Part shown: piece by piece, positions 1 to 64,000 of the stretch
Numbering within the stretch: position 1 is the first letter of the stretch
Layout of the letters: each line of letters starts with the position of its first letter
Origin: an uncultured Gemmatimonadales bacterium
GTDB lineage: Bacteria > Gemmatimonadota > Gemmatimonadetes > Gemmatimonadales > GWC2-71-9
Length of the DNA stretch: 64,000 bases
Direction: 5' to 3'
NCBI GenBank assembly: GCA_963779755.1
Contig: CAVZZO010000003.1
Coordinates: 1,184,001-1,248,000 of the forward strand
Program-made: the position numbers and the translations under genes
The notes under the pieces: generated by a model
Seen by the model: the letters and a program-made list of their open reading frames with translations, nothing else
What the model was told of the DNA's origin: nothing
The model's database searches: none

Positions 1-6
1 CCGGAA

Positions 7-111
7 GGAATCAGGCATCAGGAATCAGGAATCAGGAATCAGGAATCAGGAATCAGGCATCAGGAATCAGGAATCAGGAATCAGGCATCAGGCATCAGGA
101 ATCAGGAATCA
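7..111. repeat. Heptamer tandem array (GGAATCA/GGCATCA) x15
   Basis: 15 consecutive 7-bp units read directly from the sequence. Confidence 0.95.
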
Positions 112-147
112 GGGGTGGGCAGCAGTCATCTGCCCGGAATCCGCTCT

Positions 148-1074
148 TCACGGAGCAGCCCTGGTCCCCGATTCCCGGTTCCTGCTCCCTGTTTTCGGGT
201 CCCACGCTTCGCGCAACGCATCTCCCACCAGATTGAACCCCATGACCGCGATGCCGATGGCGATGCCGGGCGCGAAAGACACCCACGGAGCCACGCGGAG
301 CAGGTCCCGGCCGTCGGCCACCATGGCGCCCCAACTGGGGGTGGGGGGCTGCGCGCCCAGGCCGATGAACGAGAGCGCCGCTTCCGCCATGATGGCGCCG
401 GCCATGCCCAGAGTCGCCGCGACGATGACCTGGGCCCGGACATTGGGCAGGAGATGGCGCCAGAGAATCCGCCGGTCTCGCGCCCCCAGGGCGCGGGCCG
501 CGCTGACATATTCCGCCTCGCGCAGCACCAGCACCTGGCCCCGGACCAGCCGGGCCATGCCGGCCCAGCCCACCACCCCGATGATGACGAAGACGACGGG
601 AAGCGACGGGCGGACGGCCGCCGCCACGGCGATGAGCAGCAGCAGCGTGGGGAAGGCGAGCGTCACATCGGCCAGGCGCATGATGACGCTCTCCACCCAG
701 CGGCCGTAGTAACCCGCCACCAGGCCGAGCGTCACCCCGGCGGTAACGGCCACGGTCTGGGAAATGAGCCCCACGGCCAGCGATATTCTGGCACCGAAGA
801 GCACCCGGCTCAGGACATCGCGCCCCTGGCTGTCCGTGCCCAGCAGATAAGGCCAGCCGGGTGGCCTGAGATATGCATTCTTGAGATCGCCGGCCAGCGG
901 ATCATGGGGGGCCAGCCAGGGCGCCAGCAGCGCCGCCAGCACCACCACCAGGACCAGGATTCCCCCTGTCAGGAAGAGCCGGTCCCGGCCGAAGATGCGG
1001 AACAGAGCGCGGGCGCCGCGGGCCGCCCGGAAGATGCCGGGCTGTCCTCCGTCTGGGGCAGCGGGGGGATTCAC
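148..1074 (-). CDS. Peptide/nickel ABC transporter permease (DppC/OppC-like)
   Basis: LLGTDSQGRDVLSRVLFGARISL, EYVSAARALGA (EAA loop), LSFIGLGAQPPTPSWG; GTG start at 1074 chosen because the longer ORF overlaps the divergent patatin gene. Confidence 0.9.
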   Translation of the reverse strand: MNPPAAPDGGQPGIFRAARGARALFRIFGRDRLFLTGGILVLVVVLAALLAPWLAPHDPLAGDLKNAYLRPPGWPYLLGTDSQGRDVLSRVLFGARISLAVGLISQTVAVTAGVTLGLVAGYYGRWVESVIMRLADVTLAFPTLLLLIAVAAAVRPSLPVVFVIIGVVGWAGMARLVRGQVLVLREAEYVSAARALGARDRRILWRHLLPNVRAQVIVAATLGMAGAIMAEAALSFIGLGAQPPTPSWGAMVADGRDLLRVAPWVSFAPGIAIGIAVMGFNLVGDALREAWDPKTGSRNRESGTRAAP

Positions 1075-1159
1075 AACGACACGCCCCGGGTGAGGGGCGG
1101 CACTGGATGGCGCGTCATCGCGGGGTACATTACCCACGTCCCGCAGGGGAGAGCAAGCA

Positions 1160-2221
1160 GTGAAGCTCGATCGTCCGTTTACGCTGGTGCTTGGCGGGGG
1201 AGGCATGAAAGGCCTTGCCCATATCGGCGTGCTGCGCGGTCTGGCCGAGCGCGGCCTCTTCCCCTCCGCCATCCTGGGTACCAGCATGGGGGCCATGATC
1301 GGCGCCACCTGGGCGGCCGGCATGACCATCGACGAGATGGCCGCCCGGGCCCGCCGGCTGCGCCGCCGCGACATCTTCCAGATCGCCCACACCGACATGG
1401 CCTTCCGCCGCATGCGCGCGCCCGCCGTCTACCGCCGGGAGCCGCTGGACCTGCTGCTGCGGGAAATGGTGGGCGAGGTCAGCTTCGACCAGTTGCGCCG
1501 GCCGCTGCTGGTCAACACGGTGGATCTCGAAGCGGGGATCCAGCGGATCTGGGGTGTACCGGGCTATCGCGACGTGTCGGTGGCGGACGCCGTCTTCGCC
1601 TCCTGCGCGCTGCCCGGCATCCTGCCGCCGCGGGAAATCCGCGGCCGCCTGCATGCCGACGGCGCCGTGGTGGACAACCTGCCGGTGCGGGCGGCGGCCC
1701 AGGCCGTGCCGGGCCCCATAGTGGCGGTGGACGTGGGTGGCGCCGCGCTGGTGCGCACCCGGGCCGAAACCGCCGGGTTCGCCGGCACCTACATCCGGGC
1801 GCTGGAGATCGTCATGCAGACGATCATCACCAGCAACCTGGCCGCGTGGACGTCGCCCGACCTCCTGCTCATCCGGCCGGCGCTGCACGACATGCCGATG
1901 TTCGCCTTCAACCGCACCGACGAGCTGCTGGAGCGCGGCTATCAGGCGGCGCTCGCCACCCTCGACCAGTTGGCGGCTACCCCCACGCTGAACGGCGGCG
2001 GGATTTATCCCAAGCGGGAGGTCCTGCTGTCGCTGGATGCAGAGCGCTGCACCGGCTGCGGGTACTGCAGCCGGGTGGCGCCACGGGTCTTCCGGCAGGC
2101 GCCGGACGGAAAAGCCGAGGTGATTGCGCCCCGGCAGGTCTGGTCGCCGGTGGACGGGTCGTATCTCTGGAACTGTCCCGCGGGCGCCATCACCGCGCGG
2201 ACCCTCACCCCGGACGACTGA
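1160..2221 (+). CDS. Patatin-like phospholipase with C-terminal ferredoxin-like (Fe-S) domain
   Basis: GGGGMKG oxyanion loop, GTSMG nucleophile, DGA motif; C-terminal CTGCGYC...CPAGAI. Confidence 0.88.
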   Translation: MKLDRPFTLVLGGGGMKGLAHIGVLRGLAERGLFPSAILGTSMGAMIGATWAAGMTIDEMAARARRLRRRDIFQIAHTDMAFRRMRAPAVYRREPLDLLLREMVGEVSFDQLRRPLLVNTVDLEAGIQRIWGVPGYRDVSVADAVFASCALPGILPPREIRGRLHADGAVVDNLPVRAAAQAVPGPIVAVDVGGAALVRTRAETAGFAGTYIRALEIVMQTIITSNLAAWTSPDLLLIRPALHDMPMFAFNRTDELLERGYQAALATLDQLAATPTLNGGGIYPKREVLLSLDAERCTGCGYCSRVAPRVFRQAPDGKAEVIAPRQVWSPVDGSYLWNCPAGAITARTLTPDD

Positions 2222-3383
2222 ACTCCTCCCCGATAGCCTGCACGTCGGCGATGACCCTGGGCCAGTTGTAGTAGGTCTCCACCGCGCGCCGCCCGCCGGC
2301 CCCCAGCCGCCGCGACAGCTCGGGCGACTCCAGCAGCGACCGGATGCCCTGCGCCACCGCCGCCGGGTCGGACGGATCGACCAGCAGCCCCGTCTCCCCT
2401 TCCCGCACCGCGTCGGGAATGCCGCCGCTCCGCCCCCCGATCACCGGTAGCCCGCAGGCCGACGCCTCCACCAGCGCCAGGCCGAAGCCTTCCACCGCCG
2501 CATCCACCTGCCGGGACACGCCCAGGTAGATCTCCGCCATGTTGTAGAGGCCGGGCAGGTCGGCGTCGGGCACGCCCGAGAGGAAACGCACCCGGTCGCC
2601 CACGCCGGCCTCGTCGGCGACCTGTTGCAGTGCGTCGCGCCGGCTCCCCGAGCCCACCACGGCGTAGCGCAGGTCGGGAAAGTCGTCGCGCAGCCGCGCC
2701 AGCGCGCGAATGCCGGTATCGATGCCTTTGTGGAGTGTGAGCCGCGCCACCGTGAGCAGCCAGCGGCCGTCGTCCAGGCCGTAGCGCGCCCGCACCACGC
2801 CGGTATCGGCTCCGGGACGGAAGTGGTCGGGATCGCTGCCCAGCGGCACCACCCGGACGTTCTCCGGCGGCACGGCGAGCCCCAGCTGGGTGGCAACCCC
2901 GAGGAACAACTCGCGGGTATAGCGGCTGATGGCCAGCACCACCGAGGCGGGCTGCAGCAGCGAGCGCGCCACCTGCCGCTTGACCCGGGACTGGTGGATC
3001 TGGTGCTGCAGCAGGAGCAGGTCGGTCCCGTAGACCATGACTCCGTAGGGGGTCCCGGTCCGCTCCCGCGCCCAGGCGGCGGGATACGCGGCCGGCTTGA
3101 AATTGCCGCACCAGACAAACCCCGGCCGGCGGGAACGGCACAGTGCCGCCACCCGCCGCGACCAGAACAGCAGCCCCTGGATGGTGCGCAGCCGCCGGGA
3201 AGGCACCCCCACCCGGTCCACCCGGTTGGGCAGCGCCGCATCGGCGTCTTCGCTGCCCGGCATTTCGCCGGTGGAGACGATCAGGCCATCGGCGGGATAG
3301 TAGCGCGCCAGCTCCGACATCCAGCGGGCCAGCCCGCCGCCGATGGGGGGGAAATCATAGGCGAGCAGAAGGTGGGGAAGCAT
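2205..3383 (-). CDS. Glycosyltransferase family 4
   Basis: DFPPIGGG N-terminus, EGFGLALVEASACGLPVIGGRSGG (EX7E) motif. Confidence 0.9.
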   Translation of the reverse strand: MLPHLLLAYDFPPIGGGLARWMSELARYYPADGLIVSTGEMPGSEDADAALPNRVDRVGVPSRRLRTIQGLLFWSRRVAALCRSRRPGFVWCGNFKPAAYPAAWARERTGTPYGVMVYGTDLLLLQHQIHQSRVKRQVARSLLQPASVVLAISRYTRELFLGVATQLGLAVPPENVRVVPLGSDPDHFRPGADTGVVRARYGLDDGRWLLTVARLTLHKGIDTGIRALARLRDDFPDLRYAVVGSGSRRDALQQVADEAGVGDRVRFLSGVPDADLPGLYNMAEIYLGVSRQVDAAVEGFGLALVEASACGLPVIGGRSGGIPDAVREGETGLLVDPSDPAAVAQGIRSLLESPELSRRLGAGGRRAVETYYNWPRVIADVQAIGEEFSRPG

Positions 3384-3407
3384 GGCCGGAATGTAAGACG
3401 ACGCGGT

Positions 3408-3451
3408 GGCAGGCCGCAGGGGCGCCGCATGCGTCCCCCCTGCGGCCTGCC
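3408..3451. repeat. REP-like inverted repeat with GCATGC centre
   Basis: Perfect 15-bp arms GGCAGGCCGCAGGGG / CCCCTGCGGCCTGCC around CGCCGCATGCGTCC. Confidence 0.8.
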
Positions 3452-4435
3452 TTACGCCTTACGCCCCGCCAGCCGCCGCCACGCTGCCTCCACCTCCTCC
3501 ACCCCCACCGTCGCGAGCGCCGCGCCTGGCGCGGCCGCGACGACTTCCCGGCGGCGGGACAGCGGCTGGTAGATGGTGAACTGGGGCTCCTCCCGCAGGT
3601 AGATCCCCAGCACCGGCACATCGAAGGCCGAGGCGATGTGCACCAGCGAAGTGTCCACCGTGAGCACGGCATCGGCGGCGGCCACGGCGGCGGCCACGCG
3701 CAGGAGATCGGTCCGGGGCAACAGCCGGAGATCGACGCCCGCCTGCGTCACCGCCTGCGCGAGCTGCCGGGCGGCGGGACGATCCTCCGGCGCCGCGTTG
3801 AGAAGAAATCTCGCCGGCCGCAGCCGCGCCAGCCGGGGGAGCAGGGCTTCCCACCGGGGCAGCGGCCAGTAGCGCGAGCGGCTGCCGGCGGAGATGTTGG
3901 CTACCACACAGAACCCGGCGTCTCCCCGCTGCGCCGCCGCCCACCCGGCCGCTTCGGCCGTCAGCCCCAGGCTCAGCCGGGGCGCCGCGGGAGCGACACC
4001 CAGCAGGGGCAGCGCCGCCAGCGACTGCACCGCATAGTGCGCCGGCGGGCCGGAGGCGGCCGGCAGTTCGCGATCGAAGGTGTTCCCTCCCCGGTTGTGG
4101 CCGATACGGGTGCGCGCCCGCACCAGCCGGGCCGCCAGAGTGCTGGTGCGGCTGGGGTGCGGCTTGGGATCGATCCAGGCATCGAAACGGCGGCGCCAGA
4201 GCCCGGCCAGCAGCGTGGCGAGACGGTCGGGGCGGCGATCCAGCACCAGGGTCCGGTCGATCGCGGGATGCGCCCGGGCCAGCGTCTCCGATCGCGGGCC
4301 GACGACGACCGTCAAGCGGCAGGAGGGCCAGGCGTCCTTCAGCGCATTGAACAGGCTGGTGGTGAGGATGAAGTCCCCGGCTCGGCCCGGCTGGAAGACG
4401 CCGGCCTCGCTGAGCGGCGGACCGGCGTCACTCAT
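3452..4435 (-). CDS. Glycosyltransferase family 9 (LPS heptosyltransferase-like)
   Basis: GRAGDFILTT, TVDTSLVHIASAFDVPVLGIY motifs. Confidence 0.88.
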   Translation of the reverse strand: MSDAGPPLSEAGVFQPGRAGDFILTTSLFNALKDAWPSCRLTVVVGPRSETLARAHPAIDRTLVLDRRPDRLATLLAGLWRRRFDAWIDPKPHPSRTSTLAARLVRARTRIGHNRGGNTFDRELPAASGPPAHYAVQSLAALPLLGVAPAAPRLSLGLTAEAAGWAAAQRGDAGFCVVANISAGSRSRYWPLPRWEALLPRLARLRPARFLLNAAPEDRPAARQLAQAVTQAGVDLRLLPRTDLLRVAAAVAAADAVLTVDTSLVHIASAFDVPVLGIYLREEPQFTIYQPLSRRREVVAAAPGAALATVGVEEVEAAWRRLAGRKA

Positions 4436-5189
4436 GCTCGTCCTGCCGCTCCAGCGCCCAGAGATGGGCGTACTTCAGGAAGGTCCCCCAGGCGCCGAGC
4501 CTGGCGCTCACCCAGCCCGCGCGCCCGTCGCGCCAGGCGCCGTCCAGCAGCCAGGCGCGCAGAAATTTCCCGGCAGGCCGGAGGGTTACGTCCCAGGCGG
4601 AGGCCCGGCGGCCCCGCTCCCGCAGATCCTGCGCGCCCCAGCGGGCGTAGCGTTCGATCTTCTCCAGTTGCTCCCGCAGATCCCGGTAGGGCACGTGCAG
4701 CAGCGGATGCCGCAACCTGCCGGTATCCGCGACCGGCTCCAGACTTTCGTGCACCCGGCGCTCCACATAGCGCCGGTCCGCGGGGAACAGCCGGATCACC
4801 CAGTCGCGGCCCCAGTGGCCGCGCCGAAGCTCCCGCCCCAGATAGAAGTTACGCCGCCGCACGGCATAGGCCTGGTGCGCGGGCCGGGTCACGACCTCGC
4901 GCAGCTCGTCGCGCAGCTCCGGTGTGATCCGCTCGTCGGCATCGAGCGCAAAGACCCAGGGCGTCGGCGCCTGGGCGATGGCGGCATTGCGCTGCGCCGC
5001 GATGGTGGGCCCGGTCGCCTCCAGGACCGCCGCCCCCGCGGCGCGCGCCTGCCCGACCGTCTCATCGCGGGACCCGCCGTCGGCCACGATCACCCGGGCC
5101 GCCCAGCCCAGCTCGCGCACCAGATCGCCGATCCGGTCGCCCTCGTTGAGGGTGGGGATCACGATGGTCAGCGGCACGGACGCGCTCAC
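4428..5189 (-). CDS. Glycosyltransferase family 2 (WaaE/KdtX-like)
   Basis: LTIVIPTLNE, VADGGSRD, LDADE, VHE motifs; GTG start overlaps upstream stop (GTGA). Confidence 0.88.
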   Translation of the reverse strand: MSASVPLTIVIPTLNEGDRIGDLVRELGWAARVIVADGGSRDETVGQARAAGAAVLEATGPTIAAQRNAAIAQAPTPWVFALDADERITPELRDELREVVTRPAHQAYAVRRRNFYLGRELRRGHWGRDWVIRLFPADRRYVERRVHESLEPVADTGRLRHPLLHVPYRDLREQLEKIERYARWGAQDLRERGRRASAWDVTLRPAGKFLRAWLLDGAWRDGRAGWVSARLGAWGTFLKYAHLWALERQDEHE

Positions 5190-6682
5190 CGGACCAGCTC
5201 CGTGCTGGAGACTTCCGGCTCCGGGCCGGCGGCCCCGTAGAGCAGCAGCTCGACCAGGGCCGCCGCATGCAGCAGGGCGAACGCCCAGGTGTGCAGCAGG
5301 TGCCGGCTGAACGCCGTCCGGATGATGAACAGCGAGCCGCGCTCCGGCATGCCGGTATACATCTGGAAGAGATAGATGCCGAACAGGGTGAGCCACCCCC
5401 CGGCCCCGATCCATCCCCAGCGGCGAACCACGCGGTCCCGCGGCCAGCGGCCGCTGCGCCAGGCCCAGAAGGCGGCGATGATCCAGGCCCAGACGAACAC
5501 CCCCCAGCCGTAGTGGGAGAGCATCGTGCCCTGGATACCGTAGAGCATGACCAGCAGGTCGTGCAGGGCCGGCGCGGGCGCCGGGATCGCCTCCAGGTGC
5601 ACCCCGTAGACGGCGGGGGCGGCGACCCGGGCGGGCCGCAGGGTCCAGACCGCCAGCGCCGCCCCGACCCCCAGCACGGGCATGTAGAGCGCCAGCCGCC
5701 GGCGGTTGCGGGCAAGCCAGAACACCACCGCCGCCGCGACCAGCACCAGGGGAGCCCCGTCGCGCTTGATCAGCGTGGCCGCCATGCCCGCTATGAACGC
5801 TCCCAGCGCCGCGACAACGGGACCGGCGAGCCGGCCGTCTTCGTCGGCCGAGAGCACGGCGCCCACCGCGATGGCCAGGAGCGCGGGGACGTCGGCATAG
5901 CTGGCGATGGCGCCCTGATAGAAGTGCACCGTGATGAACAGCCAGAGCAGCCCCCAGGGGGCCAGGCGGGGAGCGACCCGCCGCAGCATCCCGTAGAACA
6001 GCAGGCCGAAGGCGCCCACCATCAGGAAGGGCAGCAGGCGCCCCTCCAGGGTCAGGTCGGTGTGGCCCAGCCAGAGCACGACGGACTGGAGCGGCGGCCG
6101 CGCGGGATCGAGGCAATCGTAGATCCCGGTGAGTCCGTGGCGCAGGTCGAAAGCCGCGGCCCGGCAGGCCCAGGTGTCCTTCGCGTCGGTCCACGAATAG
6201 GGGAAGATCAGATGCGGCGCCTGCAGCAGCCAGAAGACGGCCGCCAGCAGGAAAGCCGGATGCCGCCACTCGGGGGCAGGGCCGGCGGCCGCACCCCGCG
6301 GAAGCGGCCGCCGCCGCAGCCAGGTGGCCGGCAGCGCCAGCGCGGCCAGCAGTACCCAGGGAAGAACGTGGCTCATGGGGCGGCCGGCCAGGCTCCACCC
6401 CATAACCCCCAGCGCCACGGTCCAGACCAGCAGGAGAAAGCGGACCGCCCAGGCGGCGGGAGGGCGCGGCCCCGCCCGCGGCAGCCACCACCAGGCGACC
6501 AGGGCCAGCGCCGCGGCCAGCGCCATGTCGGCCAGGAGTCCGGGCGAGATCACCAGGGGGCGCACCCCGGCGCTGGCGCCCTGGCGCAGCAGGATGCCGA
6601 TACGCCAGAGCGCGACGGCGAGCTGCCAGAGCGTCAGGGCACCGAAGACCGCCAGCACCGCTCGGCGCCGGCCGGTGCTCAC
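5186..6682 (-). CDS. Polytopic membrane protein, possible GT-C-type glycosyltransferase
   Basis: Many hydrophobic helices, SYADVP and IKRDG loop motifs; GTGA-coupled inside the glycan cluster. Confidence 0.65.
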   Translation of the reverse strand: MSTGRRRAVLAVFGALTLWQLAVALWRIGILLRQGASAGVRPLVISPGLLADMALAAALALVAWWWLPRAGPRPPAAWAVRFLLLVWTVALGVMGWSLAGRPMSHVLPWVLLAALALPATWLRRRPLPRGAAAGPAPEWRHPAFLLAAVFWLLQAPHLIFPYSWTDAKDTWACRAAAFDLRHGLTGIYDCLDPARPPLQSVVLWLGHTDLTLEGRLLPFLMVGAFGLLFYGMLRRVAPRLAPWGLLWLFITVHFYQGAIASYADVPALLAIAVGAVLSADEDGRLAGPVVAALGAFIAGMAATLIKRDGAPLVLVAAAVVFWLARNRRRLALYMPVLGVGAALAVWTLRPARVAAPAVYGVHLEAIPAPAPALHDLLVMLYGIQGTMLSHYGWGVFVWAWIIAAFWAWRSGRWPRDRVVRRWGWIGAGGWLTLFGIYLFQMYTGMPERGSLFIIRTAFSRHLLHTWAFALLHAAALVELLLYGAAGPEPEVSSTELVR

Positions 6683-7455
6683 TCGGGCTTCCTGGCGGTT
6701 ACCACCAGGGTGCGTCCGAAGAGCAGCGCGGGCGAGAGCAGGTGGCGGGCGATCTCGCGGTTGGCTTCGCGCTGCCGGGGATCGGGCTCGCGGGCCAGCG
6801 CCACGTGGGTCGCCAGCCAGATGCCGGGCCAGCAGGGGCTCAGCGCCAGCGCCGTGCGCCGCCAGCGGTCGGTGGTGACCTCTTCGATGCGGAACCCGGT
6901 GGTGTGCAGGATGTAGCGCAACCCGTAGTAGGTGATCAGGTGGATGTGATCGTGCACCGGGGCGCGCCGGAACTCGTTCATCGGCCGGGTGGCAAGCGGA
7001 AAGAAGCCGCTCCAGAAGTAGCGGCGCCGGCCCGCCAGATTCAGGACGTTGGGCGTAGTAATGAGCAGGCGTCCGCCCGGCTCGAGCACGCGCCAGCATT
7101 CCCGCACAAAGGCAAACTGATTTTCCAGGTGCTCGATCGACTCGAGGCAGGAGAGATACTGGAAGCTCTCGGCCGCCCAGGGCAGCGACTCGCTGAGATC
7201 CACCCGCCGCACCGGGATCCCGGGGGCATGAAAGTCCTCGGGGTAGAGATCGCACGCCTCCACCTCGAAGCCCATGCGCTGGAGCCGCTGGGCAAAGGCC
7301 CCGCTGCCCGCGGCCAGCTCCAGCACACGCCCGCGGGGCCAGCGATCGAACAGCTCCGCCGCCCGGGTGTGGGTCCGCGGGCAGGCGATGATCGGAAGCG
7401 GGGTCTCCGTTTCCTCAGACCAGCTTGTAGTTGCGGAACTCGAAGACTCGTTCAC
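6679..7455 (-). CDS. Class I SAM-dependent methyltransferase
   Basis: VLELAAGSG motif I, CLESIEHL, RVLEPGGRLLITTPN; start codon uncertain. Confidence 0.85.
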   Translation of the reverse strand: MNESSSSATTSWSEETETPLPIIACPRTHTRAAELFDRWPRGRVLELAAGSGAFAQRLQRMGFEVEACDLYPEDFHAPGIPVRRVDLSESLPWAAESFQYLSCLESIEHLENQFAFVRECWRVLEPGGRLLITTPNVLNLAGRRRYFWSGFFPLATRPMNEFRRAPVHDHIHLITYYGLRYILHTTGFRIEEVTTDRWRRTALALSPCWPGIWLATHVALAREPDPRQREANREIARHLLSPALLFGRTLVVTARKPE

Positions 7456-8281
7456 CGGTCAGCCGTTCGATGATGTTGGAGAAGTAGAACCGCAGATGCT
7501 CCGGCCGGAACCGCGGCGGCGCGATCCGCCGGGTGCCATCGGCCGTATGCCCGGCCACCCAGTCCCGGGCTACGGCGGGGTGCTCACCGGTGAACGGCGT
7601 CAGGCCGGGGAACCACTCCAGCGGCGGCAGATCGTGTTCCGCGGCGTCGGTGCCGTGGTAGATCCGGCTGTCCTCCACCCGCTTGCGGCTCTGCGCCTGG
7701 GCCCGGCGGGCCCACCCGTAATGGAACATTTCCGCGTCGGTAAGCCGGGCGCGGATTTTCCGGTGGCGCGCCCCCACCCGGAAGCCCTGCGCATCGCCAT
7801 AGGGCCGGATGTCCAGCGCGGGGTCCAGCCGGACGGCGCGCACCTCCCGCCGGTACCAGCGGCGGTTCCGGGCGATGGTGGCCACGTTTCCGTAGAAATG
7901 AAGGTAACGCACGAGCAGGCCTTCCACCCGGGGATCGCCATCCCACAACCGGACGGCCCGGGCCAGCTGCTCCGCCCCGGTCTGGTGCAGGACCTCGTCC
8001 GCCTGGATGTAGATGCCCCAGGGATGGCGGCAGGCCCGCATGGCGCGCCAGGTCTCCTCCGCCAGCATGGCCGCCCCCCGGCCGGTGTCCCACTCGGTTT
8101 CGACTATGCGGATGCGGGGATCGTCCAGCGAGCGCACCAGATCGAGCGTCTCATCTTCCGAGCGGCCTACGTTCACTACCACTTCGTCGCAGACGGGGAG
8201 CAGCGACCGGATGCTCGCCTCCAGCGGAAAATCCAGCCGGATGGCGTTGCGGACGATGGTAAACCCCGAGATCCCGCTCAT
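7415..8281 (-). CDS. Glycosyltransferase family 2
   Basis: MSGISGFTIVRNAIRLDFP, YIQADE, FHYGW motifs; ATGA overlap with upstream gene. Confidence 0.85.
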   Translation of the reverse strand: MSGISGFTIVRNAIRLDFPLEASIRSLLPVCDEVVVNVGRSEDETLDLVRSLDDPRIRIVETEWDTGRGAAMLAEETWRAMRACRHPWGIYIQADEVLHQTGAEQLARAVRLWDGDPRVEGLLVRYLHFYGNVATIARNRRWYRREVRAVRLDPALDIRPYGDAQGFRVGARHRKIRARLTDAEMFHYGWARRAQAQSRKRVEDSRIYHGTDAAEHDLPPLEWFPGLTPFTGEHPAVARDWVAGHTADGTRRIAPPRFRPEHLRFYFSNIIERLTGERVFEFRNYKLV

Positions 8282-9090
8282 GGGGACTCCACGGCGCCGG
8301 CGGGGCCGGCCAGGACCGGATAGAGTGGATCGTCGGCCCGGCAGGCCAGGTAGTTGGGGCCGAGGAAGTCCTCGTCCTCCAGGTCGTAGGGGCGGAAATC
8401 CACAAAATCGGGGAAGATCTTGCCCAGCCGGAATCCCCGCTCCTGAAAGAATCGGTAGAAGTCGGCGAGGAGAAAGTGCGTCAGGATGTTGACCCGGCCA
8501 TACTCGAACTGCACCAGCCGGATGGCGCGCCGCTCGAACGCGCCGCTCAGCCCCTCCAGCACCAGGTGCTCCGCCCCTTCGACGTCGATCTTCAGAAAAT
8601 CGACCCGCTCGAGGCCCAGCTCCGCCATGACGCAATCGCCCCGGCGCACCGGCAGCTCGGCACACCGGGCCGACGGCCGCCAGGGGTGGGGATAGTCCGT
8701 CCAGGTGGCGTGACCGCTGGCGGAGGGATGGAAATGCACGGGCAGGGTACCGTCGCGGTCGGCCAGCCCGTGGGAACGGCAGTGGATGCGCGGCGTTGCG
8801 CCGCACCGGCGGACCAGCTCGGCATGGGTATCCGGCACGATCTCGAACGCGTAGATATCCGCTTCGGGCAGCAGGCCGGCCGCCATGAGCGACCAGTCGC
8901 CCGCGTTGGCCCCGGCATCGAAGACGACTCCTATGTCGCCCGCCCCGCCGACCCGCTCCAGCACCCAGCGCTCGCCATTGCGCTCGTGGTGGTAATCCAG
9001 GTTGTGATACCACCGCAGATACCGCCGGCAGAGGCGCGCTCCCCCGTGGAACAGGGGATTCTGGCGGATCCGCCAGGAGATGCGGTTCAT
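8278..9090 (-). CDS. FkbM family methyltransferase
   Basis: FDAGANAGDWS, FLKIDVEGAEHLVLEG motifs. Confidence 0.9.
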   Translation of the reverse strand: MNRISWRIRQNPLFHGGARLCRRYLRWYHNLDYHHERNGERWVLERVGGAGDIGVVFDAGANAGDWSLMAAGLLPEADIYAFEIVPDTHAELVRRCGATPRIHCRSHGLADRDGTLPVHFHPSASGHATWTDYPHPWRPSARCAELPVRRGDCVMAELGLERVDFLKIDVEGAEHLVLEGLSGAFERRAIRLVQFEYGRVNILTHFLLADFYRFFQERGFRLGKIFPDFVDFRPYDLEDEDFLGPNYLACRADDPLYPVLAGPAGAVESP

Positions 9091-9166
9091 GCGGGGAATG
9101 TAAGCGCGGCAGGGGGATCCCATTAGTTTGCCGCCTGACCACGGCCGCCCTCCAACCCTTCCCCGC

Positions 9167-10099
9167 ATGCACATCGCTCTCTACCACCATGCGCGCCTCC
9201 CGATCCGCGGCTACGGCGGGACGGAACGAGTGGTCGTCTGGCTGGCGCGGGGGCTGGCTGCCTTGGGGCACCGGGTGACCCTGCTGGCCGCGCCGGGCTC
9301 GCGCGTGCCGGAAGCGACCCTGGTGCCGGTCGGGCCGAAGGAGAGCCGGCGGGAGGGGTTCGATCTCACCCGCTTCGTCCCCCCGGACGCCGACCTGCTG
9401 CATTCCTTCGTACCGTTCCGGGTGGCCCCCGCGGTGCCCCACCTCTGGACCCAGGAGGGCAACTTCCGGCCCGGAGCGGTGCCGCCCTCCAACACCATCT
9501 ATGTCAGCGCCAACCATGCCGAGCGCAACGGCAGCCGCGCCTTTGTCTATAACGGCATCGACCCGGCCGAATACGAGTTCCGCGCCGCCAAGAGCGACTA
9601 TGACTTCTTCCTTGGCCGGCTGCACCGGATCAAGGGCTACCAGTTGGCCATGGAGGGCGCGCGGCAGGCCGGGCGGCGCCTGGTGCTGGCGGGCGGCTGG
9701 CGGCCCAGCGTGCGCCGCGGCATCCGGTTCGTGGGCGAAGTGGATGGCGAGGCCAAGCGGCGCTGGCTGGCCGGAGCCCGCTGTCTCTGGATGCCGGCCC
9801 TGTGGGATGAGCCGTTCGGGCTGACGCTGACCGAAGCGCTGGTGAGCGGCACGCCGGTCATCGGCACCAACCGGGGCTCCCTGCCGGAGATCATCAGCCC
9901 CGAGGTGGGAGGCCGGGGTGATACCCTGGAGGCGCTGGTGGCGATCGCCCGGGAGATCGACGGGCGCGACCCCGAGGCCTGCCGCGCGCGGGTGCTACGC
10001 TATTTCACGCATCTGGTGATGGCGGAGGAGTACCTGCGGTACTACCGGGCCTACCTGCGGGATGGGGTGTTGCCGGAGGGAAGGCGGGCAGGGCCGTAG
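9167..10099 (+). CDS. Glycosyltransferase family 4
   Basis: YGGTERVV, WDEPFGLTLTEALVSGTPVIG motifs. Confidence 0.9.
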   Translation: MHIALYHHARLPIRGYGGTERVVVWLARGLAALGHRVTLLAAPGSRVPEATLVPVGPKESRREGFDLTRFVPPDADLLHSFVPFRVAPAVPHLWTQEGNFRPGAVPPSNTIYVSANHAERNGSRAFVYNGIDPAEYEFRAAKSDYDFFLGRLHRIKGYQLAMEGARQAGRRLVLAGGWRPSVRRGIRFVGEVDGEAKRRWLAGARCLWMPALWDEPFGLTLTEALVSGTPVIGTNRGSLPEIISPEVGGRGDTLEALVAIAREIDGRDPEACRARVLRYFTHLVMAEEYLRYYRAYLRDGVLPEGRRAGP

Positions 10100-10102
10100 G
10101 CG

Positions 10103-10191
10103 CAGGGAAAAGGGGAAGCGGGAAAAGGGAACCGGTCGGCAAGGGCGCTGGAGCGTTACCCTTTGTTCCCGATTCCCCTTTCCCTCTTCCC
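10103..10191. repeat. Degenerate heptamer arrays in inverted orientation (GGGAAAA-like / TTCCCnn-like)
   Basis: Purine-rich arm followed by complementary pyrimidine-rich arm between convergent genes; right arm encodes the C-terminus of the minus-strand gene. Confidence 0.6.
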
Positions 10192-11139
10192 ACCCTCCAG
10201 CACTTCCAGCATCTCCCCCATACGATGCATGTACGTGTGCCGGCGCAGGGTGGTGCGGCGGGCGGCGGCGGCCAGGGACTCCCGTCCCGCCGCATCGGGC
10301 AGGAGTTTCTTGACCAGCGCGGGAAGGTCGCCGGGGTCGTGGTAGACCACGACCTCTTCACCGGGGCGGTAGAGCTCCGCCAGCCCGCGCCGGCGATCCA
10401 CCACCTGGGGCGCCCCCACCGCCGCGATCTCGAAGAGCCGGCGGTTGCAGGCGCCGCTGGTATCCTGCTCCCGGTGCACGTTCACAGCGACGGTCGCGCC
10501 GGACCAGACCCGGACGGCGTCCTCCGCGCTGATCAGCTCTCCCCGGCAGTACTCCCGGAGCCGGCTCTTCTTCCAGCCCGGCCCCCAGAGGCCGAAGCCG
10601 AATTCCACCAGCGGCTCCAGCACCCGCTCGCGATGCGGGGTCATGGTGCCGACAAAGGCAACGTTGGCCCGGTACGGCTCCCGGGCGCGCAGGGGACGGT
10701 GAAACGAGGGATCGGCCGCCGGGGCCAGGAAGTGCACCGGCCGGCCCAGCCGGCGGGTCTGTTCCGCGGCGATTTCCCGGTCGGCGACGAAGACGTGATC
10801 GGCGATGCGGGCGGCGTCGGGCACCAGGTTCCTGGCCGCGCCATCCTGGTAAAACCAGTGCACCCAGCGCGCCGCCCCGCCCGAGCGCAGCGGCTGCACC
10901 AGATCGGGCCGGAGCGGACTGTTGCCCACGGTAAGCACGATGTCGGGCCGAGCCGAGAGCAGCGCCCGGTCCAGCCGGGAGCCCAGGTCCTTGCGCGCCA
11001 GCCGGGCCAGCCAGCTCGCGCGCTCCAGCGGCAGGCGGGTCACGCTACAGCCCAGCCGCTCCAGCGCCCGCTGCTGCAGGGCGGGATGCGAATGCCGGGC
11101 ATGGTCGAACCGGGCGATGAGGAGGACGGAAAGGGACAA
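10156..11139 (-). CDS. CgeB-like GT-B glycosyltransferase
   Basis: AADPSFHRP, VAFVGT, NRRLFEIAAVGA, HTYMHR motifs typical of CgeB-like proteins. Confidence 0.8.
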   Translation of the reverse strand: MSLSVLLIARFDHARHSHPALQQRALERLGCSVTRLPLERASWLARLARKDLGSRLDRALLSARPDIVLTVGNSPLRPDLVQPLRSGGAARWVHWFYQDGAARNLVPDAARIADHVFVADREIAAEQTRRLGRPVHFLAPAADPSFHRPLRAREPYRANVAFVGTMTPHRERVLEPLVEFGFGLWGPGWKKSRLREYCRGELISAEDAVRVWSGATVAVNVHREQDTSGACNRRLFEIAAVGAPQVVDRRRGLAELYRPGEEVVVYHDPGDLPALVKKLLPDAAGRESLAAAARRTTLRRHTYMHRMGEMLEVLEGGKRERGIGNKG

Positions 11140-11209
11140 GGGACCAGGGACCAGGGATCAGGAATCAGGGATCAGGAATCAGGAATCAGGAATCAGGAAT
11201 CAGGAATCA
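11133..11209. repeat. Heptamer tandem array (GGGACCA grading to GGAATCA) x11
   Basis: 11 consecutive 7-bp units; same unit as the array at 7-111. Confidence 0.92.
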
Positions 11210-11222
11210 GGGTAAGCAATTG

Positions 11223-11257
11223 CGACCTTCGACCTTCGACCTTCGACCTTCGACCTT
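11223..11257. repeat. Heptamer tandem array (CGACCTT) x5
   Basis: Five perfect units. Confidence 0.95.
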
Positions 11258-11266
11258 CCGGGGATA

Positions 11267-13110
<1,844 letters not shown>

Positions 13111-13114
<4 letters not shown>

Positions 13115-14673
13115 TTCCTCGGCGTCAGCAGCGCGATAGGCAGGATCACTTCCTCCGGCGTGACGCCGCCGTGCAGGAACGCGCCGCGGTAACGGGCCTG
13201 GTATTCCCGCAGCTTGGTGGGGTAGACAAAGAACCGGTCGCCGGTGGCGAGCAGCAGCCGGGTGTTGAGGGTGCGCGCGGGCAGCCCGAAGGCCGGCAGA
13301 TCCTCGACCACCACCGCGGCCTCGCGCTCCTGGGTCCGCAGGTCCTCGCCGAACTTGTAGCGCAGGTTGCTGGTGGCGTCGCGCTTGGCGTAGATGGTCG
13401 CCGGCGTGTGGCAGTGAATCGAGCCGTGGTCGGTGGTGAGCAGCACCGGGACGTTGCGCCGCTCCGCCTCCCGCAAGGCCTGGAACAGCGCCGAGCGCTC
13501 GAACCAGGTGCGGGTGAGGCTGCGGAGCGCCGGCGTGTCGCGCGCCACCTCGTACAGCGTGGAGTTCTCGGTGCGGCCGTGGGTCAGCTGGTCGATGAAA
13601 TTGAACACCAGCGCGGTAACGCCGTCCTGGCTCAGGTGCGCCGGCAGCCGCTTGAGCAGCGCCTCGCCGTCGGCCGCCGTGAAGACCTTCTCGTAGCGCA
13701 CCGGCACCGAGCGCCCGGTCAGCTCCTCCAGCTGCTCCTTCAGCAGCTTTTCTTCATGAGCGTTGAGGCTGGTTTCGTTCTCCAGCGACCACCACTCCGG
13801 GTGCCGCGCAGCCAGCTCCACGGGAAAGAGCCCGCTGAAGATGGCGTTCCGGGCGAAGGGAGTGGCGGTGGGCAGAATGGAGAAGTAGTGCGCCGTCTCG
13901 ACATCCATCAGGCTGCTGCACAGCGGCCGCAGCACTTCCCACTGGTCCAGGCGCAGGCAGTCCACCACCACCAGCATGGCCCGCCCGTACCGGGCCAGGG
14001 TGGGCTGAAGAAACTCGGCGCCGATGTCTACCGACAGCGGCGGCCGGTCGCTGTCGCTCTCGTGCAGCCAGCCGGCATAGCGCGCCTCCACGAAGCGGGC
14101 GAAATCCTGGCGCAGGCTCTCCTGCAGGGTGCGCAACGCGTCCTGCAGCCCCGGCTCGTCCCAGGCGCCGAGCCGCACCTCCCACTCCGCCAGCTCGGCC
14201 ACCAGCTCGACCCATTCCCGCCAGGACAACTGGGAGGAGCGCAACGCCTCCAGCTCCCGGAAACGGGTGGCGAAATCGCGGGAGAGGCGCTGCTGCCGGA
14301 TCCGGTGGCCTTCCAGCAGGCGGGTGACCACGCTCAGGATCTGCCGGGGATTGACCGGCTTCACCAGATAGTCGGAGATCTCGGCCCCGATGGCGTCCTT
14401 CAGGGTATCCTGTTCCTCGCTCTTGGTGACCATCACCACCGGCATGGCATGGTCAATCGAACGGATGGCGCGGAACAGGTCCAGCCCCCGCCGTCCCGGC
14501 ATCTGCTCGTCCAGCAGCACCACGCCGTACGGCTGGCGCTGCAACAGCACCAGGGCGTCGTCGCCGTGGGCGGTCTTTTCCACGGTGAAGCCGTGCTCTT
14601 CGAGAAAGAGGATGTGCGAGGTGAGGCTTTCGACCTCATCGTCCACCCAGAGGATGCTTTTGGGACGTGGCAT
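13111..14673 (-). CDS. Response regulator with PglZ/alkaline-phosphatase-like domain (PorX-like)
   Basis: Receiver WVDDE...LLDEQMPG...YLVKP, then VVDCLRLDQW, SILPTATPFARNAIF, TTDHG, FLHGG. Confidence 0.85.
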
Positions 14674-14710
14674 GGCCGAAAGGTAGCCGGAGGAAGGTGC
14701 CGGTTCTAGA

Positions 14711-14798
14711 GACGGGGAAACGGGAAACGGGAACGGGAACGGATATCGGCCCGGACGCGGCGCGCGTCCGTTTCCCTGTTCCCGCTTCCCCGGTTCCC
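14711..14798. repeat. Inverted pair of 6/7-mer arrays (GGGAAAC / GTTCCC-like)
   Basis: GGGAAACGGGAAACGGGAACGGGAACGG ... CCGTTTCCCTGTTCCCGCTTCCCCGGTTCCC between divergent genes. Confidence 0.7.
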
Positions 14799-14812
14799 AG
14801 TACATTAGCCCC

Positions 14813-15835
14813 GTGCCCAACGCTGCCCCCTCGCCCCGCATCCTCCTCGTCCGCTTCAGCTCGATCGGCGACATCCTGCTCACCACCCCGCTGGTGCGGG
14901 CGCTGCGGGAGCGGTATCCGCCGGCGGAGATCACCTATCTCACCAAGGCGGCATTCGCCCCGCTGGTGCGGGACAATCCCCGGATCACCCGGGTCCTCAC
15001 GCTCGAGCCGGGCGCCCGGCTCCGCCCGCTGGCCGCAGAGCTGCGTGCGCTGCGGTGCACCCACCTGCTGGATCTCCACGGCAGCACCCGCAGCCGCGCC
15101 CTCCGGCTCCTGGTGCCCGGCCGGTGGCGCGGGTACCGCCACCACCGGGTGGCCCGGGAGATGCTGATCCGCTTCAAGCGCGACATCTACCCGCGGCAGC
15201 TGCCGGTGGCCGAACGCTACTTCGATGCCGCGGCGGGGCTGGATGTCCACCCCGACGGCCGCCCGCCGGAGTTGTACTGCGCCCCCGGCGTGGACGCAGC
15301 GGTGGGAGAGTGGCTGGAAGCCCGGAGACTGGCGGAAGGCCCCCTGCTGGTTTTCGCGCCCGGCGCGGCTCACGCCACCAAACAGTGGCCCGCAGCATCC
15401 TGGCGGACGCTCACCGCGTCGGTCCTCACGCAGGGGTGGAGGGTGGTCTTCGCCGGCGGCCCCGGGGACGCGACCCTCTGCCGCGAGCTGGCCGCCGCGG
15501 GAGGCCCCGCCACGGCCAGCGCGGCGGGCGAGTTCTCCCTGCAGCAGACCGGCGCGCTCCTGGCACGGGCACGCGCGCTGGTCTCGGGCGACACGGGAGT
15601 CATGCACCTGGGGACGGCGGTGGGCACGCCGGTGGTGGCGCTCTTCGGGCCGACGGTGCGGCAATTCGGCTTCTTCCCCTATACCCGTGCCGCGACGGTG
15701 CTGGACCTGCCGCTCGATTGCCGCCCCTGCACCGCCTGGGGTACCGAACGCTGCCCCCTGGGCCATCATCGCTGCCTGCGCGACCTGCTCCCGGCGGATG
15801 TGCTGGGCGCACTCCCCGACCCCGCTCATGGTTGA
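14813..15835 (+). CDS. LPS heptosyltransferase (GT9, WaaF-like)
   Basis: RFSSIGDILLTTP, APGAAHATKQWP, SGDTGVMHLGTAVGTPVVALFGPT. Confidence 0.9.
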   Translation: MPNAAPSPRILLVRFSSIGDILLTTPLVRALRERYPPAEITYLTKAAFAPLVRDNPRITRVLTLEPGARLRPLAAELRALRCTHLLDLHGSTRSRALRLLVPGRWRGYRHHRVAREMLIRFKRDIYPRQLPVAERYFDAAAGLDVHPDGRPPELYCAPGVDAAVGEWLEARRLAEGPLLVFAPGAAHATKQWPAASWRTLTASVLTQGWRVVFAGGPGDATLCRELAAAGGPATASAAGEFSLQQTGALLARARALVSGDTGVMHLGTAVGTPVVALFGPTVRQFGFFPYTRAATVLDLPLDCRPCTAWGTERCPLGHHRCLRDLLPADVLGALPDPAHG

Positions 15836-16223
15836 CGGCGACGGCAGCGAACTGACCCTGCTGCGGCTGCTGTCCGAAGCGGTGCGCGGCCCCCGGCGCG
15901 AAGGCCTCTACGCGATCTGGCTCACCGTGCGCGCGGCCCGCGACCTGACGCTGGATCCTCCCCTGCCGCCCGCCGCGCTGGATCGCCGGCTGGCGGCGCT
16001 GCAGCACCGTCTGGCCACGCTCACCCTTTCCTCCGCCCTGCGCCGCTGCCTGCCGGCCGCCCTGGCCCAGCTGAAATCCGCCGACCGGACCGCCGCCGCA
16101 CTGGCGTTGAGCCAGCTGGTGGCACCGGTGCGCGAAACGCTCGGCGGCGAAGCGGCCGATGCGGTACAGCAGGCGGCGAAGGGGGCGCGTCGAACGGGCG
16201 GGGGGACAACCCGGTCGTCCTAG
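15828..16223 (+). CDS. Hypothetical helical protein
   Basis: ATG overlapping upstream gene end, host-like codon usage, 131 aa. Confidence 0.7.
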   Translation: MVDGDGSELTLLRLLSEAVRGPRREGLYAIWLTVRAARDLTLDPPLPPAALDRRLAALQHRLATLTLSSALRRCLPAALAQLKSADRTAAALALSQLVAPVRETLGGEAADAVQQAAKGARRTGGGTTRSS

Positions 16224-16257
16224 CTTTCTCGATCACTACAGGGGCCGAGAATACGAA

Positions 16258-16287
16258 GAGGGAAAGGGACGGGGGTCCCTTTCCCTC
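16258..16287. terminator. 13-bp perfect hairpin, probable terminator
   Basis: GAGGGAAAGGGAC-GGGG-GTCCCTTTCCCTC; weak U-rich tail (TTCGTATTCT) on the minus strand. Confidence 0.6.
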
Positions 16288-16309
16288 CTCAGCCGGCGCG
16301 GCGCCCGCC

Positions 16310-16390
16310 TTACGTCGAGTAGGGGTTTGTGGCCAGTGCAGCTGCCACCGCGCGTAAAACGACGAGCGTCCGACGTCCTGTGTTGCCCAT
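16310..16390 (-). CDS. Candidate 26-aa small ORF (MGNTGRRTLVVLRAVAAALATNPYST)
   Basis: ATG with G-rich upstream run, lies between a sigma54-like promoter and a hairpin; could instead be non-coding. Confidence 0.3.
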   Translation of the reverse strand: MGNTGRRTLVVLRAVAAALATNPYST

Positions 16391-16437
16391 CCCCCCACCG
16401 GGAGGAGTCAGTTCCCGTCGGGTACCATCCAGGAAGG

Positions 16438-16452
16438 GCAAGAGCGGGGCCA
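16438..16452 (-). promoter_or_regulatory. Sigma54 (-24/-12) promoter
   Basis: Minus strand TGGCCCCGCTCTTGC = TGGC-N7-TTGC (GG-N10-GC). Confidence 0.6.
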
Positions 16453-16615
16453 CTCCGGGCTCTGGCCCTGCGCAACAGTTTGACACCCCTGCCCGAGCCG
16501 TTCCCCTGCTTACACTTGCACCCTGCCGGCCCCAAACGCGCTGCACCAAAACTCGACAACGAGCCGCGCGGCGCCCGGATATCCCCGGCCGTTCCCGACC
16601 CGCTATTTTGCAAAC

Positions 16616-17485
16616 ATGCCGTCCAGCGGTGGGCGCCGCCCATCTTCCGATTCCGCCGAAGCGATCGTCAGCCGGGTAGATGCCGCCCGAAGCGGCGCAA
16701 CCCCGACCGATACCGTCCCGTCCGGCTATCCGTCGCTCGATCGCGTGCTGGGGGGAGGATTCCGCCGCCAGGACCTGGTCATCCTGGCCGGCGACACCGG
16801 ATCGGGGAAGAGCGCGCTGGCGCTGGGCATCGCCATCCGGAGCGCACTGGCGGGAATGCCGGCAGTGTACTGCTCGGGCGAGATGACCGAAGAGCGCCTG
16901 ATGGAACGGGCCCTCGCCATGGAAGGACGCGCGCCGGTCGATGATCTCCGCAGCGGCCGCCTGGCCGATGCCACCCGCGCGGCACTCGGAGCCGCCGCGG
17001 TGCGGCTGCGGGATCTGCCGCTCATCTTCCGCCGGCTGTCCGGGGGGAGCTTCGAGGAGGTGGCCGCCTGCGCCGAAATCATCCCGCGCCGAGCGCTGGT
17101 GGTGGTCGATCCGCTGCAGATGGTGGAACCGCCTTCGCCGGGAGCCACGCTGGAGGAATCCGAGGCGCTGGCGATTCGCGCGCTCAAGGCGATGGCGCTG
17201 GAGCGCAACCTCACCGTCCTGGCGCTCTCCCGGCTGCAGCATTTTACCCGCCGGGAAGACCCCCGTCCCACCCTGGACGACCTCGGGGCTGCCGGGGCGG
17301 CCCGGCAACATGCGGATATCGTGCTGGCGCTCTATCGGGAGGAGATGTACCAGCCGGGCACGGGAGTGGAAGGGGCGACCGAGCTACTGCTGGCCAAGAA
17401 CCGGAACGGCCCCGGCGGGTTCGTGGATCTCTACTTCTACCGCCGCTGGCTCCGCTTCGAGGACATGCTCGACCCGGACCACTGA
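16616..17485 (+). CDS. DnaB-like helicase, C-terminal ATPase domain only
   Basis: SGYPSLDRVLGGG, GDTGSGKS, SGEM, VDPLQ, LKAMALE, RPTLDDL, ADIVLALYRE, AKNRNGP; only 289 aa. Confidence 0.85.
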   Translation: MPSSGGRRPSSDSAEAIVSRVDAARSGATPTDTVPSGYPSLDRVLGGGFRRQDLVILAGDTGSGKSALALGIAIRSALAGMPAVYCSGEMTEERLMERALAMEGRAPVDDLRSGRLADATRAALGAAAVRLRDLPLIFRRLSGGSFEEVAACAEIIPRRALVVVDPLQMVEPPSPGATLEESEALAIRALKAMALERNLTVLALSRLQHFTRREDPRPTLDDLGAAGAARQHADIVLALYREEMYQPGTGVEGATELLLAKNRNGPGGFVDLYFYRRWLRFEDMLDPDH

Positions 17486-17489
17486 GCGG

Positions 17490-17957
17490 TCAGCGCGCCG
17501 CGGCCGAGTCTCTGTTCCGGGCGGCGGAGTCGGGGTGGGCGGCGCTGTCGGGTGCCGGCGCCAGGGTATCGCTCTTCGAGCGCGCCCCGGCGAGTGTGAC
17601 ATAGCTGCCCCGCCCCAGGCTGTCGGGCCGGATGGTCACCCAGAGCGGCGGCCCGTTCCGCTCGGCATACAGCGCCACGGTGCCGTCGGACATCCTGGTG
17701 TCGTTCACCAGCGTCCAGGGGCCCCGGCTCAGCGTCTGGCGGTAGTAGTTGGCCACCCGGTCCTGATTCCATCCGCTGATAAAGGTGAACTGCAGCGCCT
17801 CTTCGCCTCCTTCACGCGAGACGATCGCCGCGTTGGGCGGCAGCGGCAGGTTGGGCAGCACCTGGTTGAGTTCGGGCGGGTGCGGCTTGTCTTTGCCGCA
17901 GGCTGCGGCGGCCGTGGCGAGGGCGGCTAAGAGTATGACCGTTGGGCGGATACGCAT
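17490..17957 (-). CDS. Hypothetical lipoprotein
   Basis: Signal peptide MRIRPTVILLAALATAAAA-C with lipobox Cys. Confidence 0.75.
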   Translation of the reverse strand: MRIRPTVILLAALATAAAACGKDKPHPPELNQVLPNLPLPPNAAIVSREGGEEALQFTFISGWNQDRVANYYRQTLSRGPWTLVNDTRMSDGTVALYAERNGPPLWVTIRPDSLGRGSYVTLAGARSKSDTLAPAPDSAAHPDSAARNRDSAAAR

Positions 17958-17966
17958 AAGGGCTGG

Positions 17967-17995
17967 AGAGTAGCGCGCGGGGCGGGGGTGGTCAA
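17967..17995 (-). promoter_or_regulatory. Sigma70-type promoter of the lipoprotein gene
   Basis: TTGACC-N17-TACTCT on minus strand, 9 nt before ATG. Confidence 0.55.
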
Positions 17996-18050
17996 TGGGG
18001 CGACAGCAGCGAAAACGGCGGGATGAGCGGTGGCAGACGCCCGGATCGCG

Positions 18051-18079
18051 TTGCCTGCCCTCTCCCCGGGGGCTAATTT
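18051..18079 (+). promoter_or_regulatory. Sigma70-type promoter of the yebC-ruv operon
   Basis: TTGCCT-N17-TAATTT upstream of AAGGAG RBS. Confidence 0.5.
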
Positions 18080-18115
18080 CAGCCAGGTGGTACCGCAGAA
18101 CCAAGGAGCGTTGTC

Positions 18116-18865
18116 ATGGCCGGCCACAGCAAATGGAAACAGATCAAGCGCAAGAAGGCGGTGACCGACCAGCGGCGCGCGGCGTCCTGGACCAAAGTCA
18201 TCCGGGAGATCACCATCGCGGCGCGGGCCGGCGGCGGCGATCCCGCGGGCAACCCGCGGCTGCGCCTGGCCATCGACGGGGCCAAGGCCGTCAACATGCC
18301 CAACGACAACATCGAGCGCGCCGTCAAGAAGGGCACCGGCGAACTCGAGGGCGCCACGCTGGAAGAGATCACCTATGAGGGCTACGGCCCCGGCGGCGCG
18401 GCGCTGTTCATCGAGGCCACCACCGACAACGCCAATCGCACCGTCGCCGACATCCGCCATGCGTTCAGCCGGAACGGGGGCAATCTCGGCGCCAGCAATT
18501 CCGTGGCCTGGATGTTCGAGCGCAAGGGGCAGATCTACCTGGACGCCTCCCGCTACAGCGAAGAGGCCGCGCTGGAGGCCGCGCTCGAGGCCGGCGCGGA
18601 AGACTTTACCGTGGACGGCGAGCAGTACCTGATCTCCACCGCACCCACCAGCCTGCACGCGGTGCTCGACGGGCTGGCGGCCAGGGGTATCGAACCCGAG
18701 TCGTCGGAACTGGCCATGGTGCCGATGAACACGGTGAAGGTGGAGGGCAAGGACGCCGAGCGCATGCTCAAGCTGGTGGAGGTGCTGGAAGAGCTGGAGG
18801 ACGTCGCCAAGGTATTCTCCAACTTCGACATCGACGCATCGGAACTGGCCGAGGCTTCTTCCTGA
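18116..18865 (+). CDS. yebC: YebC/PmpR family protein
   Basis: MAGHSKWKQIKRKK, YEGYGPGG, TDNANRT. Confidence 0.95.
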   Translation: MAGHSKWKQIKRKKAVTDQRRAASWTKVIREITIAARAGGGDPAGNPRLRLAIDGAKAVNMPNDNIERAVKKGTGELEGATLEEITYEGYGPGGAALFIEATTDNANRTVADIRHAFSRNGGNLGASNSVAWMFERKGQIYLDASRYSEEAALEAALEAGAEDFTVDGEQYLISTAPTSLHAVLDGLAARGIEPESSELAMVPMNTVKVEGKDAERMLKLVEVLEELEDVAKVFSNFDIDASELAEASS

Positions 18866-18878
18866 GGATCACGCCACA

Positions 18879-19385
18879 ATGAAAGTGCTGGGCGTGGACC
18901 CCGGCACCGCCATCCTGGGCTACGGCCTGGTGGAGGCCAGCCGGGGACCGGCCCGGCTGCTGGAGTGCGGCGTGCTCCGCACCAGCCCGCGGCAATCGCT
19001 GGCCTGCCGCCTGGCGGAGATCCACGCCGGCCTGGCGGAACTCATCGCCCGGCACCGGCCCGACGTGCTCTCGGTCGAAAGCGTCTTCTACGCCCGGAAT
19101 GTGCGCACCACCGTCTCGCTGGCGCACGCCCGCGGCGTCATCCTCCTCTGCGGCGAGCAGGCCGGCCTCAGCATCGCCGAGTACTCGCCCGCGGTGGTGA
19201 AGAAGACCGTGGTCGGCCGCGGGGCGGCGCTCAAGCCCCAGGTGGGCTACATGGTCGCCCGCCTGCTGCACCTGCAGGCGCCCCCCTCGCCGGCCGACGC
19301 CGCCGACGGCGTGGCCCTGGCCCTGACCCATATCCTGCGGCAGGGCCCCGCGGCGCTGCGGCAGGTGGCGGCCACGGCCCGATGA
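18879..19385 (+). CDS. ruvC: Holliday junction resolvase RuvC
   Basis: LGVDPGT, ESVFY, HARG, ADAADGVALAL. Confidence 0.95.
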   Translation: MKVLGVDPGTAILGYGLVEASRGPARLLECGVLRTSPRQSLACRLAEIHAGLAELIARHRPDVLSVESVFYARNVRTTVSLAHARGVILLCGEQAGLSIAEYSPAVVKKTVVGRGAALKPQVGYMVARLLHLQAPPSPADAADGVALALTHILRQGPAALRQVAATAR

Positions 19386-19984
19386 TCGCGACGGTCAGCG
19401 GCACCCTCACCGAGCGCGAGGGCGACATGGTAGTGGTGGAGACGGCCGGCGGCGTGGGCTACGCCGTCACGGTGCCGCTGGGAGTCTTCCAGCGGCTGCC
19501 GGCGCCCGGCAGCAAGGTCCGGCTCTACACCGAGCTGGTGGTGCGGGAAGACGGCTGGCTCCTCTTCGGCTTCGATCAGGCCTCGGAGCGCACCGTCTTC
19601 CAGCGGCTGCTGCTGGCCGGCGGCTTTGGGCCGCGGCTCGCCCTCGCCATGCTGTCCACGCTGGGGCCGGCGCGGGTGGTCGCCAGCATCCGCAACAAGG
19701 ACGTCGCCGCGCTGGCCACGGTGAGCGGGATCGGCCGCAAGAAAGCCGAGCGGCTGATCCTCGAGCTGTCGGACCGGTTCGGCGATCTGCCGGCGACGCC
19801 GGGCCCCAGCGGCCGGCCCCGCGTGGCGGAGGAAGCGGCACAGGCGCTGACCGCGCTGGGCTACCCGCCCGCCGCGGCGGAAGAAGCGGTGCGCAGCGTG
19901 CTGGACGGGCAGGCCGGCGCCGAGACGGCGCAGGTGGTGCGCCGCGCGCTGCAGTGGATCACGACTTCCCAGAAAGGGACCTGA
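19382..19984 (+). CDS. ruvA: Holliday junction branch migration protein RuvA
   Basis: MIATVSGTL, GGVGYAV, VVREDGWLLFGF, SGIGRKKAERLILEL. Confidence 0.95.
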   Translation: MIATVSGTLTEREGDMVVVETAGGVGYAVTVPLGVFQRLPAPGSKVRLYTELVVREDGWLLFGFDQASERTVFQRLLLAGGFGPRLALAMLSTLGPARVVASIRNKDVAALATVSGIGRKKAERLILELSDRFGDLPATPGPSGRPRVAEEAAQALTALGYPPAAAEEAVRSVLDGQAGAETAQVVRRALQWITTSQKGT

Positions 19985-19987
19985 AGC

Positions 19988-20161
19988 ATGCCCCTCGTTG
20001 CCCAGACGGCCGAATGGGTGTGTACCCGCTGCGGCACCACCAATCGCAAACTGGTGCCGGAGGACGTCGACCAGTTCGAGGACCGCTGCGTGTCCTGCAA
20101 GACGCCCCACGTGGTGCACCAGGGGCCGAGGCCGGTGCGGTGGGAGGCCAGAAGTGCCTGA
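19988..20161 (+). CDS. 57-aa Cys4 zinc-ribbon microprotein (below ORF-track cut-off)
   Basis: MPLVAQTAEWVCTRCGTTNRKLVPEDVDQFEDRCVSCKTPHVVHQGPRPVRWEARSA; ATG 3 nt after ruvA stop, AAAGGGA upstream, host-like third-position GC. Confidence 0.8.
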   Translation: MPLVAQTAEWVCTRCGTTNRKLVPEDVDQFEDRCVSCKTPHVVHQGPRPVRWEARSA

Positions 20162-20210
20162 GGCGGGGCGGTCCGGCGGGCCGGCGGTCGGGTCGCCCAG
20201 CTCGGTGCAG

Positions 20211-20251
20211 GCCTGCCCGACCGCCCGCCCGCCTGCCCGCCTGCCCGCCCC
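20211..20251. repeat. Octamer-like array (GCCTGCCC/GCCCGCCC)
   Basis: Repeated units immediately before the ruvB ATG. Confidence 0.6.
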
Positions 20252-21286
20252 ATGACCCGCGTCCAGGTCACCACCCCCGACGTCCTGCCCGAAGAGACCG
20301 GCGCCGAAGCGGCGCTGCGTCCCTCGCGGCTGGACGAGTTCGTGGGCCAGGAGCAGGTGAAGACCTCGCTCCAGATCGCCATCGATGCGGCCCGGGCCCG
20401 GGGCGAGACGCTGGACCACCTGCTCTTCTTCGGGCCGCCGGGCCTGGGCAAGACCACGCTGGCCATGCTGATCGCCCGCGAGATGGGCGTGCAGATCCGG
20501 ACCACCTCGGGCCCGGTGCTGGAAAAGCCGGGCGACCTGGTGGGCCTGCTGACCACGCTCTCCCCCGGCGACGTGCTCTTCATCGACGAGATCCACCGCC
20601 TGCGCCCGGTGCTGGAGGAGTTCCTCTATCCCGCCATGGAAGACTTCCGCGTGGACGTGCGCATCGCCGACGGGCCGCGGGCCCAGACCATCCCGATGAC
20701 GATCGAGCGCTTCACGCTGGTCGGTGCCACCACCCGGTTCGGCCTGCTCACGCCGCCCATGCGGGCGCGGTTCGGGCTGGTGGAGCGGCTGCATTTCTAT
20801 CCCGCCTCCGACCTGGAGACGATCGTCACCCGCTCGGCGCAGATCCTGGAGGTGCCGATGGAGCCGGAGGGCGCGGCGGAAATCGCGCGCCGCAGCCGCG
20901 GCACCCCCCGGGTGGCCAACCGGCTGCTCCGGCGGGTGCGCGATTACGCCCAGGTCCGCGCCGGCGGTACCATCACCGGCCAGGTGGCACGCGATGCGCT
21001 GGCGCGGCTCAACGTGGACGAGTTCGGGCTGGACGACATGGACGCGCGCATCCTGCGGACCATCATCGAGAAGTTCAACGGCGGGCCGGTGGGGCTCAAT
21101 ACCATCGCCGTGGCGGTGGGCGAAGACAGCGGCACCCTGGAGGAAGTCTACGAGCCCTATCTCATTCAGCAGGGATTCCTCGAACGCACCCCCCGTGGCC
21201 GCTGCGCCACCGCCAACGCCTACCGCCGTTTCGGTTTCACCCCGCCCTCGGGAAGCCAGGCCGGGCTCTTCGAAGGGCCCGGATAG
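20252..21286 (+). CDS. ruvB: Holliday junction branch migration ATPase RuvB
   Basis: [41 protein letters not shown]. Confidence 0.97.
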
Positions 21287-21294
21287 GAGGAATG

Positions 21295-21501
21295 CACCGC
21301 GAAGCCGCGAAGGGCGCCCGGAACTGAGGTTGCCCACTTCAGGCCATTGAGGATCGGGAGAATCTTCGCGGAACAGCATGAGGCTTGCGCTGGGGGTGCC
21401 CGAAACAGCTATTGTGCTCTCGCTGGCAGCTGGATGCCCTCTCGCGTGACATCAAAGCAGCAGTTCTTGGCGCCCTTCGCGCTCTTCGCGTCTTCGCGGT
21501 G
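21295..21501. repeat. ~205-bp element bounded by imperfect inverted repeats of CTTCGCG units
   Basis: CACCGCGAAGCCGCGAAGGGCGCC (21295-21318) pairs with GGCGCCCTTCGCG..CTTCGCG.CTTCGCGGTG (21469-21501). Confidence 0.7.
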
Positions 21502-21511
21502 AAATCTCCCG

Positions 21512-22546
21512 ATGCGTACTTCGGACTTCGACTACTCCCTTCCGCCGGAGCTGATCGCCCAGCACCCCGTGGCCCGCGGAGAGAGCCGGCTGCTGATCGT
21601 GCGGCCGGGCGGGGAGCCGGTGCTGGAGGATTCGGCCTTCGACCGCTTCCCCGAGCTCGTCGCGCCCGGCGATGTCCTCGTCATCAATACCACCCGGGTG
21701 CGTCATGCGCGGCTGCTCGGCGCCCGGCCGTCGGGCGCGCCGGCCGAGGTGCTGCTCATCCATCCCGCGCCCGGCGGCGCCTGGCTGGCACTGGGCAAAC
21801 CGGGCAGCGCGCTGCGCCCGGGCAAGCGCATCACCCTGGGGCCCGATGCCTGGATCGAAACCCTGGACGTGCTTCCCGACGGCAACCGGCTGGTCCGGTT
21901 CGGCGGCCTGCCGGCGGACGAGGCGATTGCCCGCTACGGCCGGCTGCCGCTGCCGCCCTATATCGACCGGGCGCCGACGCCGGCGGATGACGTCGCCTAC
22001 CAGACGGTCTACGCCGAGCGCGAGGGCAGCGTGGCCGCGCCCACGGCCGGCCTGCACTTCACCCCGGCTGTCCTTGCCGCGCTGGAGCGCCGGGGCGTGG
22101 CGGTCGCCCGGCTCGACCTCGAGGTGGGCCCCGGCACTTTCAAGCCGGTGGAGACGGAAAATATCGGGGAACACCCCATGCACCCCGAGCGCTTCACTCT
22201 TCCCGACCCGGCGGCGGAACAGATCGCGGCAGCGCGGGAACGGGGGGGAAATATCTGGGCGGTCGGCACCACCGTGGTGCGGGCGCTGGAGAGCGCGGGA
22301 CGGGAGGACGGCACGGTGGCCGCCGGATCGGCGGAGACGCGGCTGCTCATCGCGCCCGGCTATCGCTTCAGGGTAGTAGACCGGCTGCTCACCAATTTCC
22401 ACCTGCCCCGGTCGACGCTCCTCATGCTGGTCTCGGCATTCGCGGGCTACGAAACGACCATGGCCGCCTATCGCCACGCCGTGGCGCAGCGGTACCGCTT
22501 CTACAGTTACGGGGATGCCATGGCCATCGTGGCGCGGGGCAAATAA
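21512..22546 (+). CDS. queA: SAM:tRNA ribosyltransferase-isomerase QueA
   Basis: SDFDYSLPPELIAQHP, PLPPYI, GSVAAPTAGLHF, TNFHLP, YRFYSYGDAM. Confidence 0.97.
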   Translation: MRTSDFDYSLPPELIAQHPVARGESRLLIVRPGGEPVLEDSAFDRFPELVAPGDVLVINTTRVRHARLLGARPSGAPAEVLLIHPAPGGAWLALGKPGSALRPGKRITLGPDAWIETLDVLPDGNRLVRFGGLPADEAIARYGRLPLPPYIDRAPTPADDVAYQTVYAEREGSVAAPTAGLHFTPAVLAALERRGVAVARLDLEVGPGTFKPVETENIGEHPMHPERFTLPDPAAEQIAAARERGGNIWAVGTTVVRALESAGREDGTVAAGSAETRLLIAPGYRFRVVDRLLTNFHLPRSTLLMLVSAFAGYETTMAAYRHAVAQRYRFYSYGDAMAIVARGK

Positions 22547-22551
22547 ACCGG

Positions 22552-24068
<1,517 letters not shown>

Positions 24069-24072
<4 letters not shown>

Positions 24073-24605
24073 GTCTGCTGTCGCTGCACCTGCTGGGTTC
24101 GCCGGTGCTGCGCCAGCGCTGCGCCGAGGTGGAGACCGTCGACGACGGCATCCGCCAGTTCGTGGACGACCTGTTCGAGACCATGCACGCGGCCAAGGGC
24201 GTGGGGCTGGCCGCCAATCAGGTCGGCGACACCCGCCGGGTCGCCGTGGTGGAAGCGGAAGAGCAGCGCCTGGTCCTGATCAACCCCCGGGTGATCGCCT
24301 CCGAAGGCAGCGACACGGCCGAAGAGGGCTGCCTCTCGGTCCCCGATGTGTACGTCGACGTGAGCCGACCCGCCCGTATCACGCTGGAGGCTACCGGCCT
24401 CGACGGGCAGCGCTACCGGCGCGAGCTGGAGGGGCTGCCCGCGCGCGCGGTCCAGCACGAGATCGACCATCTGGACGGCGTTCTCTTCCTCGACCACGCC
24501 GGCCCCATGCGCCGGAAGATGCTGCTGGCCCGCTACCGCAAGGATCACAAGGACGACAAGAGCTATATCCGGGAGGTCCGGCCAAGCCCCGCCGGATCGG
24601 CCTGA
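24069..24605 (+). CDS. def: Peptide deformylase
   Basis: GVGLAANQ, EGCLS, QHEIDHLDG. Confidence 0.97.
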
Positions 24606-25537
24606 TGCGGGTGGTGTTTTTCGGCACGCCGGAGTTCGCGGTGCCGTCCCTGAAGGCCCTCCTCACCGCAGGATTCGACGTCGCCGGTGTGGTCACCCAG
24701 CCCGATCGCCCCCGCGGCCGTTCCCGCAGCCGGCTCGTCGCCTCCCCCGTCAAGCTCATGGCCGAAGACCTCGGCATCCCGGTGCTGCAGCCGGCGCGGC
24801 CGGTCGGCGACGTGTTCCTCCAGGCCCTGCGGCGCACCGGGGCGGAGCTCGGCGTGGTCGCCGCGTATGGCCACCTCCTGCGGCCCGAAGTGCTGCAGAC
24901 CCCCCCGCGCGGACTGCTCAACGTCCATGCCTCGCTGCTGCCGCGGCTGCGGGGCGCGGCGCCGGTGCCCTGGGCCATCCTGAACGGCGACCAGCACACC
25001 GGCGTCAGCATCATGCAGATGGACGCGGGCCTCGACAGCGGGCCGGTCATCCACCAGGTCCGGGTACCCATCGAGCCCGGCGATACCGGCGGCGAGCTGC
25101 TTCGCCGGGTCGCGCAGGCGGGCGGCACCGCCCTGGTGGAGGGCATCCGCGGCTGGCTCGCGGGCGACCTGGTGCCGGTGCCGCAGGACGAGAGTCAGGC
25201 CACCTGGGCCCCCAAGATCAACCGGGAGACCTGCCGCATTCTCTGGAATGAGCCGGCCGCCGTCAGCGCGCGGCGCGTCCGGGCGTTCGATCCCGAACCG
25301 GGCGCCTGGGCCCTGCTGGGAGACGCGGAGGTGAAGCTCTTCGGCGCCACCGTCCGCGACGGGGTATCGGAGCAGGCGCCGCCGGGCACGGTGCTGCGCA
25401 CCGGCGAGCGGCTGCTCCTGGCGACCGGCGAGGGATCGCTGCTGGTGCGCGAGGTGCAGCCGGCGGGGAAACGGCGGATGAGCGCCGCCGACTGGTCGCG
25501 CGGGCGGGGCGTAGAGGCGGGTGAGCGCTTCGCGTGA
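24605..25537 (+). CDS. fmt: Methionyl-tRNA formyltransferase
   Basis: FFGTPEFA, VTQPDRP, NVHASLLP, GLDSG. Confidence 0.97.
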   Translation: MRVVFFGTPEFAVPSLKALLTAGFDVAGVVTQPDRPRGRSRSRLVASPVKLMAEDLGIPVLQPARPVGDVFLQALRRTGAELGVVAAYGHLLRPEVLQTPPRGLLNVHASLLPRLRGAAPVPWAILNGDQHTGVSIMQMDAGLDSGPVIHQVRVPIEPGDTGGELLRRVAQAGGTALVEGIRGWLAGDLVPVPQDESQATWAPKINRETCRILWNEPAAVSARRVRAFDPEPGAWALLGDAEVKLFGATVRDGVSEQAPPGTVLRTGERLLLATGEGSLLVREVQPAGKRRMSAADWSRGRGVEAGERFA

Positions 25538-26169
25538 GGCCTCTGCCCCGGCTGCATGCCATCACCGACCGCCGAGTCATCGCCCGCGACGATCTGGGAG
25601 TCCGGGCAGCGGCGATCGCCGCCGCCGGGCCCGCCGTGGCGCTCCACGCGCGGGCGCCCGGTGCCGGCGCGCGTACCGTCACCGGGCTGGCGCAGCGGCT
25701 GTTGGCCCTGGCACGGCCGCCTGAAGCGGCGGTACTGGTGAACGGCCATCCCGACATCGCCCGGGCGCTGCACGCGGCGGGAGTGCACCTCGCCGCCACC
25801 GACCTGGCCCCCGGCGATGCCCGCCGGGTGCTGGGCGAGGGATGGGTAGGGCAGTCGGTGCACAGCCTCGAGCAGGCGGCCGCGGCGGCGGAGGCCGGCG
25901 CCGACTACCTCATGCTGGGGAATATCTTCCCCACCACCTCCCATCCCGGCAGGCTGCCGCTGGGCCTCGACGCGCTGGGCGCCTGCGCCCGTCTGGGGCC
26001 GCCGGTAATCGCCATCGGCGGCATCACCGCGGAACGGGCGGCCGCGGTGCGCGACGCCGGCGCCTGGGGCCTGGCCGCCGTCTCGGCCCTGTGGGATGCG
26101 GCCGATCCGGCCGCGGCGGCCCTGGCCCTGCTCGAGCCCTGGAATGTCCCGATGGAGAACGCACCGTGA
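25534..26169 (+). CDS. thiE: Thiamine phosphate synthase family protein (ThiE/TenI)
   Basis: GVHL, GQSVHS, GADYLMLGNIFPTTSH, VIAIGGI; next to thiS-thiG. Confidence 0.8.
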   Translation: MRPLPRLHAITDRRVIARDDLGVRAAAIAAAGPAVALHARAPGAGARTVTGLAQRLLALARPPEAAVLVNGHPDIARALHAAGVHLAATDLAPGDARRVLGEGWVGQSVHSLEQAAAAAEAGADYLMLGNIFPTTSHPGRLPLGLDALGACARLGPPVIAIGGITAERAAAVRDAGAWGLAAVSALWDAADPAAAALALLEPWNVPMENAP

Positions 26170-26375
26170 GCGAGGCGACCATAACCGTGAACGGCACCGC
26201 CCGGCCGCTACCCCGGCCGGCGACCCTGGAGGCACTGCTGCGCGGCCTCGAGCTCGACCCCCGCATGGTGGTCGTCGAACTCAACCGGGAGATCATCCGG
26301 CGCCCGCGCCTGGCGGAGACCTCGCTGGCCGCCGGCGACCAGGTGGAGATCGTACATTTCGTGGGCGGGGGATGA
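26166..26375 (+). CDS. thiS: Sulfur carrier protein ThiS
   Basis: ITVNG, VVVELNREII, EIVHFVGGG C-terminus. Confidence 0.95.
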   Translation: MSEATITVNGTARPLPRPATLEALLRGLELDPRMVVVELNREIIRRPRLAETSLAAGDQVEIVHFVGGG

Positions 26376-26507
26376 GAAGAGAGAGACGAGAAAAGAGAAA
26401 AGGGCTGAGGGCTGAGGACTGAGGACTGCGGATCGAGCGCGAAGCTGCACCGGGGCGGCACAAGGTCAGACCGCCCGACCGCCCGACCGACTGACCGACT
26501 GACCGCC
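26376..26507. repeat. Mixed 7-mer (GAGAAAA, GGACTGA) and 8-mer (GACCGCCC/GACCGACT) arrays
   Basis: Read directly in the thiS-thiG spacer. Confidence 0.75.
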
Positions 26508-26517
26508 GGAGAAGACC

Positions 26518-27324
26518 ATGACTGGCACACTGACGCATACCGGTACCGCCATCGACACCCCGCTCACCATCGGCGGGCGCACCTTCACCTCCCGCCTGCT
26601 GGCCGGCACCGGAAAGTACCGCAGCAACGGGGAGATGGTCCGCGCGCTCGACGCTTCCGGTGCGGAGATCGTCACCGTCGCCGTACGCCGGGTGGACCTG
26701 GACCGGACCAGAGAAGAGGGGATGCTGTACCACCTCGATCCGGACCGGTACTTCCTGCTGGCCAATACCGCCGGCTGCTATAATGCCGACGAAGCCATCC
26801 GCTACGCCCGGCTGGCGCGCGAGGCCGGCTTCAACGAGTTCGTCAAGCTCGAGGTGATCGGCGACCAGGACACGCTCCTGCCCGATGTCGCCGGCCTGCT
26901 CGAAGCGGCGCGGGTGCTGGCGAAAGAGGGATTCCAGGTCATGGCCTACACCAACGACGACCTGATCACCGCCCTGCGGCTGGAGGACGCCGGCTGTGCC
27001 GCGGTCATGCCGCTGGCCTCGCCCATCGGCAGTGGGCTGGGCCTGCTCAATCCCTACAGCATCCGCACGCTGAAGCAGCGCCTCACGGTACCGGTCATCG
27101 TGGATGCCGGCGTGGGCACCGCCTCCGATGCCTGCGTCACCATGGAGCAGGGCGTCGACGGCATCCTGATGAATACCGCGCTGGCCCAGGCGGAGCGGCC
27201 CGAGCTGATGGCCGAGGCGATGCGCGCGGCGGTGCGGGCGGGACGGCTGGCCTGGCTGGCGGGCCGGATGCCGCGGCGCGAAATCGCGGTGCCGTCGAGC
27301 CCCGGCAAAGGCATGCTGGCCTGA
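26518..27324 (+). CDS. thiG: Thiazole synthase ThiG
   Basis: SRLLAGTGKY, NTAGC, VKLEVIGD, MPLASPIGSG, DAGVG. Confidence 0.97.
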   Translation: MTGTLTHTGTAIDTPLTIGGRTFTSRLLAGTGKYRSNGEMVRALDASGAEIVTVAVRRVDLDRTREEGMLYHLDPDRYFLLANTAGCYNADEAIRYARLAREAGFNEFVKLEVIGDQDTLLPDVAGLLEAARVLAKEGFQVMAYTNDDLITALRLEDAGCAAVMPLASPIGSGLGLLNPYSIRTLKQRLTVPVIVDAGVGTASDACVTMEQGVDGILMNTALAQAERPELMAEAMRAAVRAGRLAWLAGRMPRREIAVPSSPGKGMLA

Positions 27325-28640
27325 GCCGGAAAGCGGCGGCCCCGGAGCACGGAGGCGCGACGGCCGCGCGCCGGGCCGCCCTGCGGATACTCCAGGCGGT
27401 TCAGCACGGTACGCCCTTCGCCGAAGGCCGTGACGCCGCCGTGGCCGCGCTGGAGGAGCGCGACCGCCACCTGGCGCACGAGCTTGCCGCGGGCGTGCTC
27501 CGTCATCGCAGCGAGCTCGATGCCCGGCTGGCGCCGCTCATCACACGGGGCTGGGAAGGCGTCCCCGGCCCGCTGCGCGACGTCCTCCGACTCGGCGCCT
27601 ACCAGCTCACCCACCTCGAGCGGGTACCGGTCCACGCCGCCGTGAACACCGCCGTGGACCTGGCCCACGAGACGGGCGGAGCCCGGGCCGCGGGGTTCGT
27701 GAACGCCGTGCTCCGCCGCCTGGGGCCGGGCCGCCCTGAACCGGCGGCCGACCGGCCGCTGTGGGAGCGCCTCTCCCATCCGCGCTGGCTGGTGGAGCGG
27801 TGGATCGAACGCTACGGCGAGCCGGAGACCACGACGCTGCTGCAGTGGAACAACGGCCATCCGCCCCTCGTGGTGCAACCCGCCCGGGCCGGGCGCGAAG
27901 CACTGGAACGGCTCTGGTCCGCCGAGGGCATCGAGTTCCACCCGGCGCCGGCGGACGCGGGATTGGTGGTCGAGGGCGGGCGGCCCGACCAGCTGCCCGG
28001 ATATGCGGAGGGGCTCTTCTTCGTGCAGGACCCGGCCCAGGCCCTGGTAGTGCGGTTTGCCGGCCTGCCCGCGGGGGCACTGCTCTACGACGCAGCCGCC
28101 GCGCCGGGAGGCAAGACGCTGGCGCTGAGCCGGGACGGCGCGCAGGTGGCGGCGGCCGACCGCACCCGTGCCCGCGTGGCCAGCCTGCGGCGCAACCTGG
28201 CCCGCGCCGGCACGGGCCGGGAATGGCCCCTGGTGGCCGATGCCGTGAGCCCGCCCATCCGGCCGGTCGATGCGGTGCTGCTGGACGCGCCCTGTCTGGG
28301 AACCGGCACCTTCGCCCGGCACCCCGATGCCCGCTGGCGGGTCACGCCCGGAAGCCTGCGGCACCTGGCCGCCCGCCAGGGCGTGCTGCTGGAAGCGCTG
28401 GCGGAGCGGGTACGCCCGGGAGGGTTGTTACTTTACGCCACGTGCTCGCTGGAGCCTGAGGAGAACGAGTGGCAGATCGAGACATTCCTGAGTCGTCATC
28501 CGGAGTTCCGCCGGGAGCCCGGCGGAACGATGCCCCCGGGGCTGCTGAGCCCGGAGGGCGATCTCCGGATTCTCCCCCAGCGCGACCATATGGATGGCGC
28601 GTTCGCGTCCCGGCTGAAGAAAACCGCGGACCGGGCATAA
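27321..28640 (+). CDS. rsmB: 16S rRNA m5C methyltransferase RsmB/Sun (start inferred at CTG 27321; first canonical start GTG 27441)
   Basis: NusB-like N-domain (LRLGAYQL, GFVNAVLR), SHPRWL, VQD, AAPGGKT, LLDAPC, YATCS. Confidence 0.9.
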   Translation: MSRKAAAPEHGGATAARRAALRILQAVQHGTPFAEGRDAAVAALEERDRHLAHELAAGVLRHRSELDARLAPLITRGWEGVPGPLRDVLRLGAYQLTHLERVPVHAAVNTAVDLAHETGGARAAGFVNAVLRRLGPGRPEPAADRPLWERLSHPRWLVERWIERYGEPETTTLLQWNNGHPPLVVQPARAGREALERLWSAEGIEFHPAPADAGLVVEGGRPDQLPGYAEGLFFVQDPAQALVVRFAGLPAGALLYDAAAAPGGKTLALSRDGAQVAAADRTRARVASLRRNLARAGTGREWPLVADAVSPPIRPVDAVLLDAPCLGTGTFARHPDARWRVTPGSLRHLAARQGVLLEALAERVRPGGLLLYATCSLEPEENEWQIETFLSRHPEFRREPGGTMPPGLLSPEGDLRILPQRDHMDGAFASRLKKTADRA

Positions 28641-29404
28641 CGACGCGGCCCGCCCGCGGCACCGACCCAGCACCGGCTCGCTGGTGGACCAGGGCGCGGC
28701 TGCTTCGGGCGTTTCTCATCGTCCTGGGCGCCGGGCTGGCGGGTTACCTGGTTGCCGTCTTCGTACTCTATCCCGCCCCCATCTTCACGGAAGACCACGC
28801 CCTGGCCCGGGTGATCGATCTGCCGCTCAAGGAAGCCCGGCAGCAACTTACCGATGCGGGCTTCCGGATCCGCATGGTTCCCGAGGAAACCGATCCGCGG
28901 GTGCCGCGGGGCCGGATACTCTGGCAGCAGCCCGCCCCCGGCACCACCCTGCCCGCGGGGGCCACCGTGGAGCTGACTCCCAGCGCCGGCCCCGCCGACG
29001 TTCCGGTGCCCAACGTGGTGGGCTTCGATGCGGAAGAAGCGGGCAAGGTGATCCAGGCGGGCAATCTCGCGCTGGGGCCGGACGACTCGGTACGCTCGCC
29101 CAACGAAGCCGGCGTCGTGCTGGCGACCCGGCCCGGAGCCGGCGTGGCCCGGACGCCCGGCACCGGGATTTCCCTGGTCCTGAGCGCCGGGCCGGCGCCG
29201 AGCACGGTACCGCAGCTGACCGGATTGCCGCTGGCAGATGCCCGCAAACTGCTGCAACGGGCCGGCCTCGCGGTGGGGTCCGTCAGCGCGCGGGCCGGGT
29301 ACGGCCAGCCGGGCACGGTCATGGACCAGACGCCGGCGGGGGGACAGGAAGCCCGGCGCAATGCTCGCGTCAATCTCGTCGTCTCCTCCCGGGAGTCCCC
29401 ATGA
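28637..29404 (+). CDS. Membrane-anchored PASTA-domain protein (about 3 PASTA repeats); start uncertain
   Basis: One TM helix then VIDLPLKEA, VPNVVGFDAEEA, VPQLTGLPLADA repeats. Confidence 0.85.
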   Translation: MTTRPARGTDPAPARWWTRARLLRAFLIVLGAGLAGYLVAVFVLYPAPIFTEDHALARVIDLPLKEARQQLTDAGFRIRMVPEETDPRVPRGRILWQQPAPGTTLPAGATVELTPSAGPADVPVPNVVGFDAEEAGKVIQAGNLALGPDDSVRSPNEAGVVLATRPGAGVARTPGTGISLVLSAGPAPSTVPQLTGLPLADARKLLQRAGLAVGSVSARAGYGQPGTVMDQTPAGGQEARRNARVNLVVSSRESP

Positions 29405-30066
29405 AGCCACGCATCGCTCCCAGCATTCTGAGCGCCGATCTGGGCCGCCTGCGGGAAGAGGTTGCGGCCGCGCTCGAGGGCGGCGCCGAATGGATTCACG
29501 TGGACGTCATGGACGGCGCCTTCGTGCCTAACCTCACCTTCGGGGCCCCGGTGATCCGCGCGCTCCGGCGCATGACCGATGTCCCCCTGGATGTGCACCT
29601 GATGGTGGAGCGGCCGGAGCGCTATATCGAGCCCTTCGCCGACGCCGGCGCCACCGGCTTCACCTTCCACCCGGAAGCGACCATACACGTCCAGCGGCAG
29701 CTCACCGCGGTGCGGGAACACGGGATGCGGGCCGGCCTGGCGATCAACCCGGGCACGCCGCTCACCTGGGCGGAGGAGGTGGTGGCCGACCTCGACCTGC
29801 TGCTGGTCATGTCGGTGAACCCGGGATTCGGCGGCCAGACGTATATCCCCGCCGCCTCCGACAAGCTGCGGCGTGCCCGGCTGCTGCTGGAGCGCCACGG
29901 CTCGGCGGCGACGCTGGAGGTGGACGGGGGCATCACCACGGAAACCATCGGGACCGCCTGGCAGGCCGGCGCGGACACCTTCGTGGCGGGGACGGCCGTC
30001 TTCGGCGACGGCGACCCGGCGGCGGCGGTCCGGCGGCTGCTCCGGGAGTGCACTACGCTGGTGTAG
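29401..30066 (+). CDS. rpe: Ribulose-phosphate 3-epimerase
   Basis: IAPSILSAD, HVDVMDGAFVPN, MSVNPGFGGQ, EVDGG. Confidence 0.97.
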   Translation: MKPRIAPSILSADLGRLREEVAAALEGGAEWIHVDVMDGAFVPNLTFGAPVIRALRRMTDVPLDVHLMVERPERYIEPFADAGATGFTFHPEATIHVQRQLTAVREHGMRAGLAINPGTPLTWAEEVVADLDLLLVMSVNPGFGGQTYIPAASDKLRRARLLLERHGSAATLEVDGGITTETIGTAWQAGADTFVAGTAVFGDGDPAAAVRRLLRECTTLV

Positions 30067-30090
30067 CGGCGACAGATTAGGTTTCCGCCT

Positions 30091-30176
30091 GACCCTCTCG
30101 ACTCCCTCGGCGCTCTCGAGCTGCTGAAAAGGTCCGGCGGCCGAAGGGGTCGAGAGAGTCGAGAAGGTCGGGAAGT
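30091..30176. repeat. Inverted nonamer arrays (CCCTCGACY / RGTCGAGRR family)
   Basis: Same unit as 37147-37219 and 42832-42910. Confidence 0.7.
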
Positions 30177-30210
30177 CTGTGAAGCACCCCTACGCCAGAG
30201 CACTTACAGA

Positions 30211-30828
30211 ATGTCTCGTCAGTGGATAGTTGTCATCCTGATCGTCGGAGGGCTGATCCTCGGAGCGACGGCCGTGGTGCGGTTTACCCGGAGCGCCGAG
30301 GTCGTCGGAGTGGGAGCGGAAGCGCCGGACTATCCCGTGGTGAACGTGCGCACGGGCGACTCCCTCACCCTGCACGACTACCAGGGTTCCGTCACCCTGA
30401 TCAACATCTGGGCGACCTGGTGCGCCCCCTGCCGGGTGGAGATGCCCGCCATGCAGCGCGCCTACCGCGATCTCCAGGGCCGGGGCTTCCGCATCGCGGC
30501 CGTCAGCATCGACCAGTCGGCCCCGGAAGACGTCCGCCGCTTCGCCGACAGTCTCGGGCTGTCTTTCGATATTTTGCAGGACCGTACCACCGAGATCCAG
30601 GAGACCTACCAGACCACCGGCGTGCCGGAGAGCTACCTGCTCAACCAGCAGGGCGTGATCGTCAAACGGGTGATCGGCGCCTACGACTGGGACTCCGAGA
30701 TGAACCGCCGGCTCATCGAGCGCCTGCTGGACGACGCCGGCGCCCCGCCCGCCCCCGCCACCCCGGACTCGGTTGCCCCCGGCAAGGACTCCAGCCGAAC
30801 CGTGCCGCTGGGCGCCGGGAGCCGATGA
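30211..30828 (+). CDS. TlpA/ResA-like thiol-disulfide oxidoreductase
   Basis: N-terminal TM, NIWATWCAPCRVEMP, GVPESY. Confidence 0.92.
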   Translation: MSRQWIVVILIVGGLILGATAVVRFTRSAEVVGVGAEAPDYPVVNVRTGDSLTLHDYQGSVTLINIWATWCAPCRVEMPAMQRAYRDLQGRGFRIAAVSIDQSAPEDVRRFADSLGLSFDILQDRTTEIQETYQTTGVPESYLLNQQGVIVKRVIGAYDWDSEMNRRLIERLLDDAGAPPAPATPDSVAPGKDSSRTVPLGAGSR

Positions 30829-31052
30829 ATCCGCAGAAGGGTCGACCCACGGCTTACACCGCTTGTACAGAATTCTCCTGGCCCACTCGGCGGGGGACCG
30901 CGGGACGGCTTCCTTCTGTTGCTTCCCCCCCGTCCCGGTGTCCAACGGGGTAATCGTGGTTGGCCCGATTTACGAGCCAAATCAGTGAATCCATGTAATC
31001 TGTGGATCCATGTCGTTGTTTTCTTCCCCCAATCTGTGAGCCCGTAGAATCT

Positions 31053-32096
31053 GTGGACCGGGTCCTCGCCATCGAGACCTCCTGCGACGAAACCTCCGCC
31101 GCCGTGCTGGATCTGCGCGGCGAGCGGCCTTCGCTCCAGAGCCTGGTCATCCTGTCCCAGGACATACACGCCGTCTTCGGCGGGGTGGTGCCCGAGCTGG
31201 CCAGCCGCGCCCACCTGCGCACCATGACCGGCGTGGTCGATCGCGCCCTGGAGCAGGCCGGACTGGGCGCGGATGCGGTGGATGCGGTGGCGGTCACCGC
31301 CGGCCCGGGCCTGGTGGGAGCGCTGCTGGTGGGCGTGATGTACGGGAAGGCCCTCGCCTGGAGCCGGCAGGTTCCGCTGCTCGGCGTGCACCACCTGGAA
31401 GGGCATCTCTTCGCGCCCACCCTGGAGGACCCCGCCTTCGCCCCGCCCTTCGTGGGGCTGCTGGTGAGCGGCGGCCATACCATGCTGCTCGATGTACCGG
31501 CCTGGGGCCGCTACCGGCTGCTGGGCGGCACCCGCGACGACGCGGCCGGCGAGGCGTTCGACAAGGTGGCGACGCTCCTGGGCCTGGGCTATCCCGGCGG
31601 CCCGCCCATCGAACGCGCCGCCGCCGGCGGCGATCCCGCGCGGTATCGCTTCCCCCGGCCCATGCTCGGAGAACTTGAGCGCGACGGGCCGGGGCGCTAC
31701 GACTTTTCCTTCAGCGGGCTCAAGACGGCGGTACTCCGGGCCGTGCGGCAGAGCGACAACGTGGAGCGCGACCGCGCCGACCTGGCCCGCGGCTTTCAGG
31801 ACGCGGTGCTCGATGTGCTGGTGGAGAAGACCGCCCGCGCCACCGAAGAACTGGGCTACCCCGCTGCCATGATCGGCGGCGGCGTGGCCTGCAACCGCAC
31901 CCTCGTCGCACGGCTGCGTGAACGGCTGCCCTCATCCATCCGCGTGGTCGCCGCCTCGCCGCGCCTCAACACCGATAATGCGGCCATGATCGGCGCCGCC
32001 GGTGCCTGGCGGCTGGCCCAGGGGGAGCGCAGCGGCTGGGACCTCGAGCCCCGGCCGGACCTGACGTTTCCGGGACTGAGAAGGACTGAGGACTGA
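31053..32096 (+). CDS. tsaD: tRNA threonylcarbamoyltransferase TsaD
   Basis: AIETSCDET, GGVVPELASRAH, HHLEGH, DDAAGEAFDK, FSFSGLKT, TDNAAMI. Confidence 0.97.
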   Translation: MDRVLAIETSCDETSAAVLDLRGERPSLQSLVILSQDIHAVFGGVVPELASRAHLRTMTGVVDRALEQAGLGADAVDAVAVTAGPGLVGALLVGVMYGKALAWSRQVPLLGVHHLEGHLFAPTLEDPAFAPPFVGLLVSGGHTMLLDVPAWGRYRLLGGTRDDAAGEAFDKVATLLGLGYPGGPPIERAAAGGDPARYRFPRPMLGELERDGPGRYDFSFSGLKTAVLRAVRQSDNVERDRADLARGFQDAVLDVLVEKTARATEELGYPAAMIGGGVACNRTLVARLRERLPSSIRVVAASPRLNTDNAAMIGAAGAWRLAQGERSGWDLEPRPDLTFPGLRRTED

Positions 32097-32131
32097 GGAG
32101 GCAAGCCTGCCGTCCTGCCGTCCTGCCGTCC
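32072..32131. repeat. GGACTGA heptamers and CTGCCGTC octamers x3
   Basis: Read directly at the tsaD-lgt junction. Confidence 0.75.
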
Positions 32132-32176
32132 CTGGATTACTTTGCCACCTACTGATTCCTGAGAGTACAGCAGAAC

Positions 32177-33040
32177 ATGGACGTCTACCCTTTCATAATC
32201 CATCTGGGTCCCCTGGAGATTACCGGCTACGGGATCATGATGATGGTCGGGTTCCTGATGGGCGGCTGGCTCATCGGGCTCGAACTCAAACGCCGCGGGC
32301 TGCGGGAAGATTACGCCGCGGACATCACCGTGGCTGCCGTCATCGGCGGCGTCATCGGCGCCAAGCTCTGGTACGTCGCCCTGACCGGCGATCCGGGCGC
32401 GCTGTTCTCCCGGGGCGGACTGGTCTGGTATGGAGGCCTCATCGGGGGCGCGGCAGCGGTCGCCATCAACGGCTGGCGCCTCCGGGTACCCACCCGGTGG
32501 ACCATGCACCTGGTGGCGCCCGCCCTGGCGGCGGCCTACGCCCTGGGACGGGTGGGGTGTTTCCTGGTGAACGACGACTACGGCCGCCCCACCTCCCTTC
32601 CCTGGGGCGTCAAGTTCCGGCAGGGGCTCCCCCCCTCCACCGCGGAGAACCTGCACAGCCTCTTCCGGGTGCCCATTCCGCCCGGCGTCGACCCGAATAC
32701 GGTCCTGGCCGTGCACCCCACCCAGCTCTATGAAGTCGCCGCCATGCTGGTGGTATTCGCCGTGCTCTGGAAACTGCGCCGCAAGGCCTGGGGCATCGGC
32801 GCGCTGTTCGGCGTCTACCTCATGCTGGCCGGGCTGGAGCGGTTCCTGGTGGAGTTCGTCCGTGCCAAGGACGACCGCTTCCTGGGGCCCTTTACGATCG
32901 CTCAGCTTACCAGCGTGCTGCTGGTGATCGCAGGGGTGGCACTCTGGAGCTGGCTGCGGAGCCAGCCCAGCCCCGGGCCCGGGACCTACTTGACCCTGGA
33001 CAGTACTCAGTCGGCGTCAAAACCTGTGACAGTTCCGTAA
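32177..33040 (+). CDS. lgt: Prolipoprotein diacylglyceryl transferase
   Basis: GGLVWYGG, LGRVGCFL, HPTQLYE, RFLVEF. Confidence 0.95.
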   Translation: MDVYPFIIHLGPLEITGYGIMMMVGFLMGGWLIGLELKRRGLREDYAADITVAAVIGGVIGAKLWYVALTGDPGALFSRGGLVWYGGLIGGAAAVAINGWRLRVPTRWTMHLVAPALAAAYALGRVGCFLVNDDYGRPTSLPWGVKFRQGLPPSTAENLHSLFRVPIPPGVDPNTVLAVHPTQLYEVAAMLVVFAVLWKLRRKAWGIGALFGVYLMLAGLERFLVEFVRAKDDRFLGPFTIAQLTSVLLVIAGVALWSWLRSQPSPGPGTYLTLDSTQSASKPVTVP

Positions 33041-33122
33041 GTCGTTTCAAGGCATTCTGTTAACTCATTGGATGCTTCGTCTGTACAAATCCTGAACAGT
33101 TGCCGGACTCGACCGGTAATCG

Positions 33123-33135
33123 CAAGTCGTTGATC
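33123..33135 (-). promoter_or_regulatory. IHF-like site
   Basis: Minus strand GATCAACGACTTG vs consensus WATCAANNNNTTR (1 mismatch), just upstream of the sigma54 motif. Confidence 0.5.
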
Positions 33136-33162
33136 GACAGTTTCTTACGAAGCCTGGCCTGG

Positions 33163-33177
33163 TGGCACCGACCTTGC
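33163..33177 (+). promoter_or_regulatory. Sigma54 (-24/-12) promoter
   Basis: TGGCACCGACCTTGC, near-consensus TGGCAC-N5-TTGC. Confidence 0.75.
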
Positions 33178-33187
33178 CCTTACGATT

Positions 33188-33336
33188 CCCCGGATGCCGG
33201 GCCCCCTGGCCCGGCCAGGAAAGTGGCAGGTCGAAGAAGAGTGGAGCGGACACTGGGGTCCGTTTCCGATATGACTCAGGGGGCGGCCTGTCACCCCTCA
33301 TGCGAAAGGGCCTGCGCGAAATGCGCAGGCCCTTTT
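33188..33336 (+). ncRNA. Candidate sigma54-dependent small RNA (~150 nt)
   Basis: Between sigma54 promoter and intrinsic terminator; no convincing ORF; internal hairpins; ends inferred. Confidence 0.5.
33305..33336 (+). terminator. Intrinsic terminator (possibly bidirectional)
   Basis: AAAGGGCCTGCGC-GAAAT-GCGCAGGCCCTTTT. Confidence 0.85.
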
Positions 33337-33358
33337 GCCTGCCGGCACCCGAACCCTC

Positions 33359-35473
33359 TCAGGACTTGCGGCTCCCCAGTCGAGACCGCAGGCGCTCGAT
33401 CTCGGCGCGCAATTCGGCCAGGTCGGCATCCATCCGTTCCAGGGAGCGGATGAGGTCCCGCTCATCGCCCGGCGCGGCCGGCGTGGACTGGCCCACCGAG
33501 GTCCCCGGCCCGGGCTCCGGCACCATCTGGCTCGTTACCCGCAGCCGCCGCGGCTCGACGACGAAGGTCCACGCCAGCGCCGCCAGCAGGAGCAGCAGGA
33601 GCAAGCCCTGGGCGCTCAGGCTTTCTACGGTCGGATAGATGCCGAGCGAGGGAATCCGCGGCGCCCAGGAGACGTAGGTCGAGCTGACCAGGCCGCCCTC
33701 CTGCAGCTCGGCGATGCCCTTGCCGCTGAAGACGAAAGCCATGTAGTAGAGGAAGGCGCTGGTCACCGCAAAGAAGGGCCGCAGGGGCAACCGCACCCCG
33801 AATCGGTTGATGGCGATGTAGACCACGACCAGGATGACGAACCCTGCGAGAATTCCCGCCAGCACCGGCATCACCGGATTGCCCGAGCCCCCGGCCAGCA
33901 GCAGCGCCTTGTAGAACAGCACCGTCTCGAAGCCTTCGCGGTACACCGCCAGAAAGGCCACCGATGCCAGCGCCAGGGCCGAGCCGCTGGTGAGCGCATC
34001 GGTCACCTTGCTCTTCACGAAGCGGTTCCACTTGGCCACCTCCATCTTGGACAGCAGCCAGTAGCTGACGTAGAACAGCATGGCCGCCGCCACAGCCATG
34101 GTGATGCCCTCCAGCGCCTCCCGCCGCCCGGGAGAGATGGTGAGCACCGTCTCCAGCAGCACCGCCGTAATCAGGCTGGCGCCGATGGCCGCCACCACGC
34201 CGATGTGCACGTCGCGCCGGCGCTGGGGCGCGCCCATCTTCACCACCATCGCCACCAGCGCGCCGATGATGAGAATGGCTTCGAGCCCTTCGCGCAGCAG
34301 GATGAAGAACGACTGGACGAACAGGTTCACCGGGGAGAGCCGGTCGGCGATGGTCCGCTCCGCTTCTTCCAGCCCGGTCCAGAGCCGGCTGCGCAGGCCG
34401 CTCAGCTCGCCGACGGTGGCACCGCCCGCGGCCCTGGTCCGGAAGGTCGCGAAGGAGCCCTCCAGGTCACTGGCCAGACCGGAGTTCTGAGCCCGCACCT
34501 GCGGCTCCACCCGTTCGAAGCTGAGATAGGCGTCGAAGGCGACGGCGCTGGCCTCCTCGCCCTTGCCCGCGCGCGCCAGGTCGAACGCCGAGTCCAGCTG
34601 GGAGCGCACCCGGCCAAAGACCTGGGCCGCCTCCTGGCCGGGGGTCCCCGCGACCTGGTAGCTCCGCACCGCGGCGACGTGCTGCAGCAGCGGCAGCGAG
34701 AGCGAATCGCCGCCCAGCGCGGAGGCGATCTCCCGGTCCGACATGCGGGCGCTGGTGGCGAAGGCACGGAGCGCCGGGGGGACGTCGCCCGCCGGCGGGG
34801 GAAGGCGCAGGAGCGTCGCGTAAACCGCTGCGGCCCAGCGGTCGTCCGCGGAGAGCGAGGACTCGAACGACGGCATGGCCGTCCCCGCCACACCAAGCGT
34901 GATCCGGCGGTAGAAGTCGAGCGGACTGCGGTCCGCCAGCGTGGCCGCATCGGAGAGATTGGGCGGCCGCGGCGTGAGGGAGGCCGCCTGCGGGCCGTCG
35001 CCGCGCCCCAGCGCGCCATGACAGCCGGCGCAGTTCTGCTGGAAAACCAGGGCCCCGCGTGACAGCGTGGGCACGACGGCGGGCAGTTCAGTCAGGGTCA
35101 CCCCCAGGCGCTGAGCCAGCGACTGGTTGAGCCGGTTCACCCGGGCGAGTACGCTGTCGGGCGAGCCGTGGGCGCTCATCAGCCCGGCCAGGGTATCGAG
35201 CGCGCTCCCCGTCGACCGGCTGACCTCCGGAGGAAGCAACCCCGCCGTGCGGCGGGCTTCCTCCAGAAAGAGCTTCGCCTCCTGTACTTCGGCGGGCGCG
35301 ATCACCTGGCCATCGTGCACCCCCAGCCGGTATTCCTGCGCCGCAAGACTCGTGGTGGCGGCGATCCGCCGGACCGTCGTCGCCTGCGCGTCCGCCGGGG
35401 CAGGACCCTGCTGCAGCGACATGACGGCCTGGATTGCGAGCAGACTCCGGAAGATCCCGCCGATGAGAATCAT
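33359..35473 (-). CDS. Cytochrome c / FTR1-family iron permease fusion
   Basis: CAGCH haem motif; REGLE and REGFE motifs in the TM domain. Confidence 0.92.
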   Translation of the reverse strand: MILIGGIFRSLLAIQAVMSLQQGPAPADAQATTVRRIAATTSLAAQEYRLGVHDGQVIAPAEVQEAKLFLEEARRTAGLLPPEVSRSTGSALDTLAGLMSAHGSPDSVLARVNRLNQSLAQRLGVTLTELPAVVPTLSRGALVFQQNCAGCHGALGRGDGPQAASLTPRPPNLSDAATLADRSPLDFYRRITLGVAGTAMPSFESSLSADDRWAAAVYATLLRLPPPAGDVPPALRAFATSARMSDREIASALGGDSLSLPLLQHVAAVRSYQVAGTPGQEAAQVFGRVRSQLDSAFDLARAGKGEEASAVAFDAYLSFERVEPQVRAQNSGLASDLEGSFATFRTRAAGGATVGELSGLRSRLWTGLEEAERTIADRLSPVNLFVQSFFILLREGLEAILIIGALVAMVVKMGAPQRRRDVHIGVVAAIGASLITAVLLETVLTISPGRREALEGITMAVAAAMLFYVSYWLLSKMEVAKWNRFVKSKVTDALTSGSALALASVAFLAVYREGFETVLFYKALLLAGGSGNPVMPVLAGILAGFVILVVVYIAINRFGVRLPLRPFFAVTSAFLYYMAFVFSGKGIAELQEGGLVSSTYVSWAPRIPSLGIYPTVESLSAQGLLLLLLLAALAWTFVVEPRRLRVTSQMVPEPGPGTSVGQSTPAAPGDERDLIRSLERMDADLAELRAEIERLRSRLGSRKS

Positions 35474-35478
35474 TCTCA
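35464..35478. promoter_or_regulatory. Fur-box-like 7-1-7 inverted repeat
   Basis: TGAGAAT-C-ATTCTCA overlapping the ATG of the iron permease. Confidence 0.75.
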
Positions 35479-35720
35479 CCCGTTCATTCAAAGGTACCGG
35501 AGAAACTAGAGTTTGATGGTCGGGATTGGAAGGGCGGCGGCGGCACCTCCCCCGCTCTCGCGGTCTGCCCGAGTCCCGGCACTGTCAAGAAAACGTGCGA
35601 CACGGGGGGCCTGGAGGGTGCCTCGCGCAGATTCGCTCAACATACACCCGGAGAACGACTTCTGACACGCTGCCGCGGCGGCTGCCGTCGGGATTTCACC
35701 CGGGGGCGCCGGGGCGGGGG

Positions 35721-35735
35721 TGGCACGCCTTCTGC
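35721..35735 (+). promoter_or_regulatory. Sigma54 (-24/-12) promoter of M23 peptidase gene
   Basis: TGGCACGCCTTCTGC (GG-N10-GC). Confidence 0.65.
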
Positions 35736-35774
35736 CCCTGCCCCATTGTGTTCAATCTCCCGATCGGATCTCCC

Positions 35775-36719
35775 GTGCGCCTGACCCGTCGTGCCGCCGT
35801 TTGCCGACTCACGCTCCTGCTCGCCGTGGCGCCCTTCCTGCGCCCGGCGGTACTGGCGGCGTCCGACGCGTGGACCACGCAGACCCTCCGGATTCAGGGC
35901 AGCTTCGCGCCCACGCTCTACGCCACCCTGGCCCAGGCGATCCCCGACAGCGTGCTGGGCGCGGAGGATCGCGACTACATGGCGTGGGAGATCGCCGACA
36001 TCTTTCGCTGGGAGGTGGACTTTACCCGCGATCTGCATCCCGGGGACACCTATCGCATAGTCTTCGAGCGGCTGCTGCTGCCCTTCGGGGAAGTGCGCTA
36101 CGGGCGGGTGCTGGCGGCGGAGCTGGTGCTGGGGCGCGACACGCTCACCGCCTATGAATTCGACGACAGCCGGGGGCGTACCGCCTTCTACGACGCGGCG
36201 GGCGAGAGCCTGCACCGCAGCTTCCTGCGGGTGCCGGTGGCGTTCAAGCGCATCTCCAGCGGCTTCAGCGCCGCACGCCTCCACCCGATCCTGCACCGCT
36301 GGCGCGCGCACCGCGGCATCGACTACGCCGCCAGCCGGGGCACGCCGGTCATGGCCGCGGGCGACGGGGTGGTCACCTTTGTGGGCAGTGCCGGCGGCTA
36401 CGGGAACATGGTCGAGCTGCGGCACGCCGATGGGATTACCACCCGCTACGGGCACCTGCAGCGCTTCGCGAAGAACCTCCGCGTGGGGCGGACCGTGTCG
36501 CAGGGGGACTGCATCGGCTATGTAGGATCCACCGGCCTCGCCACCGGGCCCCACCTGCATTTCGAGTTCCGGATCCACGGCAAGGCTTCCGACCCCCGCG
36601 TCCTCGCCCGGGAAGAGGGCGCTCCCATCGCGCCCGACAGCCGCGCGGCCTTCGCCAGCCAGGTGGACCGCCTCAATGAGATGCTGTACGTCCATGGACG
36701 GTCGCTGGCTTCCCGGTAG
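35775..36719 (+). CDS. M23 family metallopeptidase
   Basis: Signal peptide, HRGIDY (HXXXD), YGHL, TGPHLHFE (HXH); start approximate. Confidence 0.92.
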   Translation: MRLTRRAAVCRLTLLLAVAPFLRPAVLAASDAWTTQTLRIQGSFAPTLYATLAQAIPDSVLGAEDRDYMAWEIADIFRWEVDFTRDLHPGDTYRIVFERLLLPFGEVRYGRVLAAELVLGRDTLTAYEFDDSRGRTAFYDAAGESLHRSFLRVPVAFKRISSGFSAARLHPILHRWRAHRGIDYAASRGTPVMAAGDGVVTFVGSAGGYGNMVELRHADGITTRYGHLQRFAKNLRVGRTVSQGDCIGYVGSTGLATGPHLHFEFRIHGKASDPRVLAREEGAPIAPDSRAAFASQVDRLNEMLYVHGRSLASR

Positions 36720-36741
36720 GAATGGCCCACTCCGCCCACTC

Positions 36742-37128
36742 CTACTTCGTCACCGCGGCCACCGCTCCAGCGGTATGATCCGAATGACTGAGTGACAGGT
36801 GTATCTCGAGCGGCCCGAAGGTGCGGGCCAGCTCCTGAGCGCGGCCGTAGAGCGCCATCGTGGGCCGCCCTTCTTCGTTCCGTTCCACTTCCATGTCCTG
36901 CCAGCCGACGGCCCGCGCACCGGGAAGCGCCTGCAGCGCCTTGTACACCGCCTCCTTCGCGGCAATGCGGGCGGCGATGTTCTTGGCGGGATACGGCAGC
37001 CCGCTCACGTAGGCGCGCTCTCCCGGCCGCAGCAGCTTGCGCAGCACCCGTTCGTGTCCCTGCCGCTCGAGCATGCGCTCGATACGGATCACGTCGACCA
37101 GGTCGATACCGATGCCGATAAGGGGCAT
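36742..37128 (-). CDS. acpS: Holo-ACP synthase
   Basis: GIGIDLV, AARIAAKEAVYKAL, HLSLSHS. Confidence 0.93.
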   Translation of the reverse strand: MPLIGIGIDLVDVIRIERMLERQGHERVLRKLLRPGERAYVSGLPYPAKNIAARIAAKEAVYKALQALPGARAVGWQDMEVERNEEGRPTMALYGRAQELARTFGPLEIHLSLSHSDHTAGAVAAVTK

Positions 37129-37146
37129 GGGGTCTAGAGGTGCGCA

Positions 37147-37219
37147 CCTCTCGACCCCCTCGACCGCTTGAACGGGTCGAGAAGGTCGAGAAGGTCGAGG
37201 GGGTCGAGGGAGTCGAGGG
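37147..37219. repeat. Inverted nonamer arrays (CCCTCGACC x2 / GGTCGAGRR x5)
   Basis: Read directly; hairpin-forming. Confidence 0.85.
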
Positions 37220-37234
37220 ACCCGGGGATTCGAT

Positions 37235-37996
37235 TCATGCCGCTCGCGTCCACCACCATTCCGCCAGCGGGCGGAGCCAGGCCGGGACCGGCAGGTAGCC
37301 GCCAAGCACCAGTCCCAGGCCCAGAGCGGCAAGCAATACCAGTGTGGTGATCACCCAGAGCAGGCGGCGCGGCCGCCGCCAGGCCCGCGCCCGCTCGACC
37401 ACCACCCGCCACTGGCTCCATTCCCGGTCGGCGGCTTCCTCCAATGCACGCCAGGCGGTTTCCGTCTTGCGCGCGGCCGCCAGCAGCGACTCGGCCCAGT
37501 GCCGCCGGGCCTCGGGCGATGCCCGTTCCTTCCGCAGCGGCGCCGCGGCCTCTTCCAGCGCGGCCAGCGCATCCACCAGGGGGCCGGCCCCGGCGCCGAG
37601 CTGGGCGGAGAGGGCAAGCCGCTCCGGGCCGCTCAGCGGCAGCCGCTCCGCCAGCCGTTTCGGCAACCGCGACTCGCGGGCGGCGGCCGCCAGTTCCGCC
37701 TCGAGTCCTTCGGTCAGGATAGCGGCGGACTGCTGCAGCGCGGCATCCCAGGCGCCCCGCCAGGCGGCTGCGCCGAGGGCATCCACCGTGGCCTGGCGGT
37801 CGCCCGCCCCGCTCCAGCGCCTGGCATCGCCGGCCAGCTCGATCAGGGCCCCCATCAGCGCGAGCCGGGGCTCATCGAGCACCGGGCGTCCGCCGGCCTC
37901 CCGGCCGGCGCCTCCGGCGGGCCGCACCAGCACCCCCAGCGAGGGACCCAGCTCGGGCACCGGCAGCACGGTGGTGGAGGCCAGGCCCACGCTCAC
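37235..37996 (-). CDS. Hypothetical protein with C-terminal TM helix
   Basis: GTGA overlap with upstream CYTH gene; helical Ala-rich body, C-terminal hydrophobic segment. Confidence 0.7.
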   Translation of the reverse strand: MSVGLASTTVLPVPELGPSLGVLVRPAGGAGREAGGRPVLDEPRLALMGALIELAGDARRWSGAGDRQATVDALGAAAWRGAWDAALQQSAAILTEGLEAELAAAARESRLPKRLAERLPLSGPERLALSAQLGAGAGPLVDALAALEEAAAPLRKERASPEARRHWAESLLAAARKTETAWRALEEAADREWSQWRVVVERARAWRRPRRLLWVITTLVLLAALGLGLVLGGYLPVPAWLRPLAEWWWTRAA

Positions 37997-38559
37997 TCCT
38001 CCCCCATGGCGATCCGGGCGGCCTGACCGGTCCGCGCCTCGAAGCGCTGCACGAACTCGGGCAGTGCTTCGGGCAGAAACTGGGCGCGGGGGATACCGGT
38101 CAGCGAAACCACCCGCTCGATGCCCTGCGGTGGCCCTTCGATTTCCACCAGGACATCCATGCGGGGATACCACTCGATGCGGACGCTGGTGTCGCCGGCG
38201 CGATAGGTTTCGATATGGCGGTCGATCGCCTGCACCACCCGGTAGCCCAGTGCCTCGAGCAGGGGCCCGGGCGCGTGGTCTCCCGCCAGATCGTATTCCA
38301 GCTCCTGCCGCAGTTTGTAGCCGTCGCTCACACCGGTCCGGCCTTTCCAGGCCAGCTGCACCCGGCGCGCGCCGGAGCCGGCCGTCTGGTAGACGCGGGT
38401 GCGCAGGACTTCGTCGCGCGCCAGCAGCTCGCCGTCGCGATCGTACCGGCGGTCCTGCAGGAGCCCGGCGAATTCCGGCCGCAGTCCCGCCTCGCGCAAC
38501 CGGCCCTGGAGGGCCTCGACATCGGGAACGACCGCTTTCAGCTCGAGCTCGTCCGGCAT
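37993..38559 (-). CDS. CYTH-domain protein (class IV adenylate cyclase / triphosphatase family)
   Basis: ELELKA (EXEXK), QDRRYD, LRTR, VEIEG. Confidence 0.88.
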   Translation of the reverse strand: MPDELELKAVVPDVEALQGRLREAGLRPEFAGLLQDRRYDRDGELLARDEVLRTRVYQTAGSGARRVQLAWKGRTGVSDGYKLRQELEYDLAGDHAPGPLLEALGYRVVQAIDRHIETYRAGDTSVRIEWYPRMDVLVEIEGPPQGIERVVSLTGIPRAQFLPEALPEFVQRFEARTGQAARIAMGEE

Positions 38560-38566
38560 ACGGCTG

Positions 38567-38594
38567 GGTCGAAGGTCAAAGGTCGGAGGTCAAG
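38567..38594. repeat. Heptamer array (GGTCGAA-like) x4
   Basis: Reverse complement family of CGACCTT at 11223. Confidence 0.7.
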
Positions 38595-38639
38595 CGTCCC
38601 GTCTTGGCCGTGTGGCCTGGGTTCGGATACCATGCGCCT

Positions 38640-39344
38640 TCAGTCCTCCAATATCGCCCGCAGGACCGCTCCGGTATCGGTCAGATCCTGGAAGACCGCA
38701 TAGGCGCCGGCCTCCCGCAGATCATCAACGGTATATGACCCGGTGGCCACGGCCACCGCGCGGGCCTGGACGCAGCGCCCGCAGGTAACGTCGGCCGGCG
38801 TGTCTCCCAGGATGATGACTTCCGCCCCCGCCGGTTCGCGGCCGAACCAGGAAGCGGCGCGCTGCACGGCGATGGGCGGAAGATCGGGCCGGTGCGCCGC
38901 GTCGGACCCGTAGGCTCCCACCTGGAAGCGTGCCGGATCGATGCCGGCGGCGCGCAGCTTGAGCGCCGCGCCGGCCTGCAGATTGCCGGTCAGCAGACCC
39001 AGCAGCACGCCGCGTTCCTCTTCCAGCCGGTCCAGCAGGTCGGCCACGCCGGGCAGCATCCGGCTCAGATGGCCGGTACGCGCCAGCTCCGCCTCCAGCA
39101 GCGCCACGTAGGCCTGGCACAACTCCGCGATGCGGCCCGCCTCCGGCGGCTCGCTGTGCCCCGCCTCGGCGAACAGTTCGGCCAGGATCTGGGGATCGGT
39201 CTTGCCGTCGAACCGCACCCGGTCGAAGGCGCCGGCGTCGCCCAGCTGTTCCCCGAGCGCCGTCACGATGGCGCGCCGCCCGGCGCCGCCGCTGTGCAGC
39301 AGGGTGCCGTCGATATCGAAAAGCACCAGGCGGGACTTCCGCAT
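38640..39344 (-). CDS. HAD-family hydrolase
   Basis: FDIDGTL motif I, LTGN, LGDTPADV. Confidence 0.92.
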   Translation of the reverse strand: MRKSRLVLFDIDGTLLHSGGAGRRAIVTALGEQLGDAGAFDRVRFDGKTDPQILAELFAEAGHSEPPEAGRIAELCQAYVALLEAELARTGHLSRMLPGVADLLDRLEEERGVLLGLLTGNLQAGAALKLRAAGIDPARFQVGAYGSDAAHRPDLPPIAVQRAASWFGREPAGAEVIILGDTPADVTCGRCVQARAVAVATGSYTVDDLREAGAYAVFQDLTDTGAVLRAILED

Positions 39345-39348
39345 GCCG

Positions 39349-40137
39349 CTACTCTCCCACCCGCCGCACCGCCACCAGCCGCGCCATCAGCTGCTCCGCG
39401 CGCGATCCCGGCCCACGCGGTTCCCGCACGAAGCCGCCGCAGGAGAGGGTGGAATGCACCAGGGTGTCGTCCGGCCCGGCGAGCGCGACATGGGTGATCC
39501 GGACGCCCCCTTCGCTGAAGAAGAAAAGATCGCCGGGGACGGCGCCCCCGGGACCCACTTCGGCGCCGCAGGCAGCCTGCTGCGAGGCGTCCCGCGGGAG
39601 CGCGATGCCGCGCATGGCGAAGGTGGTCTGGACCAGGCCGGAGCAGTCGACGCCCGCGGGGGTCAGGCCACCCCACAGGTACGGCGCGCCGCCGTAATAG
39701 CGCTCGGCCCAGTCCCACACGGTGAGCGCCAGCGCCTCGGCGCGGGCGCGCTCGCGGGTAACGATGCGGCCGGAGGCGATTGCCGCGCGCATCCCGCCGG
39801 CCAGCAGAACCTCTTCCCCTTCCAGCGCGACCCGGGCGCCGAGCGGCAGGGCAAACCGGGAGCCCCGGCCGACCAGTACCACGCCGAGGCTTACCGAGGT
39901 CGCCTGCTGCCGCCAGCGCTCCATCGCGGCGGCATCGACCTCATGGAGGTAGCCCCGGTGCACCCACCCTTCATAGCCGTCGCCATCGAGCGCCACCCGG
40001 CACCATTCGCCCTCGCGCTCCAGCACCCGGCCGGTGTGTCCGGCGAGCAGCTGCGTCACCTGCTCGGAGCGGATGTCGGCGGCGTGCAGCACCGGAGCCA
40101 CGGCGGAACGGCCGATGCAATGCAGGGCGGGAGACAT
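39349..40137 (-). CDS. NlpC/P60 (C40) peptidase with SH3-like N-terminus
   Basis: DGYEGWV, PYLWGG, VDCSGLVQ, PRDASQQ, ITHVAL. Confidence 0.9.
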   Translation of the reverse strand: MSPALHCIGRSAVAPVLHAADIRSEQVTQLLAGHTGRVLEREGEWCRVALDGDGYEGWVHRGYLHEVDAAAMERWRQQATSVSLGVVLVGRGSRFALPLGARVALEGEEVLLAGGMRAAIASGRIVTRERARAEALALTVWDWAERYYGGAPYLWGGLTPAGVDCSGLVQTTFAMRGIALPRDASQQAACGAEVGPGGAVPGDLFFFSEGGVRITHVALAGPDDTLVHSTLSCGGFVREPRGPGSRAEQLMARLVAVRRVGE

Positions 40138-40240
40138 AGAAAACGGAGAGAGAGAAAAAAGAGAAAAGAGAAAAGGGAAAGGTGAAAAGGGGAACAGGGA
40201 ATGGGCTATTCCCCCGTCCCGGGTCCCGGTTCCCCGGCCC
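40138..40240. repeat. Purine-rich heptamer array (GAGAAAA/GGGAAnA) with complementary arm
   Basis: Read directly; right arm overlaps the 3' end of the 8-Cys ORF. Confidence 0.6.
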
Positions 40241-40409
40241 CTGGCGGGTTCAGGCGCTCACTGCACTCCCGGCACAGGGTGACCCCGCGGAAGGTGCACA
40301 CGAGGCAGATGAACGTCCCGCAATTGGTGCAGGGATAGCCCTCGGATGCGCGCTCTTCGCGCCCGCAGGCGCGGCAGATCATGGCGTCGTGTTCGTGCAG
40401 TTCAGGCAT
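40206..40409 (-). CDS. 67-aa protein with four CxxC motifs (putative binuclear zinc finger)
   Basis: CRAC, CTNC, CLVC, CREC; ATG 3 nt after the activator stop. Confidence 0.8.
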   Translation of the reverse strand: MPELHEHDAMICRACGREERASEGYPCTNCGTFICLVCTFRGVTLCRECSERLNPPGAGEPGPGTGE

Positions 40410-40412
40410 GGC

Positions 40413-41759
40413 TCAGACCGCGATGCTGTACCGTTTGATCTTGTTGATCAGGGTGGCCCGGGAGATCCCCAGCTCCAGGGCGGCCCGGGTACGGTTTCCG
40501 CTGTGGTGCCGCAGCGTCCGCTCGATGTGCTGCCGCTCCAGATCGTCCAGCGACAGCGGGGTATGCCGCCGGTCGCCCGGGCCGGCCCGGGCGCGGAACT
40601 CGCCCGGCAGGTGCTCGACCTGCACCTCGGGCTTCCCCTGCGCCAGGATCAGCGCCCGCTCCAGGACGTTGCGCATCTCGCGCACGTTCCCGGGCCAGGC
40701 ATAGCTGAGCAGGCGCTCCAGCGCCTCGGACGAAATCTGCTCCGGGCCGCCCGGCACCTGGCTCCGCAGATCGGCCATGATCCGGCTGATGAGCTGGAGC
40801 TTGTCCTCGCGCGAGCGGTCGCGCACCGGAGGAAGATGCAGCGGCATGACACTCAGCCGGTAGTACAGGTCCTCACGGAACCGGCCGGCCTCGACTTCCG
40901 CGGCGATGTCCTTGTTGGTGGCGGTAATGAGCCGGACATCCACGCTGATCTCCCGGGTGCCGCCCAGCCGGCGGAAGCTTTTCGTCTCCAGCACCTTCAG
41001 CAGCTTGGGCTGCAGTTCCAGCGCCATGTCGCCGATTTCATCCAGAAAGATGGTGCCGTGATCGGCGATCTCGAAGAGCCCCTGCTTGCGCTCCTTGGCG
41101 TCGGTGAAGGCGCCCTTCTCGTGTCCGAACAGTTCGGAATCGAGGAACGTGGCGCTGAGGCCGCCGGCGTTCACCTCCACGAACGGCGCTTTGGCCCGGG
41201 GGCTCAGATTGTGGATCATCCGGGCCACCCAGCCCTTCCCCGACCCGCTCTCGCCTTCCAGCAGCACCGTGGTGCGTTCGCTCTGGGCCAGCAGGCCAAT
41301 CTGACGCGCAAATTCCTGCATGCCAGGCGAGCGGCCCAGGGATTCCAACCCCTGATCCGGCGCGATATGCGACAGGAGCATCTGGTTCACCCGCCGCAGG
41401 CGGACCTTGTCGGCCACCCGGGCGGTGGCGGCGACCAGATGCCCCATGTCGACCGGCTTGGTGAGAAAGTTCTCCGCGCCCAGCTGCATCGCGCGCACCG
41501 CGGTCGGCACGTCGCCGCCGCCCGTCAGCAGGATGACCGCCGCGCCCTGCTCCCGCAGCCGTTCCAGGACTTCCATCCCGTTCATCCCCGGCAGATGCAG
41601 ATCGAGGATGACGACGTCGGGCCGCTGCCGCTCGTAGCTGCCGAGACCGGCCTCGCCGCTCAGCTCGCGGTGGACCTCATAGCCCACCTGCTCGAAGTAG
41701 TTACCGATCGAGCGGAGCACCTCGACATCGTCGTCAATCAAGAGGACCGAATCCGCCAT
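40413..41759 (-). CDS. Sigma54-dependent response regulator (NtrC/AtoC family)
   Basis: Receiver domain, GESGSGK, SELFGHEKGAFTDA, FLDEIG, WPGNVRE, C-terminal HTH. Confidence 0.95.
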   Translation of the reverse strand: MADSVLLIDDDVEVLRSIGNYFEQVGYEVHRELSGEAGLGSYERQRPDVVILDLHLPGMNGMEVLERLREQGAAVILLTGGGDVPTAVRAMQLGAENFLTKPVDMGHLVAATARVADKVRLRRVNQMLLSHIAPDQGLESLGRSPGMQEFARQIGLLAQSERTTVLLEGESGSGKGWVARMIHNLSPRAKAPFVEVNAGGLSATFLDSELFGHEKGAFTDAKERKQGLFEIADHGTIFLDEIGDMALELQPKLLKVLETKSFRRLGGTREISVDVRLITATNKDIAAEVEAGRFREDLYYRLSVMPLHLPPVRDRSREDKLQLISRIMADLRSQVPGGPEQISSEALERLLSYAWPGNVREMRNVLERALILAQGKPEVQVEHLPGEFRARAGPGDRRHTPLSLDDLERQHIERTLRHHSGNRTRAALELGISRATLINKIKRYSIAV

Positions 41760-41910
41760 CCTGGAGCCTCCCGGTGCCGCCGGGCGGGGCAGCGATGAAA
41801 TCCCCGGTGCCCCGGGGGAGTAACATGAATGGTGCGCTGCGGTGCGCCTGTACGCGTGGTGGATCGAAGCAGCCCGACCAGAAACTTAACAGTTTCCCCG
41901 GCGCCGTGGG

Positions 41911-42816
41911 TCACCCCCCGGCAGGCACCAGTACCCGGATGGCGCCGGGGACGATCGTGGCGGTAAACGGCGTGGAGCCTCCAGGCTCGCCGTCCAGCTG
42001 CGCCGGCTGGGCCGGGGTCGATTCGACCCGGACCTCCCGGCCGCGGGCGAAACCGACGAAATCCACCTGCGCCTTGGCGGAGGAGGTGGCCCGCAGCAGA
42101 TCCCACACCGCGCGCACCCCTTCGCCCAGGTTGTCGGCCCGCATGACCACCACGTCGAGCAGGCCGTCTTCCGGCGAGATGCCGGGCCCCAGGCGGATGA
42201 GCGGGGGAATCACTTCGCCGCAGTTGGCCACCAGCACCATGGCGGCGTGCGCGTCGTACACCTTTCCATCCACGGTGATGACATAATCCACCGAGCGCAG
42301 GTGGGTGAGCAGCCGGAAGGTGGTAGCGACATACGCGCCCATGCCCCAGCGCCGCTTGTGCTCCGAGGGCGTCTCCGCCATCACCCGCGCATCGTAGCCG
42401 GCGCCGCAGGCCACGGCGAAATAGTGCACCCCGTCCGGCCGCTCCATGGCGCCGAGGTCCAGCCGGCGCGGGCTCGCCCGCAGCAGGGCCGCTGCCGCCC
42501 GCACCGGGTTGGTGGGAATGCGCAGGTTGCCCGCCAGCAGGTTGCCGGTGCCGCCGGGGATGAGCCCCAGCCGCACGTCGGTTCCCACCAGGCTGGCGGC
42601 GGCCTGCATGGTGGTGCCGTCGCCCCCGAAGACCACCACGGTGTCCATGCCGTCGTTTACCCCGTCCAGTGCGATCCGGCGCGCGTCGCCGGGGCCGCAG
42701 GTGGCCACCAGCTCGACCGACCATCCCCCGCCCCGCAGGGTGTCCAGCACCGACTGGACTACGGCGGGCGCCGTGCGGGCGGCCGCGGGGTTGGTGATGA
42801 TGAGGGCGCGCGTCAT
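41911..42816 (-). CDS. Diacylglycerol/lipid kinase family protein
   Basis: ITNPAA, GGDGT, PGGTGNLLA, QLDGE. Confidence 0.93.
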   Translation of the reverse strand: MTRALIITNPAAARTAPAVVQSVLDTLRGGGWSVELVATCGPGDARRIALDGVNDGMDTVVVFGGDGTTMQAAASLVGTDVRLGLIPGGTGNLLAGNLRIPTNPVRAAAALLRASPRRLDLGAMERPDGVHYFAVACGAGYDARVMAETPSEHKRRWGMGAYVATTFRLLTHLRSVDYVITVDGKVYDAHAAMVLVANCGEVIPPLIRLGPGISPEDGLLDVVVMRADNLGEGVRAVWDLLRATSSAKAQVDFVGFARGREVRVESTPAQPAQLDGEPGGSTPFTATIVPGAIRVLVPAGG

Positions 42817-42831
42817 GGGTTCGGGACCCTG

Positions 42832-42910
42832 CCCCGACCCCCTCGACCCTCTCGACCCTCGGTGATGGTCGAGGGGGTCGAGGGGGTCAAGGGGGTCAAG
42901 GGGGTCAAGG
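42832..42910. repeat. Inverted nonamer arrays (CCCTCGACC / GGTCRAGGG x5)
   Basis: Read directly; same family as 37147. Confidence 0.85.
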
Positions 42911-42922
42911 TCATCCGGCTCA

Positions 42923-45900
42923 TCAATACTCCTTCTCCCACAATACATCCACGCCGAACTGGTACCGCAGCGACGAGTTGGTGTAGGAAACCGCGCCCGT
43001 GGGACGGCAATCGATGATCGGCTCGAAGCTGGTCTGGAAGCGCCAGATGTGGGTGAAGCGGTACTCCAGGCTGGCGCCCAGGCTGCGGGTGCTCAAATTG
43101 CCCAGGTCGGCCCGGCAGACGCCGGCGTTGATGGTAAAGAACGCCTTGTTCCCCAATTGCCAGCCCGCCGCCACCTGGGTCAGGCCGGTGGCCCCGGAGA
43201 GCGGCGAGCTACCGGTCCGGATCTCGACGAAATCGATGGGGATGCCGACGTCCGACACCAGGGTCCGCTGAATCTCGCTGGAGAGGGCGCTGGAAAGGTA
43301 GGCCAGGCCCGCCTCCAGGGCCGCCACCCGCTGCGCGTTCTGGCCGGTGCCCAGCACCGGCAGTTCGGGCGAGGGCCGGCCGAACATGAGGTAACTGAGG
43401 AGCTCCGTCTCGCTGGGCTGGGGCCGCAGCGTGGTCGTCAGCGTCAGCTTGGGCTGCAGCAGCGTGCCGGTAATCTGCGCGATGACGGGGATGTCTTCCC
43501 CCTCGGATTGCACCGTATGGGTGGCGGAGATATTCAGCTCGGCATTCAGATCAGGGGTGCCGAAGTAGCGCACGGTTCCCCGGTTCACGTCGAAATCCCG
43601 GGTGACAAACCCCACCTTGAGCGTGTAGGTGCCCCGCAGCGCCGTCAGCGTGCCGTCGAAGCGGTAGTTCTCGCCGGTCTTGTTGACGGTGATGGTCCCT
43701 TCCAGCTGGATATTGGCATCGCTGGAGCGCAGCCAGAACTGGTCCTGCACCGACAGGGTCAGGTCCTGGATGTTGAGCGAGTCGAGAAAGAGGCTCTGGA
43801 ACTGCGGCCCCAGCCGCTGGGCCCTGATGAAAGTGGTGTCGATCAGGTCAGCCCCCAGCGGATCGGACAGGTCCACGATCCGCTTGGTCACCAGGTCGGC
43901 GAAGTGCAGCACGCCGCTCTGGGCGGTGACGTTGCCCGTCAGGCTGGCCCCGAACACCGGCCCCGTGATGCCCATGTGCCCGTCCAGCTCCAGCGTCAGG
44001 AAGGTGGGATCGTCGATCGCCAGAAACCGGGTGGCCTGCAGATTGAGGTTGAGCACCGGGTGCGTCAGGTTGGCCAGGCGGATGAACCCGCTCATGGTGA
44101 GAAACCCGGGGCCGCTGGTGGTGCGCAGCCGCTCCACCACGATACTGTCGCCGGTGAAGTGGAACCGGCTGGCCAGATAGCCGTAGCGCACCCCCAGCGC
44201 CGGCACCGTGGCGGCGCCGCGTACCGTTTCCAGGTATCCCGACAGCCTCGGCGCCGCCCAGGCCCCGGTCACTTCGATGTCGGCGGTCATGAGCCCCTCC
44301 ACCCGCCGGAGGTTGGGGGTGAACGCCTCGAGCAACGCCAGGTCCACACTGTCCGCCTGGGCGTGGACATAGAGATCGCCCGCTACCTGGCGCTTCTTCA
44401 CCTGCTGCAGGGCCAGATCCAGGGGCAGCCGCGCCTCCACCCGCAGCACCCGTACCCCCGTCTTCCAGAGCAGCAGGTTGGCATCCAGGAGGTGATCCTG
44501 GTACTGGAAGACGCCCTGCACGAAGGGGGCGTGGAAATCGCCGAAGACGACATCGCCCAGGGTCCCCTCGCCGGTGAACCGGGGCGCCGCGGCGGTGCCG
44601 CTCAGGTCGAGATCGAGCGAGACCTCGCCCCCGACGCCGGTGGTATCGCGCTGCAGCAGCGCGTAGATGTCTTCCAGGTTGATGCCCCGCGCCTCCACCC
44701 GCAGCTGGCCGGCCGCCTGGCGGGGCAGCGACCCGTTCAGCAGCAGGTGCCCCGAGCCGTCGCCGCTCATGAGGGCCAGGCTGTCGAGCGCGATGGCCAG
44801 GCTGTCCACCCGGATGAGCGTGGGCTGCCGCAGGCGCCAGTCGTGTTCCGGCAGCGCCAGGGTGAGCGTATCCAGCGCCAGCACCCAGCCGGTGCCGTCC
44901 TGCTTCCACCAGGTGCCGCCGCCGCTCGCTTGGGCGTAGGGGCCCGCCCCCAGGGAGCCGGCCCAGGCCAGCGAGTCGGCCCACCCGTCCAGATTCGCCC
45001 GCAGGTTGCGGTAGGTGGCGCCGCCCACGGCGAGCGAATCGGAACGGACCGTGGCCTGGAGGCGGGCCCGCTGGCCCCCGTCCCAGACCAGCGTTCCCTC
45101 CAGCGCGGGGGACTGGTACCGCCGCCAGGCGAACTGCTGGACGCCGAGATCGGCCTCCGCATGGAGCGAATCGAGCGAACCGGTGAGCGTCACCCCGGCG
45201 GTAGCGTAGCCGCTCAGCGCCTGGCTCAGGGCGGAGGTGTCGGGCCCCAGCCCGGTGAGCGCGGTGAGCAGCGAGTCGAACGGCGCCAGCGAAACCGACT
45301 GTCCGGTGAGCGTCAGGGTGCCGGTATGCGGACGCACCCATCCCAGCGTGCCGCTGCCCGCCACCCGCCCCGAATCGGCGCCGCCGTCCCAGCTTACCTG
45401 CAACGTGTCCAGCCGCAGCATGCTGTCGTGCACCGCTACCAGGGCGAGGGCGCTGTCCAGCCGGAACTCCCGCACCCAGCTCGAGTCCAGCGCCACCTCC
45501 AGCGAGCCTTCCGGCGCCTGCAGCGTATCCATCACCCCGTCCGCCAGCAGATGCCCGTTGAGTCTGGTCGTCAGGCCCCGGCCGGTGAGCGCGCCCAGGT
45601 CGAGCCGCCGGAAATCCACGGTGACGCTGTCGGCGCCCCAGCGGGGCGGCTCCAGGGTCACCGGCCCCGCCAGGCGGACGCTCCCCAGCTCACCGGTGAG
45701 ATCGGTATTCACCTGGAGCCGGGCCAGGGTGCCGTGCGCCTCGAAGTGCCCGCGCACCTCTCCCTGGGTCTTGAGCCAGGGGAAGGCGGGCCGGATGCCG
45801 GCGAAGGCGAGCGGCGCCAGCTGAACGTCGGCATCCAGCCCCAGCACCTCCCCCCGGGTATCCAGGTGCACGGTGCCGTCGGCTGCGCTCACCGGCAGGC

Positions 45901-47353
45901 TGTCGTCCTGATGCTCGATATGCCCGGTGAAGGTCACGTCCTTCCAGGGTCCGTCGATCACCCCCTGCAGCCGGCCGCGGCCGTGCAGCACCACGGCCGG
46001 CGCGAGCCGCCGTACGGTGGCCAGGTCGATGCTGGAGGAGTCCAGCATGAACTGGTGGAAGGCCAGTCCGTCGGGGCCGCCCAGGGTCACCGCGCCCTCG
46101 CCGCGGAGCCGGGTCACCGGTTCGCCCGCCACCCGCGCGTCGGCAAAGTCCCAGTCGAGCGCCACCAGCATGCGGTCAAAGAACCCGTCGGCCTGGAGCG
46201 TGCCGTCTACCCGGCCGTAGAACGGCAGCGTATCCAGGAACCCGCGTACCGCGTCCAGATCGAGCCGGTGCAGAGTGAGATCGAGATCGCGCACCCCCAG
46301 GCCGCGGTGGGCATCGAGGATGGCGGTGAGCGCGCCGTCCAGCGAGCCGGGCCCGCCCTCCAGATGGAGGTTACGCACCACGAAGTCGGTCCGCGTGTTC
46401 GAGACGGAGTTGGCGGTGAGCAGGGCCCGGCCCGTCATCGCGGGAAAGGCGGGCGTCACCCAGCGCACGTCGCGCAGATCCAGCTGGGGAACCTGGAAGG
46501 ACAGGTCGTAGAGCAGGTTGCCCGATGGAAAGTGCACCGTGCCGCCGCCGGCGAACCGGGTGTTGGGCAGGGCGGCATGCAGCGCGCTCACCACCGCGCT
46601 GTCGCCCTGGACCAGCACTCGGCCGGCGAAATCGCGCAGCGCAATGGCCGGGTCGCTCAGGTTGGCGGCAACCGAATCGGCTTCGAAGGTGACCGGCTCG
46701 TGCTGGGGCGAGCTGATCCGCACCAGCGGCAGGCGGGCCGAGAAATCGCTGGCCGTCACCACCTTGCGCAGTCCCTCGGGCGAGGATTCGATCACCCGGC
46801 CGGGCCGCGCGCGGTCGCGCGCCAGCGCCGCGTCCCGCCCCGCCGCGGTGCGCACCGAGTCCGGGGGATGCCAGGGCGTGGCGATCCGCAGCGTGGCCGA
46901 ATCGATCCGCACCTCCCGCAACTCGATGAGCGGGGGCGTGCCGCCCCCCTTGCCCTGCCCCAGCCGGAGGATGTCCTCATAGTTCATCCGGCCTGAGGGA
47001 TGCTTGATGATGTTGAACTCGGGCCGCTCCAGCCGCAGCCGGTGCAGTACGATCCGGCCGGCCACCAGGTTGGGCAGCTGATAACCCACCTCCAGGTGCG
47101 GCACCCGGGCGAAGAGCACGCCGGCGGTGTCCCTCAGGGTCACGTCATCCAGCCGCAACCCGAACAGAAAACTCCCGTGGATGGCGCCGATCTCCAGATC
47201 GCCGTTGAGCACGCCGTCCAGCGCCTGGCTGACTTCCCGCGCCACCAGGCGGCGGCCCGGCGGCGTCAGGATGAGCGCCGCCAGGACGCCCAGGATGGCC
47301 GGAATGGTTCCCAGCAGCAGGACGAGCAGGGCGTGGATCAGGCGCCGGCGCAT
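42923..47353 (-). CDS. tamB: Translocation and assembly module TamB-like protein
   Basis: N-terminal TM, long beta-rich body, ELLSYLMFGRP near C-terminus; downstream of Omp85 gene. Confidence 0.85.
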   Translation of the reverse strand: MRRRLIHALLVLLLGTIPAILGVLAALILTPPGRRLVAREVSQALDGVLNGDLEIGAIHGSFLFGLRLDDVTLRDTAGVLFARVPHLEVGYQLPNLVAGRIVLHRLRLERPEFNIIKHPSGRMNYEDILRLGQGKGGGTPPLIELREVRIDSATLRIATPWHPPDSVRTAAGRDAALARDRARPGRVIESSPEGLRKVVTASDFSARLPLVRISSPQHEPVTFEADSVAANLSDPAIALRDFAGRVLVQGDSAVVSALHAALPNTRFAGGGTVHFPSGNLLYDLSFQVPQLDLRDVRWVTPAFPAMTGRALLTANSVSNTRTDFVVRNLHLEGGPGSLDGALTAILDAHRGLGVRDLDLTLHRLDLDAVRGFLDTLPFYGRVDGTLQADGFFDRMLVALDWDFADARVAGEPVTRLRGEGAVTLGGPDGLAFHQFMLDSSSIDLATVRRLAPAVVLHGRGRLQGVIDGPWKDVTFTGHIEHQDDSLPVSAADGTVHLDTRGEVLGLDADVQLAPLAFAGIRPAFPWLKTQGEVRGHFEAHGTLARLQVNTDLTGELGSVRLAGPVTLEPPRWGADSVTVDFRRLDLGALTGRGLTTRLNGHLLADGVMDTLQAPEGSLEVALDSSWVREFRLDSALALVAVHDSMLRLDTLQVSWDGGADSGRVAGSGTLGWVRPHTGTLTLTGQSVSLAPFDSLLTALTGLGPDTSALSQALSGYATAGVTLTGSLDSLHAEADLGVQQFAWRRYQSPALEGTLVWDGGQRARLQATVRSDSLAVGGATYRNLRANLDGWADSLAWAGSLGAGPYAQASGGGTWWKQDGTGWVLALDTLTLALPEHDWRLRQPTLIRVDSLAIALDSLALMSGDGSGHLLLNGSLPRQAAGQLRVEARGINLEDIYALLQRDTTGVGGEVSLDLDLSGTAAAPRFTGEGTLGDVVFGDFHAPFVQGVFQYQDHLLDANLLLWKTGVRVLRVEARLPLDLALQQVKKRQVAGDLYVHAQADSVDLALLEAFTPNLRRVEGLMTADIEVTGAWAAPRLSGYLETVRGAATVPALGVRYGYLASRFHFTGDSIVVERLRTTSGPGFLTMSGFIRLANLTHPVLNLNLQATRFLAIDDPTFLTLELDGHMGITGPVFGASLTGNVTAQSGVLHFADLVTKRIVDLSDPLGADLIDTTFIRAQRLGPQFQSLFLDSLNIQDLTLSVQDQFWLRSSDANIQLEGTITVNKTGENYRFDGTLTALRGTYTLKVGFVTRDFDVNRGTVRYFGTPDLNAELNISATHTVQSEGEDIPVIAQITGTLLQPKLTLTTTLRPQPSETELLSYLMFGRPSPELPVLGTGQNAQRVAALEAGLAYLSSALSSEIQRTLVSDVGIPIDFVEIRTGSSPLSGATGLTQVAAGWQLGNKAFFTINAGVCRADLGNLSTRSLGASLEYRFTHIWRFQTSFEPIIDCRPTGAVSYTNSSLRYQFGVDVLWEKEY

Positions 47354-49473
47354 CAGAAGGGCTGCCCGATGGCGAACTGGAAGGTGAAACGCGACGTCCG
47401 CGCCCGGGAGAAACGGTCGCGGATCAGCGTCAGCTCGCCGGTGGCCGGGTTCGATTCGTAGAGCGCGCCCGGCAGGTCGCGGTAGCCGTTATAGGCGATA
47501 TCCAGCCGGGCCGGCCCCAGGGGCGTCGCGATGCGGAAGCCGAAGCCCGGCGTCACCCGGAGAGCCGCGGGGGCCAGGTCGGTCCTGCCCCGCTCCCACA
47601 GCGTTCCCGCGTCCACGAACAGCGCCAGCCGCAGCCGCGAACTGAACACCGGCGAGGGCACCCGCAGCTCGACATTCCCCACTCCCAGGGTGTTGCCTCC
47701 GGTGGCGGAGAAGCGCACCGCGGCCGTGCCGCTGTCCACCAGGGCCAGCACCGAATCGGGCGGCAGCTCGCTGGTCACGACATAGACGCCGGGCCCCAGC
47801 TCGTTGCGGGGAAACCCGCGCACGTCGTTGGGGCCCCCGGCGTAGAACCGCTGGTCGGGCGGCACGAAGTTCACCGACTGGGAGGTGAACGCCACCGGCG
47901 GCGCGAAGATCAGGCCGCCGCGCAGGCGCCAGCTCAGCACCACGTCGCGCGAGAGCTCCCGGTACCAGGCCACGTCCGCGACCACTTTTACAAACTGTTC
48001 CAGCGAGGAGGAACCCAGGAACTTCGAGCTGATCGTGGCCTCGGTGGAGGCGCGGTAGCCGCGGGACGGGTCCAGCGGATTGTTGGTGCGCGGCAGGCTG
48101 GCCGACGCGGTCAGCGTACCCAGGAACCGGGACTGCCGCAGCTGGCTGATATCCCCGGCCGTGCAGGCGCTGAAGAAGGCGCAGAAGATGGCGGCGGAGG
48201 CCTCGGTCCGGCCGTAGGAGAGCTTGTAGCCCAGGCTGAAGGGAATCCGCCGGGTGGTTTCCCGGTCCACCGTGAAGCTCCCGCCCACCTCGTTCCGCAG
48301 ATAGATCCGGTACTCGCTGCGGCGCTCGGCGTACACGGTGTAGGTCGCGGTGTTGCGGGGGGAGAGGAACGCCGGCTTCCGCACCGAGGCGGTCACGTTG
48401 TAGTTGAGCAGCCGGGACCCGATCGAATCCGACTTGAGCGCCGGGCAGAACGAGCTGTTCTCCAGCCCCCAGTCCGTGGGCGAGCCTACGCCGAGCTTGG
48501 AAACGCGGCCGGAGAGATCAAGCACCCGGCCGCCGCCCAGGAAGTTGCGCGCCGTCCAGCCCACGCCCCCGCGGAAGCAGTCGGTGGTGCCGTAGCCCGC
48601 GCTGCCGCGCCAGCGGTGCAGCCGGCCGGGCCGGAGATTGATCACCAGCGGCACCGTGCTGTCGCCCGGCTCGAAACGGGCGGAATCGATTCCCACCGCG
48701 ACGAACTGGAACAGCTCGGTCCTGTAGAGCGATCGCTGGCTCTGGTAGAGATCTTCCTGTGAAAACCGCTGGCCCGTCCGGGTGGTGAGCAGCTTTTTCA
48801 CGAAGCTGGTATCTACCGGCGATTCACCGTTCACCCGGATCGGGCCGATGGTGGCCGGCGTCCCCGGATCCACATCGAGCGTCACTCTGGCGGTCCGGCT
48901 GTCGCGATTCACCTCGAAGTTGCGGAACACCCGGGCGGAGGGATAGCCGCGGTCGCGCAGGCGCCGCACCAGGCTGTCGCTCGAGGCGGCCATGGCGAGG
49001 CGGTTGAAGGGATCGCCCACCTGCAGGGGCAGATCCACCAGCAGGTTGCCGCGGCGGGGAACCGAATCCAGCCCGTTGACATCGAACGCCTGCACGATAA
49101 CCGGCGGCCCTTCCTTGATGGTGAACGTGATCTTGATCCCGTCGTCCGACCGCGCCAGCGAGGTGTCCACGGTGGCATCGGGATAGCCGCTCAGCCCGTA
49201 GAGCAGCTTGATGCGCAGCACGTCGCGGCGGAACTGCGTGGGGTCGAACGTCCGCTTCTCACCCAGGCCCGTCCAGCTCACCAGCGGACTGGTGGCGAAC
49301 CAGCTCGAGTTGGTGGTCGCGATGGCGGCGGCGAGTGTGGCGTCGTCGATCGCGTGATTGCCGTTGAAGTCGAGTCCCCGCACCACCATCCCCGGGGATT
49401 GCTGCGCCCATGCCGATGCCGGCAGCACCAGCAGCAGCGCGACCCCCGCGACCAGGCGGCTCAGACGGGGCAT
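47353..49473 (-). CDS. Omp85-family outer-membrane protein (TamA/BamA-like)
   Basis: POTRA-like repeats, FYAGGPNDVRGF, TPLGPARLD, C-terminal FQFAIGQPF. Confidence 0.9.
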   Translation of the reverse strand: MPRLSRLVAGVALLLVLPASAWAQQSPGMVVRGLDFNGNHAIDDATLAAAIATTNSSWFATSPLVSWTGLGEKRTFDPTQFRRDVLRIKLLYGLSGYPDATVDTSLARSDDGIKITFTIKEGPPVIVQAFDVNGLDSVPRRGNLLVDLPLQVGDPFNRLAMAASSDSLVRRLRDRGYPSARVFRNFEVNRDSRTARVTLDVDPGTPATIGPIRVNGESPVDTSFVKKLLTTRTGQRFSQEDLYQSQRSLYRTELFQFVAVGIDSARFEPGDSTVPLVINLRPGRLHRWRGSAGYGTTDCFRGGVGWTARNFLGGGRVLDLSGRVSKLGVGSPTDWGLENSSFCPALKSDSIGSRLLNYNVTASVRKPAFLSPRNTATYTVYAERRSEYRIYLRNEVGGSFTVDRETTRRIPFSLGYKLSYGRTEASAAIFCAFFSACTAGDISQLRQSRFLGTLTASASLPRTNNPLDPSRGYRASTEATISSKFLGSSSLEQFVKVVADVAWYRELSRDVVLSWRLRGGLIFAPPVAFTSQSVNFVPPDQRFYAGGPNDVRGFPRNELGPGVYVVTSELPPDSVLALVDSGTAAVRFSATGGNTLGVGNVELRVPSPVFSSRLRLALFVDAGTLWERGRTDLAPAALRVTPGFGFRIATPLGPARLDIAYNGYRDLPGALYESNPATGELTLIRDRFSRARTSRFTFQFAIGQPF

Positions 49474-49884
49474 AGCCTGGAATGGTCGCGCTGCGACATG
49501 TCCTCCCCCAATGCGAAGCCCATCCGCCTGGCGGAGCGCGGAAAGCGCTGGCCGGAAAGCGGACTGACGAATAAGCCTAAGCTCAGTATTTTCGCGATGT
49601 TACGGCGCAGTGTCAACTTCTGTGACGGCGGGCTTTCGGACTGCAGAAGAAGAACCGGAGCCGCGCCGCCACTGTCTGCACCGCCGGGGGAAGTCGGGAT
49701 CGCTCTCTCGGGAGCCGGCGACCCCCGGCTGGGGGTGGCGGCAATTCACGGTCTAATCACGGGCCCCCCTGCATTTTGAAGTCAGCCACTGATCAAGCGG
49801 ATGCAAAGCAGGAATGGCCTGTCCAGGGCTCGGACCGGCCGGGACTTACCTGGCGGGAGGGGAACGCCTCCCCGGAGGGTGGCC

Positions 49885-50397
49885 ATGCGGACATTCCGGC
49901 GATGGGCCGGTTTCGGTATGATCGGCGCAATTCTCCTGCTCGCCGCGACTCCAGCCCTGTCGTCGGGCCAGCAGCCGCGGACCGGGGCGCCGGCGCCCGA
50001 TTTCATCCTGCCCAGCCTCGGCGGTGATACGACCAGGCTTTCCGACTATCACGGCCACCCGGTGGTGCTCAAGTTCTGGGCGACCTGGTGCCCCACCTGC
50101 CGGACGGAGTTGCCCGAGCTGTTGCAGGCCCAGCGGGAGCACGGGGCCGAGGGGCTGGTCGTCATTACCGTGGACAGCGATGACAAGCCCACGCATATCC
50201 GCCATTTCCTCGCCACCATCGACAGCGCCGGCGATCTGCCGGTTCTGGTTGACCGCAACCGGCGGGTGCAGGACCGGTATCGCATTCCCCTGCTGCCGAC
50301 CACCGTCTTCATCGATAGCGCAGGGGTGATCCAGGGCATTCACGCCGGAGCGATTCGCCAGGCGGAACTGGCGGAGGGACTCCGGCGGATTATGTAG
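49885..50397 (+). CDS. TlpA-like thioredoxin-fold protein
   Basis: Signal peptide, APDF, FWATWCPTCRTELP; GGAGGG RBS. Confidence 0.88.
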   Translation: MRTFRRWAGFGMIGAILLLAATPALSSGQQPRTGAPAPDFILPSLGGDTTRLSDYHGHPVVLKFWATWCPTCRTELPELLQAQREHGAEGLVVITVDSDDKPTHIRHFLATIDSAGDLPVLVDRNRRVQDRYRIPLLPTTVFIDSAGVIQGIHAGAIRQAELAEGLRRIM

Positions 50398-50420
50398 AAC
50401 CACACGCCGGGGGGGGACCC

Positions 50421-51476
50421 ATGCTCCGCTCATTCCAAGGCTTCTGCCGCGCCGGGAAATTGCCGGCGGCCGCGCTGTTGATCCTCCTTCTGGCGCAGGA
50501 GGTCCACGCGCAGGGCTGCATGCCGCTCAAGTTTCTCTCGCCGGGGATGGCGGGCCTGCAATCGAGCTATCTGCGCCCTGGCGAATGGCAGGTCGGCGTC
50601 TCCGTGCGCCGGGTCACGACCAACAAGGTCTACGTCGGATCGAAGGAGGACCTGAGCGCCGCGCCGGGGGGCCAGCCGCTCTATCTCCATCTCAATTCGC
50701 TCGACCTGAGCGCCACCTATGCGCTGTCCGACCGGCTCAGCCTCACCGCCACCGTGCCGTTCTCCTACAGCACGGCCAGCAACATCTTCCCCGACGGCAA
50801 CCGGCATCAGAACTCGAGCGGCGGGGTGGGCGATGTGAACCTGGTGGGGAACCTCTGGGTGCTGGATCCGGGCAGCCACGTCGGCGGCAACGTGGTGGTG
50901 GGGCTCGGGATGAAGGCGCCCACCGGCCGCTATCACGCGACCGACGATTTCTGGACGCCGGGCGGGATCACCCAGGAGCCGGTGCCGCAGACCATCCAGC
51001 AGGGCGACGGCGGCTGGGCCATCCTGGCCCAGGCCCAGGGATACCTGCAGCTCGTTCCTCGGGTCTCCGCCTACCTCTCCGCCCAGTACTCCGCGAGTCT
51101 GCGCCAGCACACCGACGTCATCTGGGCGCCCGCGGGCGTCGAGTGGGCCGTGCCGGACGTGTACTCCGCGCGCGGCGGCTTTACCTATTTCCTGCTCCCG
51201 CACCAGGGCCTGTCGCTCAGCGCCGGCGGGCGCATCGACGGCACCACCCGGAGCGACCTGTTCCACTCGGCGGGCGACTTTTACCGCCATGCGGGGTATG
51301 CCGCTTATCTCGAGCCGGGACTGGTCCTGGTGAGTGGTCCCAACCAGTTCACGGTCACCGTCCCGGTCCGGTTGGCGGCCCGCTACCTCAGCATGCAGAC
51401 CAGTACCGGCGTGCGGGTGGGCGTGGGTGGCGTCAACGATTACCTGATCTACGCCAGCTTCACCCGGCGTCTGTAG
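50421..51476 (+). CDS. Putative outer-membrane beta-barrel/transporter-like protein
   Basis: Signal peptide, GGVGDV, GLGMKAPTG, alternating beta-strand pattern. Confidence 0.65.
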   Translation: MLRSFQGFCRAGKLPAAALLILLLAQEVHAQGCMPLKFLSPGMAGLQSSYLRPGEWQVGVSVRRVTTNKVYVGSKEDLSAAPGGQPLYLHLNSLDLSATYALSDRLSLTATVPFSYSTASNIFPDGNRHQNSSGGVGDVNLVGNLWVLDPGSHVGGNVVVGLGMKAPTGRYHATDDFWTPGGITQEPVPQTIQQGDGGWAILAQAQGYLQLVPRVSAYLSAQYSASLRQHTDVIWAPAGVEWAVPDVYSARGGFTYFLLPHQGLSLSAGGRIDGTTRSDLFHSAGDFYRHAGYAAYLEPGLVLVSGPNQFTVTVPVRLAARYLSMQTSTGVRVGVGGVNDYLIYASFTRRL

Positions 51477-51485
51477 GCCGGGCTC

Positions 51486-53870
51486 TCAGCCTGGCACGGG
51501 GAGATGCAGCCGCCGGAGCAGCGCCTGGAAGCGGGGGTCACTGCGGTAGGGCCGGAAGGCGGGCTCCACGCCCAGCTGCCAGAGCAGCCATTCCCGGGTG
51601 CCCACCGCCCGGTCCAGGTCGGCGAGCATCCTCGTGCGGTCGCCCAGCGATGCATGGATCATTGCCAGGCGGAACCAATCGACGCCGGCTCCTCCCGCAC
51701 CGGGCGCGCCCCAGGATCTCAGCGCAAGGTCGCCCTCACCGCAACGGCCCAGCGCCCAGCCCATCGAGCCGCCGTCCGTCGGCCTGATGCCATGCGCCTG
51801 TTGCAGGGCCTTGACCTCGACACATCGGTTCTGCGCGGCGTACACAGCCGCCAACTGAATGATGGCCTGCCGGAACTCGGGTTCGCGGGACAGTACCTGA
51901 GTCAACTGGGCAGCGGCTGCCTCCAGCGAGTCGGAGAAGTAGAGGATGGTCCCCACTCGCGTATGGATGATGCTGGAACTGGGGTCGAGCTGCCGGGCGC
52001 GCCGGATGCTGAGCCGGGCCGAATCGAGCCGGCCGAGGCCGACATAATACCAGCTGCGGAAGAGCCAGATGTCGGCCCGGGTGGAATCGAGCTGCACCGC
52101 CCGCGTGAACTCGATGGCCGCGGCGGCCCAGTCCCGCTCATCCACATCCATGAACCCGAGGGTCATGTGCGCCACCGCCAGGGAGCTGTCGAGACGGAGG
52201 GCCCGGTCCACCGCGCGGCGGGCAGTCAGCCGGTCGGCCTCTTCGGTGCCGGATAGGCAGAACCCGGCCCGCAGAATACTGACTTGCGCCAGATCCGCCC
52301 ATGCGCGGGCGTAGGCGGAATCAATCCGGGTGGCGGCCGTCAGGAGCGACATCGCCCGACTGAGCGATGTGCAATCCCGTTTCTCACTGTACCAGCGCGC
52401 CAGCAGCAGGCTGTCATGCGCGGCGGGATCCTCCGGCCGGGCCTGTCGCGTCGCGGTCGCCACGACGGAGGCCGGGCCGGACAGTCTTAGCCTCGTGATA
52501 AGCGCCTGCGAGAGGCCGTCTTCCAGGCCGAACAGGTTCCGCGCGCCGGCGGTCACCGCTACCGCGGGAAGGAACGCATTCTTCCGCGCGTTGTACGGCC
52601 GGACCGTTACCCGGATGGAGTCTGCCTGGCGGAGCACCGCTCCCGTAAGAACGATGTCGGCATCCAGCTCGTTGCGAATCGATGCGAGGTCAGGATGGTT
52701 GCGGAACCGCCGGTCCTGGGGCATGGGGCGGACCACCAGATCCGGCACGCCGGCTAGCGCGCCCAGGATTTCCTCCGGGATGCCGTCGGCCAGATAGGCG
52801 TCGCCGGAGTCGCCGCTGTAATTCTCGAACGGCAGGGCAATGATAGAGCGCACCGGGGTGGTGCCCACCGCGCTGGCCGGCGCCTGCCGGCGCGCCGCGA
52901 CTCGCCAGCCCAGCACGAGCAGCGCCACCGCGGCCACCGCCGTTCCTGCCGCCAGCCCCAACCACCGCCATGATCTGCTTCCCGGTCGCTCCCCCGCCGC
53001 GCGCTCGCCGCTCAACGCCCCTTGCAGCTGCGCCGCCGTCTGAAACCGCCGCGCCGGATCGCGCGCCATCGCCGTGAGAATCGCTCCGCTCAGGTAGGAT
53101 GGCAGTTCGCGCCGGCGGCGGGAGGGCGGCACCGGCGTCCCGGTCAGCGCCTGCGCCACGATGGCCTGGGCAGTGGGACCCTGAAAGGGCGGCTCGCCGG
53201 TGCTCGCCTCGTAGAGCATGACGCCGAGCGCGTAGATATCGCTCCGGGCATCCAGATTGCGCTCCCCCAGGGCCTGCTCCGGACTCATGTACTGCGGCGT
53301 GCCCAGCGACAGCCCGGTCTCCGTCAGCCGGCCGCCGCCGGCGGCATCGGTGGCCAGGGCGATGCCGAAATCGGCCACCAGCGCCTGATCTTCCGAGAGG
53401 AGAATGTTCTCCGGCTTGATGTCCCGGTGAATCACGCCCCGCCGGTGGGCGTAGTCCAGCGCGCTGGCCACCGCCTCGCCGATCCGGACCGTCTCCGCGA
53501 TCGGCAGCGGCCCTTCCCGGACCAACCGGTCGCGCAGCGACTCGCCCTCGACGTAGGGCATGACATAGTAGAGGGCAGCCCTGGGACCTTCTATCCCTGC
53601 TTCGTCGAGGGGAAGTTCCACCTGCCCTGAGTCAAACAGCGGCAGGATATGGGGATGCTGCAGGTTGGCCGTGGTGCGGATCTCGGCCAGGAAGCGCTCC
53701 GCCCCGATCACCGCCGCGAGCTCCGGCCGCAGCACTTTGAGCGCGACCCGGCGCTCGTGCTTCAGGTCATAGGCCAGATAGACGGTGGCCATGCCGCCCG
53801 CGCCCAGCTCGCGTTCGAGCCGGTAGCGGTCGGCCAGCGCCGACGCGAGCTGGGCGAACCTGTCGGTCAC
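51486..53870 (-). CDS. Ser/Thr protein kinase with hydrophobic segment and TPR-like C-terminus
   Basis: LGAGGMATVY, VALKVL, HRDIKPEN, DFG, GTPQYMSPE; LPFEN motif; TPR-like repeats. Confidence 0.93.
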   Translation of the reverse strand: MTDRFAQLASALADRYRLERELGAGGMATVYLAYDLKHERRVALKVLRPELAAVIGAERFLAEIRTTANLQHPHILPLFDSGQVELPLDEAGIEGPRAALYYVMPYVEGESLRDRLVREGPLPIAETVRIGEAVASALDYAHRRGVIHRDIKPENILLSEDQALVADFGIALATDAAGGGRLTETGLSLGTPQYMSPEQALGERNLDARSDIYALGVMLYEASTGEPPFQGPTAQAIVAQALTGTPVPPSRRRRELPSYLSGAILTAMARDPARRFQTAAQLQGALSGERAAGERPGSRSWRWLGLAAGTAVAAVALLVLGWRVAARRQAPASAVGTTPVRSIIALPFENYSGDSGDAYLADGIPEEILGALAGVPDLVVRPMPQDRRFRNHPDLASIRNELDADIVLTGAVLRQADSIRVTVRPYNARKNAFLPAVAVTAGARNLFGLEDGLSQALITRLRLSGPASVVATATRQARPEDPAAHDSLLLARWYSEKRDCTSLSRAMSLLTAATRIDSAYARAWADLAQVSILRAGFCLSGTEEADRLTARRAVDRALRLDSSLAVAHMTLGFMDVDERDWAAAAIEFTRAVQLDSTRADIWLFRSWYYVGLGRLDSARLSIRRARQLDPSSSIIHTRVGTILYFSDSLEAAAAQLTQVLSREPEFRQAIIQLAAVYAAQNRCVEVKALQQAHGIRPTDGGSMGWALGRCGEGDLALRSWGAPGAGGAGVDWFRLAMIHASLGDRTRMLADLDRAVGTREWLLWQLGVEPAFRPYRSDPRFQALLRRLHLPVPG

Positions 53871-54045
53871 TGCGGTGTCCTCTGGGGGGAGAGGGGACGG
53901 CGCCCGCCGGCGTTCCGCGGCGGACGACCGCCCTTAGGATGCCGACCGGCCAGACCGGGCGCAAGGGCCGCCGCGGGCACCCGGCAGAACGCGGCACCGC
54001 CGGCGTCCGGCTTCTTGCCGGCCGCGGGCAACGGTACATTAGGTC

Positions 54046-55581
54046 ATGCGACGGCTCCTCCCATTATTGCTGGTCGTTCTGGCGGGCTGCGGCGGCGAAT
54101 CCGGCCACTCGCACACGCTGCAGTACTATTTCACCTACGATCCGCGCTCCCTCGACCCGGCGATGTCCACCGACGTCCCCACCGGCGAGGTCATAGCGAC
54201 CCTGTTCGACAACCTCACCCAGTTCAATGTCGATGGAGAGCTGAAGCCGGGGCTGGCGCGCGACTGGGTGGTGGACTCCAGCGGCCTGCGCTACACCTTT
54301 CACCTGCGCACCGATGCGCGGTTCCACGACGGCACCCCGGTGCGCGCCCGGGACGTACGCCAGACCTATCTCCGGGCGCTGGACCCCGGCGCCACCGGCG
54401 GCCGCCCCTGGCCTCTCTACCCCATTGCCGGCGCGCAGGAGTACGCCGACGGCAAGGCGGCCGATGTGAGCGGCCTGGCGGTGCCCAACGATTCTACCGT
54501 GGTCATCACGCTGCGGGCCCCGCTCAACGTCTTCCCCAAACTGCTGGCGATGCCGGTGACGGCCATCGTGCCCGCCTCCATCCCGGCGGGGTTCGATCAG
54601 CATCCCGTCGGCAGCGGACCCTGGCGCTTCGTGTCCTGGTCGCACGACGATCAGATCCTGCTGGCCAAGAACCTCGACTACTGGGGCGGGCCTCCCGAGG
54701 CCGACAGCCTCCGCATCCGCATCATTCCCGAGCCGCTCACCCAGGCGGCGGAATACGAAGCCGGCCAGCTCAGCGTGGTGGAGATTCCCTTCGGCGAGAG
54801 CGCGCGCTGGCAGCAGCAGCACGGCCCGGAGATCCACCGGCGGCCGGCCCTGCGCGATCTCTACATCGCCATCAATACCACCCGCGGCCCGCTGCGCGAC
54901 GTGCGGGTGCGCCGGGCGCTCAATTACGCGGTGGACATTCCCACCATCCTGAAGACCGTGATCGGCGGCCGGGGCATCCCCGCCGCCGGCGCGCTCCCGC
55001 CCGGCATTCTGGGCTACGACTCCACCCGCGCTCCCTACGCCCACGACCCGGTGAAGGCGCGGCGGCTCCTGCGCGAGGCGGGCTATCCCGACGGCTTCGC
55101 GCTGCAGCTGTGGCGCACCCAGCGCACCGAGCTGGCCCGGGTGGCCCAGGCGGTACAGCAGCAGCTCGCGGCGGTGGGGGTTCGGGTGGAGATCGTCGAG
55201 CGCGACGCCTCCGCCGCCCGGGCCGCCGCGCGCAAGGGCGACACCGACCTGTTCCTCACCGACTGGTACGCCGACTACCCCGACCCCGAAGATTTCAACT
55301 ATCCGCTCTTCTACTCGGGCAACAAGGGCACCGGCGGGAATTACGCCTTCTTCAGCGACCCCACCGTCGACTCCCTGATCCTGCTGGCCCGGCGCACGCC
55401 GGACGAGCGGGAAAAGGCCCGGCTCTCGCGGGAGATCGACAGCCGGGTCTTCGACTCGGCACCCTGGATCTTCTGCTACTTCCCGGTGGACATGTGGGCC
55501 GAGCGGCCCGAGGTCACCGGCTGGGAAATTCCCGCCATCTTCAACGGCCAGCGCTGGACCACCGTGCATTACCGCCAGTGA
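54046..55581 (+). CDS. Peptide ABC transporter substrate-binding lipoprotein (DppA-like)
   Basis: LAGC lipobox, SLDPA, YTFHLR..FHDG, PVGSGPW, VRRALNYAVD. Confidence 0.93.
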   Translation: MRRLLPLLLVVLAGCGGESGHSHTLQYYFTYDPRSLDPAMSTDVPTGEVIATLFDNLTQFNVDGELKPGLARDWVVDSSGLRYTFHLRTDARFHDGTPVRARDVRQTYLRALDPGATGGRPWPLYPIAGAQEYADGKAADVSGLAVPNDSTVVITLRAPLNVFPKLLAMPVTAIVPASIPAGFDQHPVGSGPWRFVSWSHDDQILLAKNLDYWGGPPEADSLRIRIIPEPLTQAAEYEAGQLSVVEIPFGESARWQQQHGPEIHRRPALRDLYIAINTTRGPLRDVRVRRALNYAVDIPTILKTVIGGRGIPAAGALPPGILGYDSTRAPYAHDPVKARRLLREAGYPDGFALQLWRTQRTELARVAQAVQQQLAAVGVRVEIVERDASAARAAARKGDTDLFLTDWYADYPDPEDFNYPLFYSGNKGTGGNYAFFSDPTVDSLILLARRTPDEREKARLSREIDSRVFDSAPWIFCYFPVDMWAERPEVTGWEIPAIFNGQRWTTVHYRQ

Positions 55582-56498
55582 CCCGGTTTCTCCTCCGCCG
55601 CCTGCTCCTGGTGGTGCCGACGCTGCTGGGCGTGCTGGTGGTGGCCTTTCTCCTGTTGTACGTGGCGCCGGGCGATCCGGTGCAGGCGATGGTCGGCGAA
55701 CGGGCCGATCCCGCCACCATCGCCCGGCTGCGGGCGCAGCTCCGGCTGGACGACCCGCTGCCCACCCAGTTCGTCCATTACGTGGGAGGGGTGGTTCGCG
55801 GCGATCTGGGCACCTCCTACATCACCCGGCGGCCCATCCTGCGCGACCTGCTGGAACGCTTTCCCGCCACGCTGCGCCTGGCGGCGGCCGCCATGCTCTT
55901 CGCCACCTGCACCGGGGTGCTGATCGGCGTCTACGGGGCGTGGCGCCCGACCTCGTGGATCGACCGGTTCACCACCGTAGGCGCCTACCTCGGCGTATCG
56001 TTTCCGGTCTACTGGGTGGGCCTGCTGCTGATTCTCATCTTTGCGGTGCAGCTGCGCTGGCTGCCGCCGTCGGGATCGGGCGGCCTGGCCTACCTGATCC
56101 TCCCCGCCCTGACGCTGGGGATGCGGTCGGTGGCGTTCCTGGCCCGGATGACCCGCGCCTCCATGCAGGAGGTGCTGGGCAGCGATTTCGTGCGCACCGC
56201 CCGGGCCAAGGGGTTGGGGGAACGCCGGGTGGTGCTGCGCCACGCCCTGCAGAATGCCCTCCTGCCGGTGCTCACGGTGCTGGGGCTCGACTTCGGCAGC
56301 TATCTCACCGGGTCGATCCTCACCGAGACCATCTTCAGCTGGCCCGGCGTGGGCCGCTACGTGCTGAACGCGATCGACAAGCGCGACCTCCCCGCCATCC
56401 AGGGAAGTATTCTCTTTCTCAGCCTCGTCTTTGTCCTCGTCAACCTGATTACCGATCTGGCCTATGCGAAAGCTGATCCGAGAGTGGCGTATGACTGA
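55578..56498 (+). CDS. Peptide ABC transporter permease (DppB-like)
   Basis: APGDP, GDLGTS, DFVRTARAKGL, ETIFSWPGVG. Confidence 0.93.
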   Translation: MTRFLLRRLLLVVPTLLGVLVVAFLLLYVAPGDPVQAMVGERADPATIARLRAQLRLDDPLPTQFVHYVGGVVRGDLGTSYITRRPILRDLLERFPATLRLAAAAMLFATCTGVLIGVYGAWRPTSWIDRFTTVGAYLGVSFPVYWVGLLLILIFAVQLRWLPPSGSGGLAYLILPALTLGMRSVAFLARMTRASMQEVLGSDFVRTARAKGLGERRVVLRHALQNALLPVLTVLGLDFGSYLTGSILTETIFSWPGVGRYVLNAIDKRDLPAIQGSILFLSLVFVLVNLITDLAYAKADPRVAYD

Positions 56499-58077
56499 GG
56501 ACGGCAGGACGGCCCTGAAGGACTTCCTCGCGGCCTCGCACCTGGAGGGCCGCTCGGTCGCAGGGCGGCAGGACGGCAAGAGTACGCGCGTCTTCTTCCT
56601 TACCGCCCTTACCGCCTTTACCGCCTTTACCGCCTTGACCGCCGCTCCGCTGCACGCGCAGAGCCTCGGCAAGCGGCTCGACCGGCGGCTGGCGGCCGAG
56701 CCCTGGAGCCACAACCTCTGGGGCATCGCGGTGATGGACGACCGGGGACATCTGCTCTACGGCCACAACCCGGAAAAGCTGTTCATGCCCGCCAGCAACA
56801 CCAAGCTGGTGGTCACCACGGTGGCCTCGGCGCTGCTGCCGCCGGACTGGACGGTGAAGACCAGCCTCTACGGCACCGGGCCGCTGGTCAATGGCGTACT
56901 GCAAGGCGATCTGATCCTCTACGGCCGGGGCGATCCCACCTTCAGCGAACGCTGCTATGCGGTGGACACGCTGCAGGCCGGCGTGTGTGATGCCGATCCG
57001 TTCGCCCCGCTCAGGCAACTGGCCCAGGGCCTCAAGGCCCGCGGCGTGCGCGCCGTGCAGGGCGACCTGGTGGGTGACGGCAGCTACTTCGCACCGCCCC
57101 TGGTGAACCCCGGATGGGAGACCTACGACCTCAACTGGTGGTACGCCGCGCCGGTGAGCGGCCTCGGCTTCAACGACAACAGCCTGAACCTCACCTGGGG
57201 GCCGGGCGCGGCCGAGAACGCGCCGGCCGGGATCGTGTTCGCGCCCGACCTGGGCGATGTGGTCCTGGAGAACCGCACCATCACGGGGCCGGCGGGCTCG
57301 GAAACCACCATCGACTTCTTCCGCCAGCCGGGTACACTGCACCTCTGGGCGGAAGGGGCGGTCGCGCTGGATCACCGGGGCCGCACCGAATACTTCGCGC
57401 TTCCCGACCCGGACCTCTATACCGCACGGGCCCTGCGCCAGGCACTCGCCGAGGCGGGCATCGCGGTGCTGGGCACCACGCGTTCGACCACCGATTCGCT
57501 GCAGTACCGTGATGCTCGCGGCACGCCGCCCCTGGCGGAGGTCACCTCGCGCCCCTTCAAGGACTGGATCTTCCCCATTCTCAACACCAGCCAGAACTGG
57601 TTCGCCGAGATGGTGCTGAAGCAGCTGGGCAAGCAGTTCGGCGCGGCGGGATCGTGGACCGAGGGTCTGCGGGTGGAGCGGCGGTTTCTCGTCGATTCGG
57701 TGGGGCTCGATTCCACCCTCTTCAGCCTGAGCGACGGCTCGGGGCTCTCCAGCTCCAACCTGGTGAGCCCCCTGGCATTCACCCGGATCCTCCAGTTCAT
57801 CCGGCACCATCCGCACTGGAGCACCTTCGCCGCGGGGCTGCCCCGCAGCGGGGCCACCGGCTCGCTGCGGCACCGCTTCGTGGGCACGCCGCTGGAGGGG
57901 CGGGTCCAGGCCAAGACCGGCAGCATCTCCCGGGTCAATACGCTCTCCGGGTTCATCGAGCTGACCAACGGCCGTTTCCTGACCTTTTCGGTCGAAGCCA
58001 ACCACCACGCCCAGCATGGCAACGCCATGATCGCGCAGATTGACAGCCTGGTGGTGGAAATGGGCAAGGGACGCTAG
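56491..58077 (+). CDS. dacB: D-Ala-D-Ala carboxypeptidase/endopeptidase (PBP4, S13)
   Basis: PASNTK (SXXK), GDPT, SQN (SXN), DGSGLS, AKTG; start approximate. Confidence 0.92.
   Translation: MTEDGRTALKDFLAASHLEGRSVAGRQDGKSTRVFFLTALTAFTAFTALTAAPLHAQSLGKRLDRRLAAEPWSHNLWGIAVMDDRGHLLYGHNPEKLFMPASNTKLVVTTVASALLPPDWTVKTSLYGTGPLVNGVLQGDLILYGRGDPTFSERCYAVDTLQAGVCDADPFAPLRQLAQGLKARGVRAVQGDLVGDGSYFAPPLVNPGWETYDLNWWYAAPVSGLGFNDNSLNLTWGPGAAENAPAGIVFAPDLGDVVLENRTITGPAGSETTIDFFRQPGTLHLWAEGAVALDHRGRTEYFALPDPDLYTARALRQALAEAGIAVLGTTRSTTDSLQYRDARGTPPLAEVTSRPFKDWIFPILNTSQNWFAEMVLKQLGKQFGAAGSWTEGLRVERRFLVDSVGLDSTLFSLSDGSGLSSSNLVSPLAFTRILQFIRHHPHWSTFAAGLPRSGATGSLRHRFVGTPLEGRVQAKTGSISRVNTLSGFIELTNGRFLTFSVEANHHAQHGNAMIAQIDSLVVEMGKGR
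56599..56643 (+). repeat. Nonamer array (YTTACCGCC-like) x5 within dacB 5' region
   Basis: CTTACCGCC CTTACCGCC TTTACCGCC TTTACCGCC TTGACCGCC, in frame as LTA-LTA-FTA-FTA-LTA. Confidence 0.9.
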
Positions 58078-58092
58078 CAATAAGGCACCGCC

Positions 58093-58605
58093 ATGCTTCT
58101 ACTTCTTGTACGCCATGCCCATGCCGGCGAACGCGATCCGGCGAAGTACCCGGACGACGCGCTGCGCCCGCTCACCCGCAAGGGGAAGGGCATGCACGAC
58201 CGCATCAGCCGGCAGCTCGCCAGAAGCGGCATCAAGCCCGGCCTCATCCTCTCCAGCCCCTGGAAGCGGGCGCTGCAGACGGCAACCATCATGGCCGATG
58301 CCTTCAGCACGCGGAACGGCCCGGCACCGGTGCACCCGACCGCGGCGCTCGCCCAGGCGCCCAGCCTGGCGGCGCTCCGCAAGGAACTCCAGGCGCAGGC
58401 GGAGAAGGACGTGGTAGCCCTCGTGGGTCACGAGCCCTGGATGAGCCAGCTGGCGGCCCTGCTGCTCACCGGCCGGCGCGAAGGCGTGAGCATCGCCTTT
58501 CCCAAGAGCGGCATGATGGGCATCGAGGTGGCCGAGGCGGCCGCGGGGGAAGGCATGCTGCGGTTCTTCTGGCGTCCCAAGATGCTCAAGGACACCACCG
58601 ATTGA
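58093..58605 (+). CDS. sixA: Phosphohistidine phosphatase SixA-like
   Basis: VRHA, RPLT, SSPWKRALQTA, VGHEP. Confidence 0.88.
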   Translation: MLLLLVRHAHAGERDPAKYPDDALRPLTRKGKGMHDRISRQLARSGIKPGLILSSPWKRALQTATIMADAFSTRNGPAPVHPTAALAQAPSLAALRKELQAQAEKDVVALVGHEPWMSQLAALLLTGRREGVSIAFPKSGMMGIEVAEAAAGEGMLRFFWRPKMLKDTTD

Positions 58606-58675
58606 TCACTGACGGTGCAGGTTACGCAGACGCCGCGGATTGGCCCGGCGGGACTTCAGGAATGAGCCGAGCGCC

Positions 58676-59221
58676 GTGAAGATCTACACCAAGACCGGCG
58701 ATGCCGGCGATACCGGACTGTTTGGCGGGGGCCGCGTACCCAAGAGCCACCCCCGCGTCGCGGCGTACGGCGACGTGGACGAACTGAACGCGGTGATCGG
58801 CCTGGTGCGCGCCACGCCGCCCGGCGACTTCCACGACCGGCTCTTCGAGCGCATCCAGCGCGATCTCTTCGCCATCGGCGGCCATCTGGCCACCCCAGAC
58901 CCGGCCCGGGTCCGCCAGGCGCTGGAGAAGGCCACGCTCTCCTCCTCCCGGGTGGAGGAATTCGAGCAGCTGATGGACGCCGCCGACGGCACCCTGCCGC
59001 CGCTCCGCGCCTTCATTCTGCCGGCCGGGACGCAGAAGGCCGCCTGGCTTCATCTGGCCCGCACCGTCTGCCGCCGGGCCGAGCGCCACGTGGTGGCCCT
59101 GGCGCAGGCGGAGCCGGTCCCCGGCCTCTTCCTGGTCTACCTCAACCGGCTGTCCGACCTGCTGTTCACGCTCGCCCGCCTGGCCAATCATGAGGCCGGG
59201 GTCCCCGATACCACCTGGTGA
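58676..59221 (+). CDS. PduO-type cob(I)alamin adenosyltransferase
   Basis: KIYTKTGD.G.T, YGDVDELN, RTVCRRAER, YLNRLSDLLF. Confidence 0.93.
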   Translation: MKIYTKTGDAGDTGLFGGGRVPKSHPRVAAYGDVDELNAVIGLVRATPPGDFHDRLFERIQRDLFAIGGHLATPDPARVRQALEKATLSSSRVEEFEQLMDAADGTLPPLRAFILPAGTQKAAWLHLARTVCRRAERHVVALAQAEPVPGLFLVYLNRLSDLLFTLARLANHEAGVPDTTW

Positions 59222-60327
59222 GCCCCACCCCCGGCACCTGCGTCGTCCGCCACGCCACCGGCAGCTATCCCGTGCAGGTGGATCCGGGCCTGTTGCGCCG
59301 GCTGCCGGAGCTGCTGGACGACGCGGTTCCCGGCCACGACCGCGTACTCATTACCGACGATCAGGTGGCGGAGGCCTCAGCCGCGTGGCTGCCCGCATCG
59401 CCCTGGCGCAGCCGCCTCACCTTCCGGGCCGGGGAGAGTTCCAAGACCGTCGAGACCTGGTCGCGGCTGTCGGAGGAGCTGCTGGAGGCGGGGTTCGGCC
59501 GCCGCTCCGCCGTGCTGGCCCTGGGCGGCGGAGTCACCGGCGACCTCGCCGGGTTCGTGGCGGCAACCTACCTGCGCGGCATTCCCCTGGTGCACCTGCC
59601 CACCTCGCTGGTGGCCATGGTGGATGCCTCCATCGGAGGCAAGACCGGCGTGAATACCGCGAGGGGCAAGAACCTGCTCGGGGCGTTCCATCCGCCCGTG
59701 CTGGTGCTGAGCGACCCGCAGGCCCTCGCCACATTGCCGGAAGCGGAGTACCGCGCCGGGCTCGCGGAAGCGGTGAAGCACGGCCTGGTCGCGGACCGCG
59801 CCTACTTCGAATGGATGGAACGGGAGGCGGCGGCTCTCCTGGCCCGCGAGCCGGCGTCGCTGCTGGAGCTGGTGCGGCGCAGTGTCTCCCTCAAGGCCTC
59901 GGTGGTCTCCGCGGATGAACGGGAAACCGGCCGCCGGGCGATCCTCAATGCAGGCCACACCGTGGCCCACGGCCTGGAGCGCGCCTCGCACTGGCGGCTG
60001 CGCCATGGCGAAGCGGTGGCGATCGGGCTGGTGGTGGAAGCCTGGATGGCGGGCCGTATGGGGATGGCGCCACCCGATTTGAGTGGACGGCTGGCGCGGC
60101 TGCTCGAGCGCCTGGGGCTTCCGGTCCGTTCGCCGGAGGGGATGGACCAGGACACGGTGCTGGCCGCCATGGGGTGTGACAAAAAGAACCGCGACGGCGC
60201 GGTGCGTTTCGCCCTTCCCTCAGGTGTGGGTGAAATGCACCAGAAGGGTGACAGCTGGACGACGTCAGTTGAGCGTCATCTGATCGTTGAAGCGCTGACT
60301 GTCCACGGTGTCCACGTTTCCACTTGA
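59218..60327 (+). CDS. aroB: 3-dehydroquinate synthase
   Basis: GESSK, LGGGVTGD, PTSLVAMVDASIGGKTG, LNAGHT, HGEAVA. Confidence 0.95.
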   Translation: MSPTPGTCVVRHATGSYPVQVDPGLLRRLPELLDDAVPGHDRVLITDDQVAEASAAWLPASPWRSRLTFRAGESSKTVETWSRLSEELLEAGFGRRSAVLALGGGVTGDLAGFVAATYLRGIPLVHLPTSLVAMVDASIGGKTGVNTARGKNLLGAFHPPVLVLSDPQALATLPEAEYRAGLAEAVKHGLVADRAYFEWMEREAAALLAREPASLLELVRRSVSLKASVVSADERETGRRAILNAGHTVAHGLERASHWRLRHGEAVAIGLVVEAWMAGRMGMAPPDLSGRLARLLERLGLPVRSPEGMDQDTVLAAMGCDKKNRDGAVRFALPSGVGEMHQKGDSWTTSVERHLIVEALTVHGVHVST

Positions 60328-60463
60328 AGGTATTTCCCCATCATCAACGCAACATCAACCTCTGATCCTGCAGCAACTTACAGAACAGGATGTTGCGGGA
60401 TCCTGACCGCGACGTTGAAGAAACGTTCATAGTTTCTCGTGCCGTTCCGGCCCGGCATTTTTC

Positions 60464-60492
60464 TTGACCCAACCTTCTACAAAACCTATATT
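60464..60492 (+). promoter_or_regulatory. Sigma70-type promoter of the sigma-factor gene
   Basis: TTGACC-N17-TATATT. Confidence 0.7.
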
Positions 60493-60553
60493 GACGCGCT
60501 GATTTCCCCCTGGAAAACTTCGCTGTCTTCGCAAATTACCGTTCGGGGTTCTC

Positions 60554-61447
60554 ATGTCTCGAGCCAGCGATCGACGGGTCCGTCCGTTCCACGTGCCGAC
60601 CTCGCCGGACGCCTTCGATCAGTACCTGCGGGATATCCAGAAGCTCCCCATGATCACCGATCCGGCCGAGGAGAAGCGGCTGGCCGGCCGCGCCCAGAAA
60701 GGTGATCGCACCGCCCGGGAGCGGCTGGTCACCGCCAATCTCCGGTTCGTCATCAGCTATGTGAAGCGCTATCAGGGGCACGGGCTGGACCTGGCCGAGC
60801 TGGTGGCCATCGGGAACGAAGGCCTGCTCAAGGCCGTGCGGAAATACGATCCGGACCATGGCGTCAAGTTCATCAGCTATGCCGTCTGGTGGGTGCGGCA
60901 GGCGGTGCTGAAGGCGCTGGCGGAACAGACCCGCAGCGTGCGTATTCCCCTCAACCAGAACTCGGCCCTCATTCGCATGAGCCGCGCCCAGGGCTTCCTG
61001 GCCCAGGAGCTGGGACGCGAACCGACCGACGAAGAAGTCGCCACCGCGCTGGGCGATACGGTCGAGAACATCCGCGCCTCGCGCCGCATGGCGGCCACGG
61101 AAGTGTCGCTCGACGCGCCGGTCGAACGCTCCGAGCCGGGGTCCGCCACGCTGGGCGAGCGCGTCACCGGCTCGGCCGACCACGACATCGAGGACCGCAC
61201 CGACGCCACCCTCACCCGCGAGTTCATCGAGCGCATCTTCGAGCGCTACCTGAGCCCGCGCGAGCGGCGGATCCTCTGCCTCTACTACGGCCTGGACGCG
61301 GCCACCGAGGCGCTGACGCTGGAAAAGATCGGCGAGTTGCTGGGCGTGACCCGCGAGCGCATCCGCCAGATCCGGGAACGCGCCTTCGAAAAGCTGCGCG
61401 ACTCCCCCGACGTCCGCGCGTTGCGAGGATACTGGGACGCGGCCTGA
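60554..61447 (+). CDS. RNA polymerase sigma factor, RpoD/RpoS-like, lacking region 1.1
   Basis: QYLRDI, ANLRFV, GNEGLLKAV, FISYAVWWVRQ, TRERIRQI. Confidence 0.93.
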   Translation: MSRASDRRVRPFHVPTSPDAFDQYLRDIQKLPMITDPAEEKRLAGRAQKGDRTARERLVTANLRFVISYVKRYQGHGLDLAELVAIGNEGLLKAVRKYDPDHGVKFISYAVWWVRQAVLKALAEQTRSVRIPLNQNSALIRMSRAQGFLAQELGREPTDEEVATALGDTVENIRASRRMAATEVSLDAPVERSEPGSATLGERVTGSADHDIEDRTDATLTREFIERIFERYLSPRERRILCLYYGLDAATEALTLEKIGELLGVTRERIRQIRERAFEKLRDSPDVRALRGYWDAA

Positions 61448-61455
61448 TCGAAGGC

Positions 61456-61518
61456 AGGGGCGGCCGGGGCGGCCGGGGCGAGGCATGCCTCGCCCCGGCA
61501 TGCCTCGCCCCGGCCGCC
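61456..61518. repeat. REP-like 28-bp palindrome plus duplicated half
   Basis: GCCGGGGCGAGGCATGCCTCGCCCCGGC (61472-61499, perfect) then GGCATGCCTCGCCCCGGCCGCC. Confidence 0.85.
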
Positions 61519-61531
61519 TTAGATTTCCCGC

Positions 61532-62191
61532 ATGTCCCTCCGCCTGCCGCTGTTTCCCCTCCCCGTCGTGCTGTTTCCGTCCGCACCCATGCCGCTCCAC
61601 ATCTTCGAGCCGCGCTACCGGCAGATGCTGGCCGACTGCCTCGAAGGCGATGAGCGATTCGCCCTGGTGTCGCTGGAAGAGCCGGTCGAGCCGCCGCCGC
61701 CCGGCGCGCTGGGGTGCGTGGCCCTGATCCGGGGCACCGACCTGCTGCCCGACGGCCGGTCCAATATCGTGGTGCAGGGCCAGGAACGGTTCACCCTCGA
61801 GCGGGTGGTCCCCTCCGCCCTTCCCTACCTGGTCGGCGAGGTGGCGCCCTTCGAAGATGCCGAGGGCGAGGTACTGCCCGAGACGGCCGAGTTCCGCCGG
61901 ATGGCGGAACAGTACCTGGGCCTGCTGCAGAGCCTGAGCGACCAGATCCCCACCGACCTCGAGCTGCCCGACGATACGGCCGCGCTGACGTTCCAGCTGG
62001 CCGCCGCCGCCGACCTCGATGCGGTGGAGAAGCGGCGCCTGCTGGCATCGCGCTCGGTAAGCGAACGGGTCCGCCGCCTGACCGTCCTGCTGCAGTCCCG
62101 CATCCAGGCCCTGGCCGCGCGGGTGCGGGTTCATCTCCGCGCCCGTTCCAACGGGAAGGGCGGCCCCAGCGGCCCGGAGCCGATCCCGTGA
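61532..62191 (+). CDS. LON peptidase N-terminal (substrate-binding) domain protein
   Basis: LPLFPL.VVLFP, PLHIFEPRYRQM, DGRSNI. Confidence 0.9.
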   Translation: MSLRLPLFPLPVVLFPSAPMPLHIFEPRYRQMLADCLEGDERFALVSLEEPVEPPPPGALGCVALIRGTDLLPDGRSNIVVQGQERFTLERVVPSALPYLVGEVAPFEDAEGEVLPETAEFRRMAEQYLGLLQSLSDQIPTDLELPDDTAALTFQLAAAADLDAVEKRRLLASRSVSERVRRLTVLLQSRIQALAARVRVHLRARSNGKGGPSGPEPIP

Positions 62192-63621
62192 ATGCCGCGC
62201 TGGTCCGCGATCTCGCGGCCCTGGTAGGCCCTCGCTGGGTGCGCACCCGGCACGCCGAGCTTTCCACCTACCGTTCCGACGGCCTGCCCACCCATGCCTC
62301 CAGCCCCGGGCTGGTGGTGCTGCCGGGGAGCCGGGAAGAGACCGCCGCCGTCCTGCGGCTCCTGGCCCGGACCGGCACGCCGTTCGTGCCCCGTGGCGCC
62401 GGCACCGGCCTGTCGGCCGGCGCGGTGGCCGCCGGCGACGCCGTCCTGCTGGTGCTGACCCGGCTCAACCGCATTCTCTCGATCGATGCCGCCGGCTGCC
62501 GTGCCACGGTGGAGCCGGGTGTCATCAATGCCCGGCTCTCCCAGGCCACGGCGCCGCACGGCCTGCAGTACGCGCCCGATCCCTCCAGCCAGTCGGCCTG
62601 CACGCTGGGCGGCAACGTGGCGGAGAATGCGGGCGGCCCGCATTGCCTCAAGTACGGCGTCACCAGCAATCACATCGTGCGGCTCGAGGTCATCCTGCCG
62701 GACGGCTCGGAATGCATCCTGGGCTCGCCGCAGGGCGAAGCCTGGGGACCCGATCTGGTGGGGCTCTTCGTCGGCAGCGAAGGCATGTTCGGCGTCGCCG
62801 TCGCCATCACCGTCCGCCTGGTGCCGGTTCCGCGGGCGGTGCGGACCCTGCTGGCCGATTTCCTCTCGGTGCGCGCGGCCAGCGAGGCGGTGAGCGCGGT
62901 GATCGCCTCGGGCGCGCTGCCCGCCGCGCTGGAGATGATGGACCAGCCCTGTGTGCAGGCAGTGGAAGCCTCGATCTTCGCGGCCGGGTATCCCACCGAC
63001 GCCGCCGCCGTCCTGCTGGCCGAGGTGGACGGCAGCACGGAAGCCGTGGCCGCCGAAGCGGCGCTGGTGGAGCGCATCCTGCGGGAGCATGGCGCACGGG
63101 AGGTACGCACCGCGGTGGCCGCGCAGGACCGGGCACGGCTCTGGCAGGGCCGGAAGAAGGCCTTCGGTGCCATGGGACGGCTGGCGCCCGATCTCGCGGT
63201 GCAGGATGCCGTGGTTCCGCGCTCCGCCCTGCCCGACGTCCTGGACCGCATCGGCGCGATCCGGCAGCGCTACCGGCTCACCATCAGCAACGTCTTTCAT
63301 GCCGGCGACGGCAACCTGCACCCCAACATCAGCTTCGACCGGCGCGATCCGGCCGTGATGGAGCGGGTGCATCAGGCCAACAGCGAGATCATGGCCGCCT
63401 GCCTGGCCACCGGCGGCTCCATCACGGGAGAGCACGGCGTGGGCGCGGACAAGATCGGCTACATGGCGGACATGTTCGACGACGAGACCCTGGGCACCAT
63501 GTGCGCCGTGCGACGGGTCTTCGATCCGGCCGGGCGATCCAACCCCGGGAAGGTCGTTCCACTCCACGCCTGCCGGGAATGGCGCGCCGCCCCCGCGGCA
63601 CGGCGGGAGCAGGCGCCATGA
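62188..63621 (+). CDS. glcD: FAD-linked oxidase, glycolate oxidase GlcD-like
   Basis: [43 protein letters not shown]. Confidence 0.88.
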
Positions 63622-64000
63622 GCCGGACCGCCTTCGAACGGCTGCGGGATCTGCTGGGTGAATCCGGCGTCCACCGGGGGGCGGGAGGCGTGCCGTACGC
63701 CGTGCCGGAGAACACCGACGGTGTCGCGGCCGTCTGCCGGACCGCCAATACCGAAGGCTGGCGGGTACGGGTGGAGGGCGCCGGCGGCTGGCTGCAGGCC
63801 GACGCGCCGGCCGATATCGTGCTGAGCCTGCGCGAGTTGAACCGGGTGCTCAGTGTGAGCCCCGCCGATCTCGTGGTCTCGGTCGAGGCGGGCGCTCCGC
63901 TCGGCGCCATCCGGCGGCAGCTGGCGGAGCATGGCATGTGGCTCGCCTTCGACCCGCCGGGTCATCCCGAGCGTTCCATCGGCAGCATTCTCGCGACCGG
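63618..64000 (+). CDS. FAD-binding protein, GlcE-like (truncated by window end)
   Basis: ATGA overlap with glcD; SPADLVVSVEAG, LAFDPP, SIGSILAT. Confidence 0.8.
   Translation, partial: MSRTAFERLRDLLGESGVHRGAGGVPYAVPENTDGVAAVCRTANTEGWRVRVEGAGGWLQADAPADIVLSLRELNRVLSVSPADLVVSVEAGAPLGAIRRQLAEHGMWLAFDPPGHPERSIGSILAT

Follow-up and report, generated by a model that had tools for sequence, protein, structure and literature searches.

Sigma-54-dependent small RNAs are a known kind of bacterial transcript, and Pxr, CrcZ and NrsZ are among those that have been described. The promoters involved follow a consensus, TGGCAC-N5-TTGC, in which a GG at -24 and a GC at -12 are kept at a fixed spacing. This consensus has been employed in promoter searches, and the same report describes the sigma-54 dependence of glmY (PMC3162934). 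Likewise, the Qrr1-5 RNAs of Vibrio are described as depending on LuxO and sigma-54 (10.1101/2021.07.01.450815). A full-text literature search, which was non-exhaustive, yielded no paper on sigma-54 small RNAs in Gemmatimonadota.

A candidate of this kind is found in the genome of an uncultured Gemmatimonadales bacterium, where it occupies part of a lineage-specific, 392-nt spacer (16224-16615) that separates a gene termed p130 from a gene for a DnaB_C paralogue. Like GlmY and GlmZ of the Enterobacteriaceae, the spacer unit is a candidate sRNA gene with a predicted sigma-54 promoter and an end at a terminator. However, GlmY and GlmZ are conserved and have known activators and targets, and the spacer unit has no sequence or Rfam match to them. 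The unit also resembles Qrr1-5 in being short, intergenic and, as predicted here, sigma-54-driven, although the Qrr RNAs form a conserved multi-copy family with a shared seed, whereas the spacer unit is single-copy, unconserved and without an Rfam hit. From general knowledge, a further likeness can be drawn to phage 'moron' cassettes and type I toxin loci, in which a promoter, a short ORF and a terminator are compactly arranged between conserved genes, and in which codon usage can differ from that of the host, as it does in the spacer ORF. Unlike such loci, the spacer is ordinary in composition and has no similarity to phages or plasmids, and its peptide is unconvincing as a membrane helix. 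Overall, the spacer unit belongs to no described family.

Positions are those of the window, which is the whole stretch of 64,000 nt that was analysed (G000:C3:1184001-1248000), taken from a genome of 4.23 Mb with 68.5% GC in four contigs. Genes were called with a GC3-based caller that returned 3,682 genes and divided the genome into 89% coding and 11% non-coding DNA. These coding labels are approximate, and the caller overlooks some genes, such as the second pilin considered below. On the plus strand, a family-9 glycosyltransferase gene (GT9, 14813-15835) is followed by p130 (15831-16223, with its start at either 15798 or 15831), whose 130-aa product falls in no Pfam family and which is the upstream partner of the DnaB_C-only paralogue (16616-17485; 289 aa; Pfam DnaB_C, E = 3.3e-44). 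A response-regulator-PglZ gene is encoded on the minus strand from 13111 to about 14670, and beyond the paralogue are a lipoprotein-like gene on the minus strand and then YebC. The candidate unit reads on the minus strand, and the first-pass annotation was correct in describing it as divergent from the paralogue. In a DNA sequencing run, a 151-nt contig was found to be identical to 16260-16410; this match is uninformative on expression, and the contig may come from the source sample.

The composition of the spacer is unremarkable, with 67-70% GC in 500-nt windows placed over it versus 68.5% for the genome. When GC3 was computed by plus-strand reading phase, no coding signal was detected in any frame of the spacer, where values range from 0.55 to 0.74 across the three phases, versus 0.8-0.93 in one phase for the flanking genes. 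The spacer is single-copy in its own genome.

Comparisons with related loci reveal how unusual this arrangement is. The gene order GT9-p130-paralogue-lipoprotein-YebC is kept in relatives, and the distance from the p130 stop to the paralogue start could be determined by extrapolating the start from a tblastn alignment, which makes each value accurate to a few codons. A first set of 107 loci comprised 27 from species genomes, including the genome under study, and 80 from metagenome contigs. Within this set, p130 was found upstream on the same strand in 86 loci, with gaps of -11 to +43 nt in 83 of these, 138 nt in one and 392 nt only in the genome under study. The remaining value, -867 for locus L012, is taken as an artefact, and the p130 frame there continues without a stop. 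In a second set of 80 species-genome loci, p130 was upstream in 79, and the gaps were -16 to +45 nt in all but three (80, 93 and 124 nt). Across both sets, 159 of 164 related loci have a gap of between -16 and +45 nt, four others have one of no more than 138 nt, and L012 is the fifth exception; these 164 loci represent fewer distinct genomes owing to overlap between the two sets. One locus (L017) comes from an unpublished genome (G014), and no result hangs on it. The paralogue ATG overlaps the p130 stop, or lies 3 nt from it, in many relatives.

The 392-nt spacer is missing from all 164 of these related loci, and none of 186 loci has a sigma-54-like site at the junction of p130 and the paralogue. 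Searches of 40 relatives for a DNA homologue of the spacer returned short GC-rich matches only, and the two best of these, which fall within long ORFs of high GC3, were dismissed as chance. Orthologues of the DnaB_C paralogue share 48-66% protein identity with it, and the nearest relative found among the metagenome contigs and species genomes searched is the one at 66%. Because the relatives reach no more than 66% identity, 'not conserved' must be read here as absent at the genus level and above. A lack of conservation of promoter, short ORF and hairpin in related genomes had been named at the outset as half of what would count against the unit, and none of the three is conserved in the related loci examined, all of which lack the entire spacer. 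Such missing conservation shows the apparent youth of the spacer, not an absence of function.

Several possible sources for the spacer were considered. An origin as a gene fragment was rejected when tblastx against the genome itself gave scattered short hits only, and comparisons with plasmids and phages gave no match. A miniature transposable element or IS remnant was similarly rejected, given that the spacer is single-copy and that direct repeats were not seen to flank it. Near the spacer borders (16192-16203 and 16583-16594) there is an imperfect inverted pair of 12 nt, but these 650 nt contain another pair that is equally good (I5).

The case for a transcription unit in the spacer begins with its promoter candidate, TGGCCC-N5-TTGCCC (16436-16452, minus strand), which carries GG at -24 and GC at -12 and contains the motif TGGCCCCGCTCTTGC at 16452-16438, exactly where it had been reported. 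Its TGGCCC-N5-TTGC core departs from the consensus only once, by A to C at position 5. The genome can be expected to use such sites, as it carries rpoN (Sigma54_DBD, 215.6 bits) and yields 13 hits above 130 bits to Sigma54_activat, one of them within the window near 40839-41336, and there are at least 10 activator genes in the genome. The canonical TGGCAC-N5-TTGC motif matches the genome nine times, with eight matches in non-coding DNA, versus two matches and none non-coding for a reversed control. For TGGCCC-N5-TTGC there are 17 matches, of which six are non-coding and 11 lie in called genes, versus 4 of 16 non-coding for the reversed control; by our own arithmetic, about 1.4 copies of this variant are expected by chance in non-coding DNA. 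A generic scan of 15500-17200 for sigma-70 promoters and terminators returned nothing.

The more extended pattern TGGC[AC]C-N5-TTGCCC is far more selective, with only six matches on both strands of the 4.23 Mb, all six of which lie in the 11% of the genome that is non-coding. The five besides the spacer site precede a pilin gene (N_methyl), a second pilin-like ORF that was recognised by eye only, a gene for a DUF4402 protein, a 53-aa ORF and the sRNA at 33163 that is described below. Each of the five other non-coding TGGCCC-N5-TTGC sites faces a gene start 34-197 nt away, and the genes concerned encode GroES, a polysaccharide deacetylase-GT2 fusion, a 656-aa protein, a GT1 and a GGDEF-EAL protein. 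Three of these five sites adjoin canonical TGGCAC sites, either in an exopolysaccharide cluster or in a divergent pair. The spacer site is the only one of the six that has no called gene start downstream.

Two weight matrices were also used to rank the spacer site. With matrix A, built from the eight canonical sites, it scores 16.2 bits, and the 13 genome sites that score at least this high consist of the eight training sites, two non-coding sites (the spacer site included) and three coding sites. With matrix B, built from 13 sites from which the spacer site was excluded, it scores 19.1 bits, and 12 sites, none of them coding, reach that score. On these grounds the spacer site is probably a real sigma-54 binding site, an estimate that is tempered by the departure at the fifth position, the 1.4 or so chance sites expected and the lack of a called gene start downstream. 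The sigma-54 promoter class of this genome, which takes in pilins, the exopolysaccharide cluster, the GGDEF-EAL gene and the DUF4402 gene, fits the theme of the 'bacterial exterior' put forward in PMC3162934.

The second component of the unit is an intrinsic-terminator-like hairpin (16247-16290, minus strand) with a CCCC loop, which is followed by UUCGUAUUCU. The perfect 13-bp stem with a 4-nt loop that had been noted at 16258-16287 is indeed there, and it even extends to 16 pairs, one of them G-U, at 16255-16290. Its tail has 6 T residues in 10 nt on the minus strand versus 1 on the plus strand, although the tract is interrupted (UUCGUAUUCU), and a generic terminator scanner that required 5 T in 8 did not call it. 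A genome-wide census of perfect hairpins with stems of at least 10 bp and loops of 3-8 nt recovered 315 examples, 195 non-coding and 120 coding. A tail with 6 or more T residues in 10 nt follows 22 of the 195 non-coding hairpins versus 1 of the 120 coding hairpins. In having a T-rich tail, on the minus strand alone, the spacer hairpin resembles the usual terminator of this genome.

The strand on which such a tail lies is informative. A strand could be assigned to 38 T-tailed hairpins, and 24 of them sit 5-143 nt after a co-oriented stop codon. Of 27 tails that are strongly one-sided, 15 lie within 150 nt of a gene end on just one side, and in 13 of these the tail is concordant with that gene end, whereas two are discordant, the spacer hairpin being one of them; five more lie between convergent genes and seven have no called gene end nearby. 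Because its tail is on the minus strand and discordant with p130, the hairpin is read here as closing an unannotated transcript on the minus strand, not as the terminator of p130.

The promoter candidate and the hairpin are co-oriented, about 150 nt apart, and have no called gene between them. By our own arithmetic, fewer than 1% of random non-coding positions would be followed by such a hairpin at 100-250 nt on the same strand. Of the features listed in the first-pass annotation, all of which are at their stated coordinates, only the promoter-like site and the hairpin exceed chance. The earlier proposal of a sigma-54 promoter that drives a terminated minus-strand transcript of some 175-180 nt gains support from both the promoter statistics and the terminator-strand statistics within this genome.

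In the reading that is favoured here, to which slightly less than an even chance is assigned, the spacer gives rise to a non-coding transcript of about 180 nt that is driven by sigma-54 and specific to this species. Sigma-54 RNA polymerase would bind TGGCCC-N5-TTGCCC (16452-16436), and when some enhancer-binding activator fires, transcription would start near 16426, a position that we infer by placing it about 12 nt past the GC at -12. Transcription would halt at the hairpin of 13-16 bp and its U-rich tail (16290-16247) to give an RNA of about 180 nt. The product would most likely be a non-coding sRNA that is species-specific and evolutionarily young, and that perhaps has little or no function yet. 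The unit would have come with, or arisen in, the 392-nt segment that parts p130 from the DnaB_C paralogue. Use of the promoter site, both transcript ends and any role in trans are all inferred in this scheme.

Predicted folding was compared with that of shuffled sequences. The whole 182-nt RNA has z = -2.0, with 8 of 200 shuffles as stable, and the opposite strand has z = -1.2; most of the stability comes from the terminator hairpin, and the rest of the RNA is not notably structured. The putative 5' leader (16391-16426, minus strand) holds CUCCUCCC and a GGUGGGGGG run, and the arrangement ACTCCTCCC-GGT-GGGGGG-ATG is present just as the first-pass annotation described it. The same annotation envisaged translational control through a hairpin that masks the RBS. 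This hairpin does form in the lowest-energy structure predicted for the initial 67 nt, but that structure is no more stable than those of shuffled sequences (z = +0.55, with 139 of 200 shuffles at least as stable), and the proposed control is not supported. The Rfam scan that had been suggested returned no match at the gathering score in the window, and the sub-threshold matches of eukaryotic families to the hairpin are spurious. A search for tRNA and tmRNA found none. The unit has neither the conservation in related genomes nor the membership in a described family that would mark a trans-acting small regulatory RNA.

An instructive comparison is provided by a second unit in the same window, on the plus strand at 33163-33345 (model R1), in which an orphan sigma-54 site, TGGCACCGACCTTGC, at 33163 precedes the RNA. 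This RNA of about 150-180 nt is strongly structured (z = -6.2, with 0 of 200 shuffles as stable) and ends in an intrinsic terminator. The RNA is kept in four other genera, promoter included, and in the five-way alignment TGGCA at -24 and GC at -12 are identical in all five sequences, while 10 of 38 predicted pairs have a compensatory change. A covariance model found full-length matches in 24 of the 101 family genomes searched, covering 19 of 78 genera, and this RNA family has no Rfam match at the gathering score. The 33163 unit is thus a conserved, structured family of predicted sigma-54 sRNAs, and it is a more interesting object than the spacer unit.

Both units have the -12 context CTTGCCCTT and an orphan promoter that is followed by no called gene, and each has a predicted transcript of about 150-180 nt that ends at an intrinsic terminator. 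Unlike the conserved and strongly structured 33163 unit, however, the spacer unit is unique to one genome and weakly structured. Paralogy between the spacer unit and the 33163 unit was rejected, as the model scores no more than 10.9 bits on the spacer and matches only the hairpin there. Since the 33163 unit indicates that sigma-54-driven sRNAs exist in this lineage, the prior for the spacer unit is raised.

Activator sites for the spacer promoter were also sought. Two upstream sites with a 6-5-6 layout had been singled out earlier, and both are present on the plus strand, as TGCGCAACAGTTTGACA (TGCGCA-N5-TTGACA, 16469-16485) and TGCACCAAAACTCGACA (TGCACC-N5-TCGACA, 16542-16558), yet neither has support as an activator site. 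A degenerate form of the pattern occurs twice in the window versus 0.07 times expected, but this significance is circular, since these two sites are what the pattern was derived from. Once this post hoc origin is accounted for, the sites do not exceed chance. The pattern has five matches genome-wide, namely these two and three in called genes, all three of which lie farther than 300 nt from any listed sigma-54 site. The region upstream of one pilin gene also contains an 11-mer and a 9-mer found here, but in a different spacing and orientation. By our own estimate about one such 11-mer match would arise by chance, and a common activator site was therefore rejected; the sharing of words with this region is at the chance level, random segments having a mean of 1.4 nine-mers in common. 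Overall, neither the 6-5-6 pattern nor words shared with sigma-54 upstream regions identified an activator site for the spacer promoter.

The strongest alternative to a short non-coding transcript is that the spacer is inert, being either the decayed remnant of an insertion or the product of a slippage or expansion event. The promoter-like site would then be a chance match or a place of inconsequential holoenzyme binding, and the hairpin would be a leftover or a 3' stabiliser of the p130 mRNA. Some observations are well accommodated by this explanation: the spacer is unique to one genome, no part of it is conserved, no frame has coding bias and folding is weak outside the hairpin. Also, some TGGCCC sites (about 1.4) are expected by chance, and the spacer site alone among the non-coding copies lacks a downstream gene start. 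A position after a gene end is common even for hairpins that have no T-tail, as 96 of 153 such non-coding hairpins sit within 150 nt of one, and the spacer hairpin is 35 nt past the p130 stop. However, for an inert spacer, two independently rare features would have to share an orientation at a distance of about 150 nt. The sigma-54 matrix places the site among the dozen best in the genome, and no coding site scores as high with matrix B. T-tailed perfect hairpins number only 42 in 480 kb of non-coding DNA, which underlies the estimate of less than 1%, and a terminator of p130 would be expected to have its tail on the other strand (13 concordant versus 2 discordant). An inert spacer is judged to be somewhat unlikely.

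Another explanation assigns the spacer a role in cis, as an insulator of a split operon. Transcription coming through from p130 would be stopped or paused at the hairpin, and sigma-54 holoenzyme bound at the opposing promoter or firing from it would block this read-through or collide with it, the RNA being a by-product. Expression of the DnaB_C paralogue would thereby be uncoupled from p130 and depend on a proximal promoter of its own. Adjacency or overlap of the two genes in 159 of 164 loci implies co-expression elsewhere, and here they are 392 nt apart with a promoter candidate that faces incoming p130 transcription. Sigma-54 holoenzyme forms stable closed complexes without an activator, which also counts in favour of such a block. 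Moreover, the paralogue keeps a TATTTT box (16604-16609, plus strand) that is separated from the ATG by 6 nt. Across the genome, TANNNT is most frequent exactly at -12 from called starts, which is where this box lies, and relatives with gaps of 13-43 nt have a TATCTT-like box 6-9 nt ahead of the paralogue ATG. This box is probably the paralogue's own proximal promoter, of the leaderless type, and because it is kept at the usual position the rest of the spacer would appear to be dispensable for expression of the paralogue. An insulator is nevertheless judged to be improbable: the tail of the hairpin has only 1 T in 10 on the plus strand, nothing demands such a mechanism, and no parallel is seen in the relatives with gaps of 80-138 nt.

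A more elaborate scheme would merge the favoured transcript with this insulator. A newborn regulatory gene would have been assembled from a sigma-54 promoter and a terminator within a species-specific insertion, where it would yield a young sRNA and at the same time uncouple a p130-DnaB_C operon that is contiguous elsewhere in Gemmatimonadales, with convergent sigma-54 transcription gating read-through into the helicase-like gene under an activator signal. As a whole, this scheme is regarded as distinctly improbable.

The last alternative, which the first-pass annotation had raised, is that the transcript is an mRNA for a small hydrophobic peptide. A 26-codon ORF, MGNTGRRTLVVLRAVAAALATNPYST, is present on the minus strand as was stated (16310-16390, stop included), and its product of 26 residues might be a small membrane or secreted peptide or resemble a type I toxin, perhaps in addition to an RNA function. 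The geometry is suitable, as the ATG lies 47 nt after the -12 element (other sigma-54 sites are 34-197 nt from their genes) and the stop lies 22 nt before the hairpin (terminators in this genome follow stops by 5-60 nt). Young or imported small genes might also be expected to show atypical codon usage. However, the codon log-odds score of the ORF is -10.3, versus a mean of +11.8 (sd 5.6) for 26-codon pieces of real genes, only 0.28% of which score as low. By comparison, the 1,036 non-coding ATG-ORFs have a mean of -14.0, and 33% score as high as the spacer ORF. GC3 is 17/26 (0.65) versus a mean of 0.87 for called genes, and the ORF uses a TTA codon, which is expected to be rare in a genome so GC-rich.

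Other features of the ORF point in the same direction. No GGAG, GAGG or AGGA is present in the 30 nt ahead of its ATG, whereas one of these motifs precedes 36% of 3040 called starts, with a peak at -12 to -9. No homologue was found in 200 other genomes of the order (best E-value 0.27) or in any syntenic locus. The hydrophobic run of the peptide spans 12 residues and is broken by Arg, and its richness in Ala, Arg, Gly, Val and Leu is what any frame of GC-rich DNA would be expected to give. The frame is open for 333 codons upstream, and because such long openness is common at this GC content, the openness of the ORF itself means little. Thus the ORF looks non-coding and incidental within the transcript, is likely not translated as an established gene, and makes a peptide mRNA a very improbable reading of the unit.

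On its own, the spacer unit is a single unconserved candidate whose value is mainly that of a test case. The practical gain from its analysis is that the sigma-54 promoter class of this genome has been defined and that the 33163 unit has been recognised as a conserved, structured RNA family. Should the spacer unit prove to be expressed, Gemmatimonadota would have a second sigma-54-dependent small RNA and, with it, a dated example of a regulatory RNA that arose within a recent insertion between two genes otherwise conserved as a pair.

In addition to the candidate promoter, short transcript and terminator in the spacer upstream of the DnaB_C paralogue (16224-16615, minus strand), the window carries another sigma-54 unit on the plus strand (33163-33345), located between convergent genes. 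This unit consists of TGGCACCGACCTTGC, followed by a structured RNA of about 150 nt with a strong predicted fold (z = -6.2) and then a terminator. Both the unit and its -24/-12 elements are kept in other genera, and compensatory changes are found at 10 of the 38 predicted pairs of the RNA. A covariance model built from this RNA (R1) located it in 24 of the 101 genomes of the family searched, representing 19 of 78 genera, and comparison with Rfam yielded no match at the gathering score. The unit appears to represent an undescribed family of small RNAs in Gemmatimonadales that depend on sigma-54.

The window also contains a gene for a sigma-54 enhancer-binding protein (about 40839-41336, minus strand; Sigma54_activat, 218.7 bits), separated by roughly 7.5 kb from the conserved unit and by roughly 24 kb from the one in the spacer. 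Candidate members of a sigma-54 regulon are also present elsewhere in the source genome, with sites on two of its contigs (C3:1095716-1129974, C3:887252-891077, C3:112692 and C1:1179018) that all fall outside the window. These candidates include two pilin genes, the second of which was missed by the GC3-based gene caller and was identified by eye only, a cluster of exopolysaccharide type that carries several promoters (among them a TGGCAC/TGGCCC pair in divergent arrangement), divergently oriented DUF4402 and GGDEF-EAL genes, and a sigma-54-type site upstream of groES.

Genome-wide, besides the hairpin at 16258-16287, only one other hairpin has a one-sided T-tail that opposes the adjacent gene. 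This hairpin (22552-22575) has a 10-bp stem and five T residues on the minus strand, is positioned 6 nt past the end of a plus-strand gene, and could be where a further unannotated transcript of the minus strand stops. Several other T-tailed perfect hairpins occur outside the window with no called gene end close by, namely a group of three at C3:1446621-1447373 and a pair at C3:61492-61699, the latter lying roughly 3 kb beyond the 16S 3' end.

The genes for the family-9 glycosyltransferase GT9, the 130-aa protein p130 and the DnaB_C paralogue (14813-17485, plus strand) form a tightly coupled set adjoining YebC that is kept across Gemmatimonadales. No Pfam family was found for p130. The 289-aa paralogue next to it has only the DnaB_C domain and is 35% identical to the true DnaB, which is encoded elsewhere, on contig C1. 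A TATTTT or TATCTT-like box is found 6-9 nt upstream of the paralogue ATG (16604-16616, plus strand), both in this genome and in many of the relatives compared at the p130/paralogue junction (L010-L216). Matches to TANNNT also reach a genome-wide maximum at -12 relative to called starts, and this pattern suggests that leaderless or very short-leader mRNAs are frequent in this lineage.
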